NCBI GenBank assembly: GCA_041650835.1 | Contig: JBAZKL010000004.1 | Location: 230,900-294,899 of the forward strand | Reading direction: 5' to 3' | DNA: 64,000 nt | DNA from: Candidatus Omnitrophota bacterium | GTDB lineage: Bacteria > Omnitrophota > Gorgyraeia > Gygaellales > Profunditerraquicolaceae | Part shown: positions 1-64,000 of the stretch, one piece after another | Position numbering within the stretch: position 1 is the stretch's first letter | How the letters are laid out: every line of letters starts with the position of its first letter | Notes under the pieces: model-generated | Seen by the model: the letters and a program-made list of their open reading frames with translations, nothing else | Told to the model about the DNA's origin: nothing | The model's database searches: none | Program-made: the position numbers and the translations under genes

Positions 1-218
1 TCATTTCGAAGGCAACTTTGTTTTAGACGCTTAACCGATTGCCCCTCGTACCCTAAAACATATACTCCCATCTTCGGATATTCAAAAAACCTTACCGTTA
101 TTATCTCGGAATACCGCTTCGGATGGAATTATCTGCGCATAACCAAAGAATGCGGAAAAACCTCACACCATAAGGGAAGATCTAAAGCCGCGAACTCACA
201 CAAACTATCAAAGATGCC

Positions 219-2567
219 TTAAAAACCGTGGCTCATGCTGAAATGGAACCGGCCATTGCCCCTGCTTTCCTTACCCGGCTCCTTATTCAGCGGGATCCCG
301 TAATCAAGCATGATCGGTCCAATAGGCGTCTTGATCCTCACCCCCAGGCCAACACCTGACTTAAAACCGCCATTGCCGATATCGCCTGCCTTACTCCAAA
401 CATTGCCTACATCATAAAATGCCGCCACCTTAAAGAAATTAAAAAGCGGATAGGTATACTCAAGGTTGCCGACCACCAACGCGTCTCCGCCCAACGGATC
501 TTCGGTCACAGGATCGATCGGGCCGACTTTTCTCTCATTATAACCGCGTATGGAATACGCCCCGCCCACAAAGAAACGCTCGTAAATAGGGACTTTTTCC
601 GTATCCCCGAACGCGTTAGCGATACCCACGCGCGCGCGGGCCTCCAAATTGGAATTACGGAATAACGGGATGTAATGCGACGCCCTACCGAAAAACTTGG
701 TAAAGTTCTTATCGCCGCCAAAAGGCCCTCCCGCGCATTCAAATGAGCCGGAAATAAGGTCCCCTTTATTCGTATCAAAAACATTATCCCTGCTGTCATA
801 GGAAAGGGAGAATTCCATACTGCTTAAATTATTCTGTCCAACTTCATCCTTAAGGTCCTGGCTGGCAGAATCATCGACATTGCCTATCTTAATATTCTCA
901 AACCGGTATTTAACATCGCCCTTGACATATTCGGATAATTCTTTCCCAAGCCGCAGGTCGCCTCCCGTAATGTCCTCATCATACCCGTAGCCGATATCCG
1001 ATTCACGCTTACGCGTATGCTTATAGGCGTCAAAACCGAAAGAGATCGGCTGGTCGAACATCCAGGGCTCGGTAAAGCTTAAGTCAAATCCGTCGGTAAC
1101 AGTACCGGCGGAGAAACGAAGCTTGAGATTCTGGCCGGCCCCCGTAAAATAAGGGAAATTCTTCCAGTCAAAGTTCTTCTGTTCCAGTTCAATGAACCCG
1201 AGGAACTGGTCGACCGTGCTGTATCCGCCGCCAAAGCTGAATGACCCCGTCTTGGTTTCCTTAACTTCAACGACTAAGTCTTTTTTGTTAGGGATAGAAG
1301 TATCTTCCTTATCATAACTTACATCTTCAAAGAAGCCTAAATTCTGCAGGCGCTCCTTGCTTCTGCGCAGCTTGTCCCCGTCAAAACGGTCGCCCGGCTT
1401 TATCCTTAATTCCCTGCGGATAACAACGTCTTTGGTTTTAATATTGCCCTTGATCTTTATCTTATCGACATAGGCGATCTCATTTTCCATGATAGTCAAG
1501 ACAATATCGATACGCCCTGTCTTGGGATTCAAAGATGTTGCCTCCTCTATCTGCGCGGATATGTACCCACGGTCGAAATATAACCCCTGGATATTCATGA
1601 TATCCTCGCGTAATACTTCCTGGCTGAAGACTTTCCCTGAAACAGACCCCTTGATCTTCGAGAATATCTCGAACTCCTGGACATCCTGGTTGCCCTTAAC
1701 GGTAACCGCGCCGACCAGGAATTTCTCCCCCTCTTTGATCTTTATGCTCAGGTACAAAAACGGCCTGACCTTATCGGATTTGACCTCATATTCAACCAAC
1801 GCGTCGATGAAACCGTTCCTTTGATAGAACGATTTGACGCGCTCTAGATCTTCCTTTAAAACATCTTCCTTTAACGTCCCGGGGTTAAAAAGCCAGGCCT
1901 TCTTGGTCTTGAGTATCTTCAGGATCCTGCGGTCGGTAAAATTCTTATTGCCTTCGATAAAGACCTCTTTTATCCGTATCTTTTTACCTTCTAAAACGCT
2001 GAATTCCACCCGGGCCTTGTTCTTTTCTTTATCGATGGAAACATCATATTTGATCTCGACCTGGCCGAAGCCCTTCTTTTCATATAATTTTTTTATCTCT
2101 TTGACGTCATCTGCCAGGTTCGGATAATCCAGGTACTGCGTTTCTTTCGATTTCAGGGCCTCTTTAATTTTCGCGTCCTTCATCGCCAGGCGCTTGATAC
2201 CGGAAAAAGCGATCTTCTCAATTATGGGGCGTTCCACCAGGGACACGACGATCTTCACTCCGCCGCGGAAATCTTCGGTATCGATCTTAATATCGCTGAA
2301 GAACCCCAAAAGATAAAGCCGTTTTAAATCGTCATTAATGACCGTTTCCTGATAGGGGCTGCCGATACGGGTCTTCATCTTCGACAAAACCGTATTCGTG
2401 CTTATGGATTTATTACCCGAAATGTCTATGGCAGTAACTAATTTAGCTTCGGAAGAGGAGGAACCGGATAAGGATTGTTCGTTATCGCGCACTTGCGCTT
2501 GGACGGATAAAGCAGAGCAGAAACTTAAGGCTACACACGCAAAAAGCAGGAATAATCTTTTAGGCAT
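219..2567 (-). CDS. bamA: Outer membrane protein assembly factor BamA (Omp85, POTRA repeats plus beta-barrel). The true start is at MPKRLFLLF, a signal peptide ending ...VQAQ; the ORF-track N-terminal extension is rejected.
   Basis: 832-aa ORF with multiple POTRA-like repeats, a C-terminal Omp85 barrel and an internal Met followed by a typical signal peptide. Confidence 0.85.
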   Translation of the reverse strand: MPKRLFLLFACVALSFCSALSVQAQVRDNEQSLSGSSSSEAKLVTAIDISGNKSISTNTVLSKMKTRIGSPYQETVINDDLKRLYLLGFFSDIKIDTEDFRGGVKIVVSLVERPIIEKIAFSGIKRLAMKDAKIKEALKSKETQYLDYPNLADDVKEIKKLYEKKGFGQVEIKYDVSIDKEKNKARVEFSVLEGKKIRIKEVFIEGNKNFTDRRILKILKTKKAWLFNPGTLKEDVLKEDLERVKSFYQRNGFIDALVEYEVKSDKVRPFLYLSIKIKEGEKFLVGAVTVKGNQDVQEFEIFSKIKGSVSGKVFSQEVLREDIMNIQGLYFDRGYISAQIEEATSLNPKTGRIDIVLTIMENEIAYVDKIKIKGNIKTKDVVIRRELRIKPGDRFDGDKLRRSKERLQNLGFFEDVSYDKEDTSIPNKKDLVVEVKETKTGSFSFGGGYSTVDQFLGFIELEQKNFDWKNFPYFTGAGQNLKLRFSAGTVTDGFDLSFTEPWMFDQPISFGFDAYKHTRKRESDIGYGYDEDITGGDLRLGKELSEYVKGDVKYRFENIKIGNVDDSASQDLKDEVGQNNLSSMEFSLSYDSRDNVFDTNKGDLISGSFECAGGPFGGDKNFTKFFGRASHYIPLFRNSNLEARARVGIANAFGDTEKVPIYERFFVGGAYSIRGYNERKVGPIDPVTEDPLGGDALVVGNLEYTYPLFNFFKVAAFYDVGNVWSKAGDIGNGGFKSGVGLGVRIKTPIGPIMLDYGIPLNKEPGKESRGNGRFHFSMSHGF

Positions 2568-2588
2568 CGATAGTATGCAAACCCCTTT

Positions 2589-2700
2589 CGCAGAAGGCGA
2601 AACACCAACGCGATTCCTTTTAAGCGTTGGGTGTAGCAGAAGGACTGCCTGCCGGTAGGCAGGCGAAACACCCGCGCAATACCTATAAGCGCGGGGTGCT
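2589..2700. repeat. Two tandem GC-rich REP-like palindromic units (gcagaaRg ... cacc-N5-loop-N5'-gggtg) in the 5' leader of bamA. The second unit carries the ctgcctgccggtaggcagg hairpin.
   Basis: Hairpins caccaacgc/gcgttgggtg and cacccgcgc/gcgcggggtg. The same unit recurs at about 4165 and at 10540-10780. Confidence 0.55.
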
Positions 2701-2803
2701 ATCGTAAAAACCAACACACATTTTTGTAACCAGTAACCTTCATTCCTAATTTTATTTAATATATCACAATCTTTTCAAAAAGCAAACTATTTTCTTTAAC
2801 GGG

Positions 2804-4141
2804 TTATTCCCCCTGAATGATATTCTCGAACTTGGTATATTCCTTGACAAAGGTAAGCTTCATCGACCCGACCGGCCCGTTCCTCTGCTTGGCGATAATG
2901 ACCTCCGCGATACCTTGATTGTCCGGCGTCGGATTATAATACTCCTCCCTCAAAAGCAGGACCACGACATCAGCGTCCTGTTCGATAGCGCCGGATTCCC
3001 GAAGGTCGGAAAGCTGCGGGCGATGGTCCGTGCGTGACTCAACGGCGCGCGACAACTGGCTGATAGCGATAAGCGGGACATTGAGTTCGCGGGCCAGCGC
3101 TTTTAAGGAACGGGAGATCTCCGAGATCTCAGCCTGGCGGTTATCGACGCCTAATTTGCCGCGCATTAATTGCAGGTAATCCAGAACGATAAGCTGTATA
3201 TTATACTGCGATTTTAAACGCCTGGCTTTCGCGCGCAGTTCCATTACGGAGATAGCGGGAGTATCGTCGATAAAGATAGGGGCCTCCGACAATTTACCCG
3301 CGGCCGCGGTCAGGCGCGGCCAGTCAGACGTAGAAAGATACCCGGTACGCACTTTATGCGCGTCCACTTTGGCGTGAGAACAAAGCATCCTCTGAGCCAG
3401 TTGCTCCTTAGACATTTCCAAGCTGAAGAACGCGATCGGGACTTTTTCCACGATACCCGCGTATTCAGCCATATTTAAAGCCAAGGCGCTCTTACCCATG
3501 GAAGGCCTCCCGGCAACAATGATAAGGTCGGAAGGCTGCAGCCCCGCGGTCTTCATGTCGAAATCGATAAATCCCGTCGGGATACCGGTAACATGCGCTT
3601 TTTTCTGGTAGAGCCTGTCAATGGTCTCAATACTGTCTTTAATGATCTCTTTGAGGTGAAGGCAGGCGCCCTGAGCGCGGTGGTCCCGGACATCAAAGAT
3701 CAAAGTCTCCGCGGCATCGACCAGCTCGTCGACATTTCCTTCATTCTCAAAACACAGCGATACGATCTTTGTCGCGTTATTGATCAGGCCGCGCAGCGTG
3801 TTCTTTTCCTTAACGATGGAAACATAGTGGCTGATATTCGCGGCGGTTGGGACAGAGTTCACTAATTCCGTCAAGAAACTGACGCCGCCGACCGCATCCA
3901 GCAAGCCCAAACGCTTTAATTCGTCGGTCAAAGTGATCAGGTCGACTGCCCGGTTCTCGCCGTAGAGGTCGGATATGACCCCGAATATCTTCCGGTGCGA
4001 ATCTTTGTAGAACGAGATCTTGTCTAAAGACTCAACAGCGACGGCAATGGCCTCTTCATCTATAAGCATAGAGCCCAAAACAGCCATTTCAGCCTCAAGG
4101 TTTTGTGGAGGGAGTTTATCAGAAGATAATTCAGTAGGCAT
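2804..4141 (-). CDS. dnaB: Replicative DNA helicase DnaB. The likely start is MPTELSSDK; the ORF track extends it to 4189.
   Basis: N-terminal DnaB domain (NLEAEMAVLGSML), Walker A GRPSMGKS and a RecA-like C-terminus. Confidence 0.85.
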   Translation of the reverse strand: MPTELSSDKLPPQNLEAEMAVLGSMLIDEEAIAVAVESLDKISFYKDSHRKIFGVISDLYGENRAVDLITLTDELKRLGLLDAVGGVSFLTELVNSVPTAANISHYVSIVKEKNTLRGLINNATKIVSLCFENEGNVDELVDAAETLIFDVRDHRAQGACLHLKEIIKDSIETIDRLYQKKAHVTGIPTGFIDFDMKTAGLQPSDLIIVAGRPSMGKSALALNMAEYAGIVEKVPIAFFSLEMSKEQLAQRMLCSHAKVDAHKVRTGYLSTSDWPRLTAAAGKLSEAPIFIDDTPAISVMELRAKARRLKSQYNIQLIVLDYLQLMRGKLGVDNRQAEISEISRSLKALARELNVPLIAISQLSRAVESRTDHRPQLSDLRESGAIEQDADVVVLLLREEYYNPTPDNQGIAEVIIAKQRNGPVGSMKLTFVKEYTKFENIIQGE

Positions 4142-4161
4142 GCTCTCGGTACTCGGCTGCG

Positions 4162-4200
4162 CAGAAAGCGCGCACCGGCGCAATTCCAATTAGCGCCGGG
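4162..4200. repeat. Single REP-like palindromic unit (caccggcgc-aattccaatta-gcgccgggtg) in the dnaB leader.
   Basis: Inverted repeat seen directly; same family as 2589-2700 and 10540-10780. Confidence 0.5.
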
Positions 4201-4219
4201 TGTGCTCGGTTATCGGTTA

Positions 4220-4669
4220 TTACTTCTTCACGATCCAGATCTTTATTTTTGCGGAAATCTCAGGATGCAATTTAACCACTACTTCATAAATACCCAAGGC
4301 ATTGATCGGGTCATCCAAAGCAATAAGGTTTTTCTCAATATTAAAACCTTCGTCTTTAAGCGCCCGGGCGATATCCTGCGCGGCGACATTCGCGTATAAC
4401 TTCTCCCCTTCATGCACTAAAACAGGGATCGTCAGCGATACATTCGCCAATTTTTCTTTCAGCGCCAGCGCTTCCTGCTTTAATTTTTCCTGCTGGATAT
4501 CCCTGCGCTGTATTTCCTGCTGAAGCTTCTTGCGGTTAGCATCGGTAGCCAACACGGCCAAACCGCGGGGGATAAGGTAATTCAAGGCGTGGCCGTCTTT
4601 GACCTTAACGACGCCCCCCGCTTTCCCGAGACCGGCAACATCTTTTTCGAGTATGACTTCCATCGGCAA
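4220..4669 (-). CDS. rplI: 50S ribosomal protein L9.
   Basis: MEVILEKDVAGLGKAGGVVKVKDGHALNYLIPRGLA is an L9 signature. The start may be three codons into the ORF. Confidence 0.85.
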   Translation of the reverse strand: MPMEVILEKDVAGLGKAGGVVKVKDGHALNYLIPRGLAVLATDANRKKLQQEIQRRDIQQEKLKQEALALKEKLANVSLTIPVLVHEGEKLYANVAAQDIARALKDEGFNIEKNLIALDDPINALGIYEVVVKLHPEISAKIKIWIVKK

Positions 4670-4725
4670 CTCAACTGTTTACCCGCGGGCACCTTTATTC
4701 CGGCGCCCGAAGGACATACTATCAA

Positions 4726-4959
4726 TTACGCCTTAATGTACGGCATAAGCCCCAGGAACCGGGCTTTCTTGATCTCTTCGGTGATCTTACGCTGATGCTT
4801 GGCGCAATTACCGGTGCTGCGGGTCGAAATAATGCCCCCGCGCTCCCTGGCGAACAATTCCAACAATTTAATATCTTTATAATCTATTGACTTTACTCTT
4901 TCGGCGCAAAACCGGCACGATCTTTTCCTCATCGGTAAAAAGGAACCCGGCCTTTTCAT
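4726..4959 (-). CDS. rpsR: 30S ribosomal protein S18. The start is uncertain: the ORF track gives 4983, overlapping ssb.
   Basis: CRFC...IDYKD...LLELF...ISTRSTGNCAKHQRKITEEIKKARFLGLMPY is an S18 signature. Confidence 0.8.
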   Translation of the reverse strand: MKRPGSFLPMRKRSCRFCAERVKSIDYKDIKLLELFARERGGIISTRSTGNCAKHQRKITEEIKKARFLGLMPYIKA

Positions 4960-4972
4960 GATCTTTTTAGGT

Positions 4973-5404
4973 TTAATTCTCATTTAATTTCTCCTCACTT
5001 TCGTCTAACCATGCTGTTTCTGTAGCATGCTCCTGACGCGGTTCTTCAGATGCCTCAGCGGGCGCTTTTCCGGAAGGCGCGCCGATAAATTGCACGCGTT
5101 CCACCCGGACCTCGATAACGCTGCGTTTATTCCCCGTGTTGTCTTCCCAGGTACGGGATTGAAGCCTGCCCTCGATAAAAAGAGGGCTTCCTTTATGTAA
5201 ATACTGATTGCACGTTTCCGCCTGTTTATCCCAGACAACAGCGGTGATAAAACAGACCTCTTCCTTCAACTCCTGGTTCCTATCTTTGAATTTCCGGTTC
5301 ACCGCCAGGCGAAGATTAGCCACGGCTGTGCCCTGAGGAGTATACCGCAACTCCGGGTCTTTCGTTAAATTACCCATCAACAATACTTTATTAAAACTAG
5401 CCAT
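4973..5404 (-). CDS. ssb: Single-stranded DNA-binding protein.
   Basis: OB-fold N-terminus (LMGNLTKDPELRYTPQGTAVANLRLAVNR) and an acidic C-terminal tail. Confidence 0.85.
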   Translation of the reverse strand: MASFNKVLLMGNLTKDPELRYTPQGTAVANLRLAVNRKFKDRNQELKEEVCFITAVVWDKQAETCNQYLHKGSPLFIEGRLQSRTWEDNTGNKRSVIEVRVERVQFIGAPSGKAPAEASEEPRQEHATETAWLDESEEKLNEN

Positions 5405-5427
5405 AATCCTCTCCTTTAAAACAACAT

Positions 5428-5470
5428 CATCAAACGAAACTAACGATAGTAACGATAGTAACGAAACTAA
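5428..5470. repeat. Short tandem taacgaNNc direct repeats between rpsF and ssb.
   Basis: aacgatagtaacgatagtaacgaaactaacgat. It is related to the larger taacgag-word palindrome at 50411-50535. Confidence 0.4.
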
Positions 5471-5475
5471 CGATC

Positions 5476-5769
5476 TTACGCTTTTCCCAAAGCTGAGACT
5501 AAAAGCCTCAGGATATTTTCATTTAATTTATATATTTCTTTCAGCTTTACGATAGCGCCCGGGTCAATGGTGAAATTCATCAGGAAATAGACCCCTTCCG
5601 TCGATTTCTTGATCGGGAAAGTCAATTTCCTTCGTTCTCCCCAGACTGCCGCCTGAGAGACCTGCCCGTTATTCTTAATAACCGCGTCCTGGATCTGAGC
5701 AAAGAGGGTTTTACGCTCTTCTTCCGATAACTCAGGTTTCGTTATAAACATCGCTTCATACTTGTTCAT
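5476..5769 (-). CDS. rpsF: 30S ribosomal protein S6.
   Basis: MNKYEAMFITKPELSEEE... is an S6 signature; it sits in the operon position ahead of ssb-rpsR-rplI. Confidence 0.85.
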   Translation of the reverse strand: MNKYEAMFITKPELSEEERKTLFAQIQDAVIKNNGQVSQAAVWGERRKLTFPIKKSTEGVYFLMNFTIDPGAIVKLKEIYKLNENILRLLVSALGKA

Positions 5770-5782
5770 TGCCGCTTTCCTT

Positions 5783-6364
5783 TCATTTGATTTTTTCTTT
5801 TTTGTTAAACACGTTCATGCTTGCATCTATACCTTCACGAACCCACATTTCACAACACTCTATCGCCTGCGCCGTTACTTCCTCTAATTGCTTCTTCTGG
5901 GCCCGCGGAAAAGAAGACAACACATAATCAGAGACGACTTTTTCCGTCCGCCGGGGCCTGTCAATACCGATGCGCAGCCGCGCGAATTCCTGGCTTTTGA
6001 GCGCGTCGATGATCGATTTAAGCCCGCGCTGGCCTCCCGAAGACCCTCCCGGTTTTATCCTGAGCCTGCCAAACTCCAGGTCAAGGTCATCGCAGACGAC
6101 CAAAAGATCGTTCAACTCAACCCGGTATTTACGCACCAGAGCCGCAACGGCGCATCCGGAAAGGTTCATGAACGTAAGCGGCACCGCTATTGCTACCGCG
6201 CGCCCCTCAATATCCGTTTTCGCGCTCACCGCCGATACCGAACTGTCTTTTTTCAACGCGAGCTTATACCTGCCCGCCAAACCCCTGATTATCGAAGAAC
6301 CGATGTTATGCCTGGAACGCGCATACCATATACCCGGATTACCCAGCCCTACAATTAGTTTCAT
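5783..6364 (-). CDS. pth: Peptidyl-tRNA hydrolase.
   Basis: MKLIVGLGNPG...RHNIG... is a Pth signature. Confidence 0.9.
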   Translation of the reverse strand: MKLIVGLGNPGIWYARSRHNIGSSIIRGLAGRYKLALKKDSSVSAVSAKTDIEGRAVAIAVPLTFMNLSGCAVAALVRKYRVELNDLLVVCDDLDLEFGRLRIKPGGSSGGQRGLKSIIDALKSQEFARLRIGIDRPRRTEKVVSDYVLSSFPRAQKKQLEEVTAQAIECCEMWVREGIDASMNVFNKKEKIK

Positions 6365-6408
6365 GATGCTCCTACGCCAACCAATCGCCGATGCTGCAGG
6401 CTTGCCGG

Positions 6409-7092
6409 TTATTTCTCTTTAGCTTCCGCTTCTTTACCCTCGGCAGGAACTTCCTTCTTCTCTTTTATAACCTCGGGCTCTTTCTTCTCTTCGCCTTCAA
6501 CGCCTTCAGCAGGCGCCTCTTCTTTCATCGGAGCGGCGACTGAAACGATGATCGAATCGGGGTCGTTTAAAACCTTGATACTCGCAGGGAACACCACGTC
6601 TTTAATATGGACCGCCCCGCCCAATTTTAAATGGCTGACATCGACGCTGATATCTTCGGGCATCTCCGTCGGCAAACACTCGATCTCGATCTCCCACAGG
6701 ATATGTTCAAGTGAACCACCCTCAAGCTTAACGCCGGGAGCCTCTCCCTTGACCGTGACGGGAACACTCACCTTGATAGTTTTTGTCAAAGAGATCTCAT
6801 GAAAATCAACATGGATAATATCTCCCTTGACCGGATGATGCTGGATATCCTTGATCAAACAAGGCCGGCTTTTTTTCTTCTTATCGTCTTTTATCTTAAG
6901 CGATACGACCACATTCTCCAGCCTGTGCTCATGCAAAAGGTGCAGCAACGCCCGGTAAGCGACCTTCACCGACTGGGCTTCTTTACCTTCCCCATAAACA
7001 ACTGCCGGGATAAAATTCTTCTCGCGTAAATCTTTTACTTTGACCCTGCCTGTTTCTTCTCGTAACTCTGCTTCCAATACTATCTCTTCCAT
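6409..7092 (-). CDS. rplY: 50S ribosomal protein L25 / general stress protein Ctc, with a Lys/Glu-rich C-terminal tail.
   Basis: N-terminal L25/Ctc domain (REETGRVKVKDLREKNFIPAVVYG); the glmU-prs-ctc-pth arrangement is conserved. Confidence 0.8.
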   Translation of the reverse strand: MEEIVLEAELREETGRVKVKDLREKNFIPAVVYGEGKEAQSVKVAYRALLHLLHEHRLENVVVSLKIKDDKKKKSRPCLIKDIQHHPVKGDIIHVDFHEISLTKTIKVSVPVTVKGEAPGVKLEGGSLEHILWEIEIECLPTEMPEDISVDVSHLKLGGAVHIKDVVFPASIKVLNDPDSIIVSVAAPMKEEAPAEGVEGEEKKEPEVIKEKKEVPAEGKEAEAKEK

Positions 7093-7158
7093 GGCTTCCT
7101 TTTCCTTTCATACCTCGATTACATTACCGTGATTTTTTAAGTTTTACGCTTTTGGCCC

Positions 7159-8097
7159 TTAATCAAACAAAGAACTGACCGATTCTTCATTATGAATCCG
7201 CTTGATGGCTTCGCCTAAAAGGCTTGCCATTGATAAAACTTTGATCCGGGGGTGCTTTTTATGGTCAGCAAGCGGGATACTGTCGGAAATAACCAGTTCT
7301 TTAAGGTCACGGCACTGTTCTATCCGCTCAAGAGCCGGGCCGGATAAAACACCGTGAGTTATCGCCGCGTTTATCGATTTACACTTTGCTTTCTTTAACG
7401 CTTCCACCGCTTCGATCAACGAACTGCCTGTAGCTACCAGGTCATCGACAATGATCGCGTTCTTATTTTCAACCTCGCCTAAAATATGCATCACCTCGGT
7501 CTTTTCGGGGGAATCCCGCCTTTTATCGATAATGGCCAGGCCCGCGCCGAACCTTTTGGCGTACGCGCGCGCCATCTTGATCCCGCCGACATCGGGAGAA
7601 ACGATAACGAGGTCATTGATCTTTCCTTTTGAAAAATAATCTACAAAAACACCGACCGCGAGCAAATGGTCCACCGGGATATCAAAAAACCCCTGGATCT
7701 GGCCGGCATGTAAATCTATCGTTAAAATACGGTCGGCGCCGGCGATCGTCAACAAATTGGCAACGAGCTTCGCGGTGATCGGCACCCGCGGCTGGTCTTT
7801 ACGGTCCTGGCGGGCGTAGCCGAAATACGGGACAACCGCCGTAATGCGGTCGCTGGAGGCCCTTTTTAAAGCATCAATAATGATCAGGAGCTCCATCAAA
7901 TTATCGTTCGTCGGAGGGCAGGTCGGCTGCACGAGGAAAACATCTTTGCCCCGGACATTGTCATTTATTTTTACGCGGATCTCTCCTTCGCTGAACCGTG
8001 AAACAAACGCATCAGACAAATTAACTTTCAGGTATTTACAAATATCTCCGGCCAATGCCGGATGGGCATTACCGCTAAATACTGCTAATTTATCCAT
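7159..8097 (-). CDS. prs: Ribose-phosphate pyrophosphokinase.
   Basis: PRPP synthetase motifs (VPYFGYARQDRK, DLHA, PRPP-binding loop). Confidence 0.9.
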   Translation of the reverse strand: MDKLAVFSGNAHPALAGDICKYLKVNLSDAFVSRFSEGEIRVKINDNVRGKDVFLVQPTCPPTNDNLMELLIIIDALKRASSDRITAVVPYFGYARQDRKDQPRVPITAKLVANLLTIAGADRILTIDLHAGQIQGFFDIPVDHLLAVGVFVDYFSKGKINDLVIVSPDVGGIKMARAYAKRFGAGLAIIDKRRDSPEKTEVMHILGEVENKNAIIVDDLVATGSSLIEAVEALKKAKCKSINAAITHGVLSGPALERIEQCRDLKELVISDSIPLADHKKHPRIKVLSMASLLGEAIKRIHNEESVSSLFD

Positions 8098-8111
8098 AGT
8101 AATCTCGCTTT

Positions 8112-9377
8112 TTATGTGTCGCGTGTTTTTGCCGCCAGGGGCACAGCAGGAACGCCGACAACAGTCGCTCCCGCGGCAACATGATGATGCCGCCTCACCA
8201 CCGACCCGGCACCCGTCTTAGCGGCCTTCCCGATCCTGACAGGCGCGATCAACACCGTGTCGGAACCAATAAAGGCCCCGTCCTCTATAACGGTAATATT
8301 TTTATGCGTTCCGTCGTAGTTGGCGGTAACCGTGCCTGCTCCGATATTAACGCGCTTTCCGATACGGCTGTCGCCGATATAAGAAAAATGCTTTGCTAAA
8401 GTTTTTGATCCTAATGCAGAACGGGAAATTTCCAGGAAGTTTCCAACGGTAACTTCATTATTTAAAACCGTGCCTTCGCGCAAACGGGCAAAAGGGCCTA
8501 CATTGCAGGATTTCCCAATTTTAACATTTTTTTCAATAACTGTAAAGGGATAAATTACGCTATCCCGGCCTATTTTCACTCCATAACTGATAAAAGCCGA
8601 ATCAGGGTCGATAATGCTGACCCCCTCTTTCATGAATTCATCATTGATGCGCCGCTGCATGATCTTTTGAGCCTTAGACAATTCTAAGCGGGAATTAACC
8701 CCCATAGTTTCAAGGACATCAGGCGTTTCCGCGCTTTCAACCAGGTCCCCCTGTTGATAAAGGATCCCGATCACATCAGTCAGATAATATTCTTTCTTAC
8801 GGTTGTTCGGTTTAACTTTCTTTAAGGCGCCGATCAGCTTTTTCTTTTCAAAACAAATGATCCCGGTATTGATCTCTTTGATTTCCTTTTGGAAATCGTC
8901 CGCATCTTTTTCCTCGACGATACCGCAAATACTGCCATAAGCATCCCGGAGGATCCTGCCATAGCCGAGCGGTTTTTCGACCTTCGCCGTCAGCATGGTC
9001 GCCGCCGCCCCTGAACCTTCGTGGCGCTTGACCAATTTCGCGATCGTCTGCTTCTGTAATAACGGGACATCGCCGTAAAGGACGATAACCGAACCGCTGA
9101 AACTCTTTAAAAGCGGCAACGCCTCTTTCATGGCATCGGCGGTGCCCAGAAGTTTCTTTTGGACCACGGTTTGCGAAGCATTCCCGACAAAAGCCCTGAC
9201 CAGGTCCGCTTTAAACCCCAGGACAGTAACCGTTCTTTTCATTTTCAGGCTCGCGACCAGGTCCAGGACATACCCAAGCATCGGCCTGCCGCAGACGGCA
9301 TGCAAGACCTTCGGCAGGTCGGACTTCATCCTGGTGCCTTTTCCTGCCGCCAAAATTATTGCCGCGATGTTCTTCAT
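8112..9377 (-). CDS. glmU: Bifunctional GlmU (UDP-GlcNAc pyrophosphorylase / GlcN-1-P acetyltransferase).
   Basis: N-terminal LAAGKGTRM nucleotidyltransferase motif and a C-terminal left-handed beta-helix of hexapeptide repeats. Confidence 0.85.
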   Translation of the reverse strand: MKNIAAIILAAGKGTRMKSDLPKVLHAVCGRPMLGYVLDLVASLKMKRTVTVLGFKADLVRAFVGNASQTVVQKKLLGTADAMKEALPLLKSFSGSVIVLYGDVPLLQKQTIAKLVKRHEGSGAAATMLTAKVEKPLGYGRILRDAYGSICGIVEEKDADDFQKEIKEINTGIICFEKKKLIGALKKVKPNNRKKEYYLTDVIGILYQQGDLVESAETPDVLETMGVNSRLELSKAQKIMQRRINDEFMKEGVSIIDPDSAFISYGVKIGRDSVIYPFTVIEKNVKIGKSCNVGPFARLREGTVLNNEVTVGNFLEISRSALGSKTLAKHFSYIGDSRIGKRVNIGAGTVTANYDGTHKNITVIEDGAFIGSDTVLIAPVRIGKAAKTGAGSVVRRHHHVAAGATVVGVPAVPLAAKTRDT

Positions 9378-9410
9378 AAACGTTCTAATAATTATTTTTA
9401 TACGTACGTT

Positions 9411-9554
9411 TAAAGTTAAAAGTTTAAAGTTTAAATATCAAAGGAAGGTTAAAATTCAAAGGTTTAATTTTAAAATTTCCTACCTGCCGGTAGGCAGGGA
9501 CCTTAGACCTTTGATCTTCCTTTGTTATTTAGCCTTGAATCTTTATACTTTACT
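9411..9554. mobile_element. MITE-like AT-rich palindromic intergenic element, copy A, with a GC hairpin core.
   Basis: Terminal inverted repeats ...aaatatcaaaggaagg / ccttcctttgttattt... around the core cctacctgccggtaggcagg. About 80% identical to copy F. Confidence 0.7.
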
Positions 9555-9644
9555 ATAACTTGTTCCTGCGAAGCCGCACCGAGGTTTTACATTATTAACG
9601 GCGAAGCAGAACGATGCCAGACGTAGTCCGCTTTCTGAATACGA

Positions 9645-9908
9645 TTACAATTGTTTTAATAAAACTTTGTCGCCTTTTATCAATGCCAACTTCTTTTTTC
9701 TTGTCCAGCCTTTTATTTGTGCTTCGCGCTTTAATGCTGAAGGCTTGTCTAAGTATTGTTCATAAAATAGTATCTTTTCTACTCCAAATGATTTTGTAAA
9801 ATGACCGCCCCTGCCTGAGGCATGTTCTTTAAAGCGACGCTGAAGATCATCTGTAATGCCGGCATATAAATCGCTGTTCTTACATTTGAGGATATAAACA
9901 AACCATAT
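9645..9908 (-). CDS. GIY-YIG nuclease family protein (UPF0213/YhbQ-like). There is no canonical in-frame start; the best candidate is ATA with an upstream AAGGA.
   Basis: Minus-strand frame reads IWFVYILKCKNSDLYAGITDDLQRRFKEH...IKGWTRKKK. It is missed by the ORF track because it has no ATG/GTG/TTG start. Confidence 0.6.
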   Translation of the reverse strand: MWFVYILKCKNSDLYAGITDDLQRRFKEHASGRGGHFTKSFGVEKILFYEQYLDKPSALKREAQIKGWTRKKKLALIKGDKVLLKQL

Positions 9909-10022
9909 GGTGTCCTTCGACTCGTTCGTCGCTATCGCTCCTTACTCGCTCAGGATACTTCTCCTCCCTCGCCTTGCCTGGGCTTGTACTGAGCGACCGA
10001 GCGAAGCGAGGGAGTCGAAGTA

Positions 10023-10093
10023 CTGGGACGCATGGATTCGAACCATGATAGCGAGACCCAAATTCTCGTGTCCTACCATTGGACGACATCCCA
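10023..10093 (-). tRNA. tRNA-Gln (anticodon UUG).
   Basis: Cloverleaf folded by hand: acceptor TGGGATG/CGTCCCA, anticodon stem CGAGA/TCTCG with loop ATTTGGG, T-arm CATGG-TTCGAAT-CCATG, discriminator G. Confidence 0.75.
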
Positions 10094-10107
10094 AAATACA
10101 TTATAAT

Positions 10108-10521
10108 CTAAAGATCGGCATCTCCATACTCGCCGGGCTTACCGGTCTTTTTTTCGATTTCATACGCTTCCAGGACTTTCTTCTGTAAATATTCCCGGAA
10201 AACCTGTGTTATCGGATGAGCGACATCCTTATGCTCCGACTGCGCGAACGCGCCTGCCTCCGGGCCCACGGGACGGACTGATACGCTTAACTGCCCGCCG
10301 CACTGATTACAGAATTTTGAACGCGCTTCATTCTTAAATCCGCACTTCGGACAAGACTGTTTGATCTTACGCGAAGGCATAGCGATGAACAATTCGCTGG
10401 TACCCTGAATAACCTTGATATTCCTCACCACAAACGCGTCGTCAAAGGTAACCGTAGCGTATGCTTTCAGCTTTTTGTCGGGTGACTCTCGTAAGAAGAT
10501 TTTAACTTCAGTTATGTCCAT
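10108..10521 (-). CDS. spoVG: SpoVG-domain protein with a C-terminal zinc ribbon. The start is at MDITEVKIFL.
   Basis: SpoVG core (TVTFDDAFVVRNIKVIQGTSELFIAMPSRK) followed by CPKCG...CNQCGG. Confidence 0.75.
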   Translation of the reverse strand: MDITEVKIFLRESPDKKLKAYATVTFDDAFVVRNIKVIQGTSELFIAMPSRKIKQSCPKCGFKNEARSKFCNQCGGQLSVSVRPVGPEAGAFAQSEHKDVAHPITQVFREYLQKKVLEAYEIEKKTGKPGEYGDADL

Positions 10522-10542
10522 AGCAGCACCCCTTTCACAGAA

Positions 10543-10785
10543 AGTGAAACACCAACGCAATTCTGCCGCAGAAAGCGGCATACCGGCGCAATTCCAATCT
10601 GCGCCGGGTGCAAGCAGAAAGCCGCGTACCGGCGCAATACCGCCGCAACAAGCGGCGTACCCAGCCACACCTATTAGGCTGGGTGCGATCAGCGCCGGGT
10701 ACAGTCAGAAAGCCTGCCGTCAGGCAGGTTGCACACCCAGCCACGCCAATGAGGATAGGTGCCGATAAGCGCGGAGTGTTGTCAC
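10543..10785. repeat. Array of about five or six GC-rich REP-like palindromic units in the spoVG 5' leader, downstream of the ispE stop.
   Basis: Repeated gcagaaagcg ... cacc-N5-(aattccaat / aatacc / acacctatta loops)-N5'-gggtg units. One unit contains cctgccgtcaggcagg. Confidence 0.55.
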
Positions 10786-11715
10786 TTAAATCGTCCTTGT
10801 TACCGCCACAAATAAAGACTTATTTTCTTTCTTAAGCTGCCGGGAAAAAGACCGGGCTTCCTGTTGAGAAGGAACAAAAGCAAAAATCGACGGCCCGCTC
10901 CCAGACATTAAACTTGACCGCAACCCTAAGAAAACAAATCTTTTTTTCAGAAGTTTTACTTCAGGATAGACTTTTTCCGTAACAAGTTCCAAGCTGTTAA
11001 ACAAGGCTTTTTCGATCAAAGTAAGGTCTTTTTTCTTTAATATCGAACATAATATTGTAACATTTTGTTTAGGAATTGTCAACCTCAGAAGGCCTCCGGA
11101 ATACTCATCCCATTTCTTATAAATAAGCGGCGTGGAAACATGTAACGGCAATACGGCTAAAACATGCCACAGCCGGATAGCTTGAAGCGAATGTACGGGA
11201 CGGATCTTCTCTCCCCTGCCGCTTCCTAAAGCGAAAGGGGCGTCATATATAAAAAAAGGCACATCACTGCCGATCTTTTTGGCTAAAGAAACTAATTTAT
11301 TCCTCGTAAGCCCAAGGCCCCAAAGGCGATCCAGCCCTAAGAGAACTCCCGCAGCATCGCTTGAACCGCCGCCCATCCCGGCGCCTACAGGGATACGCTT
11401 GATGATCTTGATCCTTACCCCTTTATCGAGCTTCAAGCTCTCCTGCAACAATTGAGCGCTCTTATACGCGAGATTGGAGCTATCCTTAGGGACACCCGGA
11501 TGATCAGAAATGATCTCGATCTTTTTACCCGGCAAAGAAGATAACTTGAGCGTGTCATGCAGGTCAACGCGCTCAAAAAGAGTTTTTATCTCATGATAAC
11601 CATCGGCGCGCTTCTTAATAACCTCGAGGAACAGGTTGAGCTTAGCGTAACAACTGACTTCCACGCCTCGGGAACCAAGCAGTTTCAACGCTGAATGTAA
11701 TTGCCCCATGGACAT
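10786..11715 (-). CDS. ispE: 4-diphosphocytidyl-2-C-methyl-D-erythritol kinase.
   Basis: GHMP kinase motif PVGAGMGGGSSDAAG; N-terminal AKLNLFLEV. Confidence 0.85.
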   Translation of the reverse strand: MSMGQLHSALKLLGSRGVEVSCYAKLNLFLEVIKKRADGYHEIKTLFERVDLHDTLKLSSLPGKKIEIISDHPGVPKDSSNLAYKSAQLLQESLKLDKGVRIKIIKRIPVGAGMGGGSSDAAGVLLGLDRLWGLGLTRNKLVSLAKKIGSDVPFFIYDAPFALGSGRGEKIRPVHSLQAIRLWHVLAVLPLHVSTPLIYKKWDEYSGGLLRLTIPKQNVTILCSILKKKDLTLIEKALFNSLELVTEKVYPEVKLLKKRFVFLGLRSSLMSGSGPSIFAFVPSQQEARSFSRQLKKENKSLFVAVTRTI

Positions 11716-11724
11716 ATGATTATA

Positions 11725-12654
11725 TTAAGGAGAAACTATTCTTAAAACCGCTTTTTCTATATCGCCACTGGTAAGATTGTATTCTTTCATAAGTTCAGCC
11801 GGCTGGCCGGATTGGCCGAACCTGTTTCGTACTCCAACGCGGATAACTTTGGTAGGATGATTCTCAGCCACAACTTCGTCAACACTGGAAGCCAAGCCGC
11901 CGATAATGGTATGCTCTTCACAGATAACAATCCCTTTAGTCTGGCGGGCCGCGGCGAGGACCGTTTCGGTATCCAGGGGCCTGATAGTATGCATATTGAT
12001 CAAACGGGCGGAAATATTTTTCTTCTTCAGGCTCTCCACGGCAGCTAATGCCTCCTGCACCATGATCCCGCAGGCGATGATCGCGACATCGTTACCCTGG
12101 GTTAAAACTTGAGCCTTACCTAATTGGAATTTCCCTTTATTCTCAATAGTCACGACTTTCGGCCTTCCCAGGCGGACATAAAAGGGGCCTTTGGTATGAG
12201 CGGCGGCGATCACCGCTTCGCGCGTCTGAGGGCCGTCGCAAGGAGCCACGATAGTCATATTAGGGATCACGCGCATAAGCGCGATATCCTCCAACGCCTG
12301 ATGGCTGGCCCCGTCGGGTCCGACGCTCACGCCCGCGTGCGTCGCGACGATATTAATATTAAAATTATTATAGGCGACACTGTTCCTGATCTGGTCCCAT
12401 GCCCTGCCGGTAGCGAATATCGCGAAGGTTGAAGCAAAAACGATCTTCCCGCAGCTTGCCAGGCCGCTGGCAACAGCCATCATATTCTGTTCAGCAACCC
12501 CCATATTGAAAAAACGCTCCGGGTATTCTTTGGCAAATAAACCGGTACGCGTGGAACTGGATAGATCAGAATCGAGGACAATAATATCCTTATTCTCTTT
12601 ACCCAACTCGATGAGTGTCTGGCCGTAAACGTCTCTTTGGTATAATTGTTCCAT
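11725..12654 (-). CDS. Transketolase, C-terminal subunit of a split enzyme.
   Basis: Pyrimidine-binding and C-terminal transketolase domains (FNMGVAEQNMM...). Confidence 0.85.
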   Translation of the reverse strand: MEQLYQRDVYGQTLIELGKENKDIIVLDSDLSSSTRTGLFAKEYPERFFNMGVAEQNMMAVASGLASCGKIVFASTFAIFATGRAWDQIRNSVAYNNFNINIVATHAGVSVGPDGASHQALEDIALMRVIPNMTIVAPCDGPQTREAVIAAAHTKGPFYVRLGRPKVVTIENKGKFQLGKAQVLTQGNDVAIIACGIMVQEALAAVESLKKKNISARLINMHTIRPLDTETVLAAARQTKGIVICEEHTIIGGLASSVDEVVAENHPTKVIRVGVRNRFGQSGQPAELMKEYNLTSGDIEKAVLRIVSP

Positions 12655-12655
12655 T

Positions 12656-13477
12656 TTACTCTAACTCTCTCAACGCCTGCTCGGTTTCTTCTTTGGTAGG
12701 AGTGCGGCCGTGGAAATCAACCACATGCTCCATAAAAGAAACCCCCTTGCCTTTAATCGTATGGGCAATGATAATGGACGGCTTTCCTTTGACCGACCGC
12801 GCTTCATCATATGCCTCTAAAACCTGTTTCATATCATGGCCGTTTATTTCAACGGTATGCCATCCGAATGCCTGCCATTTCGCGATTATCGGCTCAAGAT
12901 TCATAACGTCTTTTGTTTTACCGTCGATTTGATACCCGTTATAGTCCAGGATGCCGCAGATATTATCGCAGCGATAGTGAGCCGCAGCCATAGCCGCTTC
13001 CCAAATATTGCCTTCCTGTATTTCTCCATCCCCCATTAAACAATACACCCGGTAACCTTTCTTATCGATCTTTGCCGCAAGGCTCATGCCGACCGCGATG
13101 GACAACCCCTGCCCGAGCGAACCGGAGGCGACATTGATCCCGGGGGTGCGCCGGTCAGGATGCCCCTGCAGTAAAGAACCGAATTGCCGCAAGGTCATAA
13201 GTTTTTCAAGAGGGAAATACCCGGACTCAGCTAAAACAGCATACAACAAAGGACAGCAATGCCCTTTCGACAAATGGAAACGGTCGTTCTCCGCGCTTAA
13301 AGGGTTTTTAGGGTCATGGCGCATTACCGCGAAATATAACGCGGTGATCAAATCAGCCGCCGAAAGGCTCCCTCCCGGATGGCCGGAACCCGCTTTAGCA
13401 AGCATGGTAATGATCAATTTACGGATATGCTTGGCTTTGACTTCTAATTCTTTAACCTTCGTATCGGAATAAGACAT
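12656..13477 (-). CDS. Transketolase, N-terminal thiamine-diphosphate-binding subunit.
   Basis: GSGHPGGSLS...GDGE...N TPP-binding motifs. Confidence 0.85.
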   Translation of the reverse strand: MSYSDTKVKELEVKAKHIRKLIITMLAKAGSGHPGGSLSAADLITALYFAVMRHDPKNPLSAENDRFHLSKGHCCPLLYAVLAESGYFPLEKLMTLRQFGSLLQGHPDRRTPGINVASGSLGQGLSIAVGMSLAAKIDKKGYRVYCLMGDGEIQEGNIWEAAMAAAHYRCDNICGILDYNGYQIDGKTKDVMNLEPIIAKWQAFGWHTVEINGHDMKQVLEAYDEARSVKGKPSIIIAHTIKGKGVSFMEHVVDFHGRTPTKEETEQALRELE

Positions 13478-13512
13478 CTCAATAATTATCTAAAACCGGG
13501 CTCTCGCTTATA

Positions 13513-14520
13513 TTATCGCACTACCGGCGCGGCCCCGTTTTTAGTTACTTCCTGATTTAATCTATCCAATTTCTGCTTAACCTGGTCCTGCTTTGAATCT
13601 ATGATCAACGATCTTTCCCAGCTTGCTATAGCGTTCGGGCGGTCGTTAAGCTTTAAATACGCGTCACCTAAATGGTCGAAAATAACATGGTCATCCAATA
13701 ACGCGCTGGCCTTTTTTAATTCCTGAACAGCGTCGCTGAATTTACCTTGTTTAAAATAAAGCCAGCCCAAACTATCGATATACGCTCCATTTTCAGGCTC
13801 AAGGGACAATGCCTTCCTTATCAAGCTTTCAGCGGTATCAAAATCCTTGTTTTCTTCAACATAAAGATACCCGAGATAATTCAACGCTTCGGCATAATCG
13901 GGGCGTAATTCGATCGCTTTTTTGAGCTCCACTATGGTCTGGTCCCGGTTTTTCAGCTCATCATAAACATTCGCCAGATAAAAATGGGCTTCGCTGTCGG
14001 AAGGCGACAGGTCAAGGATCAAGCGATACGTATTCTCAGCGTCTTTGAATTTCTTCTGACGCAGATAAACGATCCCTAAACTTTTATAAACATCGATATT
14101 CTGAGGTTCGACCTTGGAGGCATTCTGAAGCGCAAGCTCATATTCCGTGGTAGCCAGGTCAGGCTTGCCTTGAGAAAAATAAAGAAGCGCCAAAACCGCA
14201 TGCGGCTCTATGGCTTCCGCGTCATATTTAACGGCAAGGTTTAATTCAAGCGTAGCCCGGGGAGCATCATTCTGCCTTAAGTAACAAAGCGCCAGGTTCA
14301 GGTGGATCAAAGCATTCCTGGGGTCTAATTCCAAGGCTTTTTTATACTCGGTGACCGCTTCTTCGGTATCGCCTGACTGTTCATGCATAGAAGCCATGAT
14401 ATAATGCGTCAGGGTCAGCGATAAGCGTTTATCTAACGCGAGAACGCTTGTCGAAGCGCACAGCGTTAGTGAAAGGCAACACAAAATTAAAGAAACCCGT
14501 CTTTTTAGCTTAGGAAGCAT
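13513..14520 (-). CDS. Secreted tetratricopeptide-repeat protein.
   Basis: Signal peptide followed by about eight TPR-like repeats (AxxxYxxALxLDP pattern). Confidence 0.7.
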   Translation of the reverse strand: MLPKLKRRVSLILCCLSLTLCASTSVLALDKRLSLTLTHYIMASMHEQSGDTEEAVTEYKKALELDPRNALIHLNLALCYLRQNDAPRATLELNLAVKYDAEAIEPHAVLALLYFSQGKPDLATTEYELALQNASKVEPQNIDVYKSLGIVYLRQKKFKDAENTYRLILDLSPSDSEAHFYLANVYDELKNRDQTIVELKKAIELRPDYAEALNYLGYLYVEENKDFDTAESLIRKALSLEPENGAYIDSLGWLYFKQGKFSDAVQELKKASALLDDHVIFDHLGDAYLKLNDRPNAIASWERSLIIDSKQDQVKQKLDRLNQEVTKNGAAPVVR

Positions 14521-14699
14521 ATCGAGAACACTTCACCGGCACACCAGTGACAGCGTATCGCAGCAATATCTCAATGAATTTACATGATCCCTCCAGGTAA
14601 AAACCCGGATCTTTGAGGGACATTTATCTTATCGAGAACAAGCTGATAAGGCAAAGTACTGCCTTATCAGCTTGAACACAGGCTTTTTCGACCTACGAA

Positions 14700-14801
14700 T
14701 TAGCTCCAGTTTCTCTTCTTCAAATGACGCAACTTTCGACGCATCTTTTTTCTTTTATGCGTCTTGATCTTCTGTCTTTTTCTTTTCTTACCGCACGGCA
14801 T
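14700..14801 (-). CDS. Unannotated 33-aa Lys/Arg-rich small protein, MPCGKKRKRQKIKTHKRKKMRRKLRHLKKRNWS, with a candidate resemblance to ribosomal protein bS22.
   Basis: Strong GGAGGA Shine-Dalgarno 4 nt before the ATG. Its composition and the KKR-KR...HKRK pattern resemble mycobacterial bS22. It falls below the ORF-track length cutoff. Confidence 0.4.
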   Translation of the reverse strand: MPCGKKRKRQKIKTHKRKKMRRKLRHLKKRNWS

Positions 14802-14825
14802 TACTTCCTCCTCGATAAAACGATC

Positions 14826-15707
14826 TTAATAAATCACCTTGTTCAACGGATATTCGATGATCCCCTCGGCTCCGGCTTTCTTTAATTCAGGGATCAATTG
14901 CCTGACAATTTTTTCATCGATCACCGTCTCCAGCGCGAACCACCCCGTTTCAGAAAGCCCTGAAACAGTAGGGTTTTTTAAGGCCGGAACAACGGCGATG
15001 ACTTTTTGCAGGTCTTTCTTCCTGACATTCATCTTCAAACCGACTTTTTCTTCGGCAGCGATCGCCCCTTTCAATAAAACAGAGATCTGCTCCATTTTTT
15101 CTTTCTTCCAGGCATCCTTGACCGCGGCCTTATTGGCGATGAATTGCGTCGTCGATTCACAGACAGTGGCGATCTCCACCAGTTTATTCGCCCGCAGGCT
15201 CCTGCCGGTTTCCGTCAATTCCACGATAGCGTCAACAAGCCCCGAGCTTACCTTGACCTCAGTCGCTCCCCAGCTGAATTCCACATCGACCTTGACCTTA
15301 TGTTTGCTAAAAAAATCCCTGGTAACACCGACAAGCTCGGTAGCGATACGTTTATTATGCAGGTCCCTGACCGTTTTCATCCCTGAATTCTCCGGGACTG
15401 CCAGGACCCAACGGACCTTGCTTAAGCTCTGCTTGGCGTACATTAAGTCGGTCACCCGGTAAACATCGGACTTATTTTCCAGGATCCAGTCATTTCCGGT
15501 AACTCCGCAATCCAAAACCCCCTCCTGGACATACCGGGACATCTCCTGCGCCCGTAAAAGGATCGCTTCTATTTCGGGGTCATCGACCGAAGGGAAATAC
15601 GAACGCTCCGACGATAAAGACACGTTAAAACCGGCCTTCTTGAACATCCGGAACGTTGACTCCTGAAGGCTTCCCTTAGGGAGCCCCAGCTTTAAGATTT
15701 TTTTCAT
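14826..15707 (-). CDS. hisG: ATP phosphoribosyltransferase HisG, long form with a C-terminal regulatory domain. The start is at [14 protein letters not shown].
   Basis: HisG catalytic motifs and the C-terminal HisG_C domain; the ORF-track TTG-start extension is rejected. Confidence 0.85.
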
Positions 15708-15924
15708 TGCACCATACCCTCCAGCCACCTGCGTGGAAATACTCAATAAAAAACATCTCCGCCTCGACAAAACCTTTCGATCATTAGCGGGTCTGACAGG
15801 CAAGTTATTATACAGGGTGAGCAATAAATTGTAAAGAAAAAATTGCAAAAACTCAAATTTACCTTATAATAAAACTCTATAATAAATCTAACCTTTAATT
15901 ACCCATAGAGAGGAAGGCAGGATC

Positions 15925-17340
15925 ATGTTTAAAATGCTCCGAGACAAAAAAACCCAGAAAACTATCTGGATCGTTTTAGCGGTCATTATCGTACCGGCAT
16001 TCATTTTTTGGGGCTCCAGCAGCATAATCAAAGAGCCGGGAGAAGTAAATAATTTCTCCCTCAAGATCTTCGGCAAACGTATTTCTTACTCGGATTACCA
16101 GGACTCACTCGCGGCGGTCCGTAATCAGGCACTCATCCAATTCGGGGACAGCTTTGAGCAAATGCAGAAATTCCTGAACCTGGAAAGCCAGGCGGTCCAA
16201 CGGCTGGTTCTCGTCGCGGAAGCGCGCAAGCGTAAGATCAAGGTCAGCGACAAAGAAGTCGTCGATTTTATCCAGGCATTCGCGCCTTTCCAAAATAAAG
16301 GCCAGTTCGACAATAGGGCATACGCGTATATATTGCAATATGTATTCCGCACCCAGCCCCGGCTATTTGAAGAACAAACCAGGCAGAACCTGATGATAGC
16401 GAAGCTTTATGAAACCATTACCAAGGACGCCTCCGTTACCGAGCAGGAGGTCAAAGACGCTTACGCAAAAGAAAACGAGCAGATCAGCGTAAGTTATATT
16501 GCCAGCCTGTACGCGGACTCAAGCAAGGACGCCGTTACCAGCGATGAAGAACTTAAAGATTACTTTACTAAAAATTCCCTTTCTTTTAAACAACCCCTGT
16601 CGTTTAACGCCGTCTACCTCGCCCTGGATAACGAAACCCAGCAAAACAGCATTACCCCGCTGATCGCGAAAGAAAAAGACCTTGAAAAAGCGGCAAAAGA
16701 ATTAAACCTGAGCGTCAAAGAAACCGGGTTATTCAGCCAGGTTGACCCTGTCCCGGGGATCGGCTGGAGCCCGCAGATCTCCGCGATCATCTCAAAGCTT
16801 GACGTCGGGCAGATCTCAAGCGTCATCCCTTTTGACAAGAAATTCTACGTATTCCAGCTCAAAGAGCGTCGTGACCCTTATATACCCGATTTTGAAGCTA
16901 TAAAAGAAAAGGTAAAAGACGCCGTGGCCAGGAACAAGGCAAAGGATATCGCGAAAAGAAAAGCCGACAGCTGCTTTAAAATACTCCAGGATGCCGCGAA
17001 GATCGGCCTTAAAACGATCAATTTCGAGGCAATCGCCAAAGACGCGGGGCTTAAAACAGGGACAACCGCCCCTTTTAAATTCGGCAGCTATATCGAGAAT
17101 ATCGGCGCCTCCGACGAATTCTTTACCGCGGCACGCTCTTTAAAAGATGACGAGTTCAGCGCGGTGATCGACTCCCCTTCCGGCTACTTCATCATTAAGA
17201 CAAAATCGAGGGTGCCGGTTGATGAAGCGAAGTTTAAGGCGGAAAAAGAGGAATTCACGCAAAAGCTTTTATCCGAAAAGAAGCAGAACGAATTCTCAAA
17301 ATTCGCCGAAGAATTAATGAAGAAAATACAGGCAGGCTAA
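15925..17340 (+). CDS. ppiD: PpiD/SurA-like periplasmic chaperone (N-terminal transmembrane anchor, SurA-N-like and parvulin-like regions).
   Basis: An N-terminal TM helix followed by a long periplasmic domain with PpiD-like architecture. It is the only confident plus-strand gene in the window. Confidence 0.65.
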   Translation: MFKMLRDKKTQKTIWIVLAVIIVPAFIFWGSSSIIKEPGEVNNFSLKIFGKRISYSDYQDSLAAVRNQALIQFGDSFEQMQKFLNLESQAVQRLVLVAEARKRKIKVSDKEVVDFIQAFAPFQNKGQFDNRAYAYILQYVFRTQPRLFEEQTRQNLMIAKLYETITKDASVTEQEVKDAYAKENEQISVSYIASLYADSSKDAVTSDEELKDYFTKNSLSFKQPLSFNAVYLALDNETQQNSITPLIAKEKDLEKAAKELNLSVKETGLFSQVDPVPGIGWSPQISAIISKLDVGQISSVIPFDKKFYVFQLKERRDPYIPDFEAIKEKVKDAVARNKAKDIAKRKADSCFKILQDAAKIGLKTINFEAIAKDAGLKTGTTAPFKFGSYIENIGASDEFFTAARSLKDDEFSAVIDSPSGYFIIKTKSRVPVDEAKFKAEKEEFTQKLLSEKKQNEFSKFAEELMKKIQAG

Positions 17341-17378
17341 ACCGTAAGAAAAAAACGGGCACGCCGCTTTCGTTAAAA

Positions 17379-17435
17379 GAAAAGCCCCGTTCTTATTATC
17401 GGATCACGATAGAGAACGGGGCTTTTCTTTTAAAA
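17379..17435. terminator. Bidirectional rho-independent terminator between the convergent ppiD (+) and ferredoxin/por (-) genes.
   Basis: A near-perfect 14-15 bp inverted repeat (gaaaagccccgttct / agaacggggcttttc) flanked by A-tract and T-tract. Confidence 0.65.
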
Positions 17436-17439
17436 CGTA

Positions 17440-17622
17440 TTAACTTACTTTTATAGAATTGACCGGACACTGATCTGCTATCTCGGCGAGATTATGCGTT
17501 GGGCATGATTGAGCTTTCACATGAGCGATCCCGTCGCCCTGGACCTCGAAAACTTCAGGACAAGCCTGTTCACACAAACCGCACCCAACACAGGTAGAAG
17601 CATCAACGCTGACTTTTGCCAT
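17440..17622 (-). CDS. 4Fe-4S ferredoxin.
   Basis: CVGCGLCEQACP...CPTHNLAEIADQCP. Confidence 0.7.
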   Translation of the reverse strand: MAKVSVDASTCVGCGLCEQACPEVFEVQGDGIAHVKAQSCPTHNLAEIADQCPVNSIKVS

Positions 17623-17656
17623 TTTATTACCCCCTCTTGTAATGAATATAACCTTC

Positions 17657-18547
17657 TTAAGCTGTCGGAGCAGGAGTTTCTATCTTAAGGTTATACTTTT
17701 TAATATTATTATCGGCGACTTCCTGGATCTTCTTGATCAGCTCAACATTGTTCAACAAATGCTTAAACCTTCCCTGCACCTTCAAGTATTCTTCCACCGG
17801 AAGGCATTTGATCTGCCTTTTAGAGACCAGAACGCCATTTTCATATTCAATGACCGGATATAAACCGGTCTCAACCGCTAATTTCGCGATATCAAAAGTC
17901 CCTTTAGATTCATGGCGCCAGCCTAACGGGCAGGGGACATGGATCTGGATATATTTCGGCCCTTTAATGGATAATGCTTTTTTTACCTTGCGCTGAATGT
18001 CCTGGGGATAGCCCACGGTCGCGGTAGCAACATACGGTATCCCGTGCGCCAGAGTGATCTCAGGCATCGGTTTCTTAGGGCGCAGGTTCCCGCATGAAAT
18101 ACTGCCGGCAGGGCTGGTCGAGGTGTTCGCCTCAAAAGGCGTCAGGCCGCTGCGCTGAACGCCGGTATTCATATATGCTTCGTTATCATAACAAACATAC
18201 AAAATATCATGGCCGCGCTCCAACATTCCTGAAAGCGCCTGCAGGCCGATATCTGCTGTCCCGCCGTCACCGCCCTGGGCAATAACGTTGATCCCTTCTT
18301 TCTTTCCCATGAAGCGTAATGCCGCCTCTACTCCTGAAGCGACCGCCGCGCAGTTCTCAAACAAAGAATGTATAAACGGCACCTGCCATGCCGACTCCGG
18401 ATATTTGGTCGAGAATACTTCAAGACATCCGGTGTTATTCGCCACGATTGTATTCGGGCCGCTGGCATCGACGACCAAACGCGCCGCGATTGACTGTCCG
18501 CAACCGGAACATGCGGTATGACCACTGACAAATAAATGTTTACTCAT
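17657..18547 (-). CDS. porB: 2-oxoacid (pyruvate):ferredoxin oxidoreductase, beta subunit (TPP-binding).
   Basis: GDGG...N TPP motif and N-terminal Cys residues. Confidence 0.85.
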   Translation of the reverse strand: MSKHLFVSGHTACSGCGQSIAARLVVDASGPNTIVANNTGCLEVFSTKYPESAWQVPFIHSLFENCAAVASGVEAALRFMGKKEGINVIAQGGDGGTADIGLQALSGMLERGHDILYVCYDNEAYMNTGVQRSGLTPFEANTSTSPAGSISCGNLRPKKPMPEITLAHGIPYVATATVGYPQDIQRKVKKALSIKGPKYIQIHVPCPLGWRHESKGTFDIAKLAVETGLYPVIEYENGVLVSKRQIKCLPVEEYLKVQGRFKHLLNNVELIKKIQEVADNNIKKYNLKIETPAPTA

Positions 18548-19721
18548 ATTTTTCCTTTAATAACTCTGGTTTCAGATCAATAAATTCCAAACAACGCTCT
18601 TTCGGCGTAAGCAAACGGAAAACTTCTTTAATTGAATTCTTGGTAATATCGCGCCCGCCCAAACCAACCACAAAGCTGCTGATAACTTCCGGCTTTTTCT
18701 TTTTACCAAAGAACACTGCCTTGACCTCTGAAGAAAGCGGCGCGTAGGAGCCTAAAGACAATGCCCGGTCGAGGACTGCGACTTTCGGGACATTCTTTAA
18801 AGCTTCGTAGATCTGCGCGACTGGAAAAGGACGATACGAAGTGATCTTGAGCAACCCGACCTTCTTACCCTTAGCCCTCAATTCATCAACGACTTCTTTG
18901 CCGGTCCCGCAGACTGAGCCCATTGCCACGATCACCCGCTCGGCATCTTTCGTCCGGTATTCCTCAATAAGCCCGTTGTAGGTACGGCCGAAAACTTTTG
19001 AGAATTCAGCGGTGATCTTCGGGATCAAATCCAAAGCCTGCTTCTGGGTCTCCTGGATCGCGTAACGCGCTTCCGTATAATAGTCAGGATCAGCCAACGG
19101 CCCGAGCGTCATCGGATTCTCAACATCTAATTTATACAACGGTTTGTACGGCGGCAGGAATTTATCGACCTGCTCCTGGGTAGGCATATCAACCGTTTCA
19201 ATACCATGCGTCAAGATGAACCCGTCCATACAAACCATAACGGGGAGCATCATTGATTTATCTTCAGCCAGGCGGTACCCGATAAAATGAAGGTCGACCG
19301 CCTCCTGATTATCTTCCGCGTATAACTGTATCCAACCGGCATCACGCAGGGAGATCGAATCCTGCTGATCGTTCCAAATATTGATCGGCGCTGAAATAGC
19401 CCGGTTAGCGCACGTCATTACCAGCGGCAGGCGCATACCGGCAATATTAAAAACCACTTCCGCCATAAGCAATAACCCCTGAGAGCTGGTCGCGGTATAC
19501 GCGCGGACTCCCGTCGCTACTGCCCCCAAGACCACCGACGCCGCTGAATGCTCTGATTCGACGTTGACAAACTGCGTATTGAGTTCGTTGTTTGCCACAA
19601 ATTGAGCCAGTTCTTCAACAATATGCGTCTGAGGCGTGATCGGATAAGCGGAAATAACACCGGGTTTACATAATTTTACTGCCTCTGCAATCGCCATTGA
19701 ACCTTCTAAAAATTCTTTCAT
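18540..19721 (-). CDS. porA: 2-oxoacid:ferredoxin oxidoreductase, alpha subunit.
   Basis: PorA-type N-terminal pyrimidine-binding domain (AYPITPQT...). Confidence 0.85.
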   Translation of the reverse strand: MKEFLEGSMAIAEAVKLCKPGVISAYPITPQTHIVEELAQFVANNELNTQFVNVESEHSAASVVLGAVATGVRAYTATSSQGLLLMAEVVFNIAGMRLPLVMTCANRAISAPINIWNDQQDSISLRDAGWIQLYAEDNQEAVDLHFIGYRLAEDKSMMLPVMVCMDGFILTHGIETVDMPTQEQVDKFLPPYKPLYKLDVENPMTLGPLADPDYYTEARYAIQETQKQALDLIPKITAEFSKVFGRTYNGLIEEYRTKDAERVIVAMGSVCGTGKEVVDELRAKGKKVGLLKITSYRPFPVAQIYEALKNVPKVAVLDRALSLGSYAPLSSEVKAVFFGKKKKPEVISSFVVGLGGRDITKNSIKEVFRLLTPKERCLEFIDLKPELLKEKYE

Positions 19722-19723
19722 AT

Positions 19724-20023
19724 CTAATCCTTTTCTTCCTCTTTTATCATTTCGATATCTTTTTTAGGGCAAATCACCGCGCAGCTTCCGCAACCTTTAC
19801 AGAAAGCAAAATCGCAGCGAAAGGTATTCTTCTCTTCCCCTTCAATACATGCCTCGGGGCAGATCAAAACGCACAGCTTACAGGCAATACAATTCTTCTG
19901 CAGGAACTTCGGGCGGACATCAACCCTCCATGAACCTGTTTTGTTATTCTTACTGGAACCTGGCTTTGATACAAGCGGACCAAACATGTAAATTCTCCTA
20001 TAATTTTGCCTTGATAAACTCAT
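19724..20023 (-). CDS. porD: 2-oxoacid:ferredoxin oxidoreductase, delta subunit (2x[4Fe-4S]).
   Basis: CIACKLCVLICP and CKGCGSCAVICP. Confidence 0.8.
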   Translation of the reverse strand: MSLSRQNYRRIYMFGPLVSKPGSSKNNKTGSWRVDVRPKFLQKNCIACKLCVLICPEACIEGEEKNTFRCDFAFCKGCGSCAVICPKKDIEMIKEEEKD

Positions 20024-20543
20024 AGCCCTGTTTTACGGCTTCTATATTGCCTACCTGGGCTTTACCTGCGAATCTCTTTTTTACCGCTTCAACTAAAGTT
20101 TCCAAGGAGATCTCTCCGGTAGCAGCAGCATAAGCTCCAAGCAAAGCAGTATTACCTAACGGCCTGCCGATCGTTTTCATAGCGATCTCATTGGCGGGAA
20201 CACAATAGACTTTTTGCGTCGCTTTTACCTTAGGAAGTTCAACGCCCTCTTTCGCGTTAACAATAGCAATACCATTATCTTGCAATCCTGAGAAACAGTT
20301 AAAACCGCGCATCAAGGTAGAGTCGACAATAATCACGTAATCAGGTTCATATACCTGGCTGCGCAAGCGCACCGGCTGGGAATCCACACGCACAAAAGCG
20401 TTCATGGGTGCGCCCATACGTGCCGCGCCAAAATGGGGAAAAGCGTAAGGGTAGCTGCCCTGATGAAAATAAGCATACCCTAATAAAGATGCCGTGGTTA
20501 TCGCACCTTGCCCTGCGCGGGCATGAATGCGTATCTCTTTCAT
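19998..20543 (-). CDS. porG: 2-oxoacid:ferredoxin oxidoreductase, gamma subunit.
   Basis: HARAGQGAITTASLL gamma-subunit motif. Confidence 0.85.
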   Translation of the reverse strand: MKEIRIHARAGQGAITTASLLGYAYFHQGSYPYAFPHFGAARMGAPMNAFVRVDSQPVRLRSQVYEPDYVIIVDSTLMRGFNCFSGLQDNGIAIVNAKEGVELPKVKATQKVYCVPANEIAMKTIGRPLGNTALLGAYAAATGEISLETLVEAVKKRFAGKAQVGNIEAVKQGYEFIKAKL

Positions 20544-20582
20544 ATCTAAACTCCTTTTCTCTTGCTGTGAAAACAGATTCTT

Positions 20583-20611
20583 ATGTTATCTCTTTTGACT
20601 ATTCTTGTCAA
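20583..20611 (-). promoter_or_regulatory. Candidate sigma70 promoter for the por operon (TTGACA-17-TAACAT), followed by an AAAAGGAG RBS.
   Basis: -35 and -10 hexamers read on the minus strand with 17-nt spacing. Confidence 0.45.
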
Positions 20612-20619
20612 ATGTTTTT

Positions 20620-20664
20620 TTGCGTTAGAAAAACGCACACCGGCCTATCCTTTAAGACCGGGTG
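20620..20664 (-). terminator. Candidate intrinsic terminator after the zinc-ribbon gene: a GC hairpin (cacccggtc...ggccggtgtg) followed by a T-run.
   Basis: Imperfect inverted repeat followed by gcgtttttct on the minus strand. Confidence 0.35.
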
Positions 20665-20859
20665 TTACCGCAGGAGCTGCCTATCTGCCAGGCTTAATTT
20701 CGTTTTCTTATCCCCGACCACATTAGCGCAACTGGCGCACCGGTACTCATACAAATATCCATCGGGCAAGATCAAGAGTAAGCGCTCCCGTACCGGCATA
20801 GACCTGCCGCAGCGGTCGCAATATAAACAGCTGGCTTGTAAATTCTCGTATTGTTTCAT
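20665..20859 (-). CDS. Small zinc-ribbon protein (CxxC ... CxxC).
   Basis: 64 aa with CLYCDRCG and CASCAN pairs. Confidence 0.5.
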   Translation of the reverse strand: MKQYENLQASCLYCDRCGRSMPVRERLLLILPDGYLYEYRCASCANVVGDKKTKLSLADRQLLR

Positions 20860-20874
20860 ATCCTCGTAAGAAGC

Positions 20875-21171
20875 TTAAGTCAATCCGGGCAGGTTAAAAC
20901 CGGTCACGCTTTTCATTTTCTCGGCAGCGACCACTTGTGATTGTTTAATGGCTTTGGTAAACGCGTCTTTCATTGCCTGCTCTAAAGCCTTCGCCTGTAT
21001 AGCCGCCAGGTCTCCGACTACTTTAATATCGGTGATCTCCTGCGCGCCATTCATGGTGATCTTAATCAAACCATTTGAGCTCTGGACGTCAAAGGTAGTA
21101 TTTTCAAGTTGTTTTTTCATTTCCTGCATCTTCTTCTGCATATCCATTAGTGCTTTCATCTTATCAAACAT
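20875..21171 (-). CDS. ybaB: Nucleoid-associated protein YbaB/EbfC.
   Basis: YbaB family signature and length. Confidence 0.85.
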   Translation of the reverse strand: MFDKMKALMDMQKKMQEMKKQLENTTFDVQSSNGLIKITMNGAQEITDIKVVGDLAAIQAKALEQAMKDAFTKAIKQSQVVAAEKMKSVTGFNLPGLT

Positions 21172-21192
21172 GAGAGAAATCCTTTCTTAATA

Positions 21193-21657
21193 CTATAACC
21201 GCTCTTTTTTAAGGTCGCCTTTCGGGCCTATTTCGGTAACTTCTTCGATCTTTACCTTAAATATCACGAACTTTTCAGGTATCCCTATCTCAAAATTCTC
21301 GTGTTTATGCCCCCGGTAAAGCCCTTCAATGATCCGTTTAGCCGAAAGGCTGATTATCCTTTCGCCTAACTCATGGACGATCTTTTCATGTTGAGGCCCC
21401 TTTTCAATGATCTCAACCGGGCCGTTAACCTGAAAGCCGCTTAAAGAATTAGTATCCACGAAAGAAAGCGACATTTTAGGATTGATCTTAAGGTTTTCCC
21501 AGGTCTTACTCAAGGTATAATCGATCAAATATATGAAATTATTCTCAACTTTTAAAAGGAACTTAGGCGCGGCATTAGGAGTGCCTTTAAAATCACAGGT
21601 CGCCACACTGATAAACTCGCGCTTTTCCAGGAATTCAGTTATTTTCTTGGTGATCAT
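21193..21657 (-). CDS. Pyridoxamine 5'-phosphate oxidase-like FMN-binding protein.
   Basis: PPOX class general-stress-protein fold (FISVATCDFKGTPNAAP). Confidence 0.65.
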   Translation of the reverse strand: MITKKITEFLEKREFISVATCDFKGTPNAAPKFLLKVENNFIYLIDYTLSKTWENLKINPKMSLSFVDTNSLSGFQVNGPVEIIEKGPQHEKIVHELGERIISLSAKRIIEGLYRGHKHENFEIGIPEKFVIFKVKIEEVTEIGPKGDLKKERL

Positions 21658-21704
21658 GGTTTTTCTTCGAATAATAAATAATCTAAAAAGATCAGGATGA
21701 CGGA

Positions 21705-21848
21705 AAAGTTTAAAGGATTAAGACCAAATAACAAAGGAAATTCAAAGGATAAAGGTCCCTGCCTGCCGGCAGGTAGGAAATTTTAAAATTTAACCTTGAA
21801 ACTTAAACCTTCCTTTGTTCTTTAACCTTTAGTCTTTATCATTAACTA
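21705..21848. mobile_element. MITE-like element, copy B, inverted relative to copies A, E and F. Core is ccctgcctgccggcaggtagg.
   Basis: Same terminal inverted repeats (aaataacaaaggaa / ttcctttgttcttta) with the core in reverse-complement orientation. Confidence 0.7.
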
Positions 21849-21888
21849 ACTATTTTTATTTCCAGGCATCCTGAGATCTTATCTTTAA

Positions 21889-22275
21889 CTAAATATCCTT
21901 TATCACGATATCCCTGAACACATTGCCGAAAGCAGCTTCGAAATCGTAAACATCCTTAAAATCGTCGATGGAATCAGTCTCTGTCTTAGCGAGCATCTTA
22001 TTCTCGATCATAGTATAAACGATATTCCCGAAATCCTGGGTCCTGGTCACCCCCCAATGAGAAAACAATGTTTTTGCCATCGGGCCGTATTGTTCAACAA
22101 CGAATTTACGGATCCCTTCGGAAAGCTCTCCCCCGGTAACATGACTGGTTTTCTTAAGGGATTTCTGGGTATAATACAAGGCCTGCATGACAAATTCATA
22201 GGCGTCAGGCTTATAGCGTTTATCTTTTTCGCAAATCTCTTCTATTAACTTATAGAAATCCTTTTTTTCTTCCAT
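21889..22275 (-). CDS. Hypothetical protein.
   Basis: 128-aa ORF with reasonable coding character and no confident family assignment. Confidence 0.55.
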   Translation of the reverse strand: MEEKKDFYKLIEEICEKDKRYKPDAYEFVMQALYYTQKSLKKTSHVTGGELSEGIRKFVVEQYGPMAKTLFSHWGVTRTQDFGNIVYTMIENKMLAKTETDSIDDFKDVYDFEAAFGNVFRDIVIKDI

Positions 22276-22297
22276 AGTAATAATACCTTTTTAACGG

Positions 22298-22939
22298 TTA
22301 AAACCCTAAACTTTCATTAACCAGGATCACCTTCAACCTGTCCGCGGCCACTTCCGATTCAATGATCAACAGCTGAGCGCACATACGCCTGTATTCCGGA
22401 GCAAAGCATTTCACTTCGCGGCAATGACCGTTCTCTAAACAAGCGCTCTTCCAATCCAGGCGTTTACAATTCAGCGGCGTAGCATATTCCCGCGCCCGCG
22501 AGAGCGCGGCAGGCAGATCATCGCTCAGCTTATTGACGCCGCAAACGATGACCACGTTCCTGGCATTGGCGACACCCGCGGTGCGGTTTCCATACGCGCT
22601 CAAAAAAACCAGTTCCCCGGTTCGAGCGATCGCGTTAGCGCTGGCAAGATAATAATCCGCACCCGCCCCCAACCTTCTTAACTCCAAACTTTCCTGCCTG
22701 GAAATACCCGGTTTATTCTGGTTAAAAACCTTCCTGCCCGCGGCTTCTAACATAGCTATAACCCCAAGCTGATCGAGAGTTTGCGAGCCGGAGACTCCGA
22801 CGGATACAGCCTCAGGGACCGACTCCTTGATCATTTCAAGGGCTTCAAACTTATTTTCACAAAAAGATCCGGCGATATTTCTTCGCTTCCATCGCGAGAA
22901 AAGTTCCTCAATTTCCTTATTTATCCCGGGATTTTTCAT
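22298..22939 (-). CDS. LUD-domain (DUF162, LutC/YkgG-like) protein.
   Basis: LutC-like core plus a Cys-rich C-terminus. Confidence 0.65.
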   Translation of the reverse strand: MKNPGINKEIEELFSRWKRRNIAGSFCENKFEALEMIKESVPEAVSVGVSGSQTLDQLGVIAMLEAAGRKVFNQNKPGISRQESLELRRLGAGADYYLASANAIARTGELVFLSAYGNRTAGVANARNVVIVCGVNKLSDDLPAALSRAREYATPLNCKRLDWKSACLENGHCREVKCFAPEYRRMCAQLLIIESEVAADRLKVILVNESLGF

Positions 22940-22967
22940 GAATATGAGTGATCAGGAAATAATCGCC

Positions 22968-23453
22968 CTACAAATACAGTAACGCTTTATATTCATTCTT
23001 GGGAAAAGAATTGGATTTTGATTTAACAACTCCATTCTTATCAAGAAGTATGTACGTAGGTATTCCCATGACATTATAATTACCGGCTAAAGCGGAATTC
23101 TCATCTAAAAGAACGGGAAAGGTAAAATTATTATTCTTAACAAAAGCGCTGACTTTCGCCTGGTTTTCTCCCACATTAATAGGGTACACATCCAATCCCT
23201 GGTCCTTTAACGCGCTATATTCCGCGTTCACGCGCCCTAATTCTTTACGGCAATACGGGCACCATGTTGTCCAGAATAACAACAAGACGGGCTTATCCGC
23301 GTTAGCGCCTATCGATACCATATTGCCATTTAAATCCTTTAGAGACACCCCCGCGGCTTCCGCCCCCTGCCTGGATTGTAACGGCTCAACCGCGAAAATA
23401 ACTCCCTGGATCAACGCTAAAAACAAAAAAATAGAGAAAATCCTTTTCACCAC
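22968..23453 (-). CDS. TlpA/ResA-like periplasmic thiol:disulfide oxidoreductase.
   Basis: Signal peptide and WCPYC thioredoxin motif. Confidence 0.75.
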   Translation of the reverse strand: MVKRIFSIFLFLALIQGVIFAVEPLQSRQGAEAAGVSLKDLNGNMVSIGANADKPVLLLFWTTWCPYCRKELGRVNAEYSALKDQGLDVYPINVGENQAKVSAFVKNNNFTFPVLLDENSALAGNYNVMGIPTYILLDKNGVVKSKSNSFPKNEYKALLYL

Positions 23454-24154
23454 ATCAACCTCCCTGCTTGAATGAGAAAATACTCTCCCACGCCGATTAA
23501 AATAAACCCGCCGAGTTTTTTTATCCTAAGCTCCCAGACCTCAGCCTTTGGAAAACTTAAGAACATGACGCCAAAGGTCCCCGCTAAAACCAACAGCAAC
23601 CCCATGCCATAGGCAAAGACAAGCAATAAAGAAGCGCCGTATAATATATTTTGCCTGCTTGCGACTAAAGCCAATATAGCGCCCAATGCCGGAGCTGTGC
23701 AAGGGCCGGCGATCAAACCTGAAGCTAAACCAAGCAGAAAAACAGCCGGATAACCGCGCCTAATTTTTATTTTATTCTGCAACTGTATGAACGTGAAATC
23801 AAAGGGCACTACGTCCAGAAGCGATAAACCGGCAATAATACAAATATTACCCAGTATAAACGGCGACAGGGGATGCGATGATACGCGGCCGAATAGTTTA
23901 CCGCTTAATGCCGCGAACAAACCGAGGATCGAATACGTAACCGCTATGCCCGAAACATAGACCAGGCTCAATGACAGGCCTTTCCAACGGGAATGCTTTC
24001 CTTTGATCCCGATAAAACCCAAGGTAATGGGGATAAGAGGATAAACACACGGCGAAAAGCTGACAACGACCCCGCCTAAAAAAGCGCTGACATACCCGAT
24101 AGAATCACCTGGTAGACTCATTGATCCACTCCAAATATTCCTTGCTGCCGTCAA
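23447..24154 (-). CDS. ccdA: Cytochrome c-type biogenesis protein CcdA (DsbD transmembrane domain).
   Basis: Polytopic membrane protein with conserved Cys in TM1 and TM4 (SFSPCVYPL...). Confidence 0.8.
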   Translation of the reverse strand: MTAARNIWSGSMSLPGDSIGYVSAFLGGVVVSFSPCVYPLIPITLGFIGIKGKHSRWKGLSLSLVYVSGIAVTYSILGLFAALSGKLFGRVSSHPLSPFILGNICIIAGLSLLDVVPFDFTFIQLQNKIKIRRGYPAVFLLGLASGLIAGPCTAPALGAILALVASRQNILYGASLLLVFAYGMGLLLVLAGTFGVMFLSFPKAEVWELRIKKLGGFILIGVGEYFLIQAGRLMW

Positions 24155-24416
24155 TTATCGGCAGCGCGATAATCTCAGGGACTTCATAACTATGCAATGA
24201 CTTTACTTTTTTAATCAGTTTCTTAATGAGCGCTTTTCTTGTTTTGATTACCAAAAGCGCCTCTGCCGCGCGGTCAATTTTCCCTTGCCACCGGAAAACA
24301 GATCTTACAGAATCGACGATATTAACGCAGGCAACGAGCCGGGATTCAACCAATCCGGAGGCTATTTTTTGCGCTTCTTCTTTATTTGAAGCTGTTACTA
24401 AGGCTACACAATACAT
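24105..24416 (-). CDS. cutA: Divalent-cation tolerance protein CutA.
   Basis: CutA1 fold signature (VALVTASNKEEAQKIA...). Confidence 0.8.
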   Translation of the reverse strand: MYCVALVTASNKEEAQKIASGLVESRLVACVNIVDSVRSVFRWQGKIDRAAEALLVIKTRKALIKKLIKKVKSLHSYEVPEIIALPIIDGSKEYLEWINESTR

Positions 24417-24525
24417 ATAAGTAAAAAGTAAGCTTTATTTATATAATCTTACCATGAATTAAGGCTGTATTCAAGGAGTCTTGATTGATAGCTGACTCAT
24501 AAAACCGGATACACTAAGGTAATTC

Positions 24526-24648
24526 TAAAGTATAAAGTATAAAGAACAAAGGAAGATTAAAGGTTAAAGGTTAAAGGTTAAATTTTAGAATTTAGTCTTT
24601 ATTCTTTGAATTTCCTTTGTTATTTAATCTTTATCCTTTAAACTTTCC
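24526..24648. mobile_element. MITE-like element, copy C; a short variant lacking the GC hairpin core.
   Basis: Shares the ...aagaacaaaggaagattaaaggttaaa / ttctttgaatttcctttgttatttaatcttta termini with the other copies. Confidence 0.6.
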
Positions 24649-24682
24649 CGGTAGCTTTTAACGATCCGTAAGGATCGCCTGG

Positions 24683-25441
24683 TCATTTCAACATAAGGAC
24701 CGCCATCATCCTGCCGCATGATGCGCCTTGGCGGCGGTAAGAAAAATACCGGTCATTGCGGCAGGAGGTACACGTCGCGTTATCAAAGATATTAATATCC
24801 CGAAGCCCCGCGCCCGCAAGCTGCGTGCGGTTTATTCCGGCTAAATCAAGATAATAACGGCTGCCCCTGGAGATGATCTCTTCAGGAAAGAGCTCTTTAA
24901 ATTCAGCACCGACCTCATAACAACACGCCCTGATCGAAGGGCCTAATCCGGCATACAGGTCCCGGGGGCGGGTATTAAATCTTTCTTTCATTGCTTGCAC
25001 TGTTTGAAAGACGATCCTTTCTTTTGTGCCCCGCCATCCGCTATGCACCAGCCCTATCGCGGGCGCGTGAGGATCATATAAGAAGACGACCTGACAATCG
25101 GCGCTGAAAATGGCCAACGGCACGTTCCGGTAATCGGTAATAAGCGCGTCGGTATCCATAACTGAAGTCTGATATGATAACGCGCCGCTTCCCTTATCCC
25201 GGAAGTCAACATACCGTACACAGCCGGCATGCACCTGTTTTGCAGCGACAAGGGACTGATGATCGATACCCAGGCGTATCAGGAACTCGTTACGGTTCAA
25301 ACAGGCGTTTTCCCTGCCTTCGCCATAAACCAAAGACATGTTCCGGTGATAGCGGTTGCTAAAACCGCAAACAAGCTCGCGATTGAGCAGGTCGGAAAAA
25401 AGGTCGTATTCCTCTTCTTGAAGAAATTCGTGTATTGGCAT
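24683..25441 (-). CDS. pgeF: Peptidoglycan editing factor PgeF / YfiH (purine nucleoside phosphorylase, laccase-domain family).
   Basis: HSGWRG and Cys/His signature motifs of DUF152/YfiH. Confidence 0.8.
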   Translation of the reverse strand: MPIHEFLQEEEYDLFSDLLNRELVCGFSNRYHRNMSLVYGEGRENACLNRNEFLIRLGIDHQSLVAAKQVHAGCVRYVDFRDKGSGALSYQTSVMDTDALITDYRNVPLAIFSADCQVVFLYDPHAPAIGLVHSGWRGTKERIVFQTVQAMKERFNTRPRDLYAGLGPSIRACCYEVGAEFKELFPEEIISRGSRYYLDLAGINRTQLAGAGLRDINIFDNATCTSCRNDRYFSYRRQGASCGRMMAVLMLK

Positions 25442-25444
25442 CGC

Positions 25445-25681
25445 TTATACGCAAACCCGGATAACCTTATCCCTGATATTATGGCCGCTAAGGATCTCAA
25501 GCTGATATTTCTTTACGTTCAGGAACTCAGCCAAGAGCTCGACCAACTGCCGGTTCGCCAATCCCCCCTGGGCCGGCTTGGTTAAATAAACTTTTATATA
25601 ATCATTTTCTTTTTTTACCAAATTCCTGCTTGCTTTGGGGATGACACGGACCTTGATAGTCGAAGGAATTGAGATACTCAT
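25445..25681 (-). CDS. DUF167 (YggU) family protein.
   Basis: 78 aa; the position adjacent to yfiH is conserved in many bacteria. Confidence 0.7.
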   Translation of the reverse strand: MSISIPSTIKVRVIPKASRNLVKKENDYIKVYLTKPAQGGLANRQLVELLAEFLNVKKYQLEILSGHNIRDKVIRVCV

Positions 25682-25697
25682 AGGAAAGATACAATAA

Positions 25698-25842
25698 GTT
25701 AATTTTAAAGGCTAAAGTTTAAATAACAAAGGAAGATTAAAGGCCTAAGGTTCCTGCCTACCGGCAGGTAGGAAATTTTAAAATTAAATCTTTATTCTTT
25801 GAATTTCCTTTGTTCTTTAACCTTTAATCTTTAGACTTATCC
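25698..25842. mobile_element. MITE-like element, copy D, in the same orientation as copy B. Core is cctgcctaccggcaggtagg.
   Basis: This core is the exact reverse complement of the copy A and F core. Confidence 0.7.
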
Positions 25843-25851
25843 GTCTTCCAA

Positions 25852-26160
25852 TTATTTCTTCTTTGCCGCAACCCGGTACGCGTCATAAATACTATAAATA
25901 CCGACCACGCAGATCAAAGATAACCCAACGATACAAAGGCTGGCGCCGAGGATCAAGAGTGCCGTCCCTTTAAGCTTGCCCAATAACCACAACCCGGTAA
26001 GCAGGCTTCCGGTAAAGAAAAAGAACATATTGACCGCTGAAATAAAAATAATAAAAAGCCCCTTACCGATCTGGCCGTTATAGATCTGTCCCAAACCGTT
26101 AAAAACAAAAGAAAATACTGCCGCCAGCCCGGGATGAGACGAATTATTTTCCTGCGTCAT
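25852..26160 (-). CDS. Small integral membrane protein.
   Basis: Three predicted TM helices with a GLGQIYNGQ motif. Confidence 0.5.
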   Translation of the reverse strand: MTQENNSSHPGLAAVFSFVFNGLGQIYNGQIGKGLFIIFISAVNMFFFFTGSLLTGLWLLGKLKGTALLILGASLCIVGLSLICVVGIYSIYDAYRVAAKKK

Positions 26161-27139
26161 TTAAGCCCTCCTGCGTTTGCGATTCTATTTGCGGCCTCTG
26201 AGCAGTCGAAGCCAGTTTTTCGGTAAACTTCCCCAACTTCACCTTCGCGTCATTATATTTCGTGGCAGCATTAGAGAGATGGCTTCCCACGAGGTCGAAA
26301 TCGCCCTGGAATTTCTTAAAATCGATCTGGATACTCCCTAATTCAGCCAGTATCTTCTGGATATTGCGCTGGATATTGACACCCCGCAGCCCGTGCAGGA
26401 TAGCCTGCAAATAAGCGTAGAAAGTGTTCGGGGAGACAAAAACCACCTTCCGGGCCTGAGCATAAGCGCATAATTCTTCATCCTGGTTGATCTGGTAATA
26501 AACAGCCTCGGCCGGTATATACATAAGCGCGAAATCAAACGTGGATTCTCCGGGTAAAATATACTTGGAAGCGACCTCTTCGATCCGCTTCTTTACATCC
26601 CGCACGAAAACCCGGTACACCGATTTCTTCTCATCTTCAGAAGGGCTTTCAGAAAACTTCTTAAAATTTTCCAAAGGGAATTTAGCGTCGATAGAGATCA
26701 GGTTTTGCCCGATAACTATCACCGCGTCGGCAATATCGCCGCTTTTAAAGCGGTATTGCAGCTTGATGTTTTCCTTAGGCAGGATATCTTCCAAAAGCCT
26801 CCCCAGCAGCGTCTCGCCGAGCTCACCCCTGAATTTCGGGGCGCGCAGGAGCTCCTGGAGGCTGGCGATATCCTTACTGATCTCATATATCTGCTTATGG
26901 GTCTCCTCCAACCTTCCCAGGCTTTTCTGAACATCGCCGAAAACGCGCGTGGCGGAATCGAGCCGCTCTCCCACCGTCTTATGCGCCTCTTGCAAGGCTT
27001 GAGAAGTCTCTTTAAGGCGTTCATTGACCTGCTGGGTGACCGAATTCAATTGCTGATTCACCTGCCCGGCGATCTTCATAACCAAAGCTATGATCGCCCC
27101 CTTCCCCGCCGCAACGATCACAATGACCAGCCACATCAT
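26144..27139 (-). CDS. rmuC: DNA recombination protein RmuC.
   Basis: N-terminal TM helix, coiled coil and RmuC C-terminal domain. Confidence 0.8.
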   Translation of the reverse strand: MMWLVIVIVAAGKGAIIALVMKIAGQVNQQLNSVTQQVNERLKETSQALQEAHKTVGERLDSATRVFGDVQKSLGRLEETHKQIYEISKDIASLQELLRAPKFRGELGETLLGRLLEDILPKENIKLQYRFKSGDIADAVIVIGQNLISIDAKFPLENFKKFSESPSEDEKKSVYRVFVRDVKKRIEEVASKYILPGESTFDFALMYIPAEAVYYQINQDEELCAYAQARKVVFVSPNTFYAYLQAILHGLRGVNIQRNIQKILAELGSIQIDFKKFQGDFDLVGSHLSNAATKYNDAKVKLGKFTEKLASTAQRPQIESQTQEGLNDAGK

Positions 27140-27160
27140 AATCTAAGCCCTCTACGATTA

Positions 27161-27300
27161 ATGTTAAAGGTTAAAGACTAAATATCAAAGGAATGTTTAA
27201 GTCTAAAGGTTAAATTTTAAAATTACCTGCCTGCCGGTAGGCAGGAATCTTTAAACTTTAAATTTCCTTTATTATTTAATCTTTGATCTTTATACTTTAT
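27161..27300. mobile_element. MITE-like element, copy E. Core is acctgcctgccggtaggcagg.
   Basis: Same family; termini aaatatcaaaggaatg / atttcctttattattta. Confidence 0.7.
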
Positions 27301-27319
27301 TTATTATATCACTCTTTTG

Positions 27320-28039
27320 CTAAAGCAAATAATCCTCTTTTATCCTTTTGACACTGCGAAAGATATTCGTTTTCACATCAGGGCAGATCTTTCTCAAATC
27401 TTCAATAAGGGCGCCCATTTTGGCCCGGTTAGAAGTTACAGAACGAGGGCATACACAGGTTTCATGAGGGATCTTCTCTTCTTTGGCAAAGCGTTTGATC
27501 ATCTTTTCCTCTACATACGCAAGAGGACGGATAAGCGTGACCTTGCCGCCGAAAAGCTTTTGTTTGGCAGCCATGGCGGAAATTTCACCCTGAAAGAACA
27601 GGTTCAATAAAATAGTCTCAATAATATCGTCTTTATGATGCCCCAGGGCGACTTTCGTGCAGCCAAAACGCCCGGCCACTTCAAAGAGCGCTTTGCGCCG
27701 GTTCCAGGAACACCAAAAACAATTGATATCTTTCCGCTTGGTCTTCCTTAAAACATCGACCTTCTCAATATGGTAGGGGATCTTTTCTTTTTTAAATAAC
27801 CGCTCCAATTTCTTGGCGCAGGAGCGCGGGTAGCCCATATCGACATGCACCGCCAGGACCTCATATTTGACCGGCACAAATTTCCTGCGGTCGTTTAAAA
27901 CACGCAGCAATGCCAAGCTATCCTTGCCGCCGGAGACCGCCACGGCGATCTTATCGCCTGCGGTGAGCATTTTATAATCCATGATCGCCCTGCCGACCCG
28001 CTTTGAAATATAGTATTCGGTTCCCTGGAGTACTGCCAT
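27320..28039 (-). CDS. ttcA: tRNA 2-thiocytidine(32) synthetase TtcA (PP-loop ATPase).
   Basis: SGGKDS PP-loop and CxxC pairs. Confidence 0.8.
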   Translation of the reverse strand: MAVLQGTEYYISKRVGRAIMDYKMLTAGDKIAVAVSGGKDSLALLRVLNDRRKFVPVKYEVLAVHVDMGYPRSCAKKLERLFKKEKIPYHIEKVDVLRKTKRKDINCFWCSWNRRKALFEVAGRFGCTKVALGHHKDDIIETILLNLFFQGEISAMAAKQKLFGGKVTLIRPLAYVEEKMIKRFAKEEKIPHETCVCPRSVTSNRAKMGALIEDLRKICPDVKTNIFRSVKRIKEDYLL

Positions 28040-28077
28040 ATACCGCCTCGTTTGATATAAAGCTTAAAAAATGCGGA

Positions 28078-28218
28078 AAAGTTTAAAGATTAAATTTTAA
28101 ATAACAAAGGAAACTCAAAGAATAAAGGTTAAATTTTAAAATTTCCTACCTGCCGGTAGGCAGGAACCTTAAGCCTTTAATCTTCCTTTGTTATTTAGAC
28201 TTTAAACTTTATCATTAA
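28078..28218. mobile_element. MITE-like element, copy F. Core is cctacctgccggtaggcagg.
   Basis: Closest relative of copy A. Confidence 0.7.
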
Positions 28219-28301
28219 CCGTAGTTAATTATGAGCTTTTGTTATATATTAATACGCAATTACACGTTTTCTTCTAGATTATCATTCTTTTATTATTAAG
28301 G

Positions 28302-29120
28302 TTAATACCGGGGAATAAGGAAAATATGGCCGATGATAGCGTCCGCCCAAAACATCGACAAGATCGCTGCCAGGGCTAAAAACGGACCGTAGGGAATGGT
28401 ATGATCTTTTTTGACCAGGAGGTTTAAGACGCCGATCACGGCGCCAAAGAAAGGAGCAAGGAAAAATGTTATCACCGCTTTTTCCCAGCCGAGAAAAGCC
28501 CCGATCATTGCCAGGAGTTTGACGTCACCGCCGCCCATGGATTCTGTTTCTCCCTGGATAGGGCCCTTCTTGAGTAATTTAAAATAAACCAGGTCGAAGA
28601 GGACCCCGGTCAAATAGATGATACCCCCTCCTATGATTATTCCGAGGAAGGACTGCAGGGCAGGATTGAAATCATAGCGTAACGGCTCCAGATGCACCCC
28701 GCGCGCGGCATTAATAAGGAACCCGACAACCAGGCCGCCCACGGATATCTCATCGGGAATGATCCTATGCTGGATATCCACGAATGTCGCGACGATCAAT
28801 CCCGCCACAAAAATAATATAGTAAACCGATTTAAAGCTGAAGCCGTAAAGGTTATAAAACCATAAAAAGCACAAGCCCGTCAAAAGCTCAACGATCCAAT
28901 ACCGCGGCGAGATACTTTTGCGGCAAAACCGGCATTTCCCCCCCAAAATAAGATAACTTATCAAGGGGACATTATCAAACCAGGCAATAGGCTTTTTACA
29001 ATTCGGGCAGAATGATCCCGGAACAACGACCGATTGCTCAAGCGGCATCCGGTAAATGCAGACATTCAAGAAACTTCCGACGATAGCCCCAAAAAGAAAG
29101 GTAAAAACCTGTTCGATCAT
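28302..29120 (-). CDS. pilD: Type IV prepilin leader peptidase / N-methyltransferase (A24 family).
   Basis: CPNC...CRFC zinc knuckle, polytopic membrane protein with conserved Asp residues. Confidence 0.8.
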   Translation of the reverse strand: MIEQVFTFLFGAIVGSFLNVCIYRMPLEQSVVVPGSFCPNCKKPIAWFDNVPLISYLILGGKCRFCRKSISPRYWIVELLTGLCFLWFYNLYGFSFKSVYYIIFVAGLIVATFVDIQHRIIPDEISVGGLVVGFLINAARGVHLEPLRYDFNPALQSFLGIIIGGGIIYLTGVLFDLVYFKLLKKGPIQGETESMGGGDVKLLAMIGAFLGWEKAVITFFLAPFFGAVIGVLNLLVKKDHTIPYGPFLALAAILSMFWADAIIGHIFLIPRY

Positions 29121-29965
29121 TTATGTTTTGCCATTTCATCAACCAAGGCTTTACGCATTACTTCAACCGATGGCTGCCTTCCCGTCCAATATTCAAATGA
29201 TTTCATCCCCTGGTACAAAAGCATGCCTAAGCCGTTGGAATATTTACAGCCTTTAGCCCGTGCTAACTGCAACAATTTTGTCTGTTGCGGATTATAGATC
29301 AAATCGTAGACGAAAGTAGACGCAGATAATTTATTTACATTCACTAATACCGGATCGAGCTCGTTCATGCCTATGGGGCTGGAATTGATCAACAGGTCGG
29401 GAACAACCTCAAGCAGGCTGTCAATGGAATCAACGGCTTCGACATTAGCAACTTCGAAATTCTCGGTGACCTTATCCACAATACTCTCCGCTTTCTCTTT
29501 TTGAATATCATAAATCAATATCTTTCCCGCCCCCTCTGCCGCTAACGACTGTACCACGGCGCGCGCGGCACCGCCTGCGCCTATTACCGAAACGGTCTGG
29601 TTATAAAGGCTTTTGACATACACATCCATCAAGTGCTGCAGGAAACCGAGCGCGTCGGTATTATGCCCCATGGTCCTGCCGTCACAGATCTTAACCGTAT
29701 TGACCGCGCCGATGACCCTTGCTTCTTCAGTCAATTGGTCCACATAATTAACCATTGTTTCCTTATAGGGGATCGTGACATTAAAACCACGGATATTTTC
29801 TTTAGCGCTCGACTGTAAGAACGAGCCTAACAATTCAGGCTGGACCTCAAAAAGCTTGTATTTAGCATTAATACGCAGCGCCTGAAAAGCCGCGTTATGC
29901 ATCGCAGGTGAAACGCTGTGTTTTACCGGATACCCTACTAAACCGTATATTTCAGGAGCACTCAT
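29117..29965 (-). CDS. aroE: Shikimate dehydrogenase.
   Basis: AroE N-terminal substrate domain and GAGGAARA NADP-binding motif. Confidence 0.85.
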   Translation of the reverse strand: MSAPEIYGLVGYPVKHSVSPAMHNAAFQALRINAKYKLFEVQPELLGSFLQSSAKENIRGFNVTIPYKETMVNYVDQLTEEARVIGAVNTVKICDGRTMGHNTDALGFLQHLMDVYVKSLYNQTVSVIGAGGAARAVVQSLAAEGAGKILIYDIQKEKAESIVDKVTENFEVANVEAVDSIDSLLEVVPDLLINSSPIGMNELDPVLVNVNKLSASTFVYDLIYNPQQTKLLQLARAKGCKYSNGLGMLLYQGMKSFEYWTGRQPSVEVMRKALVDEMAKHK

Positions 29966-31467
29966 AACATCTCCGTTTTGTTGATCGCGTCCACATACGC
30001 GCGGATCGCCGCTTCAATAATATCGGTACTGGAACCTCTCCCCGGGACAGTTTTAACTTTTGCCTTCAAGGTAAGGCTCACGTGCCCTAAAGCGTCTTTA
30101 CCGGAAGTCACCGCTTCTAAACGAAAATCTTCCAGTTTAAAAGTATTCCGCGTGATCTTATCCACTGCCTTGAAACAGGCGTCAACCGGCCCATCCCCGA
30201 TAGAGACGCCGCTTTGCAGCTTACCCTTCTTATTTAAAGTCACCGTTGCTTCAGGAGTGACCTTGGTCCCGGAATTGACCATGAAGCTCTCCAGCTGCCA
30301 TAAGGGTTTAACTACCCGTATCTGGTCCTCCACAATGGTCCGCAGGTCATCGTCATAAATATCCTTCTTTTTGTCGGCGACTTCTTTAAAGCGCTCAAAA
30401 GACTTATTTAATTCATCCTCGCTTAAATGGAACCCCAGCCTGCCCAGGCGCTCGCTAAACGCGTGGCGGCCGGAATGTTTTCCCAGCACCAGCCCTTCAC
30501 CGTAGAAGCCGACATCTTCCGGCTTAATGATCTCATAGGTTGAACGTTCTTTTAAAACACCATCCTGATGTATGCCTGACTCGTGCCTGAAGGCGTTGCC
30601 TCCGACAATAGCCTTATTAGGGGCAATAACAAACCCTGTCAGCTTACTGACCAGGCGCGAGGTATGGTAAAGGTGTTTTTTATTAATGTTCGTCCCCAGG
30701 TTCTTATAAATGTCTTTACGCGTATCCAAAGACATAATGATCTCTTCAAGCGCGGCATTCCCCGCCCGCTCGCCGATACCGTTGACCGTGCATTCCACCT
30801 GGCGGGCGCCGTTCTTTATCGCTGCCAAAGAATTCGCGACCCCCAGCCCCAGGTCATTGTGGCAATGGACGGAAATTACCGCTTTCCGGATATTCGGGAC
30901 ATTCTCCCTGATCGCCTTGATCAAAGCGCCATACTCTTGCGGTTCAGTATAACCGACCGTATCCGGGATATTAACCGTATTTGCCCCCGCCTTAATGACC
31001 GCTTCCAGCACCCTGAACAAAAACTCAAGCTCCGTGCGTGAAGCATCTTCGGGAGAGAATTCAACATCGGGGCAATATTTCTTCGCGTAACTCACCGACT
31101 CTACCGCCAGCCGAAGGATCTCATCTTCAGCTTTTTTAAGCTTATACTTCATGTGTATCTTGGAAGTAGCCAGGAAGACATGGATACGCGAACGCCGGGC
31201 GGCACGGGTCGCAAGATACGCCGCGTCGATATCTTTTTTTATCGACCTGCTTAAGCCGCAGATGACCGGACCTTTAACCAAGCGTGCGATCAAGCGGACA
31301 GCATCAAAATCGCCTTTCGAGGAAATAGGGAACCCCGCCTCAATAATATCAACACCGAGGCGCGCGAGCGCCTGAGCGACTTCCAATTTCTCTTTTTGGT
31401 TCAGGCTTGCCCCGGGCGCCTGTTCCCCGTCACGAAGTGTTGTGTCGAAAATCAAGACCTTTTCCAT
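29962..31467 (-). CDS. leuA: 2-isopropylmalate synthase (LeuA/CimA family, with C-terminal regulatory domain).
   Basis: DTTLRDGEQ...HCHND TIM-barrel motifs and a LeuA dimerisation/regulatory C-terminus. Confidence 0.85.
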
Positions 31468-31468
31468 T

Positions 31469-32098
31469 CTACCTCAAATTAAAAGTTTTAACCGAAGACT
31501 CGAACAACCTTGCGTTTTTATTGAAAGTTTCCGCTTTGTCCGCGCAGGATATCGTAAAGCTGATGTTATTCTTAAAAAAGATATATACTAAATACTTCAG
31601 TTTAATTTCCAAAGTCCCCATGCTTACCGCCGATTCATACGTAAACGTCACACCTTCGCTCTTATTTATCGTGACTTTTTTGGGCTTTTTGATCACTTTC
31701 ATGCTGGTGCCCATCGCGTTTATGGTATTCAAATATTTCCTTGCATAATCCAGCTTTGATTCCGAGCTTAAAGCACTGATTAATTCCGCGACTACCGTGA
31801 TACTCGGATTCGATTTATTCTTTGTGTCCAGCGGATACGCGGAGAATACAGTTAAAATGCCCAGCCGCTGAGCGGACTGGTCGGGCGTTTTCGTAACGTC
31901 GTCGATAGTCTTGGTAACCATCCCCTGGAAAACCTCTCCCGGGGTTTGAAGCCATCCATCAGGAGAAATAAAGGTGAGCCCCATGGTTTTATTATCGTAA
32001 ACGGCTGATGCCGCCCGGGCAGGGCATAAAAACATTGCCCCCGAGAGAGTTAAAACAATCATCATTGCCGACGACAACAAAACTTTCTTAAGAAACAT
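31469..32098 (-). CDS. Hypothetical secreted protein; the ORF abuts the leuA start.
   Basis: Signal peptide (LSGAMFLCPARA); no family recognised. Confidence 0.5.
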   Translation of the reverse strand: MFLKKVLLSSAMMIVLTLSGAMFLCPARAASAVYDNKTMGLTFISPDGWLQTPGEVFQGMVTKTIDDVTKTPDQSAQRLGILTVFSAYPLDTKNKSNPSITVVAELISALSSESKLDYARKYLNTINAMGTSMKVIKKPKKVTINKSEGVTFTYESAVSMGTLEIKLKYLVYIFFKNNISFTISCADKAETFNKNARLFESSVKTFNLR

Positions 32099-32173
32099 AG
32101 GTTTCCTTTTTACTTTACTCCTGAATTAACCACTTACCCATGCCACCATTAACAAATACTTATATACCGTTAA

Positions 32174-32290
32174 TGATAAAGGCTAAAGACTAAATAACAA
32201 AAGAAGGTTAAAGTCTCAAGTCTAAATTTTAAAGTTTAACCTTTATTCTTTGAATTTCCTTTGTTATTTAAACTTTAATTTTTAGACTTT
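32174..32290. mobile_element. MITE-like element, copy G; a short variant lacking the GC core.
   Basis: Shares ...aaataacaaaagaaggttaaag / ttctttgaatttcctttgttatttaaacttta termini with copy C. Confidence 0.6.
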
Positions 32291-32486
32291 CCGTCAACCT
32301 AATTTTATGAATTTACAGGGGATTACTTCTTCATCCAGGGCATCATTAATGAGCAGACAACTTACGGAGCCTCATTTTTTACGCTTCCTACGACGTAAGT
32401 TGTAGGCCGTCAGGCCGTCTGCGAATTATCCCGCAGCGCGCGATGCGGCATTTCGAAGAAATGCGCGAGCGTTTACGCCAGGGAAG

Positions 32487-33479
32487 TTATTTCTTCATCC
32501 AGGGCATCATATCCCGCAGCTGCTTGCCGACTTTTTCAATTTTGTGGTCATCGCCTGCTTTTAATAAACTATTAAATTGGGCCCTGCCTGTTTCGTTCTC
32601 CTTGATCCATTCTTTAGCGAATTTACCCTTCTGGATCTCTTTAAGGATCTTTTTCATTTCTTTTCTGGTTTTATCGGTGATCACCCGCGGCCCCCTGGTC
32701 AGGTCCCCGTAACAAGCGGTATTGGAGACCCGCCGGCGCATTCCCGCGATACCATATTCCTGGATCAAATCCGTAATAAGTTTTAATTCATGCAAGACCT
32801 CAAAATAAGCGATCTCAGGCTGATATCCCGCCTCAACGAGCGTATCAAACCCGGCCGTGATCAATTCACTTACCCCTCCGCATAACACAGCCTGCTCTCC
32901 GAAAAGGTCGGTCTCTGTTTCCTCTTTGAACGTCGTTTCAATAACGCCGGCTCTTGTGGCGCGAAGCGCTTTAGCATATGCTAAAGCGATCTTCAAAGCA
33001 TTGCCGGTAGCGTCCTGGTATATCGCCACCAATGAAGGGACCCCTTTACCCTCCTCGTACATCCTTCTGACGAGCGCGCCCGGTCCTTTCGGCGCCACCA
33101 TAAAAACGTCGACGTTCTTGGGAGGTTTGATCTGTTTAAAATGGATATTAAATCCATGAGAAAAACAAAGGGCTTTCCCCTTCTTTAAATTCGGCTTGAT
33201 AGCTTCCTGATAAACTTTTGCCTGAACATGGTCCTGGGTCAATATTTGGATCACATCCGCCGATTTTGCCGCTTCGATCGCGGAAACGGGAGTAAACCCG
33301 TCTTGTTTGGCCTGTTCGAAGTTCGGGGTACCAAACATTTCAGAAACAACGACTTTACAGCCGGAATCGCGCAAACACAGCGCCTGGCCGCGGCCCTGGA
33401 TCCCATAACCGATGATCGCAACGGTTTTATCTTTTAACACATTCAAATCCGCATCGTTATCATAATATACTTTAATCAT
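32487..33479 (-). CDS. ilvC: Ketol-acid reductoisomerase.
   Basis: [17 protein letters not shown] Rossmann motif and the class I KARI C-domain. Confidence 0.9.
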
Positions 33480-33571
33480 CTCTTTCCTTTCTGTAATGAA
33501 ACCCGCTTCAGGTATAAAACGGGCATAATACGCTATTTACCGTACGATGACCGGGAATACCCTTTTGATTT

Positions 33572-35008
33572 TTATATTATTTCCAGCAACGTTTCTACTA
33601 TTTTTTTGTCGTAACGAATACCGATATACTTCCTTAATTCTTCTTTAGCCACATCGACGCTCAACCCCTTACGGTACGGACGGTCAGTCGTCATAGCGTC
33701 ATAACTATCCGTTACCGCAAGTATTTTCGAGCCGAGAGGGATCTGGCTTTCTTTTAACTTATCAGGATACCCGCTTCCATCCAGCCATTCATGATGACTG
33801 CGGATAATATTGCATAGACGGGCAAGTGAACGTACCGGCTTAACGATCCCCTCGCCGATCAAAGGATGCTTCCGCATTATTTGCATCTCTTCATCAGACA
33901 AAGGGCTGGCTTTCCTCAGGATCTCATCAGTGATACCGATCTTGCCTATATCATGAAGCTCCGCGGCATCCTTTATATTCTTTATCGTATCGGCATCCAA
34001 GCCCAATTTCTCCGCGATCCTGACCGAATATTGAGAAACGCGGTCAGAATGGCCGCGGCTGTAATAATCCCGCGCCTCTACCGCCATTGCCAACGCGGAG
34101 ATTGTTTCCAAATACGTCTTTTCCGCGTCCAGATGAAGCCGGTCATTCTCAACGGCGATCGCCGTCTGAGAAGCCAGGTTCGAGATGATCAATAATTCAT
34201 CTTCCGCGAAGCTGCCGCCGGCGATCCTGCCTGATACCAGGAGGACCCCAATAACCCTGTCCTGATACAACATCGGCGAGCACAATAACGGCGGGCTAAA
34301 GATATCCTCCTCGGATTGATTGTTTATTTTCTGTAACGCGGGGACTAAGAGCGGTTTTTTATGTTTTGCCACCCAACCGGGAGCTTCTTCCCCGACCTTG
34401 AGGCGGATGTCTTCGATATTCCTGCCTATTCCCGAAATATTCTTAAGATACAGCTCTTGTTTTTCCTCATCAAGCAGCATTAAAACGCCCACACGGGCAT
34501 CTAACGCGTTAGCGGTTATTTCAACGATCAATTCCAGGAAAGTATCTATAGTCTGCAGCGAAGTCATTCCTACTGCCAGCTTTGACAACACATACTGCAT
34601 GGTCCGCTTAGAAGCCTCAAGGCGCTTAATATTACTTTCCAGGTTCTTGGTAGCTTCGCTGAAGGCCCTGGTCAACTGCGTGATCTCGCTTCCGTCGACA
34701 GGCGAAGAAACAGACAATCCCGGGATATCTTTTACCAGGCTTTTGGTCGCCTGTTGCGTCAACGCCTGGATCTTCATGATGGATTTACGCATAGCGAAAA
34801 ACCCCACCAACGCTCCGGGCCCGAGAAAAGCAATAAGCATAAAGAACGAATTTTCATCTAAAGAAAGCTTCCCCGTGGACTTGAACTGCCAAAACAAATA
34901 AACGATCACCAAGAACGGTACCAGCGACATCAAAATGAAAAGGATCGAGAATTTATGTATCAGCGGCGCGTTCTCTATCGAGGAAACAAGCCTTATTTTA
35001 GCGCTCAT
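33572..35008 (-). CDS. Membrane-anchored GAF plus HD-GYP domain phosphodiesterase.
   Basis: Two N-terminal TM helices and a GAF-like region, followed by HD (HDIGKIG) and GYP (DGSGYPD) motifs. Confidence 0.75.
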   Translation of the reverse strand: MSAKIRLVSSIENAPLIHKFSILFILMSLVPFLVIVYLFWQFKSTGKLSLDENSFFMLIAFLGPGALVGFFAMRKSIMKIQALTQQATKSLVKDIPGLSVSSPVDGSEITQLTRAFSEATKNLESNIKRLEASKRTMQYVLSKLAVGMTSLQTIDTFLELIVEITANALDARVGVLMLLDEEKQELYLKNISGIGRNIEDIRLKVGEEAPGWVAKHKKPLLVPALQKINNQSEEDIFSPPLLCSPMLYQDRVIGVLLVSGRIAGGSFAEDELLIISNLASQTAIAVENDRLHLDAEKTYLETISALAMAVEARDYYSRGHSDRVSQYSVRIAEKLGLDADTIKNIKDAAELHDIGKIGITDEILRKASPLSDEEMQIMRKHPLIGEGIVKPVRSLARLCNIIRSHHEWLDGSGYPDKLKESQIPLGSKILAVTDSYDAMTTDRPYRKGLSVDVAKEELRKYIGIRYDKKIVETLLEII

Positions 35009-35009
35009 A

Positions 35010-35486
35010 CTATTCGACTCCTATCGCTAAACGCCCTGTCCTGACAAGTTCCTGAATACCATAGGGGCTCAATAATTCAAGCAGCTGTTTGATCTGCGCC
35101 TGGTCACCCACCGCTTCCACGATCGCCGTATTAGCTTTGCCGCGGACCACGCGGGCGACGAACTTTCTTAAAACGTTTTCCAATTTATTCTTCTCTTTGG
35201 CAGGGCAGGTGATCTTAACTAAGATCAATTCGCGGTCAACATGCTCTTTCTTCGTATAATCGGTCACCTTGACAACATCGATCAATTTGTTAAGCTGCTT
35301 CTTGATCTGCTCAAGGATAGACTCATCTTTAGCATCGACAACGATCGTCATATAAGAAACTAAGGGATCGAGCGTCTCGCTCACCGCTAAAGAAGCGATA
35401 TTATACCCGCGCGCGCTAAAGAGTCCCGCCACCCGCGCCAGGACCCCGAACTTATTCTCGACTAATACTGATATCGTATGTTTCAT
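35010..35486 (-). CDS. ilvN: Acetolactate synthase small (regulatory) subunit.
   Basis: ACT domain N-terminus (ISVLVENKFGVLARVAGLFSARGYNI). Confidence 0.85.
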   Translation of the reverse strand: MKHTISVLVENKFGVLARVAGLFSARGYNIASLAVSETLDPLVSYMTIVVDAKDESILEQIKKQLNKLIDVVKVTDYTKKEHVDRELILVKITCPAKEKNKLENVLRKFVARVVRGKANTAIVEAVGDQAQIKQLLELLSPYGIQELVRTGRLAIGVE

Positions 35487-35490
35487 TTTT

Positions 35491-35568
35491 CACAGACACA
35501 AGACACCCGACACAAGACACCAGTAAGATCTTTTCCTGGTGACCTTGTGACTTTGTGTCATGTGACTC
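35491..35568. repeat. Imperfect palindrome built from acacaagacac words, between ilvB and ilvN.
   Basis: cacagacacaagacacccgacacaagacacc ... ggtgaccttgtgactttgtgtcatgtg. The same word family recurs at 43190-43300. Confidence 0.5.
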
Positions 35569-35569
35569 T

Positions 35570-37234
35570 TTATGCCAACCCCTCGATCATCCGGTTGATC
35601 GCTTCACCCGCAGGAACCATGGGGAAAACGTTCTCTTCAGGTTCTACGACAAAATCAATAAAAACGGTATTATCGATAGAAATTGCTTTCTCGATCGCTT
35701 TACGGACATCTTCTTTTTTAGTGACGCGGATACCTGCCGCGCCGTAACTTTCAGCCAGCTTCACAAAATCAGGCGAGCTGATACACACATGGGAATAGCG
35801 CCTTTTGTAAAAAAGTTCCTGCCACTGGCGCACCATTCCTAAATAACCGTTGTTAAGGATCGCGACCTTCACATTTATTTTATTATACACACAGGTAGCC
35901 AACTCCTGAATATTCATCTGGATCGAACCATCACCGGCAATATCAATGACCGTCTTTTCAGGGTGGCCCATTTTAGCCCCTATCGCCGCAGGAAAACCAA
36001 AACCCATAGTCCCCAGGCCGCCGGAAGAAACAAAAGTGCGCGGGTGATCATATTTATACCACTGCGCGGCCCACATCTGGTTCTGGCCCACTTCGGTGGT
36101 AATGATCGCGTCCCCTTTGGTAACCGAATAGATCTGTTCGACCACATATTGGGGCTTAAGTTTACCGTCCTCCTTATACCGCAAGGGATATTTCTTTTTT
36201 AACGCTTCAATAGATTTAAGCCATTCTCCCGTATCGGGGATTTCCTTAAGCTGCTCGATCAACTCACCGATAATGTTCTTGGCGTCTCCGACGATCGGCA
36301 CATCGACCCGGATATTCTTGCTGATAGAAGAAGGATCGATATCGATATGAATGATCTTGGCGTGGGGAGCGAAGGTATCGGTCCTTCCGGTAACACGGTC
36401 GTCAAAGCGGGCGCCTACCGCAAGGATCAAATCCGCGTCCATAACCGCGTGATTGGCGTAGGCCGTCCCATGCATGCCCAGCATGCCCAAAGATAATTTA
36501 TGCGTCGCGGGGAACCCGCCGATACCCATCAATGTCCAGGTAACCGGCGCGTGGATCTTTTCAGCCAGCGCCCGCACTATCAAATGAGCGCCGCTGGAGA
36601 TGATCCCGCCTCCGGCGTAAATGAGAGGTTTTTTTGCCCGCGAGATCAATTGCGCGGCCTTCTTGATTTGGCCCGGATGCCCGAAATACGTGGGTTTATA
36701 ACTGCGCATCTCAACCGTCTCAGGCCAAACAAAAGGAACATCCTGCATCTGGATGTCGGACGGGATATCGATCACCACCGGCCCCTGCCTTCCGGTTGAA
36801 GCGATATAAAAAGCTTCCCGGACTATGCGGGCCAGGTCAGAAACATCCTTCACCAGATAATTGTGCTTAGTGATCGGGCGCGTAATGCCGGTGACATCGG
36901 CTTCCTGAAACGCGTCATTGCCGATAAGAAAAGATTTCACCTGGCCGGTAATAGCCACCAGGGGGATGGAATCCATATGCGCGTTGGCGATACCGGTGAT
37001 CAGGTTCGTCGCCCCGGGCCCTGACGTAGCCAAACACACGCCCGTTTTACCCGTCGCGCGGGCGTAGCCGTCAGCCGCGTGCACCGCTCCCTGTTCATGG
37101 CGGGTAAGGATAAACTTAATATCGGAATCATACAGTTTATCAAAAATAGGCAGTACCTGGCCACCGGGGTAGCCGAACATGACCTCTACCCCTTCGCGCT
37201 TTAAACATTCTATTAATATCTGTGCGCCGATCAT
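35570..37234 (-). CDS. ilvB: Acetolactate synthase large subunit.
   Basis: TPP and FAD domains with a GDG...N motif. Confidence 0.9.
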   Translation of the reverse strand: MIGAQILIECLKREGVEVMFGYPGGQVLPIFDKLYDSDIKFILTRHEQGAVHAADGYARATGKTGVCLATSGPGATNLITGIANAHMDSIPLVAITGQVKSFLIGNDAFQEADVTGITRPITKHNYLVKDVSDLARIVREAFYIASTGRQGPVVIDIPSDIQMQDVPFVWPETVEMRSYKPTYFGHPGQIKKAAQLISRAKKPLIYAGGGIISSGAHLIVRALAEKIHAPVTWTLMGIGGFPATHKLSLGMLGMHGTAYANHAVMDADLILAVGARFDDRVTGRTDTFAPHAKIIHIDIDPSSISKNIRVDVPIVGDAKNIIGELIEQLKEIPDTGEWLKSIEALKKKYPLRYKEDGKLKPQYVVEQIYSVTKGDAIITTEVGQNQMWAAQWYKYDHPRTFVSSGGLGTMGFGFPAAIGAKMGHPEKTVIDIAGDGSIQMNIQELATCVYNKINVKVAILNNGYLGMVRQWQELFYKRRYSHVCISSPDFVKLAESYGAAGIRVTKKEDVRKAIEKAISIDNTVFIDFVVEPEENVFPMVPAGEAINRMIEGLA

Positions 37235-37320
37235 TTCTCAACTCAAAATTTAAAAGTAAAAATCAAAAATATGGAATAAACCTTTTTCCTGCTTTTTACT
37301 TTTGGCTTCTCACTTTTTAC

Positions 37321-38973
37321 TTAACTTAACACCGCCCCTTTATCCGCGGAACTTACCAACTTTGAATAACGGGAAAGATACCCTCGGGTGATCTTGGGAG
37401 GGACAGGTTTCCAAGACTTAAACCTTTTTTCAATTTCCTGTTTGCTTAATTTTACTTCTAATTTCCGTTTTGGAATATCAATGATTATTATATCATCGTT
37501 TTTCAAAATCGCAAGAGGTCCCCGCGCAGAAGCCTCGGGGGAAATATGGCCGATACAGGGGCCCTTGGTCCCGCCGGAGAATCTGCCGTCGGTAATAAGG
37601 GCGACGCTATCCTCCAACCCCATACCGACGATCGCCGCAGTCGGGGCAAGCATCTCCCGCATGCCCGGCCCGCCGCTGGGGCCCTCATAACGAATAACGA
37701 TCACTTCACCGCCCTTGATCTTCCCGTTTAAGATCGCCGCCATAGCTTCTTCTTCACGGTTAAAGACCCGGGCCTTGCCCTGGAACTGCATCATGGCAGC
37801 ACTTACCGCCGCCTGTTTTACCACGGCGCCCTTGGGTGCCAGATTACCGAACAAAACAGCAATGCCTCCCTGTTCATGATACGCCCGTTCAAAGGGACGG
37901 ATCACTTCTTCATCGAAGATCTCGGCTCCGTTGGCGATAGCGAATATTTTCTTCCCGCTTAACGTCAAAGTATTATTCAACTTGCTTTTCAAACGCTTCA
38001 AGACCGCGGGGATCCCTCCCGCATATTCCACATCTTCCATAAAATGCGTACCCGCCGGCTCCAGATTCGTGATATGGGAGACTTCTTTACTGATCTTATC
38101 GAACATCTTCAGATCAAGCGGTATCCCCGCCTCATGGCTTATTGCCATCAAATGCAGGATCGTATTGCTGGAACCTCCGAGCGCCATATCAACCATGATC
38201 GCATTATGAAGAGATTCTTTAGTAATGATATCCAGCGGCTTAATATCTTTTTTTACCAACGCAACTATCCGCTCGCCGCTTTCACAGGCGAGGCGCCGCT
38301 TCTTGGCGGAAACTGCCAATGCCGTCGCGCAACCGGGCAGCGACATACCCAAGGTCTCGGTCAAACAGGCCATCGTATTAGCCGTATATAACCCCTGGCA
38401 GGAACCCGCACCGGGGCAAGCCTCCATCTCCAGGCAGCTTAATTCTTTTTGAGAGATATCTCCCTTTTTGGCGCGGGCTAAGGCTTCATAGGTATCATGC
38501 ACAAAAGCAAGCTTGCGCTGTTTATACCGGCCGGAAACCATCGGCCCGGCAGTCACGATGATCGCCGGGATATTTAAACGCGCCACCCCCATAAGCATTC
38601 CTGGCGTGATCTTATCGCAATTAGTCAGGCATACTATACCATCAAGCTGATGAGCGTTACAGACTGTTTCGATCGTATCGGCGACGATCTCACGCAGCGC
38701 CAAAGGATAACACATCCCCAAATGGCCCATCGCAATGCCGTCGCATATACCGGGGATCCCGAATAAAAACGGGACGCCGCCGCCATAACAGACGCCGCGT
38801 TCAATATAGCGTTCCAAATCCCGCATGCCGATATGCCCGGGTATGAGATCGGTAAACGATGTCGCCACGCCGATGAACGGGCGCGCAAGGTCTTTCCTGC
38901 TCAAGCCCGTCGCGTGCAGCAACGCGCGATGAGGGACCCGCTCTAAACCAACTTTGATCTTATCAGACCTCAT
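37321..38973 (-). CDS. ilvD: Dihydroxy-acid dehydratase. The start is at MRSDKIK; the ORF-track extension is rejected.
   Basis: IlvD/EDD family motifs (CDKITPGML, Cys ligands). Confidence 0.9.
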
Positions 38974-38995
38974 AGGTATCTCCTGGTGGAATATG

Positions 38996-39050
38996 TAGTC
39001 CATGGTCCATAGCCGACAGTCCATGGACTATGGACTATCAACCCATGGCT
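38996..39050. repeat. Palindromic element of gtccatag / ccatgg words upstream of ilvD.
   Basis: gtccatggtccatagccgacagtccatggactatggactat. A sibling element lies at 44606-44652. Confidence 0.45.
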
Positions 39051-39063
39051 TTCAAGGGAGCAG

Positions 39064-40389
39064 TTAATCCGCGCCTTCCCCGTCATGGTGTAACTCTGAG
39101 CTTTGTTTATGCTTACGAACGATGACACGCTTCAAGGTCACATATTTATCGACCAATGATTTATTATTGACGGCATTAAGCTGTTTGAAGAGAAAATCAA
39201 ACCTGTTCTCGATCTCTCCTGCGATCGCGTCCCGGATATCTTGAGGCAACCCCATGATATCTTTCTTAAACGGCCCTAATGCTTTCTTACGGCTGGTGTA
39301 AAAGAATTGTTCATCCGTCTGGCCTTCTTTTCTTTCTGAAGCGGCGTTTACTTTAAGCCATTCATAAATCTTGTCTTTTAGTTCTTTCGGAAAATGTTTG
39401 CTGTCATAGATCATATTCTGGAATTCAGTGGCTAAATGGACCTCAGCGGCATCGCATTCCGCGAATTTATGGAACGCTTCCGAAGGCAACGTCGAGGCGC
39501 CATGCTGGACAGCCCCTGCCATGCCGAATTCCCCGCGCGCCAGCTCAGAAAGAGTTTTAAGCGTGTCAAAATCAAGTTTGACCTGGGCGATAGTACCGTC
39601 GGGTAAGACGACGCCGCCGTGAGAAGTACCGGTTTGAATGGAGATCTTACTGATCCCGGTCAAACCTTTGCGCAAACGTTCGCTATATCCATTCATGAAC
39701 GCGCGCAGGTCCTCGGGAGTGGAATTCTTATGGCCTACTTCCCCGATCTCCCCGCCCACAGAAACCGTGATCCCCTTAGGTTCTATGCGGCGGATAAACT
39801 GCGTCAATTGAGCGCAAACCGCGTAATTATAATACTGCTGCTTCTTAACATCGGCTTTTGAAAGATCAACCACGGTGGATGAGTCGATATCGATATTATA
39901 AAATCCGGCGCCTATCGCGTCCGTGATCAAAGCCTGAAGGCCTTCAACTTCTTTTTCCTGGTCCTCCTGGAACTTCTTGGCGTTGACCTGAAAATGGTCG
40001 CCCTGGACAAATACCGGCCCGCTATACCCTTCTTTAATCGCCGCCGCCAAAATGACCGCTGAATATTCTACCGGGGGCTGCGCGGTATAGCCCATTTCTG
40101 ACTTGGCGATCTCAAAAATAAACGCTCCCGCGTTATTCTTTTTTGCCACCCTGAACATCGCCCGCGCCAGGTCATAGGTCATGCTGCGCAAATTAAACGC
40201 CGGGACGGTAAACCCCTTCATTTCGCCTTTACCGCGCGCCGCGTAAAATTCATGGATACTCGAAAGATATATCCCTTTCTTATACGCAAGGTCGGATATT
40301 TTCTTTGCGACAACACGCTTATGCGCCATGTCGTCGTTTGTGATAAGGCCCATTACAATCGTATCGATATTCACCGGTTTTCTTCCCAT
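39064..40389 (-). CDS. Class II (zinc) fructose/ketose-bisphosphate aldolase family protein, long form.
   Basis: Class II aldolase His motifs (GDHF, GGEIGEVG, TSHGG); 441 aa is longer than the canonical FbaA. Confidence 0.6.
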   Translation of the reverse strand: MGRKPVNIDTIVMGLITNDDMAHKRVVAKKISDLAYKKGIYLSSIHEFYAARGKGEMKGFTVPAFNLRSMTYDLARAMFRVAKKNNAGAFIFEIAKSEMGYTAQPPVEYSAVILAAAIKEGYSGPVFVQGDHFQVNAKKFQEDQEKEVEGLQALITDAIGAGFYNIDIDSSTVVDLSKADVKKQQYYNYAVCAQLTQFIRRIEPKGITVSVGGEIGEVGHKNSTPEDLRAFMNGYSERLRKGLTGISKISIQTGTSHGGVVLPDGTIAQVKLDFDTLKTLSELARGEFGMAGAVQHGASTLPSEAFHKFAECDAAEVHLATEFQNMIYDSKHFPKELKDKIYEWLKVNAASERKEGQTDEQFFYTSRKKALGPFKKDIMGLPQDIRDAIAGEIENRFDFLFKQLNAVNNKSLVDKYVTLKRVIVRKHKQSSELHHDGEGAD

Positions 40390-40464
40390 GCCATCCTCCC
40401 TATTTTAACATTTTTAATTTTTAACATTTTGACCCCAAGCTCTGTCGAGGGGTTTACTTTTGCC

Positions 40465-41442
40465 TTAGGTCAGTACTTTAATTAAATTAACCAGCCGGTT
40501 AACCTTTAAATTCTTCTTAATAACCGCGCGCTTAAAATCAATATCAACGATCTCACCGTTCTTAAAACCAACCGCCTTGTCCTTCTTGCCCTGGACTAAC
40601 GCGTCGACCGCGGCTTTCCCCAGGATAAGCGCCAGCGCCCTGCTGTAGGCGGTAGGGCGCCCACCCCGCTGGATATGGCCCAGGACAACCGCCCGCGCCT
40701 CAAGGCTCGTCAACCGGTTTATCTGCTTTGCTATATCAGGGGCGGAACCGGCCCCTTCAGCGACAACAATGATCCAACTGATCTTCCCCCGCAAATTCCC
40801 TTCAACGATCTCATGACAGATCTTTTCAAGATCAAATTTCCGTTCAGGGATCAATACCCCTTCACAACCGCCCGCCAAGGCGACTTGGAGCGCGATGAAA
40901 CCCGACCCCCTGCCCATGACCTCGACGACAAATACCCGTTCCATGGAAGTAGCCGTATCACGGATATTATCAATCGCCAAAAGCGCGGTATTGACCGCCG
41001 TATCAGAACCGATCGTCACATCAATGCCGTTAATATCGTTATCTATGGAAGCCGGCACCCCGATACAAGGCACTTTATATTTTTTATAAAAACTGTGCGC
41101 TCCGGTAAATGAACCATTGCCGCCAATAACAATGAAACCGTCTATCGCGTGTTTTTGAATAGTCTCATACGCCCGCTTCTGTCCGGCGGAAGTATGGAAT
41201 TCGGGGCAGCGGGCGGTCTTTAAGACCGTGCCGCCTAAATTAATGATCCCGGATACCGAACGATGATCCATCGCTTTAACATCATCATAGATCAACCCTA
41301 AATAGCCGCGAGAAACCCCGACTACTTCCAGATCCTTATTGATCGCGCTGCGCACCACGCTGCGGATCGCCGCGTTCATGCCGGGAGCGTCTCCTCCGGT
41401 AGTCAGGACTGCGATCTTTTTTATCGGCATAACATTCTCCAA
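40465..41442 (-). CDS. pfkA: ATP-dependent 6-phosphofructokinase.
   Basis: TTGGDAPGMNAAIR and GGDGS motifs. Confidence 0.85.
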   Translation of the reverse strand: MENVMPIKKIAVLTTGGDAPGMNAAIRSVVRSAINKDLEVVGVSRGYLGLIYDDVKAMDHRSVSGIINLGGTVLKTARCPEFHTSAGQKRAYETIQKHAIDGFIVIGGNGSFTGAHSFYKKYKVPCIGVPASIDNDINGIDVTIGSDTAVNTALLAIDNIRDTATSMERVFVVEVMGRGSGFIALQVALAGGCEGVLIPERKFDLEKICHEIVEGNLRGKISWIIVVAEGAGSAPDIAKQINRLTSLEARAVVLGHIQRGGRPTAYSRALALILGKAAVDALVQGKKDKAVGFKNGEIVDIDFKRAVIKKNLKVNRLVNLIKVLT

Positions 41443-41470
41443 GGAAAAAAAACATTACCCAACGATCCGT

Positions 41471-43162
41471 CTATAATCCATCGACCTGCATATCGCGCGG
41501 ATGCTCGACGATATAATTCAATATTATTTCTTTCTTGGCTTTCGGCTCTAATTCCAACTCCCAGAGCCAGACGCCTTTTCTATCCTGCCAGTTCTTTTCT
41601 TTCGGCTCTAAGGATACCTGCCCGAGCTTGACCTTGATGCGGTCATCTTCCGAGACAGGCATCGCATCAAATAATTTCACTTTTATCTTTTTCGACTTAT
41701 AACTCTCGACGGTCAGCTTATATTTGAACGCGGTCTTACGCGTCGGCGAAGGGATCCCGCCGATAATGGTCTCATCAACCTTCTTCTCGACCTGCTCGCG
41801 CTTTACCTTAACATTCTCATCCACGCCCAAATACAGGTCGAATTCTTCCTGCGGAGCGGTGTTGCCCAAATTGGAAATCCCCACAAAATCACCGTCTAAA
41901 AAAATATTCACCCTGCCGGGGAGAAGCTGCAGGTCTTTGGCGTTGGTGACCCGGCTGCCCAGATAAGCCGCCGGATTAATACGCGGATAGGTGGAATATT
42001 CAAAATCGGCCTTTAACATCTGAGTTGAAACCGCCAGTTTATGGTCTGAACCGTCGGACTTGATACTGGCTTTCCGGGGCAGCGTATAAACTATTGCCAC
42101 TCCTTTTTCTTCCGCGACGGCATAAGCGGCTTCAGCCTTCTTTTTATCCGACCCCGCGACCCCGCCGCTGTTTTCAGCTAATTCCTCATCGCTTTCAAAG
42201 GCACGGGATTGCATCGAAGGTGCCACCGCATCCATCATTTTGGAGCGCCTTTCAAAATGCACCTGCAACGGCCGCAATATCCAGGGGCTTACATACGGGA
42301 GGTTTCCGCCTATTGCCGGCCTTGCCGTTGATAAGGCAATATCGACATCCTGCCAGTCTTCACCCGAACTCTGCCTAAGGATCCCGAACGACACTAACTC
42401 TACTTCCGAGCCCTGAAAGTTCGCCCGGGCATCGTAGATCGGCTGCCAGGAAGCGCCCCCCACCAGGTACGACGCGTTTAAAATGACCTCTCCCTGCTTT
42501 AAGACCTGCAGGTCGACGACGATCGAACGCTTCAATTTCTGCAGTGGCCCTGAGATCTGGACAAGCTCTCTCTTTAAAGCATCACCCCTCAAAGAAAGAT
42601 CCCGCAGCTTGATCTCACAATCCATAACAAAAGAAAAGTTTTCTTTTAACTTTATATCCAGGAACTTCAAGGTATCTTCCAAATCCTTGGCCGCAGGCAT
42701 TTGAGTGACCAGCTCTTTCGGTAATTGCTGATGGGAGAAGAAGCGCAATGAATCCAGGAAACTTTTTTCTTCCTGGAAGACACTTTTCAGGTCAACTAAA
42801 GCCCGCTGCTCATCTTCCAGCTTCTGGATCTCATCCTGCAGTTGTTTTATCTTTTCGGAAGGGGTTTCTTTCAGGAATTCTTTCTTGAGCTGACAGCCTA
42901 ATATCCTGACATCGGCCTTGCCCTCTTCGGTGACCCGCAAGGAATTATCGTCGACGTTGGGAATAATGTTGGGGAATACGACCTTGTATTCACCGGGATC
43001 TAAGGAAAGCTGCGCCTGACGGGTCAACAAGGCCTGTCCCGGATAGATCATCACCCGGGTGATCCGGGAATCCGCCTCAATTTCAGCGGCAAAACCATAG
43101 CCTGCAAAGACAGATACGAGTAAAGCCAGTACAGCCCAAGAAACAACGCGCTCTTTCCTCAT
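41471..43162 (-). CDS. Secreted coiled-coil protein of the DUF4139/DUF4140 (MuiA-like) family.
   Basis: Signal peptide, a central coiled coil and a C-terminal beta-rich domain characteristic of DUF4139. Confidence 0.55.
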   Translation of the reverse strand: MRKERVVSWAVLALLVSVFAGYGFAAEIEADSRITRVMIYPGQALLTRQAQLSLDPGEYKVVFPNIIPNVDDNSLRVTEEGKADVRILGCQLKKEFLKETPSEKIKQLQDEIQKLEDEQRALVDLKSVFQEEKSFLDSLRFFSHQQLPKELVTQMPAAKDLEDTLKFLDIKLKENFSFVMDCEIKLRDLSLRGDALKRELVQISGPLQKLKRSIVVDLQVLKQGEVILNASYLVGGASWQPIYDARANFQGSEVELVSFGILRQSSGEDWQDVDIALSTARPAIGGNLPYVSPWILRPLQVHFERRSKMMDAVAPSMQSRAFESDEELAENSGGVAGSDKKKAEAAYAVAEEKGVAIVYTLPRKASIKSDGSDHKLAVSTQMLKADFEYSTYPRINPAAYLGSRVTNAKDLQLLPGRVNIFLDGDFVGISNLGNTAPQEEFDLYLGVDENVKVKREQVEKKVDETIIGGIPSPTRKTAFKYKLTVESYKSKKIKVKLFDAMPVSEDDRIKVKLGQVSLEPKEKNWQDRKGVWLWELELEPKAKKEIILNYIVEHPRDMQVDGL

Positions 43163-43189
43163 ACCACCTCCCCTTTACATGTCACAGGT

Positions 43190-43300
43190 TGCAAGACACC
43201 TGACTGCCGTCAGGCAGGCATGACACAAGTATCAAAACATAAAAAGTAACTACCTTGTATTATCTTTTACTTGTGTCTTGTGTCTTGTGTCAATTCAATA
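43190..43300. repeat. Composite intergenic repeat: the ctgactgccgtcaggcagg hairpin, a gacacaagt...acttgtgtc stem-loop and (ttgtgtc)x3 tandem repeats.
   Basis: Read directly between ahcY and the DUF4139 gene. Combines the GC hairpin module with the acacaag word family. Confidence 0.5.
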
Positions 43301-43316
43301 TTTACTCACCCCGAGA

Positions 43317-44573
43317 CTACGTCCCCATCTCCCAGCTTGACAAATATTTCTTCTGCTCTTCAGTCAAGGTATCGATCCTTGCCCCCATTGATTTTAATTT
43401 CAACCGGGCGATATTGGTATCGATATCCTGCGGGACCCGATAAACCTTGTTATCCAATTGCTTATAGTTCTTGATGATATATTCAGCGCTGAGCGCCTGG
43501 TTGGCAAAAGACATATCCATGACGCTGGCGGGATGGCCCTCTGCCGCCGCGAGATTAATTAACCGGCCTTCTCCTAAAAGATAGATCCTGCGCCCGTCTT
43601 TAAGCGTATATTCATCGACGAAATCGCGTATCATCCTCTTGCTCTTGGCGAGGCTCTCTAAACCGGGAATATCGATCTCGACGTTAAAATGCCCGGAATT
43701 AGAAACTATCGCCCCGTCTTTCATGGTCTGGAAATGTTCTTTACGGATGACATTAATATCGCCGGTGACCGTCACGAAAATTTCGCCGAGCTTCGCGGCA
43801 TCCTTAATCGGCATGACCTGGAAGCCGTCCATGACAGCTTCAATGGCCTTTAACGCCGAAACTTCCACCACCACGACATTGGCGCCCATGCCTTTGGCGC
43901 GCATAGCAACACCCCTGCCGCACCAGCCGTACCCGCAGACCACAAGCGTGCTGCCGGCTAATAATTTATTGGTAGCGCGGATGATGCCGTCAATGGTAGA
44001 CTGGCCCGTGCCGTAACGATTATCAAAAAAATGCTTGGTTTCCGCGTCATTAACGGCAACGATAGGATAACGCAGCTTTCCTTCTTCCGCCAACGCCCTC
44101 AAACGGATAACGCCGGTTGTCGTTTCCTCGGTGCCGCCGATGATATTGCTGTGCGCGGAGGGGTCACGTTTATGGATAGTGCTGACAAGGTCGGCCCCGT
44201 CATCCATGGTTATCTCAGGTTTGACCGCCAAAGCCGCTTCCATATGTTTATAATACGTTTTTGTATCTTCGCCTTTAATGGAGAACACGGCGATCTTAAG
44301 GTCCTGCGCTAAAGAAGCAGCGACATCATCCTGAGTCGATAACGGGTTAGACGCGCACAGCGTAAGCTGGGCGCCGCCGGTCTTTAGAACTTCCATTAAA
44401 ACAGCAGTTTCGGTGGTCACGTGCAAGCAACAGGCGACCTTTAATCCGGCGAGCGGTTTTTCTTTCTTAAAACGCTCCGCGATAAGTTTTAAAACGGGCA
44501 TATTGTTACGCGCCCATTCAATCCGTAACGCGCCTCTTTTCGCCAACTTCAGATCTTTAACGTCATGTTTCAT
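43317..44573 (-). CDS. ahcY: Adenosylhomocysteinase.
   Basis: SAH hydrolase NAD-binding and catalytic motifs ([12 protein letters not shown]..., GYGWCGRG). Confidence 0.9.
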
Positions 44574-44605
44574 AATTTCTCCCTTTTAAAGATGATACGG
44601 GTTAA

Positions 44606-44652
44606 TAGTCCACAGTCCATAGTCCATAGTCGATGGACCATGGGCCATGGGC
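44606..44652. repeat. Palindromic gtccatag / ccatgg word element between metK and ahcY.
   Basis: agtccacagtccatagtccatagtcgatggaccatgggccatggg. Confidence 0.45.
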
Positions 44653-44662
44653 TAAAAACTTT

Positions 44663-45841
44663 TTATAACTTCGACGCGTGTTTTTTCAATGCCGCTGATT
44701 TATCCGTCATTTCCCATTTAAACTCAGCTTCACTTCGTCCAAAATGGCCGTAGCAAGCTGTCCTGCGGTATATCGGACGCAACAGCTCGAGCGTCTTAAT
44801 GATCCCGCCGGGAGTAAGGTCGAAATTCTCCCGGATAAGCTTTACGAATTTATCGTCGGAAAGTTTTCCCGTATCAAAGGTATTGACAAAGATCGATAAT
44901 GGATCGGCATAACCGATAACATAGGATAACTGTACCATGAATTTATCGGCCAGGCCTGCGTCAACGATATTCTTGGCGATATACCGGCACATGTAAGCGG
45001 CAGAACGGTCGACCTTGGTCGGATCTTTACCTGAAAACGCTCCGCCTCCATGAGGTACAACACCGCCGTAGGTATCAACGATTATCTTTCTTCCCGTCAT
45101 ACCGGTGTCCGACTGCGGACCGCCGATCACGAATTTCCCCGTCTGATTCACATAATATTTCGTATGCTTATCGATCAACCCGGTCAAACCCGGCTTGGCG
45201 ATCACCTCGATCATCTCCTGGCGCGCCTTATCAGTGATATTCTGGCCTGATTTATCCAGGATATCTTCCGTATGCTGGCAGGCGAGAACGACCGAATCAA
45301 CGCGGACCGGTTTATCGTTCTCATATTCAATAGTGACCTGCGATTTACAATCCGGCCCTAAATATTTTAACGTGCCGTTGCGGCGGACATCAGCCATGCG
45401 TTTTACCAATTTATGCGCCAGTATTATCGGAAGCGGCATAAGCTCCTCGGTCTCACGGCAGGCATAACCGAACATAATGCCCTGGTCTCCGGCTCCGCCG
45501 GCGTTGACCCCTTGCGCGATATCGGGAGACTGGCTGTTTATGGTATTAACAATAGCGCAGGTCTCATAATCAAATCCGTATTTGGGATCGGTGTAACCTA
45601 TTTCCTGGATCACCTTGCGCGCGAGCTTCTGAATATCCACATACGCGTTCGTGGTAATTTCTCCTCCGACGATCAAAAGCCCCATCGTTACATACGTCTC
45701 GCAGGCGACCCTGCTTTTTTCTTTATCTTTATCAGCGGTTAACACCTGGTCTAAAACAGCGTCGGATATCTGGTCGCAAACCTTATCCGGATGGCCTTCC
45801 CCGACCGACTCCGATGTAAAATAATGTTTTTTTATAGCCAT
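44663..45841 (-). CDS. metK: S-adenosylmethionine synthetase. The start is at MAIKKHYF.
   Basis: GEGHPDK, GAGDQG and the remaining MetK motifs. Confidence 0.9.
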
Positions 45842-46133
45842 AGCTGCTCCTTGCAGATACCTTACCTGGCCTTTTTCGCGGGCTGTCAACCTTATTAAAA
45901 AAAGCCGTAAGATCACCTGCGCCTGCCGTTATTATTAAGCAGGGTTGACCCCGACACCGGTAAACACCGGTATCAAGATATTATTATTAAACAAACTTCC
46001 CCGACCCGTGCGATGATACAAATCTTTTCTCAAAACCTCTTTTTCCGGTATTCTGCGTTGGCGAAGCCAAACACATACGGATAAAAACAGCTTCCTCCCG
46101 GGATGAATACCGCGCAAGTCGGCCTGCGCTTGA

Positions 46134-47864
46134 TTATCCCAGGATTTCCCGTAATTTAGACTGGCTGAACTCTTCAACTTCTTTTCCGGTAGACAACTCT
46201 AAAGCACGGCGGGCAATTTCCTGGACTTTCTTAACCGTGATCAACCGAATAATATATTTTATTTCCGGGATCGCCAAAGGCGGCATACTGAACTCATCCA
46301 AGCCTAAACCCAGCAATATCAGCACGGATGCCGGTTCACTGGCCATTTCACCGCACATCCCGACCTTAATATTTGCCGAATGAGAGGCGTCAATAACGTT
46401 CTTGATCAACCGTAAAACAGCAGGATGCATCGGTTCATACAAATACGCCGCTTTTTCGTTGGTCCGGTCCACTGCCAAAGAATACTGGATCAAATCGTTT
46501 GTCCCGATGCTGAAAAAATCAGCTTCAGTCGCCAGGATATCAGCCGTCATTGCCGCCGAAGGAACTTCGATCATAGCCCCTACTTCGATATTCTTGTCAA
46601 AATCTATGCCGTTAGAGCGTAATTCTTCTTTAACTTCTTCTAATATTTTCTTTGCCTGGCGCAGCTCTTCAATACCGGAGATCATCGGATACATGAGCTT
46701 GAGCTTCCCGAACACAGAAGCCCGTAATATCGCCCGCAGCTGCAATTTGAAGACATCAGGCCTGGCAAGGCAGAAACGGATCGCCCGCCAGCCTAAAAAT
46801 GGGCGCATCTCTTTGGGGATCTCGAATTGCGATAAGAATTTATCGCCCCCCAGGTCCAAAGTGCGGATGATGACCGGATGCGGCGCCATATGCTCTGCCA
46901 CATATTTATAAGCCTGAAAATGCTCCTCTTCCAACGGCAGGTCTTTTCTATTCATATAAAAGAACTCGGTGCGATACAGGCCGATCCCCTGGCCGCCGTG
47001 GAGCCTTACCGAAGGGACCTCATCGGGAAACTCTATATTCCCGCTGATCTGTATAGCCCTGCCGTCAAGAGTGACCGCCGGCAGGTCTTTAACGGTATAA
47101 AAACGCTCAACGATGCCTTTTAATTTCTGTTCTTCCTGCTGGTACTCTTTTAACGTTTCTTCATCGGGATTGACGATAACGATCCCCATACTGCCGTCAA
47201 CGATCAACATATCGCCGCTTTTGATCTTGATCATCGCCTCTACCGCGCCGACAACCGCGGGGATCTCAAGGGATTTGGCCATGATAGCGGTATGAGAGGT
47301 CTTACCGCCGATATCGGTGACAAAAGCGCTCACCAACTGCCTATGCATCGCGGCAGTATCCGACGGAGAAAGATCATGGGCGATCACGATCATGCGTTCC
47401 TTCAAATCCTGCAGGCCCTTTTGCTCTTTCCCCAGGAGATTACGCAGGATCCGCTTTCCGACATCATTAACGTCTGCAGCACGCTCTTTGAGGTATTCAT
47501 CTTCTATCTTAGAAAAAACATCGATGTATTTCTTGAGGACTTCGGAAAAAATAAACGCCACATTGACATATTCTTTCTTAAGGCGGGAAATAACCTCTTC
47601 GATGATCATGCGGTCTTCCAGGACAAGAAGATGCGCGTTAAAAATATCGGCTTCCTGCTGGCCGATATCATTAGAAATCTTGGTCTGCAGCCCCATGATC
47701 TCTTTACGGGTCTGTATCAAAGCTTCTTCGAAAAGCTGGATCTGAGCGGGGATCTCTTCCGGAGCTATATTTTGCCTGGTAATGGAAAATTCTTCCTTGC
47801 CTACTTTATAGGCAGGCCCGATACTAATGCCGGAAGCTGCAGGAATACCCTGTAATTTTATCAT
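46134..47864 (-). CDS. ptsI: Phosphoenolpyruvate-protein phosphotransferase (PTS enzyme I).
   Basis: EI N-terminal domain, phosphohistidine domain (GGKTSHTAI) and PEP-utilising C-domain. Confidence 0.85.
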   Translation of the reverse strand: MIKLQGIPAASGISIGPAYKVGKEEFSITRQNIAPEEIPAQIQLFEEALIQTRKEIMGLQTKISNDIGQQEADIFNAHLLVLEDRMIIEEVISRLKKEYVNVAFIFSEVLKKYIDVFSKIEDEYLKERAADVNDVGKRILRNLLGKEQKGLQDLKERMIVIAHDLSPSDTAAMHRQLVSAFVTDIGGKTSHTAIMAKSLEIPAVVGAVEAMIKIKSGDMLIVDGSMGIVIVNPDEETLKEYQQEEQKLKGIVERFYTVKDLPAVTLDGRAIQISGNIEFPDEVPSVRLHGGQGIGLYRTEFFYMNRKDLPLEEEHFQAYKYVAEHMAPHPVIIRTLDLGGDKFLSQFEIPKEMRPFLGWRAIRFCLARPDVFKLQLRAILRASVFGKLKLMYPMISGIEELRQAKKILEEVKEELRSNGIDFDKNIEVGAMIEVPSAAMTADILATEADFFSIGTNDLIQYSLAVDRTNEKAAYLYEPMHPAVLRLIKNVIDASHSANIKVGMCGEMASEPASVLILLGLGLDEFSMPPLAIPEIKYIIRLITVKKVQEIARRALELSTGKEVEEFSQSKLREILG

Positions 47865-48133
47865 TATAGTTTTTCTTCGCTGGAAATGTGTTTTTCTAAT
47901 TCAATAAGCGCAAGCTCCGCGTCTACTCCTTCAGCTTCAAGTTCAATAACGCTTCCCTTTTCAGCCCCCAGCATAAGGATCCCCATGATAGACTTGCCGT
48001 TAACTTTCTCGTTATCGCGGATAACGGTGATCCGGGAATCAAACTTATTGGCAATCTGGACAAAGACTGCCGCAGGGCGGGCATGCAACCCCTGGCTGTT
48101 CTGCACCACGACTTTTTTCCTTATTACCGCCAT
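47864..48133 (-). CDS. ptsH: Phosphocarrier protein HPr.
   Basis: GLHARPA active-site motif (His15) and KS regulatory-site region. Confidence 0.85.
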   Translation of the reverse strand: MAVIRKKVVVQNSQGLHARPAAVFVQIANKFDSRITVIRDNEKVNGKSIMGILMLGAEKGSVIELEAEGVDAELALIELEKHISSEEKL

Positions 48134-48251
48134 AATAATTACCCTCGCGCTCTTTAACTAAAAAACTCACCCGCCTGATACAACTGCTTAAATTCTCCCC
48201 AAGGCTAAGAAATACGCCGCGCGCCTCCCGTCAAGACCGGGCCTACGCGGA

Positions 48252-49514
48252 TCAAAGCTCTTCTTTAAAGTTAAAAATAAACTTCGCTAATTTAACCGGG
48301 TCATGGCGGATCACATCGTTAGTCGCGACGATATCTTCCTCTAATACGCGATAACCCATACTTACTATATTTTTTTTATCGACAACAACCGGATACGCTT
48401 TATCCGCTTCATAGCGCTTCAAAAGCGAAGCGGGGATCTTTCCATTATTAACAAGGCAATAATCAAAGATTTTAGGATGGCTATGCTGTAAAAGCATATT
48501 GATATGGGTTGACGCGGCATAGCCGTCAGTTTCACCGGGCTGAGTCATGACATTGCACACGTATATTTTTGTCGCCTTGGCGCCGGCGATCGCTTCGGTT
48601 ATTTCCCGTATCAAAAGATTAGGGATGATACTGGTGAACAGCGAACCGGGGCCCAAAACAATCATATCCGCTTCTTCAATAGCGCGTATCGCTTCCGGAG
48701 TTGCTTCAGGATATCCGGGCTTCAAGAAGACTTTTTCAATAGGCTTTAAGGCTTTCGGGATCTTAAATTCACCCTCCGTTATAGAACCATCCTTATGCCG
48801 GGCAACAAGCGTGACATTGTTCAACGTAGAAGGAATAACCTGCCCGCGTAATGCCAGGACCTTGCTGGTTTCCTTGATCGCTTTCTCAAAATCTCCGGTC
48901 AAGCGGGTCATGACGGTAATAAAAAGGTTACCGAAATTATGCCCCTGGAGCTCTGAGCCCTCCGCGAAACGGAATTGGAAGAGGTCCTGCATCAAAGTCG
49001 AAGCGTCAGCCAGCGCCACCAGGCAGTTACGGATATCTCCCGGAGGAAGAATATCAAACTGCTGGCGAAGCCTCCCGGAAGACCCTCCGTCGTCAGCGAC
49101 CGTCACAATAGCGGTAATATTAGATGAATATTCTTTCAAACCCGACAAGAGGACGGCAAGGCCGGTACCGCCGCCTACCGTTACGATCTTAGGGCCATGC
49201 CCTAAAAATTTACGCTGGTATAAAACATCCACCAGCTCTCTTTCTTTAAACGTCGGGATAAAAGCGCTTATAAAAGAACGGAGCAGCCGTTTAATCGCTA
49301 AGACCAGAATAAGAATACTGGAAACTACAACAACGATATCTAATGCTTGAATGACCCAGAACTCTTCACTGCGCAAATGGCTTGAACTGATTATCAGTAA
49401 TACTATCCCGAAAGCCCCTAAACCGATCCAACGCTTAATTCCTATTCCCGGATACAACCATTTAATCGCGCTTTTGATCCTCGCAGTCAGCCACTTAAGA
49501 TTAAAGTTTATCAT
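48252..49514 (-). CDS. YvcK/UPF0052 (CofD-like) gluconeogenesis-factor family protein with an N-terminal transmembrane extension.
   Basis: KIVTVGGGTGL...VADDGGSSGRLR signature. Confidence 0.75.
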   Translation of the reverse strand: MINFNLKWLTARIKSAIKWLYPGIGIKRWIGLGAFGIVLLIISSSHLRSEEFWVIQALDIVVVVSSILILVLAIKRLLRSFISAFIPTFKERELVDVLYQRKFLGHGPKIVTVGGGTGLAVLLSGLKEYSSNITAIVTVADDGGSSGRLRQQFDILPPGDIRNCLVALADASTLMQDLFQFRFAEGSELQGHNFGNLFITVMTRLTGDFEKAIKETSKVLALRGQVIPSTLNNVTLVARHKDGSITEGEFKIPKALKPIEKVFLKPGYPEATPEAIRAIEEADMIVLGPGSLFTSIIPNLLIREITEAIAGAKATKIYVCNVMTQPGETDGYAASTHINMLLQHSHPKIFDYCLVNNGKIPASLLKRYEADKAYPVVVDKKNIVSMGYRVLEEDIVATNDVIRHDPVKLAKFIFNFKEEL

Positions 49515-49971
49515 CTTCTTGGGTAATGATCTTTATGATCGCCTTATCGTCGGTACAGGCGCGCAGGCTGTCGCGGAAATATTTATCTTTAAACAGCCGT
49601 GAAATACGGGCCAACGCTTTGAGATGCGGCCCCGCGGAATCCTGGGGAGCGACCAGTAAAAAGAAGATATAGACCGGTTCGCCGTCCAAAGAATCAAAAT
49701 CGACCCCTTTTCTCGAGAGAGAGAACGCCCCCACCAGTTTACTGACCGCGTCTGATTTCGCGTGAGGGATAGCTATCCCCTGCCCGATCGCCGTCGACCC
49801 TAACGATTCGCGCTCCATGAGCGCGTCGACGATCTTGCTGCGGTGGTTTTTCTCGATATCCCCCGCATTGATCAAGGCATCGACAAGTTCGCGCACCACA
49901 TCTTCTTTCTTAGCCGACTTTAAATCGGAAAGAATAGCTTTTTTAGATAAAAAATCCAATATCTTCATCAT
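49501..49971 (-). CDS. ptsN: PTS EIIA-Ntr-type nitrogen regulatory protein.
   Basis: PTS EIIA type-2 domain with the active-site His in GIAIPHAK. Confidence 0.8.
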   Translation of the reverse strand: MMKILDFLSKKAILSDLKSAKKEDVVRELVDALINAGDIEKNHRSKIVDALMERESLGSTAIGQGIAIPHAKSDAVSKLVGAFSLSRKGVDFDSLDGEPVYIFFLLVAPQDSAGPHLKALARISRLFKDKYFRDSLRACTDDKAIIKIITQEDDKL

Positions 49972-50041
49972 TACTCCTTTTGTTTAAAGATCATATCCGT
50001 ATTCAAAAGCAACGGCAGTATGTCGGTACGAAAGAAAAAAA

Positions 50042-50114
50042 AGCGGGAGACGGGGATCGAACCCGCGACAACTACCTTGGCAAGGTAGCGCTCTACCAAC
50101 TGAGCTACTCCCGC
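50042..50114 (-). tRNA. tRNA-Gly (anticodon GCC).
   Basis: GCGGGAG acceptor, anticodon stem CTACC/GGTAG with loop TTGCCAA, T-arm GCGGG-TTCGATC-CCCGT. Confidence 0.8.
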
Positions 50115-50337
50115 GTCGTTCTACATAGATGAATTGTAATGAAGTAACGCTTGATCTTTTGCTCAACGCTGCTACTTTCCTATCTATGAAATCTCAAACT
50201 TTCAAATTCGAGGAAAACGTTTTCATTCCCACGAAAAAAAATATTACAGCCGAACTCCTTCCTGATATATTAGAATTTCCTGTCCGAGAATTAGAAAACC
50301 CACGGCCACCTCATGATAGAGGGCAAGCATGTTTATG

Positions 50338-50409
50338 GGCGGAAGAGGAGTTGAACCTCCAAGGGTTGCCCCAATAGCTCCTAAGGCTATCGCGTATGCC
50401 AGTTCCGCC
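50338..50409 (-). other. tRNA-like degenerate element: a perfect 7-bp acceptor-like stem (GGCGGAA/TTCCGCC) and a GGAGGTTCAACTCC T-arm-like hairpin, but no canonical D or anticodon arm.
   Basis: Hand-folded. A GNRA-like GGGG-CAA-CCC hairpin replaces the anticodon arm; the element lies between tRNA-Gly and tRNA-Lys on the same strand. Confidence 0.25.
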
Positions 50410-50410
50410 A

Positions 50411-50535
50411 TCCGCCCGCAAGACGCAGTAACGAGTAAACAGTAACAAATAACTAGTAATTAACTATTAATGCGGGCAGAGGAAATTCCTGGAATTCCTG
50501 TTACGTATTACTCGTTACTCGCTTACTAGTTACTA
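50411..50535. repeat. Large imperfect palindrome built from gtaacgagta / tactcgttac words around a gaaattcctggaattcc centre.
   Basis: Inverted arms cagtaacgagtaaacagtaacaaataactagtaa ... ttacgtattactcgttactcgcttactagttac. Confidence 0.5.
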
Positions 50536-50644
50536 AAATCTCTTACAATAAAAGACCGCTTTTGAATTGTCCCTCTCCGCTAAACTCCGCTTCAAGGGCA
50601 ACTCGGGATTAATTTTCCCCACGCACAGCATGGGAAAAATTTAA

Positions 50645-50717
50645 TGAGCCTCCCGCGGCTCGAACGCGGCACAACCACATTAAAAGTGTGGTGCTCTACC
50701 AGATGAGCTAGAGGCCC
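50645..50717 (-). tRNA. tRNA-Lys (anticodon UUU).
   Basis: Acceptor GGGCCTC/GAGGCTC, anticodon stem CCACA/TGTGG with loop CTTTTAA, T-arm CCGCG-TTCGAGC-CGCGG. Confidence 0.8.
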
Positions 50718-50755
50718 GAATTTAAACTTAAAATTTATATTCTCAAAGCGTTATG

Positions 50756-51319
50756 CTAAAACTCAAGTATTTCTTTTTCTTTATTCTTAAGCAGCTCATC
50801 TACGCGGGCGATATACCTATCAACAAGCTTTTGAAGTTCGTCAACACCTTTAAATTTATCGTCCTCTGAAATTGTTTTATCTTTTTCAGCCTTTTCAAGC
50901 AATTCTTTTGAGTCGCGCCTGACCGTACGCAACGACACCCTTCCCTCTTCAATGATCTTATGCACCAGCTTTACCAGGTCCTGGCGCCGCTCTTTTGATA
51001 AGGGAGGGACTGAAAGCCGCACGACCTTACCGTCATTCATCGGCGTGATCCCTAATTTTGATTTCTGGATCGCTTTTTCGATCTCGGCGATTGCCGCGGG
51101 ATCCCAGGGCTGGATGACGATCATATGCGCGTCCGGGACGGAAATCGAAGCTAATTGCTTGACCAAAGTGGGAGTCCCGTAATAATCAACATGCAATCCT
51201 TCAACCAAATGAGGACTTGCCCTGCCGGTGCGTATCTCAGAGAATTCACGCACTACAAAATCGACAACTTTCTTCATTTTATCTTCACTTCCATGCAAAA
51301 TTTCTCTGACAGCCATCAC
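50756..51319 (-). CDS. frr: Ribosome recycling factor.
   Basis: RRF signature across the full 187 aa. Confidence 0.9.
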   Translation of the reverse strand: MMAVREILHGSEDKMKKVVDFVVREFSEIRTGRASPHLVEGLHVDYYGTPTLVKQLASISVPDAHMIVIQPWDPAAIAEIEKAIQKSKLGITPMNDGKVVRLSVPPLSKERRQDLVKLVHKIIEEGRVSLRTVRRDSKELLEKAEKDKTISEDDKFKGVDELQKLVDRYIARVDELLKNKEKEILEF

Positions 51320-51353
51320 GAGCCCCCTTATTTTAAATTCTACGAGCCTAAAG

Positions 51354-52079
51354 CTAATCCCTTACGACGGTACCGATCTTCTCACCCAGGACAACCCGTT
51401 TAATATTGCCTTCCCTATTCAAATTAAAGACCACAATAGGCAATTTATTATCCATGCAAAGGCTGATAGCGGTCGCATCCATCACCTTCAACCCCTTTTT
51501 CAACACATCGATATATTTCAGCCGGGTGAATTTCCTGGCATCCTTGACTTTCACGGGGTCGGCGGAATAAACACCGTCTACTTTTGTGGCTTTTAATATC
51601 GCGTTGGCGTTAATTTCCATCGCGCGCAGCGCGGCGGCCGTGTCCGTCGTAAAATAAGGATTCCCCGTCCCTGAAACAAAAATAACCACGCGCTTCTTTT
51701 CTAAATGACGGACTGCCCGGCGCCTGATGTACGGCTCGGCGATCCGCTGCATCTCAATAGCCGTCATGACACGGGTCGGGATCCCTATCTTTTCCAAGAC
51801 GTTCTGCAGGGCCAAGCCGTTGATCACCGTCGCCAGCATCCCCATGTAATCAGCCACCGACCTGTCCATATCCAAACCTCTCGAAGCGGTATTCTCCTGG
51901 CCGCGGAAAATATTGCCTCCGCCCAAGACCAACGCGACATCGACATTGAGGTCGCGTATCTCTTTTATCTGGCGGGCGATAGCCACGAGAACCGTCTGGT
52001 CGATGCCATGCAGCTTCTTCCCCTGCAAGGCTTCGCCGCTGATCTTCAAGACTATTCTTTTATAGATAGGATGAGACAT
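51354..52079 (-). CDS. pyrH: Uridylate kinase.
   Basis: KISGEAL...GGGNIFRG amino-acid-kinase motifs. Confidence 0.9.
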
Positions 52080-52609
52080 TATTCGGCAACGCCAACTTTA
52101 TAACGCACAAATCTGCGGATAAGGATATTTTCTCCGATCTTACCGATCAAGCTCGTAAGATAATCTTTAATGGTAAGGCTTGGATCTTTAATAAAGGCCT
52201 GCTCTAACAAACAGCCGGCTTTATAAAACGCTTCTTTATCGGCTTGCTCTTTCAAGACATCTTCGGGAACATCTTCCTTTTTAATATACGCAGGGTTACA
52301 CGCGGCGATCTGCATAGCAAGGTCTTTGGTAAACTGGCAGAATTCACTGTTCCTGGCGACAAAATCGGTCTCGCAATCAACCTCAACCAGTACGCCGATC
52401 TTACTGCCTAAATGAATATACGCTTCAACCCTGCCGTCCTTGGCTAACCTGCCCTGTTTATTTGCCGCGATCTCCATGCCGCGCTTGCGTAATAACTCAA
52501 CTGCCTTCTTTAAATCTCCCGATGCTTCCTGCAGCGCTTTTTTACAATCCATAACGCTGGCATTCGTTAAATTTCTCAGTTCTTTGATTGCTTCAACCGG
52601 TGAACTCAT
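52079..52609 (-). CDS. tsf: Elongation factor Ts, short form. The start is at [12 protein letters not shown]; the ORF-track extension into rpsB is rejected.
   Basis: UBA-like N-terminal domain ([19 protein letters not shown]) and EF-Ts core. Confidence 0.85.
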
Positions 52610-52613
52610 TTTA

Positions 52614-53510
52614 CTATACCTTCCTTTTACTTCTGGCCTTATCATCTCCCGGCTTACTGCGGATCTTCTTGCCGGTTTTCTGATCATCTTCAGGCTTTTC
52701 AGTTGTTTCGACGATTTCTTCGATCTCCTTGATCTTTATTTCCTCTTCGGGGGCGACAACAGGAGCTTCCGCCGCATCTTCCTTTTTAGCCTTGATAGCC
52801 ACTCCGCTTTCCGAAAGATATGACAGGAATTTCTTGCGCCCTTCAATAATGCTATCTGCAAGCAACCGGGCAATTAAGCCGATCGATTTAGTCGCATCAT
52901 CATTACCCGGGATGGGGTAATCAACCAGGTCAGGATTGGAATTAGTGTCGATAAACCCGATAACCGGGACACCTAACCGGCGCGCTTCCCTGACCGCGGT
53001 CTCTTCTTTCTTAGTATCGACGATAAAGATGGCTTTCGGCATCCGCTCCATCTGGACGATACCGGAAAAATTCTTCTTTAATTTTCCCAATTCCTTCTCC
53101 AGCAACGCCACTTCTTTTTTCGTCAATTTCTGAAAAGTCCCGTCTTCTTTCATTTTCTCGATCTCTTTAAGACGGTTGATGCTTTTCTTGATGGTAGCAA
53201 AGTTAGTCAACAAGCCGCCCGGCCAGCGCTCCGTGACATAGTACATACCGGCACGGATCGCTTCCTGCTGCACGACTTCCTGCGCCTGCTTTTTAGTCCC
53301 GACAAACAGCGCTACCTCGCCCTTGGAGGTTATGTCCAATAAATAATCCCTGGCTTTATTGAAACATTCCTCTGTCTTTTCCAAATCAATAATGTAAATA
53401 CCGCTGCGTTGGCCAAAGATAAATTTCTTCATCTTAGGGTTCCACCGTGAAACTTTGTGGCCAAAATGAACCCCGGCTTCCAAGAACTGCTTAATTATTT
53501 CTGAAGGCAA
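52614..53510 (-). CDS. rpsB: 30S ribosomal protein S2 with a Lys/Glu-rich C-terminal extension.
   Basis: S2 signature (HFGHKVSRWNPKM...). Confidence 0.9.
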   Translation of the reverse strand: MPSEIIKQFLEAGVHFGHKVSRWNPKMKKFIFGQRSGIYIIDLEKTEECFNKARDYLLDITSKGEVALFVGTKKQAQEVVQQEAIRAGMYYVTERWPGGLLTNFATIKKSINRLKEIEKMKEDGTFQKLTKKEVALLEKELGKLKKNFSGIVQMERMPKAIFIVDTKKEETAVREARRLGVPVIGFIDTNSNPDLVDYPIPGNDDATKSIGLIARLLADSIIEGRKKFLSYLSESGVAIKAKKEDAAEAPVVAPEEEIKIKEIEEIVETTEKPEDDQKTGKKIRSKPGDDKARSKRKV

Positions 53511-53562
53511 AATAAACCCCCCTGTTAAAGTTAATAAATTGTTAACCCAAATTAATTTTATA

Positions 53563-53590
53563 AGTATAACATACTTTCTTTAAGTTGCAA
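53563..53590 (-). promoter_or_regulatory. Candidate sigma70 promoter (TTGCAA-16-TATACT) upstream of rpsB-tsf-pyrH-frr.
   Basis: Hexamers read on the minus strand in the AT-rich region about 50 nt upstream of the rpsB ATG. Confidence 0.4.
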
Positions 53591-53675
53591 ACTTTATTTA
53601 CAGCTTAAGAAAGATATTATTATACTTATTTTACCCTTTAAAAGCAATAAAATTATCCAAGAATCTTCTTATTGC

Positions 53676-54248
53676 CTAAATCGCCTTTTCTTGAGGATTT
53701 CTATACATTTCCCGCAAAAGCCATGCGCCTGAAACCAGGCAGGCCAGCATAACCATAACCGCGACCACCTTCACCCCCCCTGCCAAAAAGGTGTCGTAGC
53801 GCAGGACCCCCATGCGTGCCAGCAAATAATTCCAATCATGGATAATAGTATCGCCGCCAAAAGGGCTCACTAACGGCAAAGACATAGTTTGAGCATCACC
53901 CAAATACCGGGCAATTCCGAATAAATTATCCGCAAGCCACCCAAAAGATAACGAAATAGCAAAAAAATCCTTTTGACGGTAAAAATTAAACACGGCAAAA
54001 ACCGGAACTAAACATTGGGCCAACGTCCCGCCCCAAACCCCCGCAAACTCCCCCAAGAAAGCAAAAACCACGTGCCCCAACTCGTGTATCCCTAAATTTA
54101 ACATACCCAGGACCGAACAATACAATGGGTCCAGGAAATAACGGACCAGGCTATAGGCAAACCAGGCCAAAAGAGGAAGGCGCGCCAGCCAGGATTTCCC
54201 CCGGCACCATTCCAAAGCTTCCTGACGCAACAAACTCAATAATTCCAT
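53676..54248 (-). CDS. Small polytopic membrane protein with an intramembrane HExxH motif (putative zinc metalloprotease-like).
   Basis: 190 aa, about five TM helices, with LGIHELGHVVFA inside a hydrophobic segment. Confidence 0.5.
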   Translation of the reverse strand: MELLSLLRQEALEWCRGKSWLARLPLLAWFAYSLVRYFLDPLYCSVLGMLNLGIHELGHVVFAFLGEFAGVWGGTLAQCLVPVFAVFNFYRQKDFFAISLSFGWLADNLFGIARYLGDAQTMSLPLVSPFGGDTIIHDWNYLLARMGVLRYDTFLAGGVKVVAVMVMLACLVSGAWLLREMYRNPQEKAI

Positions 54249-54389
54249 AAAAATTAAATCAATACATTTAAAGCAAGAATTTGCTTTAACCTGTTTTGAT
54301 TTATAGGGTTATACCCTTCACGCAAATCAGCGCGCTGATCGAGGGCCCTTATTAGGATAAACTAAAAAGGAAGGTTGATTGAGAAAAGC

Positions 54390-54779
54390 TCACCATTGCT
54401 CTTTAATTCTCTGAGCTATTTTCATTGCTAACGCAGGATCCGGTTGAAGGCCTTTTACGGCTTTTATTTCTATCCGGATCTTACGGGACTTCAATTGGGT
54501 CACCGTAACGACGACATCGGAATCTTTTATCAATGCCTCTAACCTGCCGGCTTTTTCTTCTTGAAAACGAATAAGCCCCATGCTATAAACAACCTTATAC
54601 GTAGTAAGCCAACCCTGCTGGTAAGCCGCTCGCTTTTCCAAACGGACAGAAGCATCTGCGGCACTCATAATTTGAGCGGTTCCCAGGCGGCCGCTTGAGG
54701 AGAACAGAGCACAGCCGTTTAAGAATAACGCGGCACTTATGATCATCCCTGCAACGCTTATTTTCTTCATCATTATCAA
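54390..54779 (-). CDS. Lipoprotein (LNGC lipobox) of unknown function.
   Basis: Signal peptide followed by a Cys lipobox; 129 aa. Confidence 0.55.
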   Translation of the reverse strand: MIMMKKISVAGMIISAALFLNGCALFSSSGRLGTAQIMSAADASVRLEKRAAYQQGWLTTYKVVYSMGLIRFQEEKAGRLEALIKDSDVVVTVTQLKSRKIRIEIKAVKGLQPDPALAMKIAQRIKEQW

Positions 54780-54871
54780 TGCTTAAGGCTCCCCCGGCAC
54801 TCCTGCCGCCTAAAATCCGGTATTTAACTTATTGTACCTTAAATAACGCGATTTTCAAATATAAATAAGAG

Positions 54872-56173
54872 TTATTTGCGGCCCTTTATATCTTTAATAA
54901 CCGTAACGATCCGAGTGACTTTGCCGCCTTCTAAAACAGGTATTTTCCTTGTTTCCGTGGAATAACGCTTATCTTTTATCTTAACTCTTTCTTTCGTAAC
55001 CAGCGTCTTTCTGGTTTTCAAGACTTTTTGATATTCATCATATACGCTTTCAGACAAAAAGGGGAAAACCTCAAACAATTCCTTGCCGATAACAGGGCCC
55101 TTAATCCGTATATTCTTAGTCCACTGCGTAAAGACCTTATTGAGCAAAAGGATCCGCAACTGACGGTCAACAACATGAACCGCGTCCCCCATCGAGTCCA
55201 GCGTCATACGATACTGCAATTCGGAGGACTTCCTCTTCTCTTCAGCAAGCTTATATTCGGTAATATCATACAAATGGCCCAGATAATGCGTAATACGGCC
55301 GGCATCATCCTGAGGAAGGATCGTAAAAACATGCACCCACTTATAGATACCGCCTAAACACCGGATACGGTATTCAGCTTCAAAACAGCCCGTGCTCTTC
55401 TTTATATTCTCTTTAACATCTTCTTCTAAACGCTTACGGTCATCAGGATGAAGCAGGTTAGCGTATAGTATCTTTCCGGTCATAAAATCGGCCGGTTCAT
55501 AGCCAAACTGGTTTGAAACATTTTCCGATACATACTCTACCGGCCAACCTTCCTGCGCCTTCCACTTGAATACTACGGTCGGGCCGCTGATAAACAATTT
55601 CCTTTCCGCATCCAGCTCTTCCTGTATCCTGATACGCTTATCGATCTCAAGATGAAGGTCTTCATTGGCTTTACTGAGTTCTGCGGTACGCACCTTGACC
55701 CGGATCCCCAATTCAGCCCGGGAATTCCGCAGATCTTCTTCCATTTTCTTACGCTCGGTAATATCAAAAATGACGCCTACCAACCCTCCGGTAAGGCCAA
55801 CTTCATTCAGAAATGTTTCTTTATAAAACACGACATTGTGCTTGGCGCCGTTTGTTGCGGAAACATAGCTTTCATATTCCTGAATGCCGCCTTCTTTAAA
55901 TAATTCCCGGTCTTTTTTATAGTAAATTTCAGCCAGGTCTTTCGGAAAAAGCTCAAAAACTGTCTTACCGATCAATTGCTCTTTCGATAAACCTACATAG
56001 CGCTCAAACTCCAGGTTACACCCTAAATACTTACCGGAAAAATCTTTATAGAAAATAGGAATAGGGATAGCATCGATCACGACCTGCAAGAAACGCAATT
56101 GCTCCTGCGATTCATTAAACGCCTGCTCTCTCTTGTTCGAAGCTGATTCGGAATTATGGTTTTGATCCTGCAT
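54872..56173 (-). CDS. Cytoplasmic sensor protein with three tandem PAS domains and no recognisable output domain.
   Basis: Three PAS-like repeats (IPIPIFYKDFSGKYLGCN...; GPTVVFKW...; MGDAVHVVDRQLRILLLNK...) separated by coiled-coil linkers. Confidence 0.7.
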   Translation of the reverse strand: MQDQNHNSESASNKREQAFNESQEQLRFLQVVIDAIPIPIFYKDFSGKYLGCNLEFERYVGLSKEQLIGKTVFELFPKDLAEIYYKKDRELFKEGGIQEYESYVSATNGAKHNVVFYKETFLNEVGLTGGLVGVIFDITERKKMEEDLRNSRAELGIRVKVRTAELSKANEDLHLEIDKRIRIQEELDAERKLFISGPTVVFKWKAQEGWPVEYVSENVSNQFGYEPADFMTGKILYANLLHPDDRKRLEEDVKENIKKSTGCFEAEYRIRCLGGIYKWVHVFTILPQDDAGRITHYLGHLYDITEYKLAEEKRKSSELQYRMTLDSMGDAVHVVDRQLRILLLNKVFTQWTKNIRIKGPVIGKELFEVFPFLSESVYDEYQKVLKTRKTLVTKERVKIKDKRYSTETRKIPVLEGGKVTRIVTVIKDIKGRK

Positions 56174-56271
56174 GTGGCCTTTGAAAGAGTAAAAGCGACT
56201 CCCGCTGCCTGTGAGCCGCCTTCCTTACCTATATATATGTATATACGAAAGCCCGTCTTATTACCTTGAAT

Positions 56272-56299
56272 TATTATAACACTCGCTCTTAAGCTGTCA
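56272..56299 (-). promoter_or_regulatory. Near-consensus sigma70 promoter (TTGACA-16-TATAAT) for the PAS gene. It overlaps the stop of the upstream radical-SAM gene.
   Basis: Both hexamers match consensus exactly when read on the minus strand. Confidence 0.5.
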
Positions 56300-57415
56300 A
56301 CCTTTGATTTTGGCTTTTTTATCGAAAACCCCGGAAGGATATCCGGATTTGACCTCAAAAGGATACTCGTGGTACTCGTAATCCAATTTAAAGAAAAGGC
56401 TCATTTGAGCCATTTTTTCAATGATCTTGCTGATTGGCTTATCTTGCGCGGATATAAAAGAGGGATTATTCCTTATTTTCAAATAGCGCGAATCAATACC
56501 CGGGCAAATAATGCCTAAGCCGCATTCCAGGCATTCTTTATGTGTATGAGCGCTTTGATTATAATTAAACATGGGTTCCGGTTTAAAGGATGTATTCTTT
56601 CCCAAAACCTGATCATTATAGAAAAACATTTTGTTTTTTCTCAGCTTTAACGGCAGCTCAAGGCAGAGATATTCAAAACCTTTATACAAACATAGTGGGA
56701 AACGGCTTATAACAACACCTATATCGTTACTAACCGCATATTTAATGACACTCTGAAGATAACCGGCAAACTTATTATAATCAGGGATAAGCTGCGGATC
56801 CTCACAGACCCGCCCCTCAAGATTAAGCGTCTTTATATGTACCAAAAAATCCCTGCCGCCTAAGAGCTTTTTCAACAGCTTGAAAACCGCCAGTATTTTA
56901 GTGTAATTGAGGGAATTCGGGATGAAATTAAAAAAGATCACCATTTTACTTTTATAATCCCTGATATTTTCCACCCCTCTGATCAACTCATCAAAAGCAT
57001 CCACGCCCATAAGGGCTCGAAACATCGCTTTATCGTGAGCATGCACGGAGATTTCAATAGAATCGAGGTATTTTAAGATCCGCCGCGCGAATTTCCGGTC
57101 AGCGAATTTAATGCCATTGGTGACTAAATACGTCTTTATCCCCTGACGGTGAATGAAGCGCAATATCTCCTCCAAGTCTTCCCGCAGCGTTGTCTCCCCC
57201 CCCATAAAATTGATCGCTTCAATACCCATCGATTTAAGCTTCAGCACAGTTTGTTTGATAACGCTCAAATCGACATTAACCGGGTGAGTATGCCGGCCTT
57301 CGGAGCAAAACAGGCAACGCGCGTTACAAAACGAAGTCACATTCAGGATCGCCGTCTCACCCTTGATCTTCCTAACGCCGGTCTTAAGATTTGGCAATAT
57401 GCTCATAATATTCAA
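56297..57415 (-). CDS. Radical SAM protein (CNARCLFC) with a C-terminal Cys-rich auxiliary-cluster region; last gene of the radical-SAM operon.
   Basis: CxxxCxxC in the first 35 aa, a GGE motif (NFMGGETTL) and a C-terminal HTHKECLECGLGIICPG. Confidence 0.75.
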   Translation of the reverse strand: MNIMSILPNLKTGVRKIKGETAILNVTSFCNARCLFCSEGRHTHPVNVDLSVIKQTVLKLKSMGIEAINFMGGETTLREDLEEILRFIHRQGIKTYLVTNGIKFADRKFARRILKYLDSIEISVHAHDKAMFRALMGVDAFDELIRGVENIRDYKSKMVIFFNFIPNSLNYTKILAVFKLLKKLLGGRDFLVHIKTLNLEGRVCEDPQLIPDYNKFAGYLQSVIKYAVSNDIGVVISRFPLCLYKGFEYLCLELPLKLRKNKMFFYNDQVLGKNTSFKPEPMFNYNQSAHTHKECLECGLGIICPGIDSRYLKIRNNPSFISAQDKPISKIIEKMAQMSLFFKLDYEYHEYPFEVKSGYPSGVFDKKAKIKG

Positions 57416-57420
57416 TAAAG

Positions 57421-59073
57421 TTATTTACCGGCACGTTGCCGGATATATGGCTTGCTCAGGGTGACAGAAACATCCTTTCCGATAAACTTTCTTGCCGCGT
57501 GGTCCCGGGTCTTAATAATAAATGACGCGGAAAACTCCCGGAATAATATAAATTTGCTTTGCATGGTATGTATCGCCTGGCCGCAATCAATAAAACAGGT
57601 TGACGGATATTTCCGCCTCAGGCCTCCTGAAGCGCGATGCCCATGCACCCAGACCTCAGGCATCAACTCCACAGGAAGAAGCTCAGTAAGCAACTGAGCG
57701 GCCTTGCCGACTTTTATCAAATCAACAGGGTAATGAGAGAACACGATCCTGATAGAATCGGCTTTCCTCTTTAAAATGTTCATCAGCTTCTCAAAGGTTT
57801 CTTCGCGTATCGTATCCGCAGCGGCCAATTCTTTATCGGCAGGAAAAGCGTCTATCGGTAAAATAATAGAGCAAATATTACCATCCTCGAAAAACGTAAA
57901 CAGCTTACCGCAAAGGTATTTACGAAACCACGTAAGGAGCGGCTTCCTGTTCTTATAAACATAGTCATGATTCCCCAGGACATGCGTGATCGATCTTCTC
58001 TGCGCACAAACAGCAAGAATTCTTTTATATGCCGTATACGCCGCGGCCCCCCGGTCGCCCTCCACCGTATCACCCACAAAAAAGCCTTTTGACCAGAAAA
58101 CCGAATTACTATCCCGCAGTATCGCCCCTACCTTGCCTGCGTTGGTTCCTGAGGCATGCAGGTCCGCGAGGCACCAGAAAGAAAGGTATTTATCCGGAGC
58201 GTTTATCGTGTTGAGCTCCCCCTCACAGCCTAAAGCGTCCCGGCAGCGAAGACACTCTTTTTTCTTACTTACCATTCTGTTTATAAGCGGCGCCAAGCGC
58301 TTGCGTTTACCGTCTTCAAAGACGACAGAGATATCCCTTACATTTGTATTTTCTTTGATCTTGAATTTATTCAAGCCTCTCGCGAGGCAGCGGGGGATAA
58401 AATAAAGCGTTCCCCGGGCCAAACGGACCGACGCGAGGTTACGGACTAACCTGCGGATATCCGCGTAGTCGAGCAATTTATCCTTATCGATATCGACTTC
58501 ACCGGTAAAATCAAGGCGGAAAGGCACTACCGGGCTTACCATAAAGAAATTAATGCCCCGTTGAGCGAAGAAATCGAGCGTCGTATGGGCATGGGCAATA
58601 TTATAACGGTGGAGCAAAAGGCTGCCCCCCAAATCTATCCCTTTTCCGCGAAGGTTCTTAATGCCCCGCGTGAGCTCCTGAAAACTTCCGCTTACCCCGG
58701 TAATCTTTTCATGGACACCTTGTTTATGCGAATGAAGCGAAAAGACCACCTTAGTCACGCCCGCCGCGACGATCCTCCTGCAAAAATCCCGATAATACAA
58801 CATCCTCCCGTTGGTAAAGAGCGTTATGTGCCTGAAGCCATTCTCGCGCGCCTGACTGACGTACTCAAATATACGCGGGCTGGTGGTAGGTTCCGCCCCT
58901 CTTAAATCAATGCGCGTAACTCCTCGCCCGGCAGCGTTCTTGATCGCCGCCAATACAAAATCTTTGTCGGGGGAGCCGGATGGATGGATTTTGCAAAAGA
59001 AGCATGCGTTATTACACGCATGGGTAAACTGAATGATGATTATTTTTTTACGTTTTTCTTCCAAACTCAACAT
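57421..59073 (-). CDS. Fusion protein: N-terminal radical SAM domain (CNNACFFC) plus a C-terminal calcineurin-like metallophosphoesterase domain.
   Basis: Radical-SAM core to about aa 300 (GAEPT, CLRCRDALGCEG), then MPP motifs ADLHAS, GDTVEGDRG, GNHD, HGH. Confidence 0.75.
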   Translation of the reverse strand: MLSLEEKRKKIIIIQFTHACNNACFFCKIHPSGSPDKDFVLAAIKNAAGRGVTRIDLRGAEPTTSPRIFEYVSQARENGFRHITLFTNGRMLYYRDFCRRIVAAGVTKVVFSLHSHKQGVHEKITGVSGSFQELTRGIKNLRGKGIDLGGSLLLHRYNIAHAHTTLDFFAQRGINFFMVSPVVPFRLDFTGEVDIDKDKLLDYADIRRLVRNLASVRLARGTLYFIPRCLARGLNKFKIKENTNVRDISVVFEDGKRKRLAPLINRMVSKKKECLRCRDALGCEGELNTINAPDKYLSFWCLADLHASGTNAGKVGAILRDSNSVFWSKGFFVGDTVEGDRGAAAYTAYKRILAVCAQRRSITHVLGNHDYVYKNRKPLLTWFRKYLCGKLFTFFEDGNICSIILPIDAFPADKELAAADTIREETFEKLMNILKRKADSIRIVFSHYPVDLIKVGKAAQLLTELLPVELMPEVWVHGHRASGGLRRKYPSTCFIDCGQAIHTMQSKFILFREFSASFIIKTRDHAARKFIGKDVSVTLSKPYIRQRAGK

Positions 59074-59086
59074 GGATGGACCTGCG

Positions 59087-60199
59087 CTATTTTACTCTCT
59101 CGGAATAATGATAAAAACAGCCTTTACAGGCGGGAGACAGGCTTCGGGCAAACAAAGCCCTTACCTCTTGCGCCTGATGGCCATTCCAGATTTCCGCAAA
59201 AGAACGCTCCTTAATATTACCTATAAAAACATCATGACAGATATAAATATCGCCATTAGGCATAAGATTGACCTGATGCCAGGGCGCCGTGCAATACCGG
59301 CGGTAATGTAATGCCCCCCGGTTATCTTTATAATACGGGATAATTTCATCCGGGTACAGATCCGGACTGAAAGACACCGCGCGGTTCTTTTTGACTTTCT
59401 TGATCTCGGCAATAAACCGGGAGAAATCAATATCCCCCGGAGAATAGGTATATCCCGGCCAAAGTTCAAGCGACGTAATATTGAACTTCTCCCGTAAAAA
59501 CTTTTTTTGCATTTCCAGCGTCTCCTGATTTATAAACATGAGATGCTGAAAATGGTAGTTGTCTACTGCTATGCCGGCCTGCCGCATGAACTCAATGAAC
59601 TCTCCCATATAAGCATAACTGAGATCCGAAAGAGTATATAAAACACTTAACCGGGGCCGGTTGGCGTGTTTTTTCTTATACAGCGTAAGAGCGTCCAACC
59701 CCTCGATGATCGCCTTAAAATGAGCGAAAGAATTCTCCCTGATCAAATGAAGGATTGACGGCGGGCCACCCAGGGAAAGACTGACCTGGTCTAATACCCG
59801 GACAACCTTTGTAAGGTTTTTTAAAAGATAGACGCCGTTTGTGGTAACGGAAACCCGCACCCCCCGTTCTTTAAAACACCGGGCAAGGTGGTACCAACGG
59901 GGAGATAAAAGCGGTTCCCCTCCCGAAAAAGTCACCGTCTTGGGGCTAAACGCCGTAATTTCCTGCGCGAATTTTTCCAGGTCTTTGCGGCTTAAAGAGG
60001 CTTTATATTTGTTAAGGAACCCTTTTTTTCTGCACGGCCCGTGGATCCCCCACCACGAACAAACTTTACAGCGCAGGTTACAGCGCAGTGAAAACATGAT
60101 ATAAACCTCTCCTACAGAAGAGGCCTTCAATAAATCATTACTGGCCCTTCCCTTAAGGGATAAAGCCAAAGCTTGCGTATCTACTTTTAGATCAAGCAT
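59087..60199 (-). CDS. Radical SAM / SPASM-domain protein (CNLRCKVC).
   Basis: SGGEPLL and a C-terminal SPASM pattern CTAPW...NGDIYICHDVFIGNI...CKGCFYHY. Confidence 0.8.
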   Translation of the reverse strand: MLDLKVDTQALALSLKGRASNDLLKASSVGEVYIMFSLRCNLRCKVCSWWGIHGPCRKKGFLNKYKASLSRKDLEKFAQEITAFSPKTVTFSGGEPLLSPRWYHLARCFKERGVRVSVTTNGVYLLKNLTKVVRVLDQVSLSLGGPPSILHLIRENSFAHFKAIIEGLDALTLYKKKHANRPRLSVLYTLSDLSYAYMGEFIEFMRQAGIAVDNYHFQHLMFINQETLEMQKKFLREKFNITSLELWPGYTYSPGDIDFSRFIAEIKKVKKNRAVSFSPDLYPDEIIPYYKDNRGALHYRRYCTAPWHQVNLMPNGDIYICHDVFIGNIKERSFAEIWNGHQAQEVRALFARSLSPACKGCFYHYSERVK

Positions 60200-62199
60200 C
60201 GCGCGTCTCCTGGTCCCTGCCGCTTGAGCGGGAAATACATATGCGAGTGAAAGAATTCCCAGAACATCTCCTCGATAATGAAATTATTCATAACGATCTC
60301 TTTTTCCCGAGAGCCGTTCTTATGCGAACGCATAAGACGGCATAACGCGGCGTCAAGTTCAGCGGTAAAAGCCTTACGATGCCCGGGAGCAGCGATATCG
60401 CCGATGTAAGCGGTTCTTTTAAGGTATTGAAAGCGTTTTGAGGAAATAAGGCTCCCGCAGAGATACATCTTGCCTTCGAGATCAACGGTAATCCCGGGGA
60501 ACGCAGCGCCGCAAGCGCCGGTTTGCCCGCAATTCAATATCTGAGCTGCCTTACGGAAATAAAGGTCCCTGCTTATTCTAAAAAGACAGACAAAAGCCCG
60601 TGCCACGCAAGACGCGTCATACAAAACAGCCGGATCATAAGAAAACATTATTTTTTTCACTCCCCGCCCTGCCAAAAAAGAAACATTTTCCTTAAAGCCT
60701 TCAAGATTTAATAAGGGGACATCCAGCATGACCCCGAAATCTCCGCCGCGATCATTGAAACGTTTTATCATTGCCGATACCTGCCGCTTTAAGGATGCCG
60801 GGCAAGCTCCACCATCGATCTTCAAAAGATACGTCACCTTCTGCCGTGAAAGAAAATCAATTTTTTCTTCATCAAGCGATAACCCGGGGCTTACCAGCGT
60901 GCAGGTAAGCTGCTTGGGATGAGAAGCCATTCTTTGCCGGGTATAGAGAAGTGCTGCCCTGATCATTTCAAAACACGCAAAAGGCTCTTTGCAGGAGAAT
61001 TCCAGTTCGACCTTATTCTCTAAAGAAGCAAACAGCATATCAATGCTTTTCTTTAAAGCCCTCTCACCCATGAACGCTTCAGTGCCCGCGCGGGAATAAG
61101 GGCGCTGCAGGGACCGCTCCGGGTGAAGAAAGAAAATGATTTTCCTGAATGAAAAATAACGCTCCCCCCTGATCTTCTTTTTGAACGGATGGCTCTCAAA
61201 GAGGTCGTATTCCCGGCGTAAATGATTAAATTTATATAAAAACTCTCCTGCGATCCCCGCATAAATATTAGCCAGCAATTTCCGGTCCAGGAAGCGGGCG
61301 TGCCTGCGGATAAGCGCTGCCTGCGCGCCTTTAGTCATTTTTAAAGCCGTCAACTCCTTAAAATCATCAAGTTTACCAAAATAAAAAATACGGTTTAATT
61401 CCGGGCACAGCTTCTCCAATACCAGCGCGCACCCGATAAAGACCTTTCCGCCGGCAGTGATATTGATCTGCGGACAATACAATATCGGCTCGCAATCAGC
61501 CTCAAAATTCAGGATCCGGCCCCCCGTCCCTTGTACTGCTTTGAGCAAACCACACAATTCCCGGATAAACACGAAAGAATCCTTCTCTGAATATTTCTGT
61601 CCCAGCGCGTAAGCGACCCAAATACGCAGCATCCCTTTACTTCTTAAAAAATCGATGTTCTTGCGCACCCCGGGAATATCTTCGCGCAAAACCACCATAT
61701 TCACGAAATATCGGATCTTATACTTATTCAACAGGCCGATATTGCGCAGCAACTGTGAAAAATAATCTTCATTCCCCGCCTTCATCGGCCTGTTCTTTAA
61801 CTGCGTCACCTGAGCGCCGTCAATACTGACCATGACCTGGACTTTCTCACGAAAAAGAAAACCGGCCTTCTCTTCATCAAGAAGCAGCCCGTTAGTCGTA
61901 AGCAAATATTCGATGTTTTTGCCGGTGGCCTTTTTTTTCATGCCCGCATACGCTACTGCTTTTTTGATCAGGTCGAAGCGCAGCAGCGGTTCACCGCCGA
62001 AAAACTGTAATTCTATCTTCTTCTCAAAAGAAGTAAATAACAGGTCAATGGACTTTTTCAGAACATCTTCCGGCATATCCGGCTGGTCGCGGTTTAAGAA
62101 ACAATACCGGCACGACAACGGACAACGGGTAGTAAGCATCACCGCGACATTACGGATGCTCGACGGTTCTTTAAAGCGCGTGAACTCCACGCGTTCCAT
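60187..62199 (-). CDS. Twin radical-SAM/SPASM protein: an intact N-terminal domain (CPLSCRYC) followed by a duplicated second domain lacking the CxxxCxxC triad. The start is probably MERVEF.
   Basis: Internal repeat evident (DLLFTSFEKKIELQFFGGEPLLRFDLIKKAVAYA vs DMLFASLENKVELEFSCKEPFACFEMIRAALLYT). Both halves end in Cys-rich SPASM-like segments. Confidence 0.75.
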   Translation of the reverse strand: MERVEFTRFKEPSSIRNVAVMLTTRCPLSCRYCFLNRDQPDMPEDVLKKSIDLLFTSFEKKIELQFFGGEPLLRFDLIKKAVAYAGMKKKATGKNIEYLLTTNGLLLDEEKAGFLFREKVQVMVSIDGAQVTQLKNRPMKAGNEDYFSQLLRNIGLLNKYKIRYFVNMVVLREDIPGVRKNIDFLRSKGMLRIWVAYALGQKYSEKDSFVFIRELCGLLKAVQGTGGRILNFEADCEPILYCPQINITAGGKVFIGCALVLEKLCPELNRIFYFGKLDDFKELTALKMTKGAQAALIRRHARFLDRKLLANIYAGIAGEFLYKFNHLRREYDLFESHPFKKKIRGERYFSFRKIIFFLHPERSLQRPYSRAGTEAFMGERALKKSIDMLFASLENKVELEFSCKEPFACFEMIRAALLYTRQRMASHPKQLTCTLVSPGLSLDEEKIDFLSRQKVTYLLKIDGGACPASLKRQVSAMIKRFNDRGGDFGVMLDVPLLNLEGFKENVSFLAGRGVKKIMFSYDPAVLYDASCVARAFVCLFRISRDLYFRKAAQILNCGQTGACGAAFPGITVDLEGKMYLCGSLISSKRFQYLKRTAYIGDIAAPGHRKAFTAELDAALCRLMRSHKNGSREKEIVMNNFIIEEMFWEFFHSHMYFPLKRQGPGDARCLI

Positions 62200-64000
62200 A
62201 TTTGCGGACATATGCGGACCAGACTCCTTCGCACCAGCCATTTTCTTTGCATGATGCGCAAAACTTAAACTTGATCTTTTTTGACGCGCGTTGTTTAACG
62301 CACTTACTCAAAGTACCCTTAAGCGTCATGACTTCATCAAAAGGACGGTACGGCTCAAAGGCGCGCAGGCTCAATTGAGCTAACGAACATAAAGGAAAAC
62401 CTTCGCAATAAAGCTTCCGGGTGAATTCCGGAAGCTGAGCGCTTATTCTGCGCAATTGGCGCGTAACTGCCGGTATCGCCGGGATGTCGGCTTGCGGGAC
62501 CTGTATATACCCCAACGAATTACTTACGAAAACAAGATGCAATTCATCAACACCCAGTTTTAGCAAGAACGCGCAGCATTCGTACAACGACTCAAGATTA
62601 GCGTTGGAGACAAAAAGGTCCGCCTGGATAGACAGGCAGCGCGCGTTCTCCCTGATATTCCTGATACCGGCAATTGCCTGGCGAAAAGCGCCTTTAACCA
62701 GGCTCTGCCGGTCATGAACATGCTCCAGCCCGAAAAAAGGTATAATGACTTTTTCCAAAGAGCTAAAACCCCCCAACGCTTTTACCAATCCCGGATACGA
62801 TAACAGACGGGCGTTGGTGTATAAGAAAAGGTTATGCATCTCCAACGCGTCGCTGTAACGCAGTATATCCATGATATCTTTCCTTAAGAGCGGCTCTGCG
62901 CCCGCCAAAACAACATACTCCCCTCTGCTCTTGGCAAGCTCAAGCTCTGAGCTTACCTGCGCGAAGCTTTTCTGCGCACGCAAGCGATCTTTCGCCAACA
63001 GGCAAAACTCACAATTATTATTACAGGTATTGGAGAGTTGTATAATGCTCGTCCGGGGCTTTATCATGCCGGAGAATTCTTCAAGCCTTTTTTCGCTATG
63101 CTCCAGGGTAAAAGCAGGCGGCGTGTGATCAGCGCCTAAATAATAATCTTTCCGGAGCAAGCCTTTCTGTTCAAAGATATCATGGATCAGCGTCATCGGA
63201 TAGACTTTGACAATGTTCACCAGCAGGTTATCCGGGTCACAATCACGGACATAACAGGCGGTTTCCCTTATCGTCTCCTCTGTTTCACCCAGATTTCCGA
63301 CCATAAGCATAAGAACAGTCCTGATCCCCGCGCGCGCGGTAAGCCGAAAGGCCTTTTTTGACTTTACTAAATCAAGGTTCTTGCCGGTCAAACGCTGGAT
63401 CCGCACGGATGCGCTCTCTAATCCATAAGATATCTCAAAACAGCCTGCCCGCGCCATGAGGACCAGTAACGGCGCGTCGACCGAATCTGAACGGGTCATA
63501 CATGTCCAGCTTATTTTAAGCCCTGCTTTCAGGATCCCTTCGCATATCGCGACAACTCTTTTCCTGTCCCGTGTAAAGAAATTATCGCCAAAAACAAAAT
63601 TCCTGATCTTGAACTTTTCATGAAAATGCCCGACCATCGCGACAAAATACCCGGGGCTGTGAAAGCGTATCTTGTCCCCCGTCACCTTGCTCATCGGGCA
63701 AAAATTACAACTATAGACACAACCGCGGGAAGAAAGCAATAAGAGAGCGTTGCGGAAGCTTGTGCAGCGCTTCCCCAGGATAAAATTTTTCTTAGCTGAA
63801 AGGCTGTCCGGGCAGTTTATCTTTTTCTGAAAACCCTTAAAAAGATGGAACGCAGGATAAGCCAGGCGATCCAGATCGGTAATACCGCGCCGGTCTTTGG
63901 TACGCGCCACTTTCCCATGCCGCAGATACGCGATCCCGTCAATCGCGCCGGTATCTCCTTTTGTTTTCAGGCAAGAGACTAATTCGACAAAAGTCCGCTC
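62171..64000 (-). CDS. Class-B (B12-binding type) radical SAM protein carrying a second radical-SAM domain. The 5' end is partial: the reading frame stays open to the window edge.
   Basis: ...IDGIAYLRHGKVARTKDRRGITDLDRLAYPAFHLF...SSRGCVYSCNFC (class-B hallmark), then LSNTCNNNCEFC (second CxxxCxxC) and C-terminal CASCKENGWCEG. No stop between 63910 and 64000. Confidence 0.75.
   Translation of the reverse strand, partial: ERTFVELVSCLKTKGDTGAIDGIAYLRHGKVARTKDRRGITDLDRLAYPAFHLFKGFQKKINCPDSLSAKKNFILGKRCTSFRNALLLLSSRGCVYSCNFCPMSKVTGDKIRFHSPGYFVAMVGHFHEKFKIRNFVFGDNFFTRDRKRVVAICEGILKAGLKISWTCMTRSDSVDAPLLVLMARAGCFEISYGLESASVRIQRLTGKNLDLVKSKKAFRLTARAGIRTVLMLMVGNLGETEETIRETACYVRDCDPDNLLVNIVKVYPMTLIHDIFEQKGLLRKDYYLGADHTPPAFTLEHSEKRLEEFSGMIKPRTSIIQLSNTCNNNCEFCLLAKDRLRAQKSFAQVSSELELAKSRGEYVVLAGAEPLLRKDIMDILRYSDALEMHNLFLYTNARLLSYPGLVKALGGFSSLEKVIIPFFGLEHVHDRQSLVKGAFRQAIAGIRNIRENARCLSIQADLFVSNANLESLYECCAFLLKLGVDELHLVFVSNSLGYIQVPQADIPAIPAVTRQLRRISAQLPEFTRKLYCEGFPLCSLAQLSLRAFEPYRPFDEVMTLKGTLSKCVKQRASKKIKFKFCASCKENGWCEGVWSAYVRKYGTRGVHAL

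What the first reader, a model, noticed from the sequence alone, without database searches (positions are those of the whole stretch)
57421..59073. Radical SAM fused to a calcineurin-like metallophosphoesterase
A single 550-aa protein has an N-terminal CNNACFFC radical-SAM core and a C-terminal domain with the full MPP motif set (DxH-like ADLHAS, GDxxDRG, GNHD, GHxH). I do not recall a described family with a covalent fusion of radical chemistry to a phosphoester hydrolase. It suggests a phosphorylated or nucleotide-linked substrate or intermediate: radical modification followed by phosphate removal, or the reverse order.
Basis: seen in the sequence. Interest (0 to 1): 0.7.

Follow-up and report, generated by a model that had tools for sequence, protein, structure and literature searches.

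The report
Radical-SAM enzyme fused to metallophosphoesterase domain
A real, rare and evolutionarily conserved two-domain enzyme from an uncultivated Omnitrophota bacterium joins a radical-SAM enzyme of the HxsC type to a metal-dependent phosphoesterase-fold domain, inside an operon of six radical-SAM genes related to peptide-maturation (His-Xaa-Ser) systems; what the extra domain hydrolyses is unknown.

Summary

All MPP metal and catalytic residues are invariant except the second His of 'GHxH', which every fused member lacks.

The family is very rare: 12 representatives among 1.84 billion proteins.

The rSAM half is HxsC/HxsC4-like but below the curated thresholds. The gene always sits among rSAM genes, and in six of seven contexts a paralogous ~360-aa rSAM gene follows it directly. 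In three relatives the cluster also carries Hxs components: threshold-passing HxsB (two loci) and HxsD (one), and (HGS)n...W precursor peptides (two). The window has no such precursor.

Two members have lost the rSAM cysteine motif but keep the MPP site.

Best reading: a bifunctional tailoring enzyme of an expanded Hxs-type multi-rSAM maturation system. No evidence identifies a phosphorylated or nucleotide-linked substrate. New variant of known kinds; moderate interest.

The parts
57421..59073 (-). Fusion gene, 550 aa: HxsC-like radical-SAM domain, 4-Cys linker domain and metallophosphoesterase domain
   Evidence: ORF; Pfam; identical protein on two independent contigs; family alignment.
58534..59073 (-). 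Radical-SAM core (residues 1-180), including CxxxCxxC at 58993-59016 (C20, C24, C27) and a GGE-like 'GAEPT' motif (G59-E61)
   Evidence: Pfam PF04055 at 66.3 bits. Foldseek matches BlsE, GDGT-MAS, SkfB, viperin and MoaA at E 7.5e-10 to 1e-7. The Cys motif is conserved in 8 of 10 members.
58207..58533 (-). Cys-containing linker domain (residues 181-289) with four invariant cysteines: C229 (58387-58389) and C274-x2-C277-x5-C283 (58225-58254). Probable auxiliary Fe-S or metal site
   Evidence: Invariant in all 10 members, including the two without CxxxCxxC. The same P-x-C ... CxxCx5C-x-G pattern occurs in the paralogous partner. Cluster binding is inferred, not shown.
57454..58188 (-). Metallophosphoesterase-fold domain (residues 296-540). 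Motif I D304-x-H306 (58156-58164); motif II GDxVEG (58057-58074); motif III GNHD (57964-57975); motif IV H447 (57733-57735); motif V G478-H479 (57637-57642); invariant R523-x-H525 (57499-57507)
56297..57406 (-). Conserved partner gene: a 369-aa HxsC-like radical-SAM paralogue, directly downstream of the fusion in six of the seven contexts examined. The ATG at 57406 fits the homologues' start MHSxPDLKTG; the mechanical ORF starts at TTG 57415
   Evidence: Paralogous to the fusion's N-half, 24% identity over 289 aa. Counterparts sit directly after the fusion in L007, L008, L010, L049, L051 (44-53% identity) and L005 (71%, partial).
59087..60199 (-). Upstream rSAM/SPASM gene (370 aa) of the same operon
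   Evidence: Pfam Radical_SAM and SPASM. Counterparts in the HxsA-containing loci L008 (38%) and L053 (36%).
60187..62241 (-). 684-aa PapB/HxsB-like rSAM gene with a second, Cys-motif-less rSAM-like half; overlaps both neighbouring genes
   Evidence: Counterparts in L049 (39%), L008 (36%) and L052 (28% over the full length).
62171..64000 (-). 3' part of a 739-aa B12-binding rSAM plus HxsC-like rSAM gene, cut by the window end. A further 1115-aa rSAM-B12-rSAM gene and a PDDEXK (AddB-like) gene lie beyond the window
   Evidence: L001 gene table; NCBIfam; counterpart in L052/L053 at 38% over the full length.
56273..56300 (-). Perfect sigma-70-type promoter consensus (TTGACA, 16 nt, TG-TATAAT; 12 of 12) at the 3' end of the last rSAM gene. 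Marks the operon's downstream boundary and is the likely promoter of the PAS gene
   Evidence: This is a consensus match only. The PAS gene has no counterpart next to the fusion in distant relatives.

Best explanation
The gene encodes a genuine bifunctional enzyme that belongs to a multi-radical-SAM maturation operon of an Omnitrophota bacterium.

N-terminal half (shown by sequence, fold and conservation): an HxsC/HxsC4-like radical-SAM enzyme with CxxxCxxC for the SAM-cleaving [4Fe-4S] cluster, a GGE-like SAM motif, and a C-terminal four-Cys site.

C-terminal half (shown likewise): a divergent MPP-fold domain. Its metal ligands D304, H306, D335, N368, H447 and H479, and its His/acid dyad H369-D/E370, are invariant. 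From my own knowledge, this is the same six-ligand set that PPP-type phosphatases use, so the missing second His of GHxH does not by itself preclude a dimetal centre.

Inferred mechanism: the enzyme works with its paralogous partner rSAM, encoded directly downstream in six of the seven contexts examined, and with the other rSAM enzymes of the operon. Their common substrate is most likely a ribosomal peptide or protein of the HxsA type, (HGS)n...W, which in this genome must be encoded elsewhere. The rSAM half would perform H-atom-abstraction chemistry. The MPP half would use its metal centre to hydrolyse an ester, most plausibly a phosphoester or phosphodiester, on the same substrate, on an intermediate or on a co-substrate.

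In two lineages the rSAM half has become a non-catalytic scaffold while the MPP site is kept. This suggests the hydrolase activity is independently selected and that the N-half at least provides substrate binding.
For: - **Architecture real and conserved:**
- **MPP fold and active site:**
- **MPP half as constrained as the rSAM half:** mean pairwise identity 31.6% against 31.5%, and 23 invariant columns against 4.
- **HxsC-like nature of the N-half:** the best NCBIfam hits are HxsC4 (81 bits) and HxsC (66 bits). Genomic relatives retrieved through the rSAM half lie in loci with (HGS)n...W precursors in Myxococcota and Elusimicrobia.
- **Direct linkage to Hxs components in fusion-containing clusters:** L008/L011 has HxsD (67.5 against a cutoff of 50), HxsB (494 against 370) and an HxsA-like peptide with 6 HxS repeats. 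L049 has HxsB (522 against 370) and a Pfam HxsD hit. L053 has an 88-aa (HGS)8...HGQW precursor.
- **The window operon is a subset of those clusters:** g2, g3, g4 and g6 have counterparts there.
- **Conserved partner gene:**
- **Loss of CxxxCxxC with retention of the MPP site** in P0010 and P0011, verified at the DNA level and in independent samples.
- **HxsB/HxsC/HxsD are experimentally shown to mature the HxS-repeat protein HxsA:** PMC13128918.
Against: - No HxsA, HxsB (above threshold) or HxsD is encoded in the window or in the 10 kb beyond it. L007 (a minimal three-rSAM cluster) and L010 also show none in the sequence available.
- The rSAM half fails the curated HxsC and HxsC4 thresholds by a wide margin.
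- Nothing in any cluster would obviously install a phosphate or nucleotide on a peptide. The characterised HXS system needs no phosphoesterase, and its paper mentions none.
- The second His of GHxH, a canonical ligand of metal site 1, is missing in all fused members, so the metal site may be altered.
- The relative orientation of the two domains is not confidently predicted, with pTM 0.63.
Confidence: 0.5

Rival explanations
1. Nucleotide or small-molecule pathway. The rSAM half modifies a nucleotide, nucleotide-sugar or other phosphorylated small molecule, as viperin, MoaA, BlsE, DesII or OxsB do. The MPP half then removes phosphate or cleaves a phosphodiester or pyrophosphate, analogous to OxsB working with the phosphohydrolase OxsA.
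For: - The best structural matches of the N-half include nucleoside- and nucleotide-using rSAMs: BlsE, viperin, MoaA and DesII.
- The closest structural neighbours of the MPP domain are nucleotide phosphodiesterases or pyrophosphatases: Lmo2642, ADPRibase-Mn-like 2nxf and Rv0805.
- There is precedent for an rSAM acting in concert with a phosphohydrolase: OxsB/OxsA, PMC9204698.
- The window operon has no precursor peptide.
Against: - The rSAM fold matches are generic: peptide maturases SkfB, SuiB and anSME score similarly. Scores against the viperin and MoaA family models are far below threshold, at 32.6 against 180 and 58.6 against 325.
- The PADLOC pVip hits are shared by five of the six rSAM proteins of the operon and cover only the core.
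- No nucleotide-metabolism genes are present in any cluster.
- Sequence affinity and genomic linkage point to Hxs-type peptide systems.
Confidence: 0.2
2. The MPP-fold domain does not hydrolyse phosphoesters. Either it uses a remodelled metal site for other chemistry on the peptide, as the calcineurin-fold lasso-peptide epimerase MslH does at a C-terminal Trp, or it serves as a metal-binding or docking module for the His-rich (HGS)n substrate.
For: - All fused members lack the second His of GHxH, a canonical ligand of metal site 1.
- Linked precursors end in ...HGQW.
- No phosphate-installing enzyme is present in the clusters.
Against: - The six remaining ligands plus the GNH(D/E) dyad are invariant, as expected for a working phosphoesterase site.
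- A C-terminal Trp is a general feature of (HGS)n precursors in loci without any MPP fusion, so it gives no specific support.
Confidence: 0.2
3. Membrane-lipid modification operon. The multiple B12-rSAM and GDGT-MAS-like rSAM enzymes remodel lipid tails, and the MPP domain acts on a phospholipid head group, as GpdQ or acid sphingomyelinase do.
For: - GDGT-MAS is the second-best structural match of the N-half.
- The B12-rSAM genes weakly hit lipid-biosynthesis rSAM models such as TIGR04072, HpnJ and HpnR.
- GpdQ and sphingomyelinases are among the MPP neighbours.
- The minimal cluster L007 is flanked by MlaD/ABC and FloA/NfeD genes.
Against: - All those model scores are far below threshold.
- The same proteins hit RiPP methyltransferase and maturase models equally well or better.
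- There is direct linkage to HxsA, HxsB and HxsD in three clusters.
Confidence: 0.07
4. Assembly, frameshift or chimera artefact joining two separate genes.
For: None was found. Read-level support across 58100-58300 could not be examined.
Against: - The identical 550-aa protein occurs in two independent assemblies.
- The same architecture occurs in at least 9 further independent samples or assemblies at 25-75% identity, with a conserved junction.
- The MPP domain is found almost only in fused form: 9 of 12 representatives, counting the truncated P0004.
Confidence: 0.01

Closest known systems
HxsC / HxsC4 radical-SAM maturases of the His-Xaa-Ser (HXS) system (TIGR03977, NF038332; PMC13128918)
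   Same: - These are the best-scoring curated families for the N-terminal half.
- The layout is the same: an rSAM core plus a C-terminal second Cys site.
- Relatives of the fusion sit in clusters with threshold-passing HxsB and HxsD and with HxS-repeat precursors.
- HxsC is known to act with HxsB and HxsD on the HxS-repeat protein HxsA.
   Different: - Scores are 66 and 81 bits against cutoffs of 268 and 500, so it is not a member by the curated definition.
- It carries a 255-aa MPP domain that no described HxsC has.
- It occurs in operons of 3 to 15 or more rSAM genes rather than the four-gene hxsDBCA unit.
- The window operon lacks HxsA, HxsB and HxsD.
- The host is Omnitrophota rather than Proteobacteria.
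Calcineurin-like metallophosphoesterases of the phosphodiesterase / purple-acid-phosphatase branch (Lmo2642 2xmo, ADPRibase-Mn-like 2nxf, GpdQ 2dxl, PAP 7ov8, Rv0805 3ib7)
   Same: - Motifs DxH, GD, GNH(D/E), H and GH are present and invariant.
   Different: - Only 12-18% identity, and no sequence-level PDB hit for the single protein.
- The second His of GHxH is absent.
- It has an extra invariant R-x-H near the C-terminus.
- It is covalently fused behind an rSAM enzyme.
- Its substrate is unknown.
OxsB (B12-radical-SAM) working with OxsA (HD-domain phosphohydrolase) in oxetanocin-A biosynthesis (PMC9204698)
   Same: It is a functional pairing of radical-SAM chemistry with a metal-dependent phosphohydrolase acting on one substrate.
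   Different: OxsA and OxsB are separate polypeptides. OxsA has the HD fold, not the MPP fold. The substrate is a free deoxyadenosine phosphate, and there is no peptide context.
MslH, calcineurin-fold lasso-peptide epimerase (8gq9; PMC10406935)
   Same: It is an MPP-fold domain recruited into a RiPP maturation pathway, with one canonical metal site altered, acting on a precursor that ends in Trp.

Membership tests
Radical SAM superfamily (PF04055) | CxxxCxxC motif for the SAM-binding [4Fe-4S] cluster | tested here: met
   C20, C24 and C27 (CNNACFFC). Conserved in 8 of 10 family members and absent from P0010 and P0011.
Radical SAM superfamily (PF04055) | Profile score above the Pfam gathering threshold, and a partial TIM-barrel fold | tested here: met
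   66.3 bits against a cutoff of 29.5. Foldseek E 7.5e-10 to BlsE, and also GDGT-MAS, SkfB, viperin and MoaA.
Radical SAM superfamily (PF04055) | Reductive cleavage of SAM | not testable with these tools
   Needs anaerobic biochemistry.
Calcineurin-like metallophosphoesterase superfamily (PF00149) | Profile score above the gathering threshold | tested here: met
   22.3 bits against a cutoff of 21.5, which is marginal. 9 of 10 family members hit it, best E 6e-14.
Calcineurin-like metallophosphoesterase superfamily (PF00149) | Alpha-beta-beta-alpha sandwich fold | tested here: met
   [not shown]
Calcineurin-like metallophosphoesterase superfamily (PF00149) | Motifs DxH, GD, GNH(D/E), H and GH, which supply six metal ligands and the catalytic His | tested here: met
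   D304, H306, D335, N368, H369, H447 and H479 are invariant in 10 fusion proteins down to 25% identity.
Calcineurin-like metallophosphoesterase superfamily (PF00149) | Second His of the GHxH motif (fourth ligand of metal site 1 in Mre11, CpdA, PAP and LpxH-type MPPs) | tested here: not met
   The position two residues after H479, where the second His would lie, is S, A, L, E, Y, D, M or T in the 10 fused members and never His. It is present as GHTH or GHAH in the non-fused relatives P0013-P0015. From my own knowledge, PPP-family phosphatases also lack this ligand.
Calcineurin-like metallophosphoesterase superfamily (PF00149) | Phosphoester hydrolysis | not testable with these tools
   Needs enzyme assays.
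HxsC, His-Xaa-Ser system rSAM maturase (TIGR03977) | Score at or above the curated cutoff of 267.9 bits | tested here: not met
   65.8 bits.
HxsC, His-Xaa-Ser system rSAM maturase (TIGR03977) | Encoded next to HxsB, HxsD and an HxS-repeat HxsA | tested here: not met
   None is present in the window or in L001 by an HxS-repeat scan and by tblastn. The feature is met in part for relatives: L008 has HxsD, HxsB and HxsA; L049 has HxsD and HxsB; L053 has HxsA.
HxsC4 (NF038332) | Score at or above the curated cutoff of 500 bits | tested here: not met
   81.1 bits. It is the best NCBIfam hit but lies far below the cutoff.
SPASM/twitch auxiliary-cluster rSAM enzymes (PF13186) | C-terminal Cys-rich domain binding one or more auxiliary [4Fe-4S] clusters | tested here: inconclusive
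   There is no PF13186 hit. However, four cysteines (C229 and C274-x2-C277-x5-C283) are invariant in all members. Cluster binding was not shown.
Viperin (NF038283) and MoaA (TIGR02666/TIGR02668): nucleotide-modifying rSAMs | Score at or above the curated cutoff (180; 284 and 325) | tested here: not met
   32.6 bits for viperin, and 41 and 58.6 bits for MoaA. The PADLOC pVip hits cover only the rSAM core and are shared by five of the six rSAM proteins of the operon.
MslH-like calcineurin-fold peptide epimerases | Close structural similarity to MslH | tested here: not met
   [not shown]

The most novel reading that the evidence does not exclude
Maturation of HxS-repeat peptides in these expanded Omnitrophota systems may involve a step that needs a dimetal hydrolase physically tethered to an rSAM active site. 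One possibility is a transient phosphorylated or nucleotidylated peptide intermediate, a modification type not known in rSAM-dependent RiPP or protein maturation. The other is non-phosphoryl chemistry by a remodelled MPP site, analogous to MslH. In either case the rSAM-MPP fusion and its partner rSAM, which is adjacent in six of seven contexts, would define a new two-enzyme tailoring module.
Probability: 0.2. Interest if true: 0.8.

Novelty: new variant of a known kind. Interest (0 to 1): 0.55.

Why it matters
Radical-SAM enzymes and metallophosphoesterases are both large, well-studied superfamilies. I found no description of a covalent fusion of the two, and the database sources name these proteins only as generic 'radical SAM protein'.

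The fusion is rare but clearly under selection, which implies that a metal-dependent hydrolytic step is mechanistically coupled to radical chemistry on one substrate.

It sits in operons of 3 to 15 or more rSAM genes in an uncultivated phylum. These operons are linked to the His-Xaa-Ser system, whose chemistry (a +8 Da modification) is unresolved and which was only recently shown to be an antiphage defence.

Identifying what the MPP domain hydrolyses could reveal a new type of peptide modification intermediate. It would also give a handle on what these very large rSAM clusters make.

The members that lost the rSAM cysteines provide a natural separation-of-function experiment.

Tried and rejected
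- **Sequence search of the PDB with the MPP domain alone:** no significant hit. A family profile gave only weak hits to a dimetal phosphatase and to PAPs, so fold methods were needed.
- **Word-indexed homologue searches with the C-terminal domain or its profile:** these returned almost nothing. The exhaustive HMMER search was what revealed the family.
- **Genome-collection scan with the 13-sequence profile:** failed because it had no sufficiently conserved stretch. With a 7-sequence alignment it found only one full-length match, the Omnitrophota MAG UBA9636, plus 37 matches to the rSAM half only.
- **Metagenome scan with an MPP-only alignment:** found nothing. That collection evidently lacks these contigs.
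- **AFDB search for the same two-domain architecture:** library unavailable.
- **Split-gene form:** the nearest non-fused relatives (P0013-P0015) are signal- or TM-anchored proteins with a degenerate motif I (D-M-K or D-V-Y). The one context examined, for P0013, is archaeal housekeeping with no rSAM genes. No split form was found.
- **MslH-like reading supported by the C-terminal Trp:** rejected as specific evidence, because (HGS)n...W precursors occur in many loci without the fusion.
- **pVip (viperin) hits in PADLOC:** rejected as generic rSAM-core similarity.
- **Precursor in the window:** no HxS-repeat ORF and no HxsA or HxsD homologue.
- **Literature:** no paper on an rSAM-MPP fusion. The HXS paper mentions no phosphoesterase. 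The Omnitrophota genome preprint mentions rSAM only as a Pfam count.
Full report
**1. The observation**

The window carries an uninterrupted ORF at 57421-59073 on the minus strand, with an ATG start and 550 aa.
- Pfam finds Radical_SAM at residues 14-168 (66.3 bits, cutoff 29.5).
- Pfam finds Metallophos at residues 298-479 (22.3 bits, cutoff 21.5), which only just passes.
- The rSAM motif is C20-NNA-C24-FF-C27.

D304-L-H306, G367-N-H-D370 and H447 are present. Two need correction:
- The conserved motif II is G334-D335-x-V-E338-G339. The 'DRG' that follows is out of register and its Arg is variable.
- There is no GHxH. Only G478-H479 is conserved, and the second His is absent.

**2. Not an artefact**

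- The identical protein is encoded on two independently assembled contigs, ENA ERZ27247363 and Logan SRR8542065.
- Two 550-aa homologues at 75% and 72% identity share the entire gene order. One is on a 646-kb contig of a MAG that NCBI names Candidatus Omnitrophota.
- An exhaustive HMMER search of 1.84 billion representative proteins with the C-terminal domain alone found only 12 hits. Eight of them are 513-551-aa proteins that carry the domain at the same C-terminal position, at 28-76% identity.
- Adding the window protein and P0002 gives 10 full-length fusion proteins. They align end to end across the junction, with W300 invariant.

**3. Both domains are real folds**

- An AlphaFold2 model built on the 10-member alignment has mean pLDDT 84.2.
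- Foldseek against the PDB matches the N-half to rSAM enzymes: BlsE at E 7.5e-10, then GDGT-MAS, SkfB, viperin, SuiB, MoaA and anSME. It matches the C-half to the MPP Rv0805 at E 1.3e-6.
- A model of the C-domain alone has pLDDT 92.2 and pTM 0.91.
- At sequence level the domain is so divergent that it has no PDB hit as a single sequence. As a profile it has only weak hits, 2nxf at E 0.003 and PAPs at 0.016.
- The full-length pTM of 0.63, with no PAE or coordinates available, means the relative domain orientation and any shared channel could not be assessed.

**4. Conservation pattern**

Across the 10 fusion proteins, down to 25% identity, the following are invariant:
- D304, H306, G334, D335, E338, G339, G367, N368, H369, H447, G478 and H479.
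- R523 and H525.
- Four cysteines: C229 and C274-x2-C277-x5-C283.

Position 370 is always D or E.

The MPP half is as conserved as the rSAM core. Mean pairwise identity is 31.6% against 31.5%, and it has 23 invariant columns against 4.

The six retained ligands, D, H, D, N, H and H, are the set used by PPP-type phosphatases. That comparison is from my own knowledge. The missing second His of GHxH is therefore a deviation but not proof of inactivity.

The three non-fused relatives show the opposite pattern. They keep GHxH but have D-M-K or D-V-Y in place of DxH.

Two fused members, P0010 and P0011, have lost the CxxxCxxC motif altogether. P0011 has also lost the GGE-like motif. Both keep every MPP residue and the four linker cysteines. 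No alternative frame restores the motif, and the P0010 DNA is identical in two independent samples.

**5. Genomic context**

*The window operon.* The fusion is the fifth of six consecutive, tightly spaced or overlapping rSAM genes on the minus strand. Two extend beyond the window and were seen in L001:
- a 1115-aa rSAM-B12-rSAM protein
- a 739-aa B12-rSAM plus HxsC-like protein
- a 684-aa PapB/HxsB-like protein
- a 370-aa rSAM/SPASM protein
- the fusion
- a 369-aa HxsC-like rSAM

A perfect sigma-70 consensus at 56300-56273 (-) sits at the end of the last rSAM gene, ahead of the PAS gene.

*The partner gene.* The 369-aa gene is a paralogue of the fusion's N-half, at 24% identity over 289 aa including the P-x-C and CxxCx5C-x-G cysteines.
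- Its counterpart lies directly downstream of the fusion in L007, L008, L010, L049 and L051 (44-53% identity) and L005 (71%, partial).
- In L052/L053 a partner-like domain is instead fused to the upstream B12-rSAM protein.

*Cluster size.* L007 carries three rSAM genes. L008/L009, L049 and L010 carry from about 10 to 15 or more.

**6. Link to His-Xaa-Ser systems**

- The best curated-family hits of the N-half are HxsC4 (81 bits, cutoff 500) and HxsC (66 bits, cutoff 268). It is similar to them but not a member.
- In L008 (Omnitrophota UBA9636) the cluster begins with HxsD (67.5 against 50) and HxsB (494 against 370). A Cys-rich secreted protein and a 95-aa peptide ending ...HQSGTTHASHPSHTSHGSHGQW follow.
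- L049 has HxsB (522 bits) and a Pfam HxsD hit.
- L053 has an 88-aa peptide ending in (HGS)8-HGQW, again next to a Cys-rich secreted protein.
- Genomic relatives retrieved through the rSAM half, from Myxococcota, Elusimicrobia and CPR, frequently carry (HGS)n...SW or QW precursors. Their HxsC-like genes also fall below the curated cutoffs.
- The window genes g2, g3, g4 and g6 have counterparts in these Hxs-linked clusters. The PAS, lipoprotein and membrane genes do not.
- The window and the 10 kb beyond it encode no HxsA or HxsD homologue and no threshold-level HxsB.
- The canonical four-gene HXS system was recently shown to be an antiphage defence. HxsB, HxsC and HxsD process HxsA and install a +8 Da modification (PMC13128918). 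That paper mentions no phosphoesterase and no Omnitrophota.

**7. Interpretation**

*Shown:*
- A rare, conserved, bifunctional-looking protein.
- The MPP metal site is under purifying selection.
- An rSAM paralogue lies directly downstream in six of the seven contexts examined.
- The protein belongs to multi-rSAM operons that, in three of six distinct contexts, are anchored by Hxs components.

*Inferred:*
- The enzyme tailors an HxsA-type peptide or protein, which in this genome must be encoded elsewhere.
- The rSAM half performs H-abstraction chemistry.
- The MPP half hydrolyses an ester bond on the same substrate or on an intermediate.

The Cys-less members suggest that the N-half can serve purely as a substrate-binding scaffold and that the hydrolase activity is selected independently.

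The nature of the hydrolysed bond is unknown. No kinase or nucleotidyltransferase is present in any cluster.

Rivals:
OxsB/OxsA is a precedent (PMC9204698).
- Non-phosphoryl chemistry or a docking role for the MPP fold. MslH is a precedent (PMC10406935). The C-terminal Trp of the precursors is generic and gives no specific support.
- Lipid modification.
- An assembly artefact, which is effectively excluded.

**8. Novelty and score**

Both domains belong to known superfamilies, and the N-half belongs to a known, broad HxsC-like clade. The covalent combination, its conserved partner gene and its setting in giant rSAM operons of Omnitrophota are, as far as I could find, undescribed.

I rate it a new variant of known kinds, with moderate interest (0.55). 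The mechanism question is concrete and experimentally tractable, but the present evidence does not show new chemistry.

Noticed in passing
L008 5276-5563 (+), same as L011; L053 16122-16388 (-): These are HxsA-like precursor peptides of 95 and 88 aa. Each has a Lys-rich N-terminus (PKIKK...EEGK[IV]SKK), a hydrophobic segment and a C-terminal (H-x-S)n run ending in SHGQW. They are 41% identical to each other, and each lies next to a Cys-rich secreted protein (257 or 344 aa). Neither peptide hits any NCBIfam model.
   Followed up: partly
L008/L009 3030-21656; L049 1-16850; L010 1-13743: Very large runs of consecutive radical-SAM genes occur in Omnitrophota-type contigs, from about 10 to 15 or more, several with B12-binding domains or double rSAM domains. 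In L008 and L049 they are anchored by threshold-passing HxsB, and L008 also has threshold-passing HxsD. These look like greatly expanded Hxs-type systems, far larger than the four-gene HXS defence unit described in 2026.
   Followed up: partly
L004 1432-2716 (NCBI GCA_040961635.1, JBFOMZ010065863.1): A 41%-identical homologue (P0004) keeps the rSAM domain, the junction, DLHAS and GDTVKGDRG, but stops at 359 aa where GNHD should be. About 60 bp later, a 48-aa ORF (...FFKMDYFYHDYPF...) resembles the C-terminal tail of the partner rSAM. This looks like a deletion that removed two-thirds of the MPP domain and most of the partner gene.
   Followed up: partly
window 60187-62241 (-): The 684-aa rSAM protein has a second half that resembles an rSAM domain but lacks CxxxCxxC. 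Its homologue in L004 (26-1426) has an intact CVNDCIFC in that half. The gene overlaps both neighbours, by 13 nt at its 3' end and by about 70 nt at its 5' end.
   Followed up: no
L049 8862-10004; L010 13758-14933: Multi-pass membrane proteins with a prepilin-peptidase (A24)-like W-x-AGDAKLF motif lie immediately upstream of the fusion (L049, overlapping by 4 nt) or at the end of the cluster (L010, with a Pfam Peptidase_A24 hit). They are candidate leader peptidases for the HxsA-like precursors.
   Followed up: no
L052 6775-9987; L053 2904-6116: A 1070-aa protein combines the B12-rSAM plus HxsC-like architecture of window gene g2 (38% identity over the full length) with a partner-like rSAM domain at its C-terminus. 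In this lineage the partner is fused to the upstream gene rather than encoded downstream of the MPP fusion.
   Followed up: no
window 56273-56300 (-): A perfect 12-of-12 sigma-70 consensus with an extended -10 TG lies at the stop codon of the last rSAM gene, upstream of a triple-PAS protein with no output domain (54872-56173).
   Followed up: no
window 50042-50717 (-) and 10023-10093 (-): Three tRNA genes lie within about 700 bp, downstream of the rpsB-tsf-pyrH(-frr) block, and there is a fourth tRNA near 10 kb. GC skew is negative throughout the window, consistent with most genes being on the minus strand.
   Followed up: no
P0013, P0014, P0015 (non-fused relatives); L054: The nearest non-fused relatives of the MPP domain are signal- or TM-anchored proteins. 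One is 893 aa with a large N-terminal extension. They keep GHxH and the R-x-H motif but replace DxH with D-M-K or D-V-Y. P0013 sits in an archaeal-looking context (Trm56, RFC small subunit).
   Followed up: partly

What the first reader, a model, noticed from the sequence alone, without database searches (positions are those of the whole stretch)
60187..62241. Internally duplicated radical-SAM/SPASM protein with a catalytically degenerate second copy
The two halves are clearly homologous (DLLFTSFEKKIELQFFGGEPLL vs DMLFASLENKVELEFSCKEPFACF), but only the first retains CxxxCxxC. Both retain C-terminal Cys-rich SPASM-like segments (CEPILYCPQ...GCALV and CGQTGACGAAF...YLCGS). A pseudo-radical-SAM domain that keeps its auxiliary cluster could act as a substrate-binding or scaffold module. 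The gene overlaps both neighbours.
Basis: seen in the sequence. Interest (0 to 1): 0.65.

Follow-up and report, generated by a model that had tools for sequence, protein, structure and literature searches.

The report
Radical SAM enzyme with dead twin
This Omnitrophota gene fuses two copies of a peptide-modifying radical SAM enzyme; the second copy has lost its catalytic iron-sulfur site but is still kept by selection, probably as a non-catalytic helper lobe, inside an operon of radical SAM genes related to the His-Xaa-Ser (HXS) peptide-maturation system.

Summary
Residues 56-352 and 391-677 of the 684-aa protein are homologous (BLAST E 4e-23; hhalign 99.9%, E 2e-31; 85 bits against 16.5±2.1 for shuffles). 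Only the first copy has CxxxCxxC. The second copy alone still models as an anSME/CteB-type radical SAM fold.

Neither half hits Pfam SPASM or has CX2CX5CX3C. Each has only a Twitch-like C-x5-C…C triad. It is invariant in the N-half, but its middle Cys is lost in two of the four orthologues in the C-half.

The dead copy is not decaying. Its dN/dS is 0.31-0.44, against 0.17-0.26 for the active half and about 0.7 for the former cluster loop.

The protein is a fusion of two unit types (A and C) of a family that occurs singly, in tandem or in triple fusions. About 170 units were surveyed, and only this clade (dead C) and one other lineage (P0019, dead A) have lost the motif, so the losses are reciprocal.

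Homologous radical-SAM arrays in Omnitrophota, Elusimicrobia and others carry (HxS)n…SHGQW peptides plus HxsD. That ties the family to the HXS system, but no HxsA or HxsD lies within 74 kb here.

Verdict: a new variant of a known kind, of moderate interest.

The parts
60187..62241 (-). Whole gene: tandem radical SAM protein, 684 aa from the first ATG. The likely real start is M11 at 62211, giving the 674-aa product P0001.
61186..62169 (-). N-half (residues 25-352): the catalytically competent type A unit of the family.
   Evidence: Pfam Radical_SAM 69.4 bits over residues 36-187. It clusters with type A units. pLDDT is mostly above 90.
62101..62124 (-). CPLSCRYC: the only CxxxCxxC radical-SAM cluster motif (C40/C44/C47).
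   Evidence: invariant in the 4 orthologues
61978..62046 (-). Family hallmark DLLFTS…ELQFFGGEPLL, which includes the GGE SAM-binding motif of copy 1.
61429..61494 (-). N-half Twitch-like Cys triad C250-x5-C256-x14-C271.
   Evidence: Invariant in the 4 orthologues. Other type A units keep only the last Cys. The match to the anSME AuxI spacing is from my own knowledge and the weak alignment.
61072..61185 (-). Linker and former beta1/cluster loop of copy 2 (residues 353-390). The Cys loop is replaced by RSLQRPYSRAG.
   Evidence: Indels among orthologues, and the loop is deleted in P0004. dN/dS is 0.68-0.72. pLDDT is below 50.
60190..61071 (-). C-half (residues 391-684): pseudo radical SAM unit, a degenerate type C unit.
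   Evidence: Its best profile match is type C, at 124.8 bits against 93.9 for type A. It has no Pfam hit at E<=10. The AF2 model of this half alone has pLDDT 77.9, and its best PDB matches are CteB and anSME at E about 1e-10. dN/dS is 0.31-0.44.
60979..60999 (-). Eroded GGE motif of copy 2: FSCKEPF here, but SGGEPLA in P0003.
60457..60531 (-). C-half Cys triad C571-x5-C577-x17-C595 (CGQTGAC…YLC).
   Evidence: C571 and C595 are invariant, but C577 is R or F in P0003 and P0004. hhalign aligns it to the N-half triad. There is a weak alignment to the anSME and CteB hairpin.
60190..60201 (-). C-terminal RCLI with invariant C682, at the end of the conserved tail FFHSxMYFP…RCLI.
   Evidence: the tail is modelled with pLDDT below 50
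62171..63910 (-). Upstream operon partner, cut by the window end. The full protein is 739 aa: B12-binding domain, class-B-like rSAM, and an HxsC-like rSAM.
   Evidence: orthologous to L008_737 and L004_738 at 48-49% identity
59087..60199 (-). Downstream operon partner: a 370-aa rSAM protein with a true SPASM domain.
   Evidence: Pfam SPASM 50 bits. It is conserved next to the tandem in L004, L008 and L010 at 54-58% identity.
57421..59073 (-). Operon partner: an HxsC-like rSAM fused to a metallophosphoesterase (550 aa).
56297..57415 (-). Operon partner: an HxsC/MoaA-like rSAM (372 aa).

Best explanation
The gene encodes two fused units (types A and C) of a family of HxsB/PapB-like radical SAM peptide maturases that lack a full SPASM domain. 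The A unit (N-half) is a working radical SAM enzyme. It has the SAM-cleaving [4Fe-4S] site and probably a three-Cys Twitch-like auxiliary cluster.

The C unit (C-half) has lost the cluster loop, the GGE and ribose SAM-binding motifs, and the family-specific TQxxNRP and EPxLxSPQ motifs, so it cannot cleave SAM. It is still kept as a folded (beta/alpha)6-plus-hairpin lobe under purifying selection. I infer that it acts as a non-catalytic partner lobe of an obligately two-lobed enzyme. It would hold or thread the repetitive peptide substrate, or dock the other radical SAM enzymes of the operon, while the A lobe does the chemistry.

Shown here: homology of the halves, loss of the motifs, the fold, purifying selection, rarity of the loss, the reciprocal loss in P0019, and the conserved operon slot.

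Inferred: the scaffold or substrate-handling role; that the substrate is an (HxS)n HxsA4-like peptide encoded elsewhere in the genome; and any Fe-S content of the pseudo lobe.
For: - **Homology of the halves:**
- **Motif erosion in copy 2:** shown against 46 aligned units.
- **Fold:** the full-length AF2 model has pLDDT 80.9 and pTM 0.80, with the same beta/alpha order in both halves. The C-half alone has pLDDT 77.9, and its best PDB matches are CteB, anSME, TigE, ChlB and SkfB.
- **Selection:** dN/dS is 0.26/0.17 for the N-half, 0.44/0.31 for the C-half and 0.72/0.68 for the ex-cluster loop, against P0002 and P0004 respectively.
- **Rarity:** among 245 units in the fetched proteins and 169 units in 85 loci, only this clade and P0019 lack CxxxCxxC. 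An exhaustive phmmer search of 1.84 billion representatives finds one representative for the pseudo clade.
- **Reciprocal loss:** the window's pseudo half scores best against type C (124.8 against 93.9 bits). The pseudo unit of P0019 scores best against type A (189 against 124 bits), and its C unit is intact.
- **Conserved slot:** the tandem sits between orthologous B12-rSAM and SPASM-rSAM genes in L004, L008, L010 and the window.
- **Link to HxS peptides:** (HxS)n…SHGQW peptides occur in 17 family-bearing loci, and HxsD or HxsD-rel in 11. L026, in the same assembly as orthologue P0004, is one of them.
- **Precedent:** HxsB and HxsC mature HxsA in the characterised HXS system (PMC13128918).
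Against: - No biochemical data exist for any member of this family.
- No HxsA or HxsD gene lies in the window or the 10 kb beyond it, so the substrate of this operon is not identified.
- I had no model coordinates or PAE, so the inter-lobe interface and the location of a peptide groove are untested.
- Purifying selection on the C-half shows that it has a function, not which one.
- Three Cys of the pseudo half (C571, C595, C682) are invariant, which leaves room for an Fe-S role rather than a purely structural one.
Confidence: 0.55

Rival explanations
1. The pseudo half keeps an auxiliary [4Fe-4S] cluster on C571/C577/C595, perhaps with C682 from the C-terminal tail. It would work as an Fe-S module, for example as an electron relay to the active lobe or to other radical SAM enzymes of the operon.
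For: The triad CGQTGAC…YLC aligns with the N-half triad. It also aligns, below threshold, with the AuxI hairpin of anSME (SSCGMNGTC…YPC) and CteB. C571, C595 and C682 are invariant in the four orthologues. Auxiliary clusters of PapB take part in intermolecular electron transfer (PMC10470005). From my own knowledge, three-Cys auxiliary clusters with an open site are known in CteB and MoaA.
Against: C577 is Arg in P0003 and Phe in P0004. Cys in the C-half are not preferentially conserved: 4 of 11 are invariant against a 46% background. The loop 573-577 is modelled with pLDDT below 50. The active type C relatives have only the last Cys of the triad. Neither half has a SPASM hit or a CX2CX5CX3C motif.
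Confidence: 0.2
2. The second half is a decaying relic with no function. It is retained only because too little time has passed, or because removing it would disturb translational coupling with the downstream gene.
For: All catalytic motifs are eroded, and the former cluster loop evolves almost neutrally with indels. The C-half is less conserved than the N-half: 58-86% against 74-90% identity.
Against: dN/dS is 0.31-0.44 over 282 codons at dS up to about 1.0. The reading frame is intact in four orthologues from different samples. The fold is predicted with confidence. The hallmark helix KKSIDMLFAS and the C-terminal tail FFHSxMYFP…RCLI are strongly conserved.
Confidence: 0.1
3. The second half is still a radical SAM catalyst and uses a non-canonical cluster motif.
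For: From my own knowledge, non-canonical motifs exist in the superfamily (ThiC, HmdB). The window protein has extra Cys near the old active site: C417, C423 and C447.
Against: C417 and C423 are Gly/Arg/His in P0003 and P0004, and only C447 is invariant. The GGE, TTNG and SIDG motifs are eroded. Pfam Radical_SAM gives no hit at E<=10.
Confidence: 0.03
4. At the operon level: the six-gene radical SAM operon here does not act on an HxS-repeat peptide at all. It would instead make or modify a small molecule such as a lipid or cofactor, and the family link to Hxs would be only ancestral.
For: No HxsA, HxsD or other small-peptide candidate lies next to this operon in three syntenic genomes. B12-rSAM and metallophosphoesterase fusions are also common in small-molecule pathways (one search lists such families among the weak hits). 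Radical SAM suites in Elusimicrobia were proposed to make a cofactor (10.1101/765248).
Against: The nearest structural and sequence relatives of the target are all peptide or protein maturases: CteB, anSME, PapB, nif11, CcpM, HxsB and QhpD. The family co-localises with (HxS)n peptides in 17 loci. The genome of orthologue P0004 encodes HxsA, HxsD and HxsD-rel at a second array.
Confidence: 0.25

Closest known systems
HxsB (TIGR03978) of the His-Xaa-Ser (HXS) system: HxsA-D, an antiphage system in Pseudomonadota (PMC13128918)
   Same: It is a radical SAM peptide or protein maturase of the same clade. Both halves hit the HxsB profile (133.7 bits for the whole protein, 35.1 for the C-half alone). 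The neighbours hit HxsC and HxsC4. Homologous arrays carry HxS-repeat peptides (HxsA4-like), HxsD and HxsD-rel.
   Different: The score is far below the HxsB cut-off of 370. The protein has no SPASM domain, no N-terminal extension, and a tandem fusion with a dead second unit. The operon has 6 or more radical SAM genes instead of 2, and no HxsA or HxsD is adjacent here. The peptides in related loci are short membrane-anchored proteins with up to about 30 HGS repeats ending in SHGQW, not a peptidoglycan-binding protein with 5 repeats. The host phyla are Omnitrophota, Elusimicrobia and others rather than Pseudomonadota.
SPASM/Twitch peptide maturases with solved structures: CteB (5wgg/5why), anSMEcpe (4k36-4k39), ChlB, TigE, SkfB, SuiB; and PapB (NF047865)
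   Same: These are the best sequence and fold matches for both halves. They share the partial TIM barrel followed by a beta-hairpin flanked by Cys, with C-x5-C…C as in AuxI.
   Different: There is no CX2CX5CX3C second-cluster motif, no RRE domain, and no Pfam SPASM hit. The auxiliary Cys are not conserved across the family.
TIGR04347 family pseudo-SAM/SPASM proteins (NCBIfam name)
   Same: They are a precedent, by name, for a radical-SAM-fold protein without the canonical SAM-cluster site that is nevertheless retained.
   Different: They are stand-alone proteins that keep a SPASM domain. Here the pseudo unit is fused in cis to an active paralogue and has no SPASM. The family does not appear among the 25 listed (of 61) hits for the whole target, nor among the 9 hits listed for the C-half alone. 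It appears only as a weak hit of the neighbouring genes.
Multi-domain radical SAM fusions with two active sites, such as FbiC (CofG+CofH) (own knowledge), and the active tandems of this same family (P0016, P0122, P0005-P0018)
   Same: Two radical-SAM-fold units on one chain. The active A-C tandem P0122 (675 aa) is the direct functional ancestor type.
   Different: In those proteins both units keep CxxxCxxC. Here one is dead, and in P0019 it is the other one.

Membership tests
Radical SAM superfamily (PF04055) | [quoted passage not shown] | tested here: met
   The N-half has C40/C44/C47, invariant in the orthologues. The C-half has none, and its loop is replaced or deleted, so the feature is met for copy 1 only.
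Radical SAM superfamily (PF04055) | Profile match above the gathering score | tested here: met
   The N-half scores 69.4 bits against a cut-off of 29.5. The C-half alone has no Pfam hit even at E<=10. Its membership rests on homology to copy 1 and to family profiles.
Radical SAM superfamily (PF04055) | Partial (beta/alpha)6 TIM-barrel fold | tested here: met
   Both halves show it in the AF2 models. Foldseek's best matches are anSME and CteB: E 3e-16 for the full-length model and 1e-10 for the C-half alone.
SPASM domain (PF13186) | Seven-Cys motif including CX2CX5CX3C, binding two auxiliary clusters; profile match | tested here: not met
   There is no PF13186 hit for the whole protein at E<=0.1 or for either half at E<=10, and no CX2CX5CX3C motif. 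The downstream neighbour (59087-60199) does have SPASM, at 50 bits.
Twitch-type (single auxiliary cluster) radical SAM | Cys ligands flanking a beta-hairpin after the barrel, conserved among orthologues | tested here: inconclusive
   The N-half triad C250/C256/C271 is invariant in 4 of 4 orthologues but absent from other type A units. In the C-half, C571 and C595 are invariant and C577 is present in 2 of 4. Actual cluster binding cannot be tested with these tools.
HxsB equivalog (TIGR03978) | Score of at least 370 bits | tested here: not met
   133.7 bits, covering only profile positions 75-229.
PapB family (NF047865) | Score of at least 340 bits | tested here: not met
   163.1 bits. It is the best NCBIfam hit but far below the cut-off.
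HXS system (HxsA/B/C/D) | HxS-repeat protein HxsA and HxsD encoded with the paired radical SAM genes | tested here: not met
   Neither is present in the window plus L001, about 74 kb in total. HxS-repeat peptides are present in 17 homologous loci and HxsD or HxsD-rel in 11. One of these is L026, in the same assembly as orthologue P0004.
HXS system (HxsA/B/C/D) | HxsC partner radical SAM gene | tested here: inconclusive
   The neighbours' best or near-best NCBIfam hits are HxsC4 and HxsC, at 70-81 bits. These are far below the cut-offs of 268-500.
HXS system (HxsA/B/C/D) | Antiphage function | not testable with these tools
   It has been shown only for the E. coli-type four-gene system (PMC13128918). 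PADLOC v2 has no HXS model, and the only hits are generic viperin-like ones.

The most novel reading that the evidence does not exclude
The A-C tandem would be an obligate intramolecular pseudo-heterodimer in which one live active site is enough and either lobe can be the dead one: C in this clade, A in P0019. The dead lobe would then be a cis-acting pseudo radical SAM module. It would take over substrate recognition or threading of long (HxS)n repeat peptides, a role played by RRE domains or HxsD-type partners in other systems. It might still hold a three-Cys Fe-S centre. This would be the first described pseudoenzyme domain of the radical SAM fold used in this way, within a much expanded Hxs-type pathway of 6 to 13 or more radical SAM genes per locus.
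Probability: 0.3. Interest if true: 0.7.

Novelty: new variant of a known kind. Interest (0 to 1): 0.5.

Why it matters
Pseudoenzyme domains are well known for kinases, phosphatases and proteases. My searches of the held literature found none described for radical SAM enzymes. Here a natural pair of reciprocal knock-outs (dead C in this clade, dead A in P0019, both live in P0122) gives a direct handle on what the second lobe of these tandem maturases does beyond catalysis.

The finding also exposes a large system. Arrays of 6 to 13 or more radical SAM genes in Omnitrophota, Elusimicrobia, Spirochaetes and others are built around poly-(His-Gly/Ala-Ser) peptides ending in SHGQW and HxsD-like proteins. 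I found no paper in the held library that describes them. They are relatives of the recently characterised four-gene HXS antiphage system. If they make heavily modified HxS polymers, both the chemistry and the biological role (defence, metal binding, envelope function) are open and testable.

Tried and rejected
- **Failed search:** The search for homologous proteins with the C-half alone returned no hit at all, although P0001-P0004 contain that sequence. I treat this as a tool artefact. I replaced it with the exhaustive representative search.
- **Unavailable library:** the afdb50 fold library was not available, so I could not look for other two-lobed models.
- **Literature:** searches for tandem, dual or pseudo radical SAM domains found nothing relevant. 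Papers on Omnitrophota and radical SAM concern lipid enzymes (Tes, Mss, Hbs) and giant proteins, not this operon.
- **Lipid pathway considered and set aside:** hits to Tes, ladderane and Hpn families are weak and generic, and the target's nearest relatives are all peptide maturases.
- **Recent self-duplication considered and rejected:** the C-half scores better against type C units of other lineages than against its own N-half clade (124.8 against 95.6 bits). It also occupies the slot of the type C unit in P0005 and P0122.
- **PADLOC:** only generic viperin-like similarity.
- **Nitrogenase-paralogue link:** I checked whether the Elusimicrobia array (L018, from GWA2_69_24) includes the paralogues reported by Méheust et al. 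None is present within the 21.8 kb held.
- **Precursor peptide near the operon:** no (HxS)3+ repeat and no relative of HxsD, HxsD-rel or the secreted protein family was found in any frame of the window or L001-L003.
Full report
**1.

The ORF at 60187..62241 on the minus strand encodes 684 aa. The identical public protein P0001 (674 aa, Candidatus Omnitrophota MAG) starts at M11, which has an AAGGAG upstream. CxxxCxxC occurs once, at C40/C44/C47.

Formal self-alignment is unambiguous:
- BLASTP aligns residues 56-352 to 391-677 at 27% identity, E about 4e-23.
- hhalign of the four-orthologue profiles of the two halves gives 99.9% probability, E 2.1e-31 and 285 aligned columns.
- The observed 85.1 bits compares with 16.5±2.1 for 200 shuffles.

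The gene overlaps both neighbours.

**2. How the second copy has degenerated**

I aligned 46 repeat units from 33 homologues. In copy 2:
- The cluster loop LTxxCQxxCxYC is replaced by FLHPE-RSLQRPYSRAG. It has indels among orthologues and is deleted outright in P0004.
- GGEPLL becomes SCKEPFA, although P0003 still has SGGEPLA.
- TTNG becomes VSPG.
- The family-specific TQxxNRP segment is deleted.
- EPxLxSPQ becomes GACGAAFPG.

Beta1 (RKIIFFL) and the hallmark helix KKSIDMLFAS survive. Pfam finds nothing in the C-half even at E<=10. NCBIfam still detects PapB, nif11, SCIFF and HxsB maturase profiles over residues 33-134 of the C-half at E 1e-9 to 1e-11.

**3. Both halves have the same fold**

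The full-length AF2 model has pLDDT 80.9 and pTM 0.80. Both halves show the same order of six beta/alpha repeats, a beta-hairpin and C-terminal helices. Its best PDB matches are anSMEcpe, CteB, ChlB, TigE and SuiB.

The C-half modelled alone has pLDDT 77.9 and pTM 0.79. It retrieves the same set (CteB, anSMEcpe, TigE, ChlB, SkfB, SuiB, PqqE) at E about 1e-10 and TM about 0.59.

**4. The auxiliary-cluster claim is weak**

Neither half has a SPASM domain. There is no PF13186 hit and no CX2CX5CX3C motif. What exists is one Cys triad per half:
- N-half: C250-x5-C256-x14-C271.
- C-half: C571-x5-C577-x17-C595.

hhalign aligns the two triads Cys to Cys. Both resemble the AuxI hairpin of anSME and CteB, though that alignment is below threshold.

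The N-half triad is invariant in the four orthologues, but other type A units keep only the last Cys. In the C-half, C571, C595 and the C-terminal C682 are invariant, while C577 is Arg in P0003 and Phe in P0004. Overall, 4 of 11 C-half Cys are invariant against 46% of all columns. An Fe-S site in the pseudo lobe is therefore possible in this protein, but it is not a conserved feature. I give that reading 0.2.

**5. Evolution of the tandem**

The family domain occurs in several architectures:
- alone (about 405 aa);
- in tandem (about 646-698 aa);
- in tandem plus an HxsC-like third radical SAM domain (about 950-1030 aa, up to 1333 aa);
- fused to B12-binding radical SAM domains.

Units cluster into types. 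The window's N-half is type A. Its pseudo half scores best against type C, at 124.8 bits against 93.9 for A and 85.3 for B. P0019 is the mirror image: its first unit lacks the Cys loop and scores best as type A (189 bits), while its second unit is an intact type C. P0122 (675 aa) has both units intact.

The tandem sits in a conserved slot. The 739-aa B12-rSAM gene is 48-49% identical to L008_737 and L004_738. The 370-aa SPASM-rSAM gene is 54-58% identical to its counterparts in L004, L008 and L010.

Loss of the motif is rare:
- Only the copy-2 units of P0001-P0004 and the first unit of P0019 lack it, among 245 units in the fetched proteins.
- The same two lineages are the only ones among 169 units in 85 loci.
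- An exhaustive search of 1.84 billion representatives with the pseudo half finds one representative for its clade and only 3 proteins at E<=1e-30.

**6. The dead copy is under selection**

Nei-Gojobori dN/dS values:

| Region | vs P0002 | vs P0004 |
|---|---|---|
| N-half | 0.26 | 0.17 |
| Former cluster loop | 0.72 | 0.68 |
| C-half | 0.44 | 0.31 |

dS is about 0.16 against P0002 and about 1.0 against P0004. The pseudo lobe is thus constrained, though less so than the catalytic lobe, while the obsolete loop drifts. This argues against a functionless relic.

**7. Genomic context**

The gene is the third of six consecutive radical SAM genes:
- a 1115-aa rSAM-B12-rSAM protein;
- a 739-aa protein with a B12-binding domain, an rSAM domain and an HxsC-like rSAM domain;
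- the target;
- a 370-aa rSAM/SPASM protein;
- a 550-aa rSAM-metallophosphoesterase fusion;
- a 369-aa rSAM protein.

The first gene, and the 5' end of the second, lie beyond the window end. The operon lies between AddAB-like genes and a PAS protein followed by rpsB-tsf-pyrH-frr. The rest of the window is housekeeping. The arrangement is syntenic in P0002, P0003 and P0004.

Related arrays elsewhere have up to about 13 radical SAM genes. In 17 family-bearing loci they include small proteins ending in (HxS)n…SHGQW. Eleven loci also have HxsD or HxsD-rel. For the L010 genes, the scores are:
- the peptide against HxsA4: 48.8 bits, cut-off 55;
- HxsD (TIGR03976): 50.1 bits, cut-off 50;
- HxsD-rel (NF038315): 64.5 bits, cut-off 41.

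No such gene lies in the 74 kb available here. However, the assembly that holds orthologue P0004 (JBAZTA01) has a second array with HxsA, HxsD, HxsD-rel and three secreted paralogues. That locus is L026.

The canonical four-gene HXS system was recently shown to be an antiphage system in which HxsB and HxsC mature HxsA (PMC13128918).

**8. Most likely mechanism**

This is inferred, at confidence 0.55. The A lobe performs radical SAM chemistry on a repetitive peptide. The dead C lobe is retained as the second lobe of an obligately two-lobed enzyme and serves substrate handling or assembly with the other operon enzymes.

The reciprocal case, P0019, suggests that one live site per A-C pair can suffice. 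The rivals are an Fe-S relay module (0.2), a neutral relic (0.1) and non-canonical catalysis (0.03). Separately, at the operon level, a small-molecule substrate is possible (0.25).

**9. Comparison with known families**

The protein works like, and descends from, the HxsB/PapB/CteB/anSME group of peptide maturases. It fails the membership cut-offs for HxsB (133.7 against 370 bits) and PapB (163.1 against 340 bits), and it lacks SPASM.

By name, NCBIfam's TIGR04347 'pseudo-SAM/SPASM' family is a precedent for retained radical-SAM-fold proteins without the canonical site. Those are stand-alone proteins that keep SPASM.

Radical SAM suites of up to 13 genes were noted in groundwater Elusimicrobia next to nitrogenase paralogues (10.1101/765248). 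L018 comes from one of those genomes and carries an HxS peptide and HxsD, but no Nif gene within 21.8 kb.

**10. Verdict**

The feature is real, well-defined and rare. It is a new variant of a known kind: a pseudo radical SAM lobe fused to an active paralogue in an expanded Hxs-type system. I score its interest as moderate (0.5). The wider poly-HxS multi-rSAM system may be the more valuable lead.

Noticed in passing
L006 16125-16442(-), L010 11264-11566(+), L012, L017, L018, L020, L024, L026 20753-21106(+), L027, L034, L039-L041, L045, L048, L051, L063: Small proteins carry a basic N-terminus, one hydrophobic segment and a C-terminal run of about 5 to more than 30 His-Xaa-Ser repeats (mostly HGS or HAS) that always ends in SHGQW-stop. 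They lie next to arrays of the target family in Omnitrophota, Elusimicrobia, Spirochaetes and other MAGs. The best NCBIfam match is HxsA4, just below its cut-off.
   Followed up: partly
L009 17930-19613, L010 9521-9982, L026, L015, L027: One to three paralogous small secreted proteins (150-210 aa, signal peptide, conserved ITTYYPSPxGxYD motif, C-terminal Cys) lie immediately upstream of HxsD in the arrays. The one scanned (L010 9521-9982) has no NCBIfam match. They could be further substrates.
   Followed up: partly
window 57421-59073 (-): A radical SAM domain (HxsC4-like) is fused to a calcineurin-like metallophosphoesterase domain (550 aa). The same fusion recurs in a distant array (L006, 513 aa, 27% identity), so it is a conserved part of these systems.
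   Followed up: partly
window 62171-64000 (-) and L001 4447-10041: The upstream ORF is cut by the window end. The full protein is 739 aa (B12-binding domain, rSAM, HxsC-like rSAM). It is preceded by a 1115-aa rSAM-B12-rSAM protein and AddAB-like helicase and nuclease genes, so the operon has six radical SAM genes with about eight live radical SAM domains.
   Followed up: yes
L003 and L026 (both from assembly JBAZTA01, GCA_041662125.1): One Omnitrophota genome carries two separate arrays. One is the six-gene operon orthologous to the window's, without HxsA or HxsD. The other has about 13 radical SAM genes with HxsA4-like, HxsD, HxsD-rel and secreted paralogues.
   Followed up: partly
window 60190-60294 (residues 650-684): The C-terminal tail EFFHSxMYFP(L/I)K…(A/T)RCLI is strongly conserved and ends three residues after the invariant C682. 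It is modelled as disordered. Its purpose is unknown: a cluster ligand or a docking motif are possibilities.
   Followed up: no
L018 (Elusimicrobia bacterium GWA2_69_24): This genome was reported to have many radical SAM genes near novel nitrogenase paralogues (10.1101/765248). The locus held here has family units, an HxS-repeat peptide and HxsD, but no Nif-like gene within 21.8 kb. Whether the reported suites are these Hxs-type arrays remains open.
   Followed up: partly
window 54872-56173 (-): A protein made only of PAS domains (433 aa, three PAS units, no output domain) lies directly downstream of the operon. It is syntenic in all four orthologous loci and could be a sensor or regulator of the operon.
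   Followed up: no
(tool behaviour): A word-indexed homology search with the C-half alone returned no hits, although the database holds the identical sequence inside P0001. The exhaustive search did find it.
   Followed up: yes
window 219-53510: The rest of the window is ordinary core genome on the minus strand: BamA, DnaB, SurA-like, LeuA, IlvB/IlvD-type, GAF-HD, DUF4139, PtsI and CofD. The rpsB-tsf-pyrH-frr assignment comes from the precomputed gene calls for the same contig. The radical SAM operon is therefore not on an obvious mobile or defence island.
   Followed up: partly

What the first reader, a model, noticed from the sequence alone, without database searches (positions are those of the whole stretch)
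62171..64000. Class-B (B12-type) radical SAM carrying a second complete radical-SAM domain; gene truncated by the window
Downstream of the class-B linker motif (GITDLDRLAYPAF) and the first cluster (CVYSCNFC), a second CxxxCxxC (CNNNCEFC) with its own GAEPLL-type motif follows, then a C-terminal Cys cluster. Double radical-SAM architectures with a B12-binding domain are rare. The minus-strand frame is open from 63910 to 64000, so the cobalamin-binding domain and the true start lie outside the window.
Basis: partly seen in the sequence, partly recalled or inferred. Interest (0 to 1): 0.65.

Follow-up and report, generated by a model that had tools for sequence, protein, structure and literature searches.

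The report
Two-headed B12 radical-SAM maturase gene
A gene cut off by the window edge encodes one protein with a vitamin-B12 module and two separate radical-SAM catalytic cores. It sits in a six-gene, eight-core radical-SAM operon whose relatives lie in giant enzyme arrays next to His-Xaa-Ser repeat peptides, and its chemistry is still unknown.

Summary
The minus-strand ORF 62171-64000 runs off the window. Two public contigs, 100% identical to the window over their full overlap (14.9 and 10.7 kb), supply the missing 130 residues. The complete protein has 739 aa: a B12-binding domain, a class-B radical-SAM (rSAM) core (CVYSCNFC), a second rSAM core (CNNNCEFC, GAEPLL) and a tail with four invariant Cys. 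AlphaFold gives pLDDT 93. The N half resembles TsrM, CysS and AprD4; the C half resembles SkfB, BlsE and MoaA.

About 77 full-length homologues exist, almost all in Omnitrophota and Elusimicrobiota. The first cluster motif is invariant. The second is canonical in only 29 of 66 aligned members, this one included.

The gene is the second of six consecutive rSAM genes carrying eight intact cluster motifs. Full-length orthologues of four of them (B, D, E, F) lie in one array of 22 rSAM genes that opens with HxsD, HxsB and an HxsA4-like (S-H-G)n peptide. Some Elusimicrobia arrays also carry group VI nitrogenase-like genes.

No HxsA, HxsB, HxsD or Nfl gene lies within about 70 kb here. The most likely role is a bifunctional maturase of an expanded His-Xaa-Ser system. 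The substrate and reaction are inferred, not shown.

The parts
62171..64000 (-). Gene B (the finding). These are residues 131-739 of a 739-aa protein with a B12-binding domain, a class-B rSAM core, a second rSAM core and a Cys-rich tail. The true start lies 390 nt beyond the window, at window-equivalent 64390.
   Evidence: The identical contigs L001 and L002 supply the N-terminus. P0001 is 100% identical and is named 'MAG: radical SAM protein [Candidatus Omnitrophota bacterium]'.
63257..63733 (-). First radical-SAM core (aa 220-378), class-B type. Its cluster motif CVYSCNFC lies at 63698-63721.
   Evidence: Pfam PF04055 matches aa 220-378. C224, C228 and C231 are invariant in 66/66 homologues. 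PDB sequence search finds AprD4 at 1.7e-19. Foldseek finds TsrM, CysS, AprD4, MgmA, OxsB and TokK.
63848..63886 (-). Linker GITDLDRLAYPAF between the B12 domain and the first rSAM core.
   Evidence: D174, L176, P177 and P179 are invariant or nearly invariant in the family.
62528..63052 (-). Second radical-SAM core (aa 447-621), HxsC/MoaA/SkfB-like. Its motif CNNNCEFC lies at 63002-63025 and its GGE-type motif GAEPLL at 62885-62902.
   Evidence: NCBIfam: HxsC4 69 bits, HxsC 48.7, AhbD 47.6, all far below their cut-offs. It aligns to SkfB and BlsE. Foldseek finds SkfB, BlsE, MoaA and viperin. The motif is canonical in 29/66 homologues, CX3CC in 24/66 and absent in 13/66.
62198..62476 (-). C-terminal auxiliary-cluster domain (aa 639-731), twitch/SPASM-like. 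C668 (62387-62389) and C711-x2-C714-x5-C720 (62231-62260) are all invariant.
   Evidence: 66/66 for each Cys. The model shows a beta-hairpin followed by a helix. There is no PF13186 SPASM hit.
60187..62211 (-). Gene C (674 aa from the called start, or 684 aa from the ATG at 62241). It is an HxsB/PapB-like rSAM core (CPLSCRYC, GGEPLL) followed by a degenerate second rSAM repeat that has lost both the Cys motif and GGE. It overlaps the end of gene B.
   Evidence: Alignment with the L007 orthologue, which keeps CQMGCSYC and GGEPLL in the second repeat.
59087..60199 (-). Gene D (370 aa), rSAM plus SPASM. It is the most widely co-conserved partner of gene B, at 33-57% identity over its full length in relatives.
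57421..59073 (-). Gene E (550 aa), an HxsC4/HxsC-like rSAM core fused to a calcineurin-like metallophosphoesterase.
   Evidence: Full-length orthologues in L087 (38%) and L088 (37%) are each followed by an F orthologue.
56297..57406 (-). Gene F (369 aa), a MoaA/HxsC/viperin-like rSAM. It is the last gene of the operon.
   Evidence: A consensus promoter for the next gene follows directly.

Best explanation
The gene encodes a single 739-aa enzyme with two radical-SAM active sites. The first module is a cobalamin-binding Rossmann domain plus a class-B rSAM barrel, the kind that usually methylates or rearranges unactivated carbon. It is fused to an HxsC/twitch-type rSAM barrel with its own SAM cluster and one auxiliary [4Fe-4S] cluster held by four invariant cysteines. 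The protein belongs to a conserved, uncharacterised family found mainly in Omnitrophota and Elusimicrobiota. That family lives inside multi-rSAM arrays of the expanded HxsA4-type His-Xaa-Ser system. I infer that it is a bifunctional peptide maturase. Both heads would act in succession on the same (Ser-His-Gly)n-type core peptide, one delivering B12-dependent carbon chemistry and the other abstracting hydrogen for cross-linking or oxidation. In this genome it works with the five neighbouring rSAM genes (operon A-F, eight intact cluster motifs), and the precursor is encoded elsewhere. Shown: the architecture, the fold, the family, the conservation pattern and the gene neighbourhoods. Inferred: that both heads are active, the substrate, the reaction types and the order of action.
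For: Architecture: with an AF2 model at pLDDT 93.2 and pTM 0.91 and Foldseek matching both halves to solved rSAM enzymes. Family: about 77 full-length homologues at 32-80% identity and roughly 24 near-full-length loci among species-representative genomes (L006-L035; a few more are cut by contig ends). Cluster ligands: the first motif and the four tail Cys are invariant, and the second motif is canonical in the Omnitrophota branch, including this protein. Link to Hxs: a true HxsB (523 and 494 bits, cut-off 370), HxsD (67.5 bits, cut-off 50, plus PF27806) and HxsA4 (NF038313 95.5 bits, cut-off 55; NCBI's own name for it) lie a few kb upstream of B-family genes in L003, L007, L010, L011, L014, L016, L023 and L087, with cut copies in L022 and L034. 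One Omnitrophica array (L087 plus L004) holds HxsD, HxsB, an HxsA4-like peptide (37 bits, below the model's cut-off of 55) and then 22 rSAM genes, including full-length orthologues of B (46%), D (38%), E (38%) and F (53%). The B-C-D order is kept in L007 and L010. Fusions recur in different permutations: three-core B variants P0009 and P0030, a four-motif 1293-aa protein in L010, and 96 of 145 closest relatives with several cores. This is what one expects of enzymes that work together on one substrate. Precedent: HxsB and HxsC mature HxsA in E. coli, including a +8 Da (+C/-4H type) change on an SHRSS motif (PMC13128918).
Against: The window plus L001 (about 70 kb) contains no HxsA, no true HxsB, no HxsD and no Nfl gene, and neither does the 22-kb L006 locus of the 79%-identical relative. 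The operon has no room for a precursor gene. No operon protein reaches the curated cut-off of any Hxs model: HxsC4 scores 69 and 81 against 500, HxsC 49-71 against 268, HxsB 134 against 370. The second SAM-cluster motif is dispensable in much of the family, so two-site catalysis is not a family-wide property. The best NCBIfam match of the first core is BchE, a tetrapyrrole enzyme. No biochemical data exist for any member.
Confidence: 0.55

Rival explanations
1. The operon tailors a small molecule, such as a tetrapyrrole-type cofactor or a lipid, and not a peptide. On this reading the class-B head is BchE/HpnJ-like and the second head AhbD/NirJ-like, as was proposed for the radical-SAM suites next to group VI nitrogenase paralogues in Elusimicrobia.
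For: The best NCBIfam hits are BchE (142 bits) and HpnJ for head 1, and AhbD and NirJ are among the hits for head 2 and for gene D. B-family genes sit directly upstream of NflH-NflD-NflK in L012, L017 and L031. Meheust et al. predicted tetrapyrrole reduction for such loci (10.1101/765248), and this is still listed as 'unknown cofactor synthesis' in 2026 (PMC13474568). No precursor gene lies in or near the operon here. Gene E carries a phosphoesterase domain and gene F is MoaA/viperin-like, both of which hint at nucleotide-like substrates.
Against: All of these scores are far below the family cut-offs (142 against 481 for BchE) and are typical of generic class-B and SPASM similarity. Loci L022 and L023 carry HxsA4 and NflD/NflK together in one array, so the Nfl context itself points to a peptide. 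Gene C and many array members are most similar to peptide maturases (PapB, SCIFF, HxsB). No tetrapyrrole or lipid genes were found among the roughly 25 window ORFs (of about 55) that I annotated.
Confidence: 0.2
2. The second radical-SAM domain is not a second catalyst. It would be a structural, substrate-docking or electron-relay module that keeps only its auxiliary cluster, so the protein is in effect a single class-B enzyme with a large accessory domain.
For: The second CX3CX2C is replaced by CX3CC in 24 of 66 homologues and is absent in 13, while the four tail cysteines are invariant. The neighbouring gene C shows the same trend: its second repeat has lost both the Cys motif and GGE. NCBIfam already curates a 'pseudo-SAM/SPASM' family, and it appears among the weak hits.
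Against: In this protein, and in nearly all of its Omnitrophota clade, the motif is canonical and the GGE-type motif (GAEPLL) is kept. Both align to the functional motifs of SkfB and BlsE. Retention over 45-80% sequence divergence argues for selection on the cluster ligands.
Confidence: 0.15
3. The operon is an antiphage defence system of the canonical HXS kind, in which HxsB and HxsC mature a periplasmic HxsA effector that blocks phage DNA entry.
For: The canonical HXS system is an experimentally shown defence system built from HxsA-D (PMC13128918). The relatives' arrays contain true HxsB, HxsD and HxsA4.
Against: None of the four defining HXS genes is present here. PADLOC gives only weak generic radical-SAM hits. 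The operon is embedded in core chromosome between addAB-like genes and rpsB-tsf-pyrH-frr, with the same flanks in a 79%-identical relative, so this is not a defence island. HxsA4 peptides lack the peptidoglycan-binding domain and differ greatly from E. coli HxsA. By that paper's count, 99.7% of canonical systems are in Pseudomonadota.
Confidence: 0.07
4. The two-core ORF is an assembly or frameshift artefact that joins two adjacent genes.
For: Adjacent genes in these arrays often overlap by a few bases and encode similar domains, so a single-base error could fuse two of them.
Against: The same sequence occurs in three independent assemblies with 0 mismatches. About 77 homologues down to 32% identity share the architecture. 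The AF2 model is one compact, confident chain with pTM 0.91.
Confidence: 0.01

Closest known systems
Cobalamin-dependent (class B) radical-SAM enzymes: TsrM, CysS, TokK, OxsB, AprD4, MgmA/QCMT, BchE, HpnJ, ApyD
   Same: An N-terminal B12-binding Rossmann domain (PF02310) followed by an rSAM barrel with CX3CX2C. The sequence and fold matches are the best of all comparisons.
   Different: No curated equivalog cut-off is reached (best is BchE at 142 bits against 481). None of the solved class-B enzymes matched here carries a second rSAM core, and a search of the held literature found no description of one.
HxsC / HxsC4 of the His-Xaa-Ser system (TIGR03977, NF038332); the canonical HXS antiphage system (PMC13128918)
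   Same: The second core scores best against HxsC4 and HxsC. Orthologues of this gene sit in arrays that open with HxsD, HxsB and HxsA4. The system is rSAM-dependent maturation of an HxS-repeat protein.
   Different: The scores are far below the cut-offs (69 against 500, 48.7 against 268). This operon has no HxsA, HxsB or HxsD nearby. The relatives' arrays hold 10-22 rSAM genes and not two. HxsA4 is a short (S-H-G)n...GQW peptide and not a peptidoglycan-binding protein with five repeats. The phyla differ (Omnitrophota and Elusimicrobiota versus Pseudomonadota).
Twitch/SPASM radical-SAM enzymes: SkfB, BlsE, MoaA, PqqE, SuiB
   Same: A partial TIM barrel plus a C-terminal Cys-rich domain with a beta-hairpin and a CX2CX5C motif. 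These are the closest solved structures for the C-terminal half.
   Different: There is only one set of four invariant Cys, with Trp where the SPASM motif has its fourth Cys. There is no PF13186 hit. The domain is fused behind another complete rSAM enzyme.
FbiC (FO synthase, the CofG-CofH fusion)
   Same: One polypeptide with two rSAM domains that use two separate 5'-deoxyadenosyl radicals on one pathway. The two halves are separate genes in other organisms (PMC11917521). This is the best functional analogy for a two-headed enzyme.
   Different: It is not homologous beyond the superfamily. FbiC has no B12 domain and no auxiliary-cluster tail, and it acts on a small molecule.
Radical-SAM suites next to group VI nitrogenase-like (Nfl) paralogues in Elusimicrobia (Meheust et al. 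2020)
   Same: This is the same protein family. B-family genes lie directly upstream of NflH/D/K in L012, L017 and L031, and within 10 kb of NflD-like genes (NflK-like too in three of them) in L022, L023, L027 and L028. That paper noted B12-fused rSAM genes.
   Different: There are no Nfl genes in this window. The paper did not describe the two-core architecture or, in the passages I read, the HxsA-type peptides.

Membership tests
Class B (cobalamin-dependent) radical SAM | N-terminal cobalamin-binding Rossmann domain (PF02310) | tested here: met
   PF02310 matches aa 26-138 at 52.1 bits against a cut-off of 32.1, on the full-length protein recovered from the identical contig L001. Only aa 131-138 of this domain lie inside the window.
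Class B (cobalamin-dependent) radical SAM | rSAM core with a CX3CX2C motif directly after the B12 domain, and a fold like solved class-B enzymes | tested here: met
   PF04055 matches aa 220-378. C224, C228 and C231 are invariant in 66/66 homologues. Foldseek finds TsrM at 4.7e-20, plus CysS, AprD4, MgmA, OxsB and TokK.
Class B (cobalamin-dependent) radical SAM | Actual cobalamin binding and use | not testable with these tools
   This needs purified protein. Of the relatives, AprD4 is (from my own knowledge) a class-B-like enzyme that works without cobalamin.
Named class-B equivalogs (BchE, HpnJ, ApyD, PhpK, AprD4) | Score at or above NCBIfam's curated cut-off | tested here: not met
   BchE 142.1 against 481, ApyD 133.7 against 750, HpnJ 111.2 against 578, PhpK 103.8 against 600, AprD4 94.3 against 500.
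Radical SAM superfamily (second domain) | CX3CX2C and a GGE-type SAM motif that align to an rSAM core | tested here: met
   There is a second PF04055 stretch. CNNNCEFC aligns to SkfB CNLSCSFC, and GAEPLL aligns to GGE of SkfB and BlsE. Foldseek finds SkfB, BlsE, MoaA and viperin.
Radical SAM superfamily (second domain) | Cluster ligands conserved across orthologues, as expected for an obligatory catalytic site | tested here: not met
   29/66 are canonical, 24/66 have CX3CC and 13/66 have none. The motif is conserved within the Omnitrophota branch only.
SPASM/twitch auxiliary-cluster domain | A C-terminal Cys motif (CX2CX5C...) after a beta-hairpin, with conserved ligands | tested here: inconclusive
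   C668, C711, C714 and C720 are invariant in 66/66, and the model shows a hairpin plus helix.
Canonical HXS (His-Xaa-Ser) system | An HxsA repeat protein encoded with the enzymes | tested here: not met
   No HxS-repeat ORF, HxsA4 leader (SEEGK) or GQW tail occurs in the window, L001 or L006.
Canonical HXS (His-Xaa-Ser) system | HxsB, HxsC and HxsD equivalogs | tested here: not met
   HxsB: gene C scores 133.7 against 370. HxsC: head 2 of gene B scores 48.7, gene E 65.8 and gene F 70.8, against 267.9. HxsD: no tblastn hit.
Expanded HxsA4/HxsC4-type arrays | Orthologues embedded in arrays that contain HxsA4, true HxsB and HxsD | tested here: met
   This is met for the family. L003, L007, L010, L011, L014, L016, L023 and L087 carry HxsB at 494-523 bits (cut-off 370), HxsD at 67.5 bits (cut-off 50) and HxsA4 at 95.5 bits (cut-off 55), with orthologues of B, D, E and F in one array. 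It is not met locally in this genome.
Expanded HxsA4/HxsC4-type arrays | Score at or above the HxsC4 (NF038332) cut-off | tested here: not met
   69.3 bits for head 2 of gene B and 81.1 for gene E, against 500.
Group VI Nfl-associated radical-SAM suite | NflH/NflD/NflK encoded next to the rSAM genes | tested here: not met
   tblastn with the L012 NflH, NflD and NflK proteins finds nothing in the window. The feature is met in seven relatives' loci.

The most novel reading that the evidence does not exclude
The B-family protein would be the founding example of a two-headed radical-SAM enzyme in which a B12-dependent head and a second 5'-deoxyadenosyl-radical head process the same repeat peptide. 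The arrays of up to 22 consecutive rSAM genes in Omnitrophota and Elusimicrobiota would form an assembly line that turns a (Ser-His-Gly)n peptide into a heavily cross-linked or alkylated product. The 'group VI nitrogenase-like' paralogues would then be peptide-tailoring reductases, and not tetrapyrrole enzymes. In this genome the six-gene operon would be a detached module serving a precursor encoded elsewhere.
Probability: 0.3. Interest if true: 0.85.

Novelty: new variant of a known kind. Interest (0 to 1): 0.6.

Why it matters
Nearly all studied radical-SAM enzymes have one catalytic core. Here one core is fused to a B12-dependent one in a conserved family, and relatives carry up to four cores per protein and 22 rSAM genes per array. 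This is a large block of untouched radical chemistry in uncultured phyla.

The neighbourhoods also connect three things that the literature I could search treats separately: the HXS system (an antiphage system in E. coli), NCBI's rare HxsA4/HxsC4 variants, and the unexplained radical-SAM suite next to group VI nitrogenase-like genes. That gives a concrete, testable substrate, the (S-H-G)n...GQW peptide, for a question still listed as open in 2026.

Tried and rejected
- **Start of gene C.** An exact look-up with the 684-aa start found nothing. The gene callers use a 674-aa start, and the look-up with gene D recovered the contigs.
- **HemN and methylthiotransferase comparators.** HemN never appears among the hits. 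MiaB and RimO appear only as weaker generic structural matches, and for the upstream gene's second module.
- **Precursor inside the operon.** The genes abut or overlap, and the only gap is 124 bp.
- **Repeat-peptide searches.** The HxS regex, tandem-repeat finder and leader/tail motif searches found nothing in the window, L001 or L006. A generic low-complexity ORF screen was swamped by spurious ORFs in GC-rich Elusimicrobia loci and was abandoned.
- **Nitrogenase-like genes.** None in the window.
- **PADLOC.** Only weak pVip and PDC-M51A radical-SAM hits.
- **Exact look-ups.** Two more window proteins, tried to annotate the rest of the window, gave nothing.
- **Model coordinates.** They could not be read, so I could not measure distances between the three predicted cluster sites.
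- **Literature.** Searches for tandem, double or two-domain radical-SAM enzymes returned only FbiC.

Full report
**1. The observation**

Translating window 62171-64000 on the minus strand gives 609 codons with no stop, ending at TAA 62171-62173. The only in-window start listed is a GTG at 63910, and the frame stays open to the window edge.
- GITDLDRLAYPAF at 63848-63886
- CVYSCNFC at 63698-63721
- CNNNCEFC at 63002-63025
- GAEPLL at 62885-62902
- CASCKENGWC at 62231-62260

Pfam PF04055 matches in two stretches (E 1.3e-29). NCBIfam divides the fragment in two. Residues 1-290 match class-B enzymes (BchE, HpnJ, ApyD, AprD4) from about profile position 125 onward, which means roughly 130 N-terminal residues are missing. 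Residues 315-500 match HxsC4, HxsC, AhbD, NirJ and MoaA.

**2. Recovering the missing end**

An exact-protein look-up with the neighbouring 370-aa gene returned two public contigs. They are identical to the window over 14,914 and 10,733 bases, with 0 mismatches. In them the gene starts at an ATG 390 nt beyond the window (window-equivalent 64390) and encodes 739 aa.

The added residues carry PF02310 B12-binding (aa 26-138; 52.1 bits against a cut-off of 32.1).

**3. Both halves are radical-SAM cores**

An AlphaFold2 model built on 66 homologues is confident, with pLDDT 93.2 and pTM 0.91. Foldseek against the PDB matches the N half to TsrM, CysS, AprD4, MgmA, OxsB and TokK. It matches the C half to SkfB, BlsE, MoaA, viperin, PqqE and SuiB.

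By sequence, the second motif CNNNCEFC aligns to the SAM-cluster motif CNLSCSFC of SkfB. GAEPLL aligns to the GGE motif of SkfB and BlsE. The second refutation test (a motif that does not align to an rSAM core) also fails.

The tail (aa 639-731) has a beta-hairpin followed by a helix, and four Cys: C668, C711, C714 and C720. This looks like a twitch or half-SPASM domain with one auxiliary cluster. It gives no PF13186 hit, however, and the fourth SPASM cysteine is replaced by a nearly invariant Trp.

**4. The family**

A search of 5.8 billion proteins found the identical protein, annotated only as 'radical SAM protein' from a Candidatus Omnitrophota MAG. It also found about 77 full-length homologues (710-750 aa, 32-80% identity), all from Omnitrophota or Elusimicrobia wherever a name is given. 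Below these, only single class-B enzymes of about 470 aa appear.

In species-representative genomes, near-full-length relatives occur in roughly 24 of the loci L006-L035, and a few more are cut by contig ends. These include a few Polyangiaceae and 'Deltaproteobacteria' MAGs.

In the 66-sequence alignment, C224, C228 and C231 (head 1) and the four tail Cys are invariant. The second SAM-cluster motif is not. It is canonical in 29 sequences (the Omnitrophota branch, including this protein), reads CX3CC in 24 (Elusimicrobia), and is missing in 13. So the second head is probably active here, but it is not an obligatory catalytic site across the family.

**5. The operon**

The gene is the second of six tightly packed or overlapping radical-SAM genes on the minus strand:
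- **A** (1115 aa, outside the window): two class-B B12-rSAM modules in tandem plus a Cys-rich tail.
- **B**: the finding.
- **C** (674 aa, 60187-62211): an HxsB/PapB-like core followed by a degenerate second core.
- **D** (370 aa, 59087-60199): rSAM plus SPASM.
- **E** (550 aa, 57421-59073): an HxsC4-like core plus a metallophosphoesterase.
- **F** (369 aa, 56297-57406): MoaA/HxsC-like.

That makes eight intact cluster motifs in six genes. An AddB-like nuclease gene lies upstream. Downstream, a perfect TTGACA-16-TATAAT promoter precedes a PAS-domain gene. After that come a lipoprotein gene, a membrane-protein gene and rpsB-tsf-pyrH-frr.

The operon has no space for a precursor gene. The annotated parts of the window are core chromosome: BamA, GlmU, PFOR, LeuA, ilv genes, PFK, MetK and AhcY. 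PADLOC recognises nothing specific. A 79%-identical relative (L006) has the same operon and the same flanks.

**6. What the relatives' neighbourhoods show**

B-family genes in other genomes lie in very long runs of radical-SAM genes. In many of them three genes sit a few kb upstream:
- HxsD (PF27806; TIGR03976 67.5 bits against a cut-off of 50).
- A true HxsB (TIGR03978 523 and 494 bits against a cut-off of 370).
- A short peptide with a conserved leader (K-I-K-K-D-I-x-x-F-L-x-S-E-E-G-K), a hydrophobic helix, 4 to about 30 His-Xaa-Ser repeats (mostly S-H-G) and a C-terminal G-Q-W.

NCBI names the L007 peptide 'His-Xaa-Ser repeat protein HxsA4', and it passes NF038313 (95.5 bits against 55). 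A profile search finds 806 such peptides in Omnitrophota, Elusimicrobiota and DPANN archaea.

One Omnitrophica contig (L087 joined with L004) reads HxsD, HxsB, a 248-aa gene and an HxsA4-like peptide (37 bits, below the model's cut-off of 55), followed by 22 radical-SAM genes with 27 CX3CX2C motifs. Among them are full-length orthologues of E (38%), F (53%), D (38%) and B (46%). The B-C-D order is kept in L007 and L010, and the E-F pair recurs in L088.

So four of the six operon families have full-length orthologues in HxsA4-type arrays, and gene C has full-length orthologues in L007, L009 and L010. Only gene A has no full-length counterpart outside close relatives. This operon itself lies at least about 64 kb on one side, and 6 kb on the other, from any HxsA, true HxsB or HxsD.

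**7. Link to the nitrogenase-like paralogues**

In L012, L017 and L031 the trio of B, a C-like gene and a D-like gene is followed directly by NifH-, NifD- and NifK-like genes. L022, L023, L027 and L028 carry NflD-like genes within 10 kb of B, and three of them also carry NflK-like genes.

[quoted passage not shown] A 2026 review still lists their role as unknown cofactor synthesis (PMC13474568).

L023 has HxsD, HxsB, HxsA4, B, NflD and NflK within 16 kb, and L022 also has both HxsA4 and NflD/K. The peptide is therefore a candidate substrate for that whole system. I found no paper in the held library that makes this connection.

**8. Multi-core proteins are the rule here**

I searched the second domain alone against 1.84 billion representative proteins. 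It had 1066 relatives at E<=1e-10. Of the best 145, 45 carry one CX3CX2C motif, 75 carry two, 18 carry three and 3 carry four. Some of them come from Nanoarchaeota and Aenigmatarchaeota.

Within the B family there are three-core variants with the extra core at either end (P0009, P0030). L010 has a 1293-aa protein with four motifs. Repeated, independent fusions of neighbouring genes are what one expects of enzymes that act together on one substrate. Repeated loss of the Cys motif (head 2 of B in Elusimicrobia, repeat 2 of gene C here) shows that some copies become non-catalytic partners.

**9. Most likely mechanism**

*Shown.* The protein has one cobalamin-type domain, two rSAM barrels each with an intact CX3CX2C and a GGE-type motif, and one four-Cys auxiliary site. 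It sits in an operon of rSAM enzymes whose orthologues accompany HxsA4 peptides.

*Inferred.* Head 1 performs B12-dependent chemistry, most often methyl transfer to unactivated carbon in this class (established knowledge of class-B enzymes). Head 2 generates a second 5'-deoxyadenosyl radical for hydrogen abstraction and cross-linking or oxidation, with the auxiliary cluster serving electron transfer or substrate ligation as in twitch/SPASM enzymes. Both act on the same HxS-repeat peptide.

There are two precedents. In E. coli, HxsB and HxsC are needed for processing of HxsA and for a +8 Da (+C/-4H type) change on an SHRSS motif (PMC13128918). FbiC shows that two fused rSAM domains can use two radicals in one transformation (PMC11917521).

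My confidence in the architecture is about 0.95. For affiliation with the HxsA4-type arrays it is about 0.7. For a peptide substrate in this genome it is about 0.5.

**10. Verdict**

The protein is not a member of any curated equivalog family (see the membership table). It is an uncharacterised fusion variant within known superfamilies, so I rate it 'new variant of a known kind'.

Interest is moderate to high (0.6). The architecture is unusual for the field, and the context gives a testable substrate for a large and puzzling set of enzyme arrays. But nothing here reveals the reaction, and the link to the peptide rests on orthologues' neighbourhoods and not on this locus.

Noticed in passing
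L001 2435-5782 (just beyond the window end; window-equivalent 64418-67765, minus strand): The gene directly upstream of the finding encodes a 1115-aa protein with two complete class-B modules in tandem, each a B12-binding domain plus an rSAM core. The first has an unusual CX4CX2C motif (CYWGKCGFC), the second has CVNSCTYC, and a Cys-rich tail follows. Only close relatives (L006, 76% identity) have it at full length.
   Followed up: partly
window 60187-62211 (-): Gene C is an HxsB/PapB-like rSAM core followed by a second copy of the same fold that has lost both its CX3CX2C and its GGEPLL motif. The L007 orthologue keeps both, so this is a pseudo-radical-SAM repeat formed in this lineage.
   Followed up: yes
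window 57421-59073 (-) and 56297-57406 (-); L087 8334-11074; L088 8322-11095: An rSAM core fused to a calcineurin-like metallophosphoesterase (gene E) is always followed by a MoaA/HxsC-like rSAM (gene F). This pair is conserved in three separate lineages. A phosphoesterase in a presumed peptide pathway is unexplained.
   Followed up: partly
L023 3412-17000; L022; L012 10001-18188: HxsD, HxsB and an HxsA4 (S-H-G)n peptide lie in the same Elusimicrobia arrays as group VI nitrogenase-like NflD/NflK genes. The published proposal for those paralogues is tetrapyrrole chemistry. The repeat peptide is an alternative candidate substrate that the papers I could search do not mention.
   Followed up: partly
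L087 + L004 (contig SRR6482968_0, about 33 kb): After HxsD, HxsB and an HxsA4-like peptide come 22 consecutive radical-SAM genes carrying 27 CX3CX2C motifs, with almost no other gene types among them. This is one of the densest radical-SAM arrays I know of.
   Followed up: partly
proteins P0122, P0131, P0135, P0140, P0134 (one search hits): Single polypeptides of 1000-1400 aa carry three or four radical-SAM cores of the same HxsC-like subfamily. Where named, they come from Nanoarchaeota and Aenigmatarchaeota, so multi-core radical-SAM proteins extend to DPANN archaea.
   Followed up: partly
window 56273-56300 (-): A perfect sigma-70 consensus promoter (TTGACA, 16 nt with an upstream TG, TATAAT) sits in the 124-bp gap between gene F and the PAS-domain gene (54872-56173). 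It marks the end of the radical-SAM operon and a separate transcription unit for the PAS protein.
   Followed up: no
window 43317-45916 (-): SAM synthetase (MetK, 44663-45916) and S-adenosylhomocysteine hydrolase (AhcY, 43317-44573) are adjacent, about 10 kb downstream of the radical-SAM operon on the same strand. This may be coincidence in a core-gene region, but it is worth noting next to eight SAM-consuming cores.
   Followed up: no
L088 12079-13254: A Peptidase_A24 (prepilin-peptidase family) gene follows one of the arrays. The HxsA4 leader (F-L-x-S-E, followed by a hydrophobic helix) loosely recalls a class III signal, which may hint at how the leader is removed.
   Followed up: no
L003 17865-21377; also L012, L014, L016, L017, L019, L028: A protein of about 1170 aa that fuses ferredoxin-like domains, a NodU/CmcH-type carbamoyltransferase and an rSAM core recurs in the Elusimicrobia arrays. 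It has no counterpart in the window.
   Followed up: no
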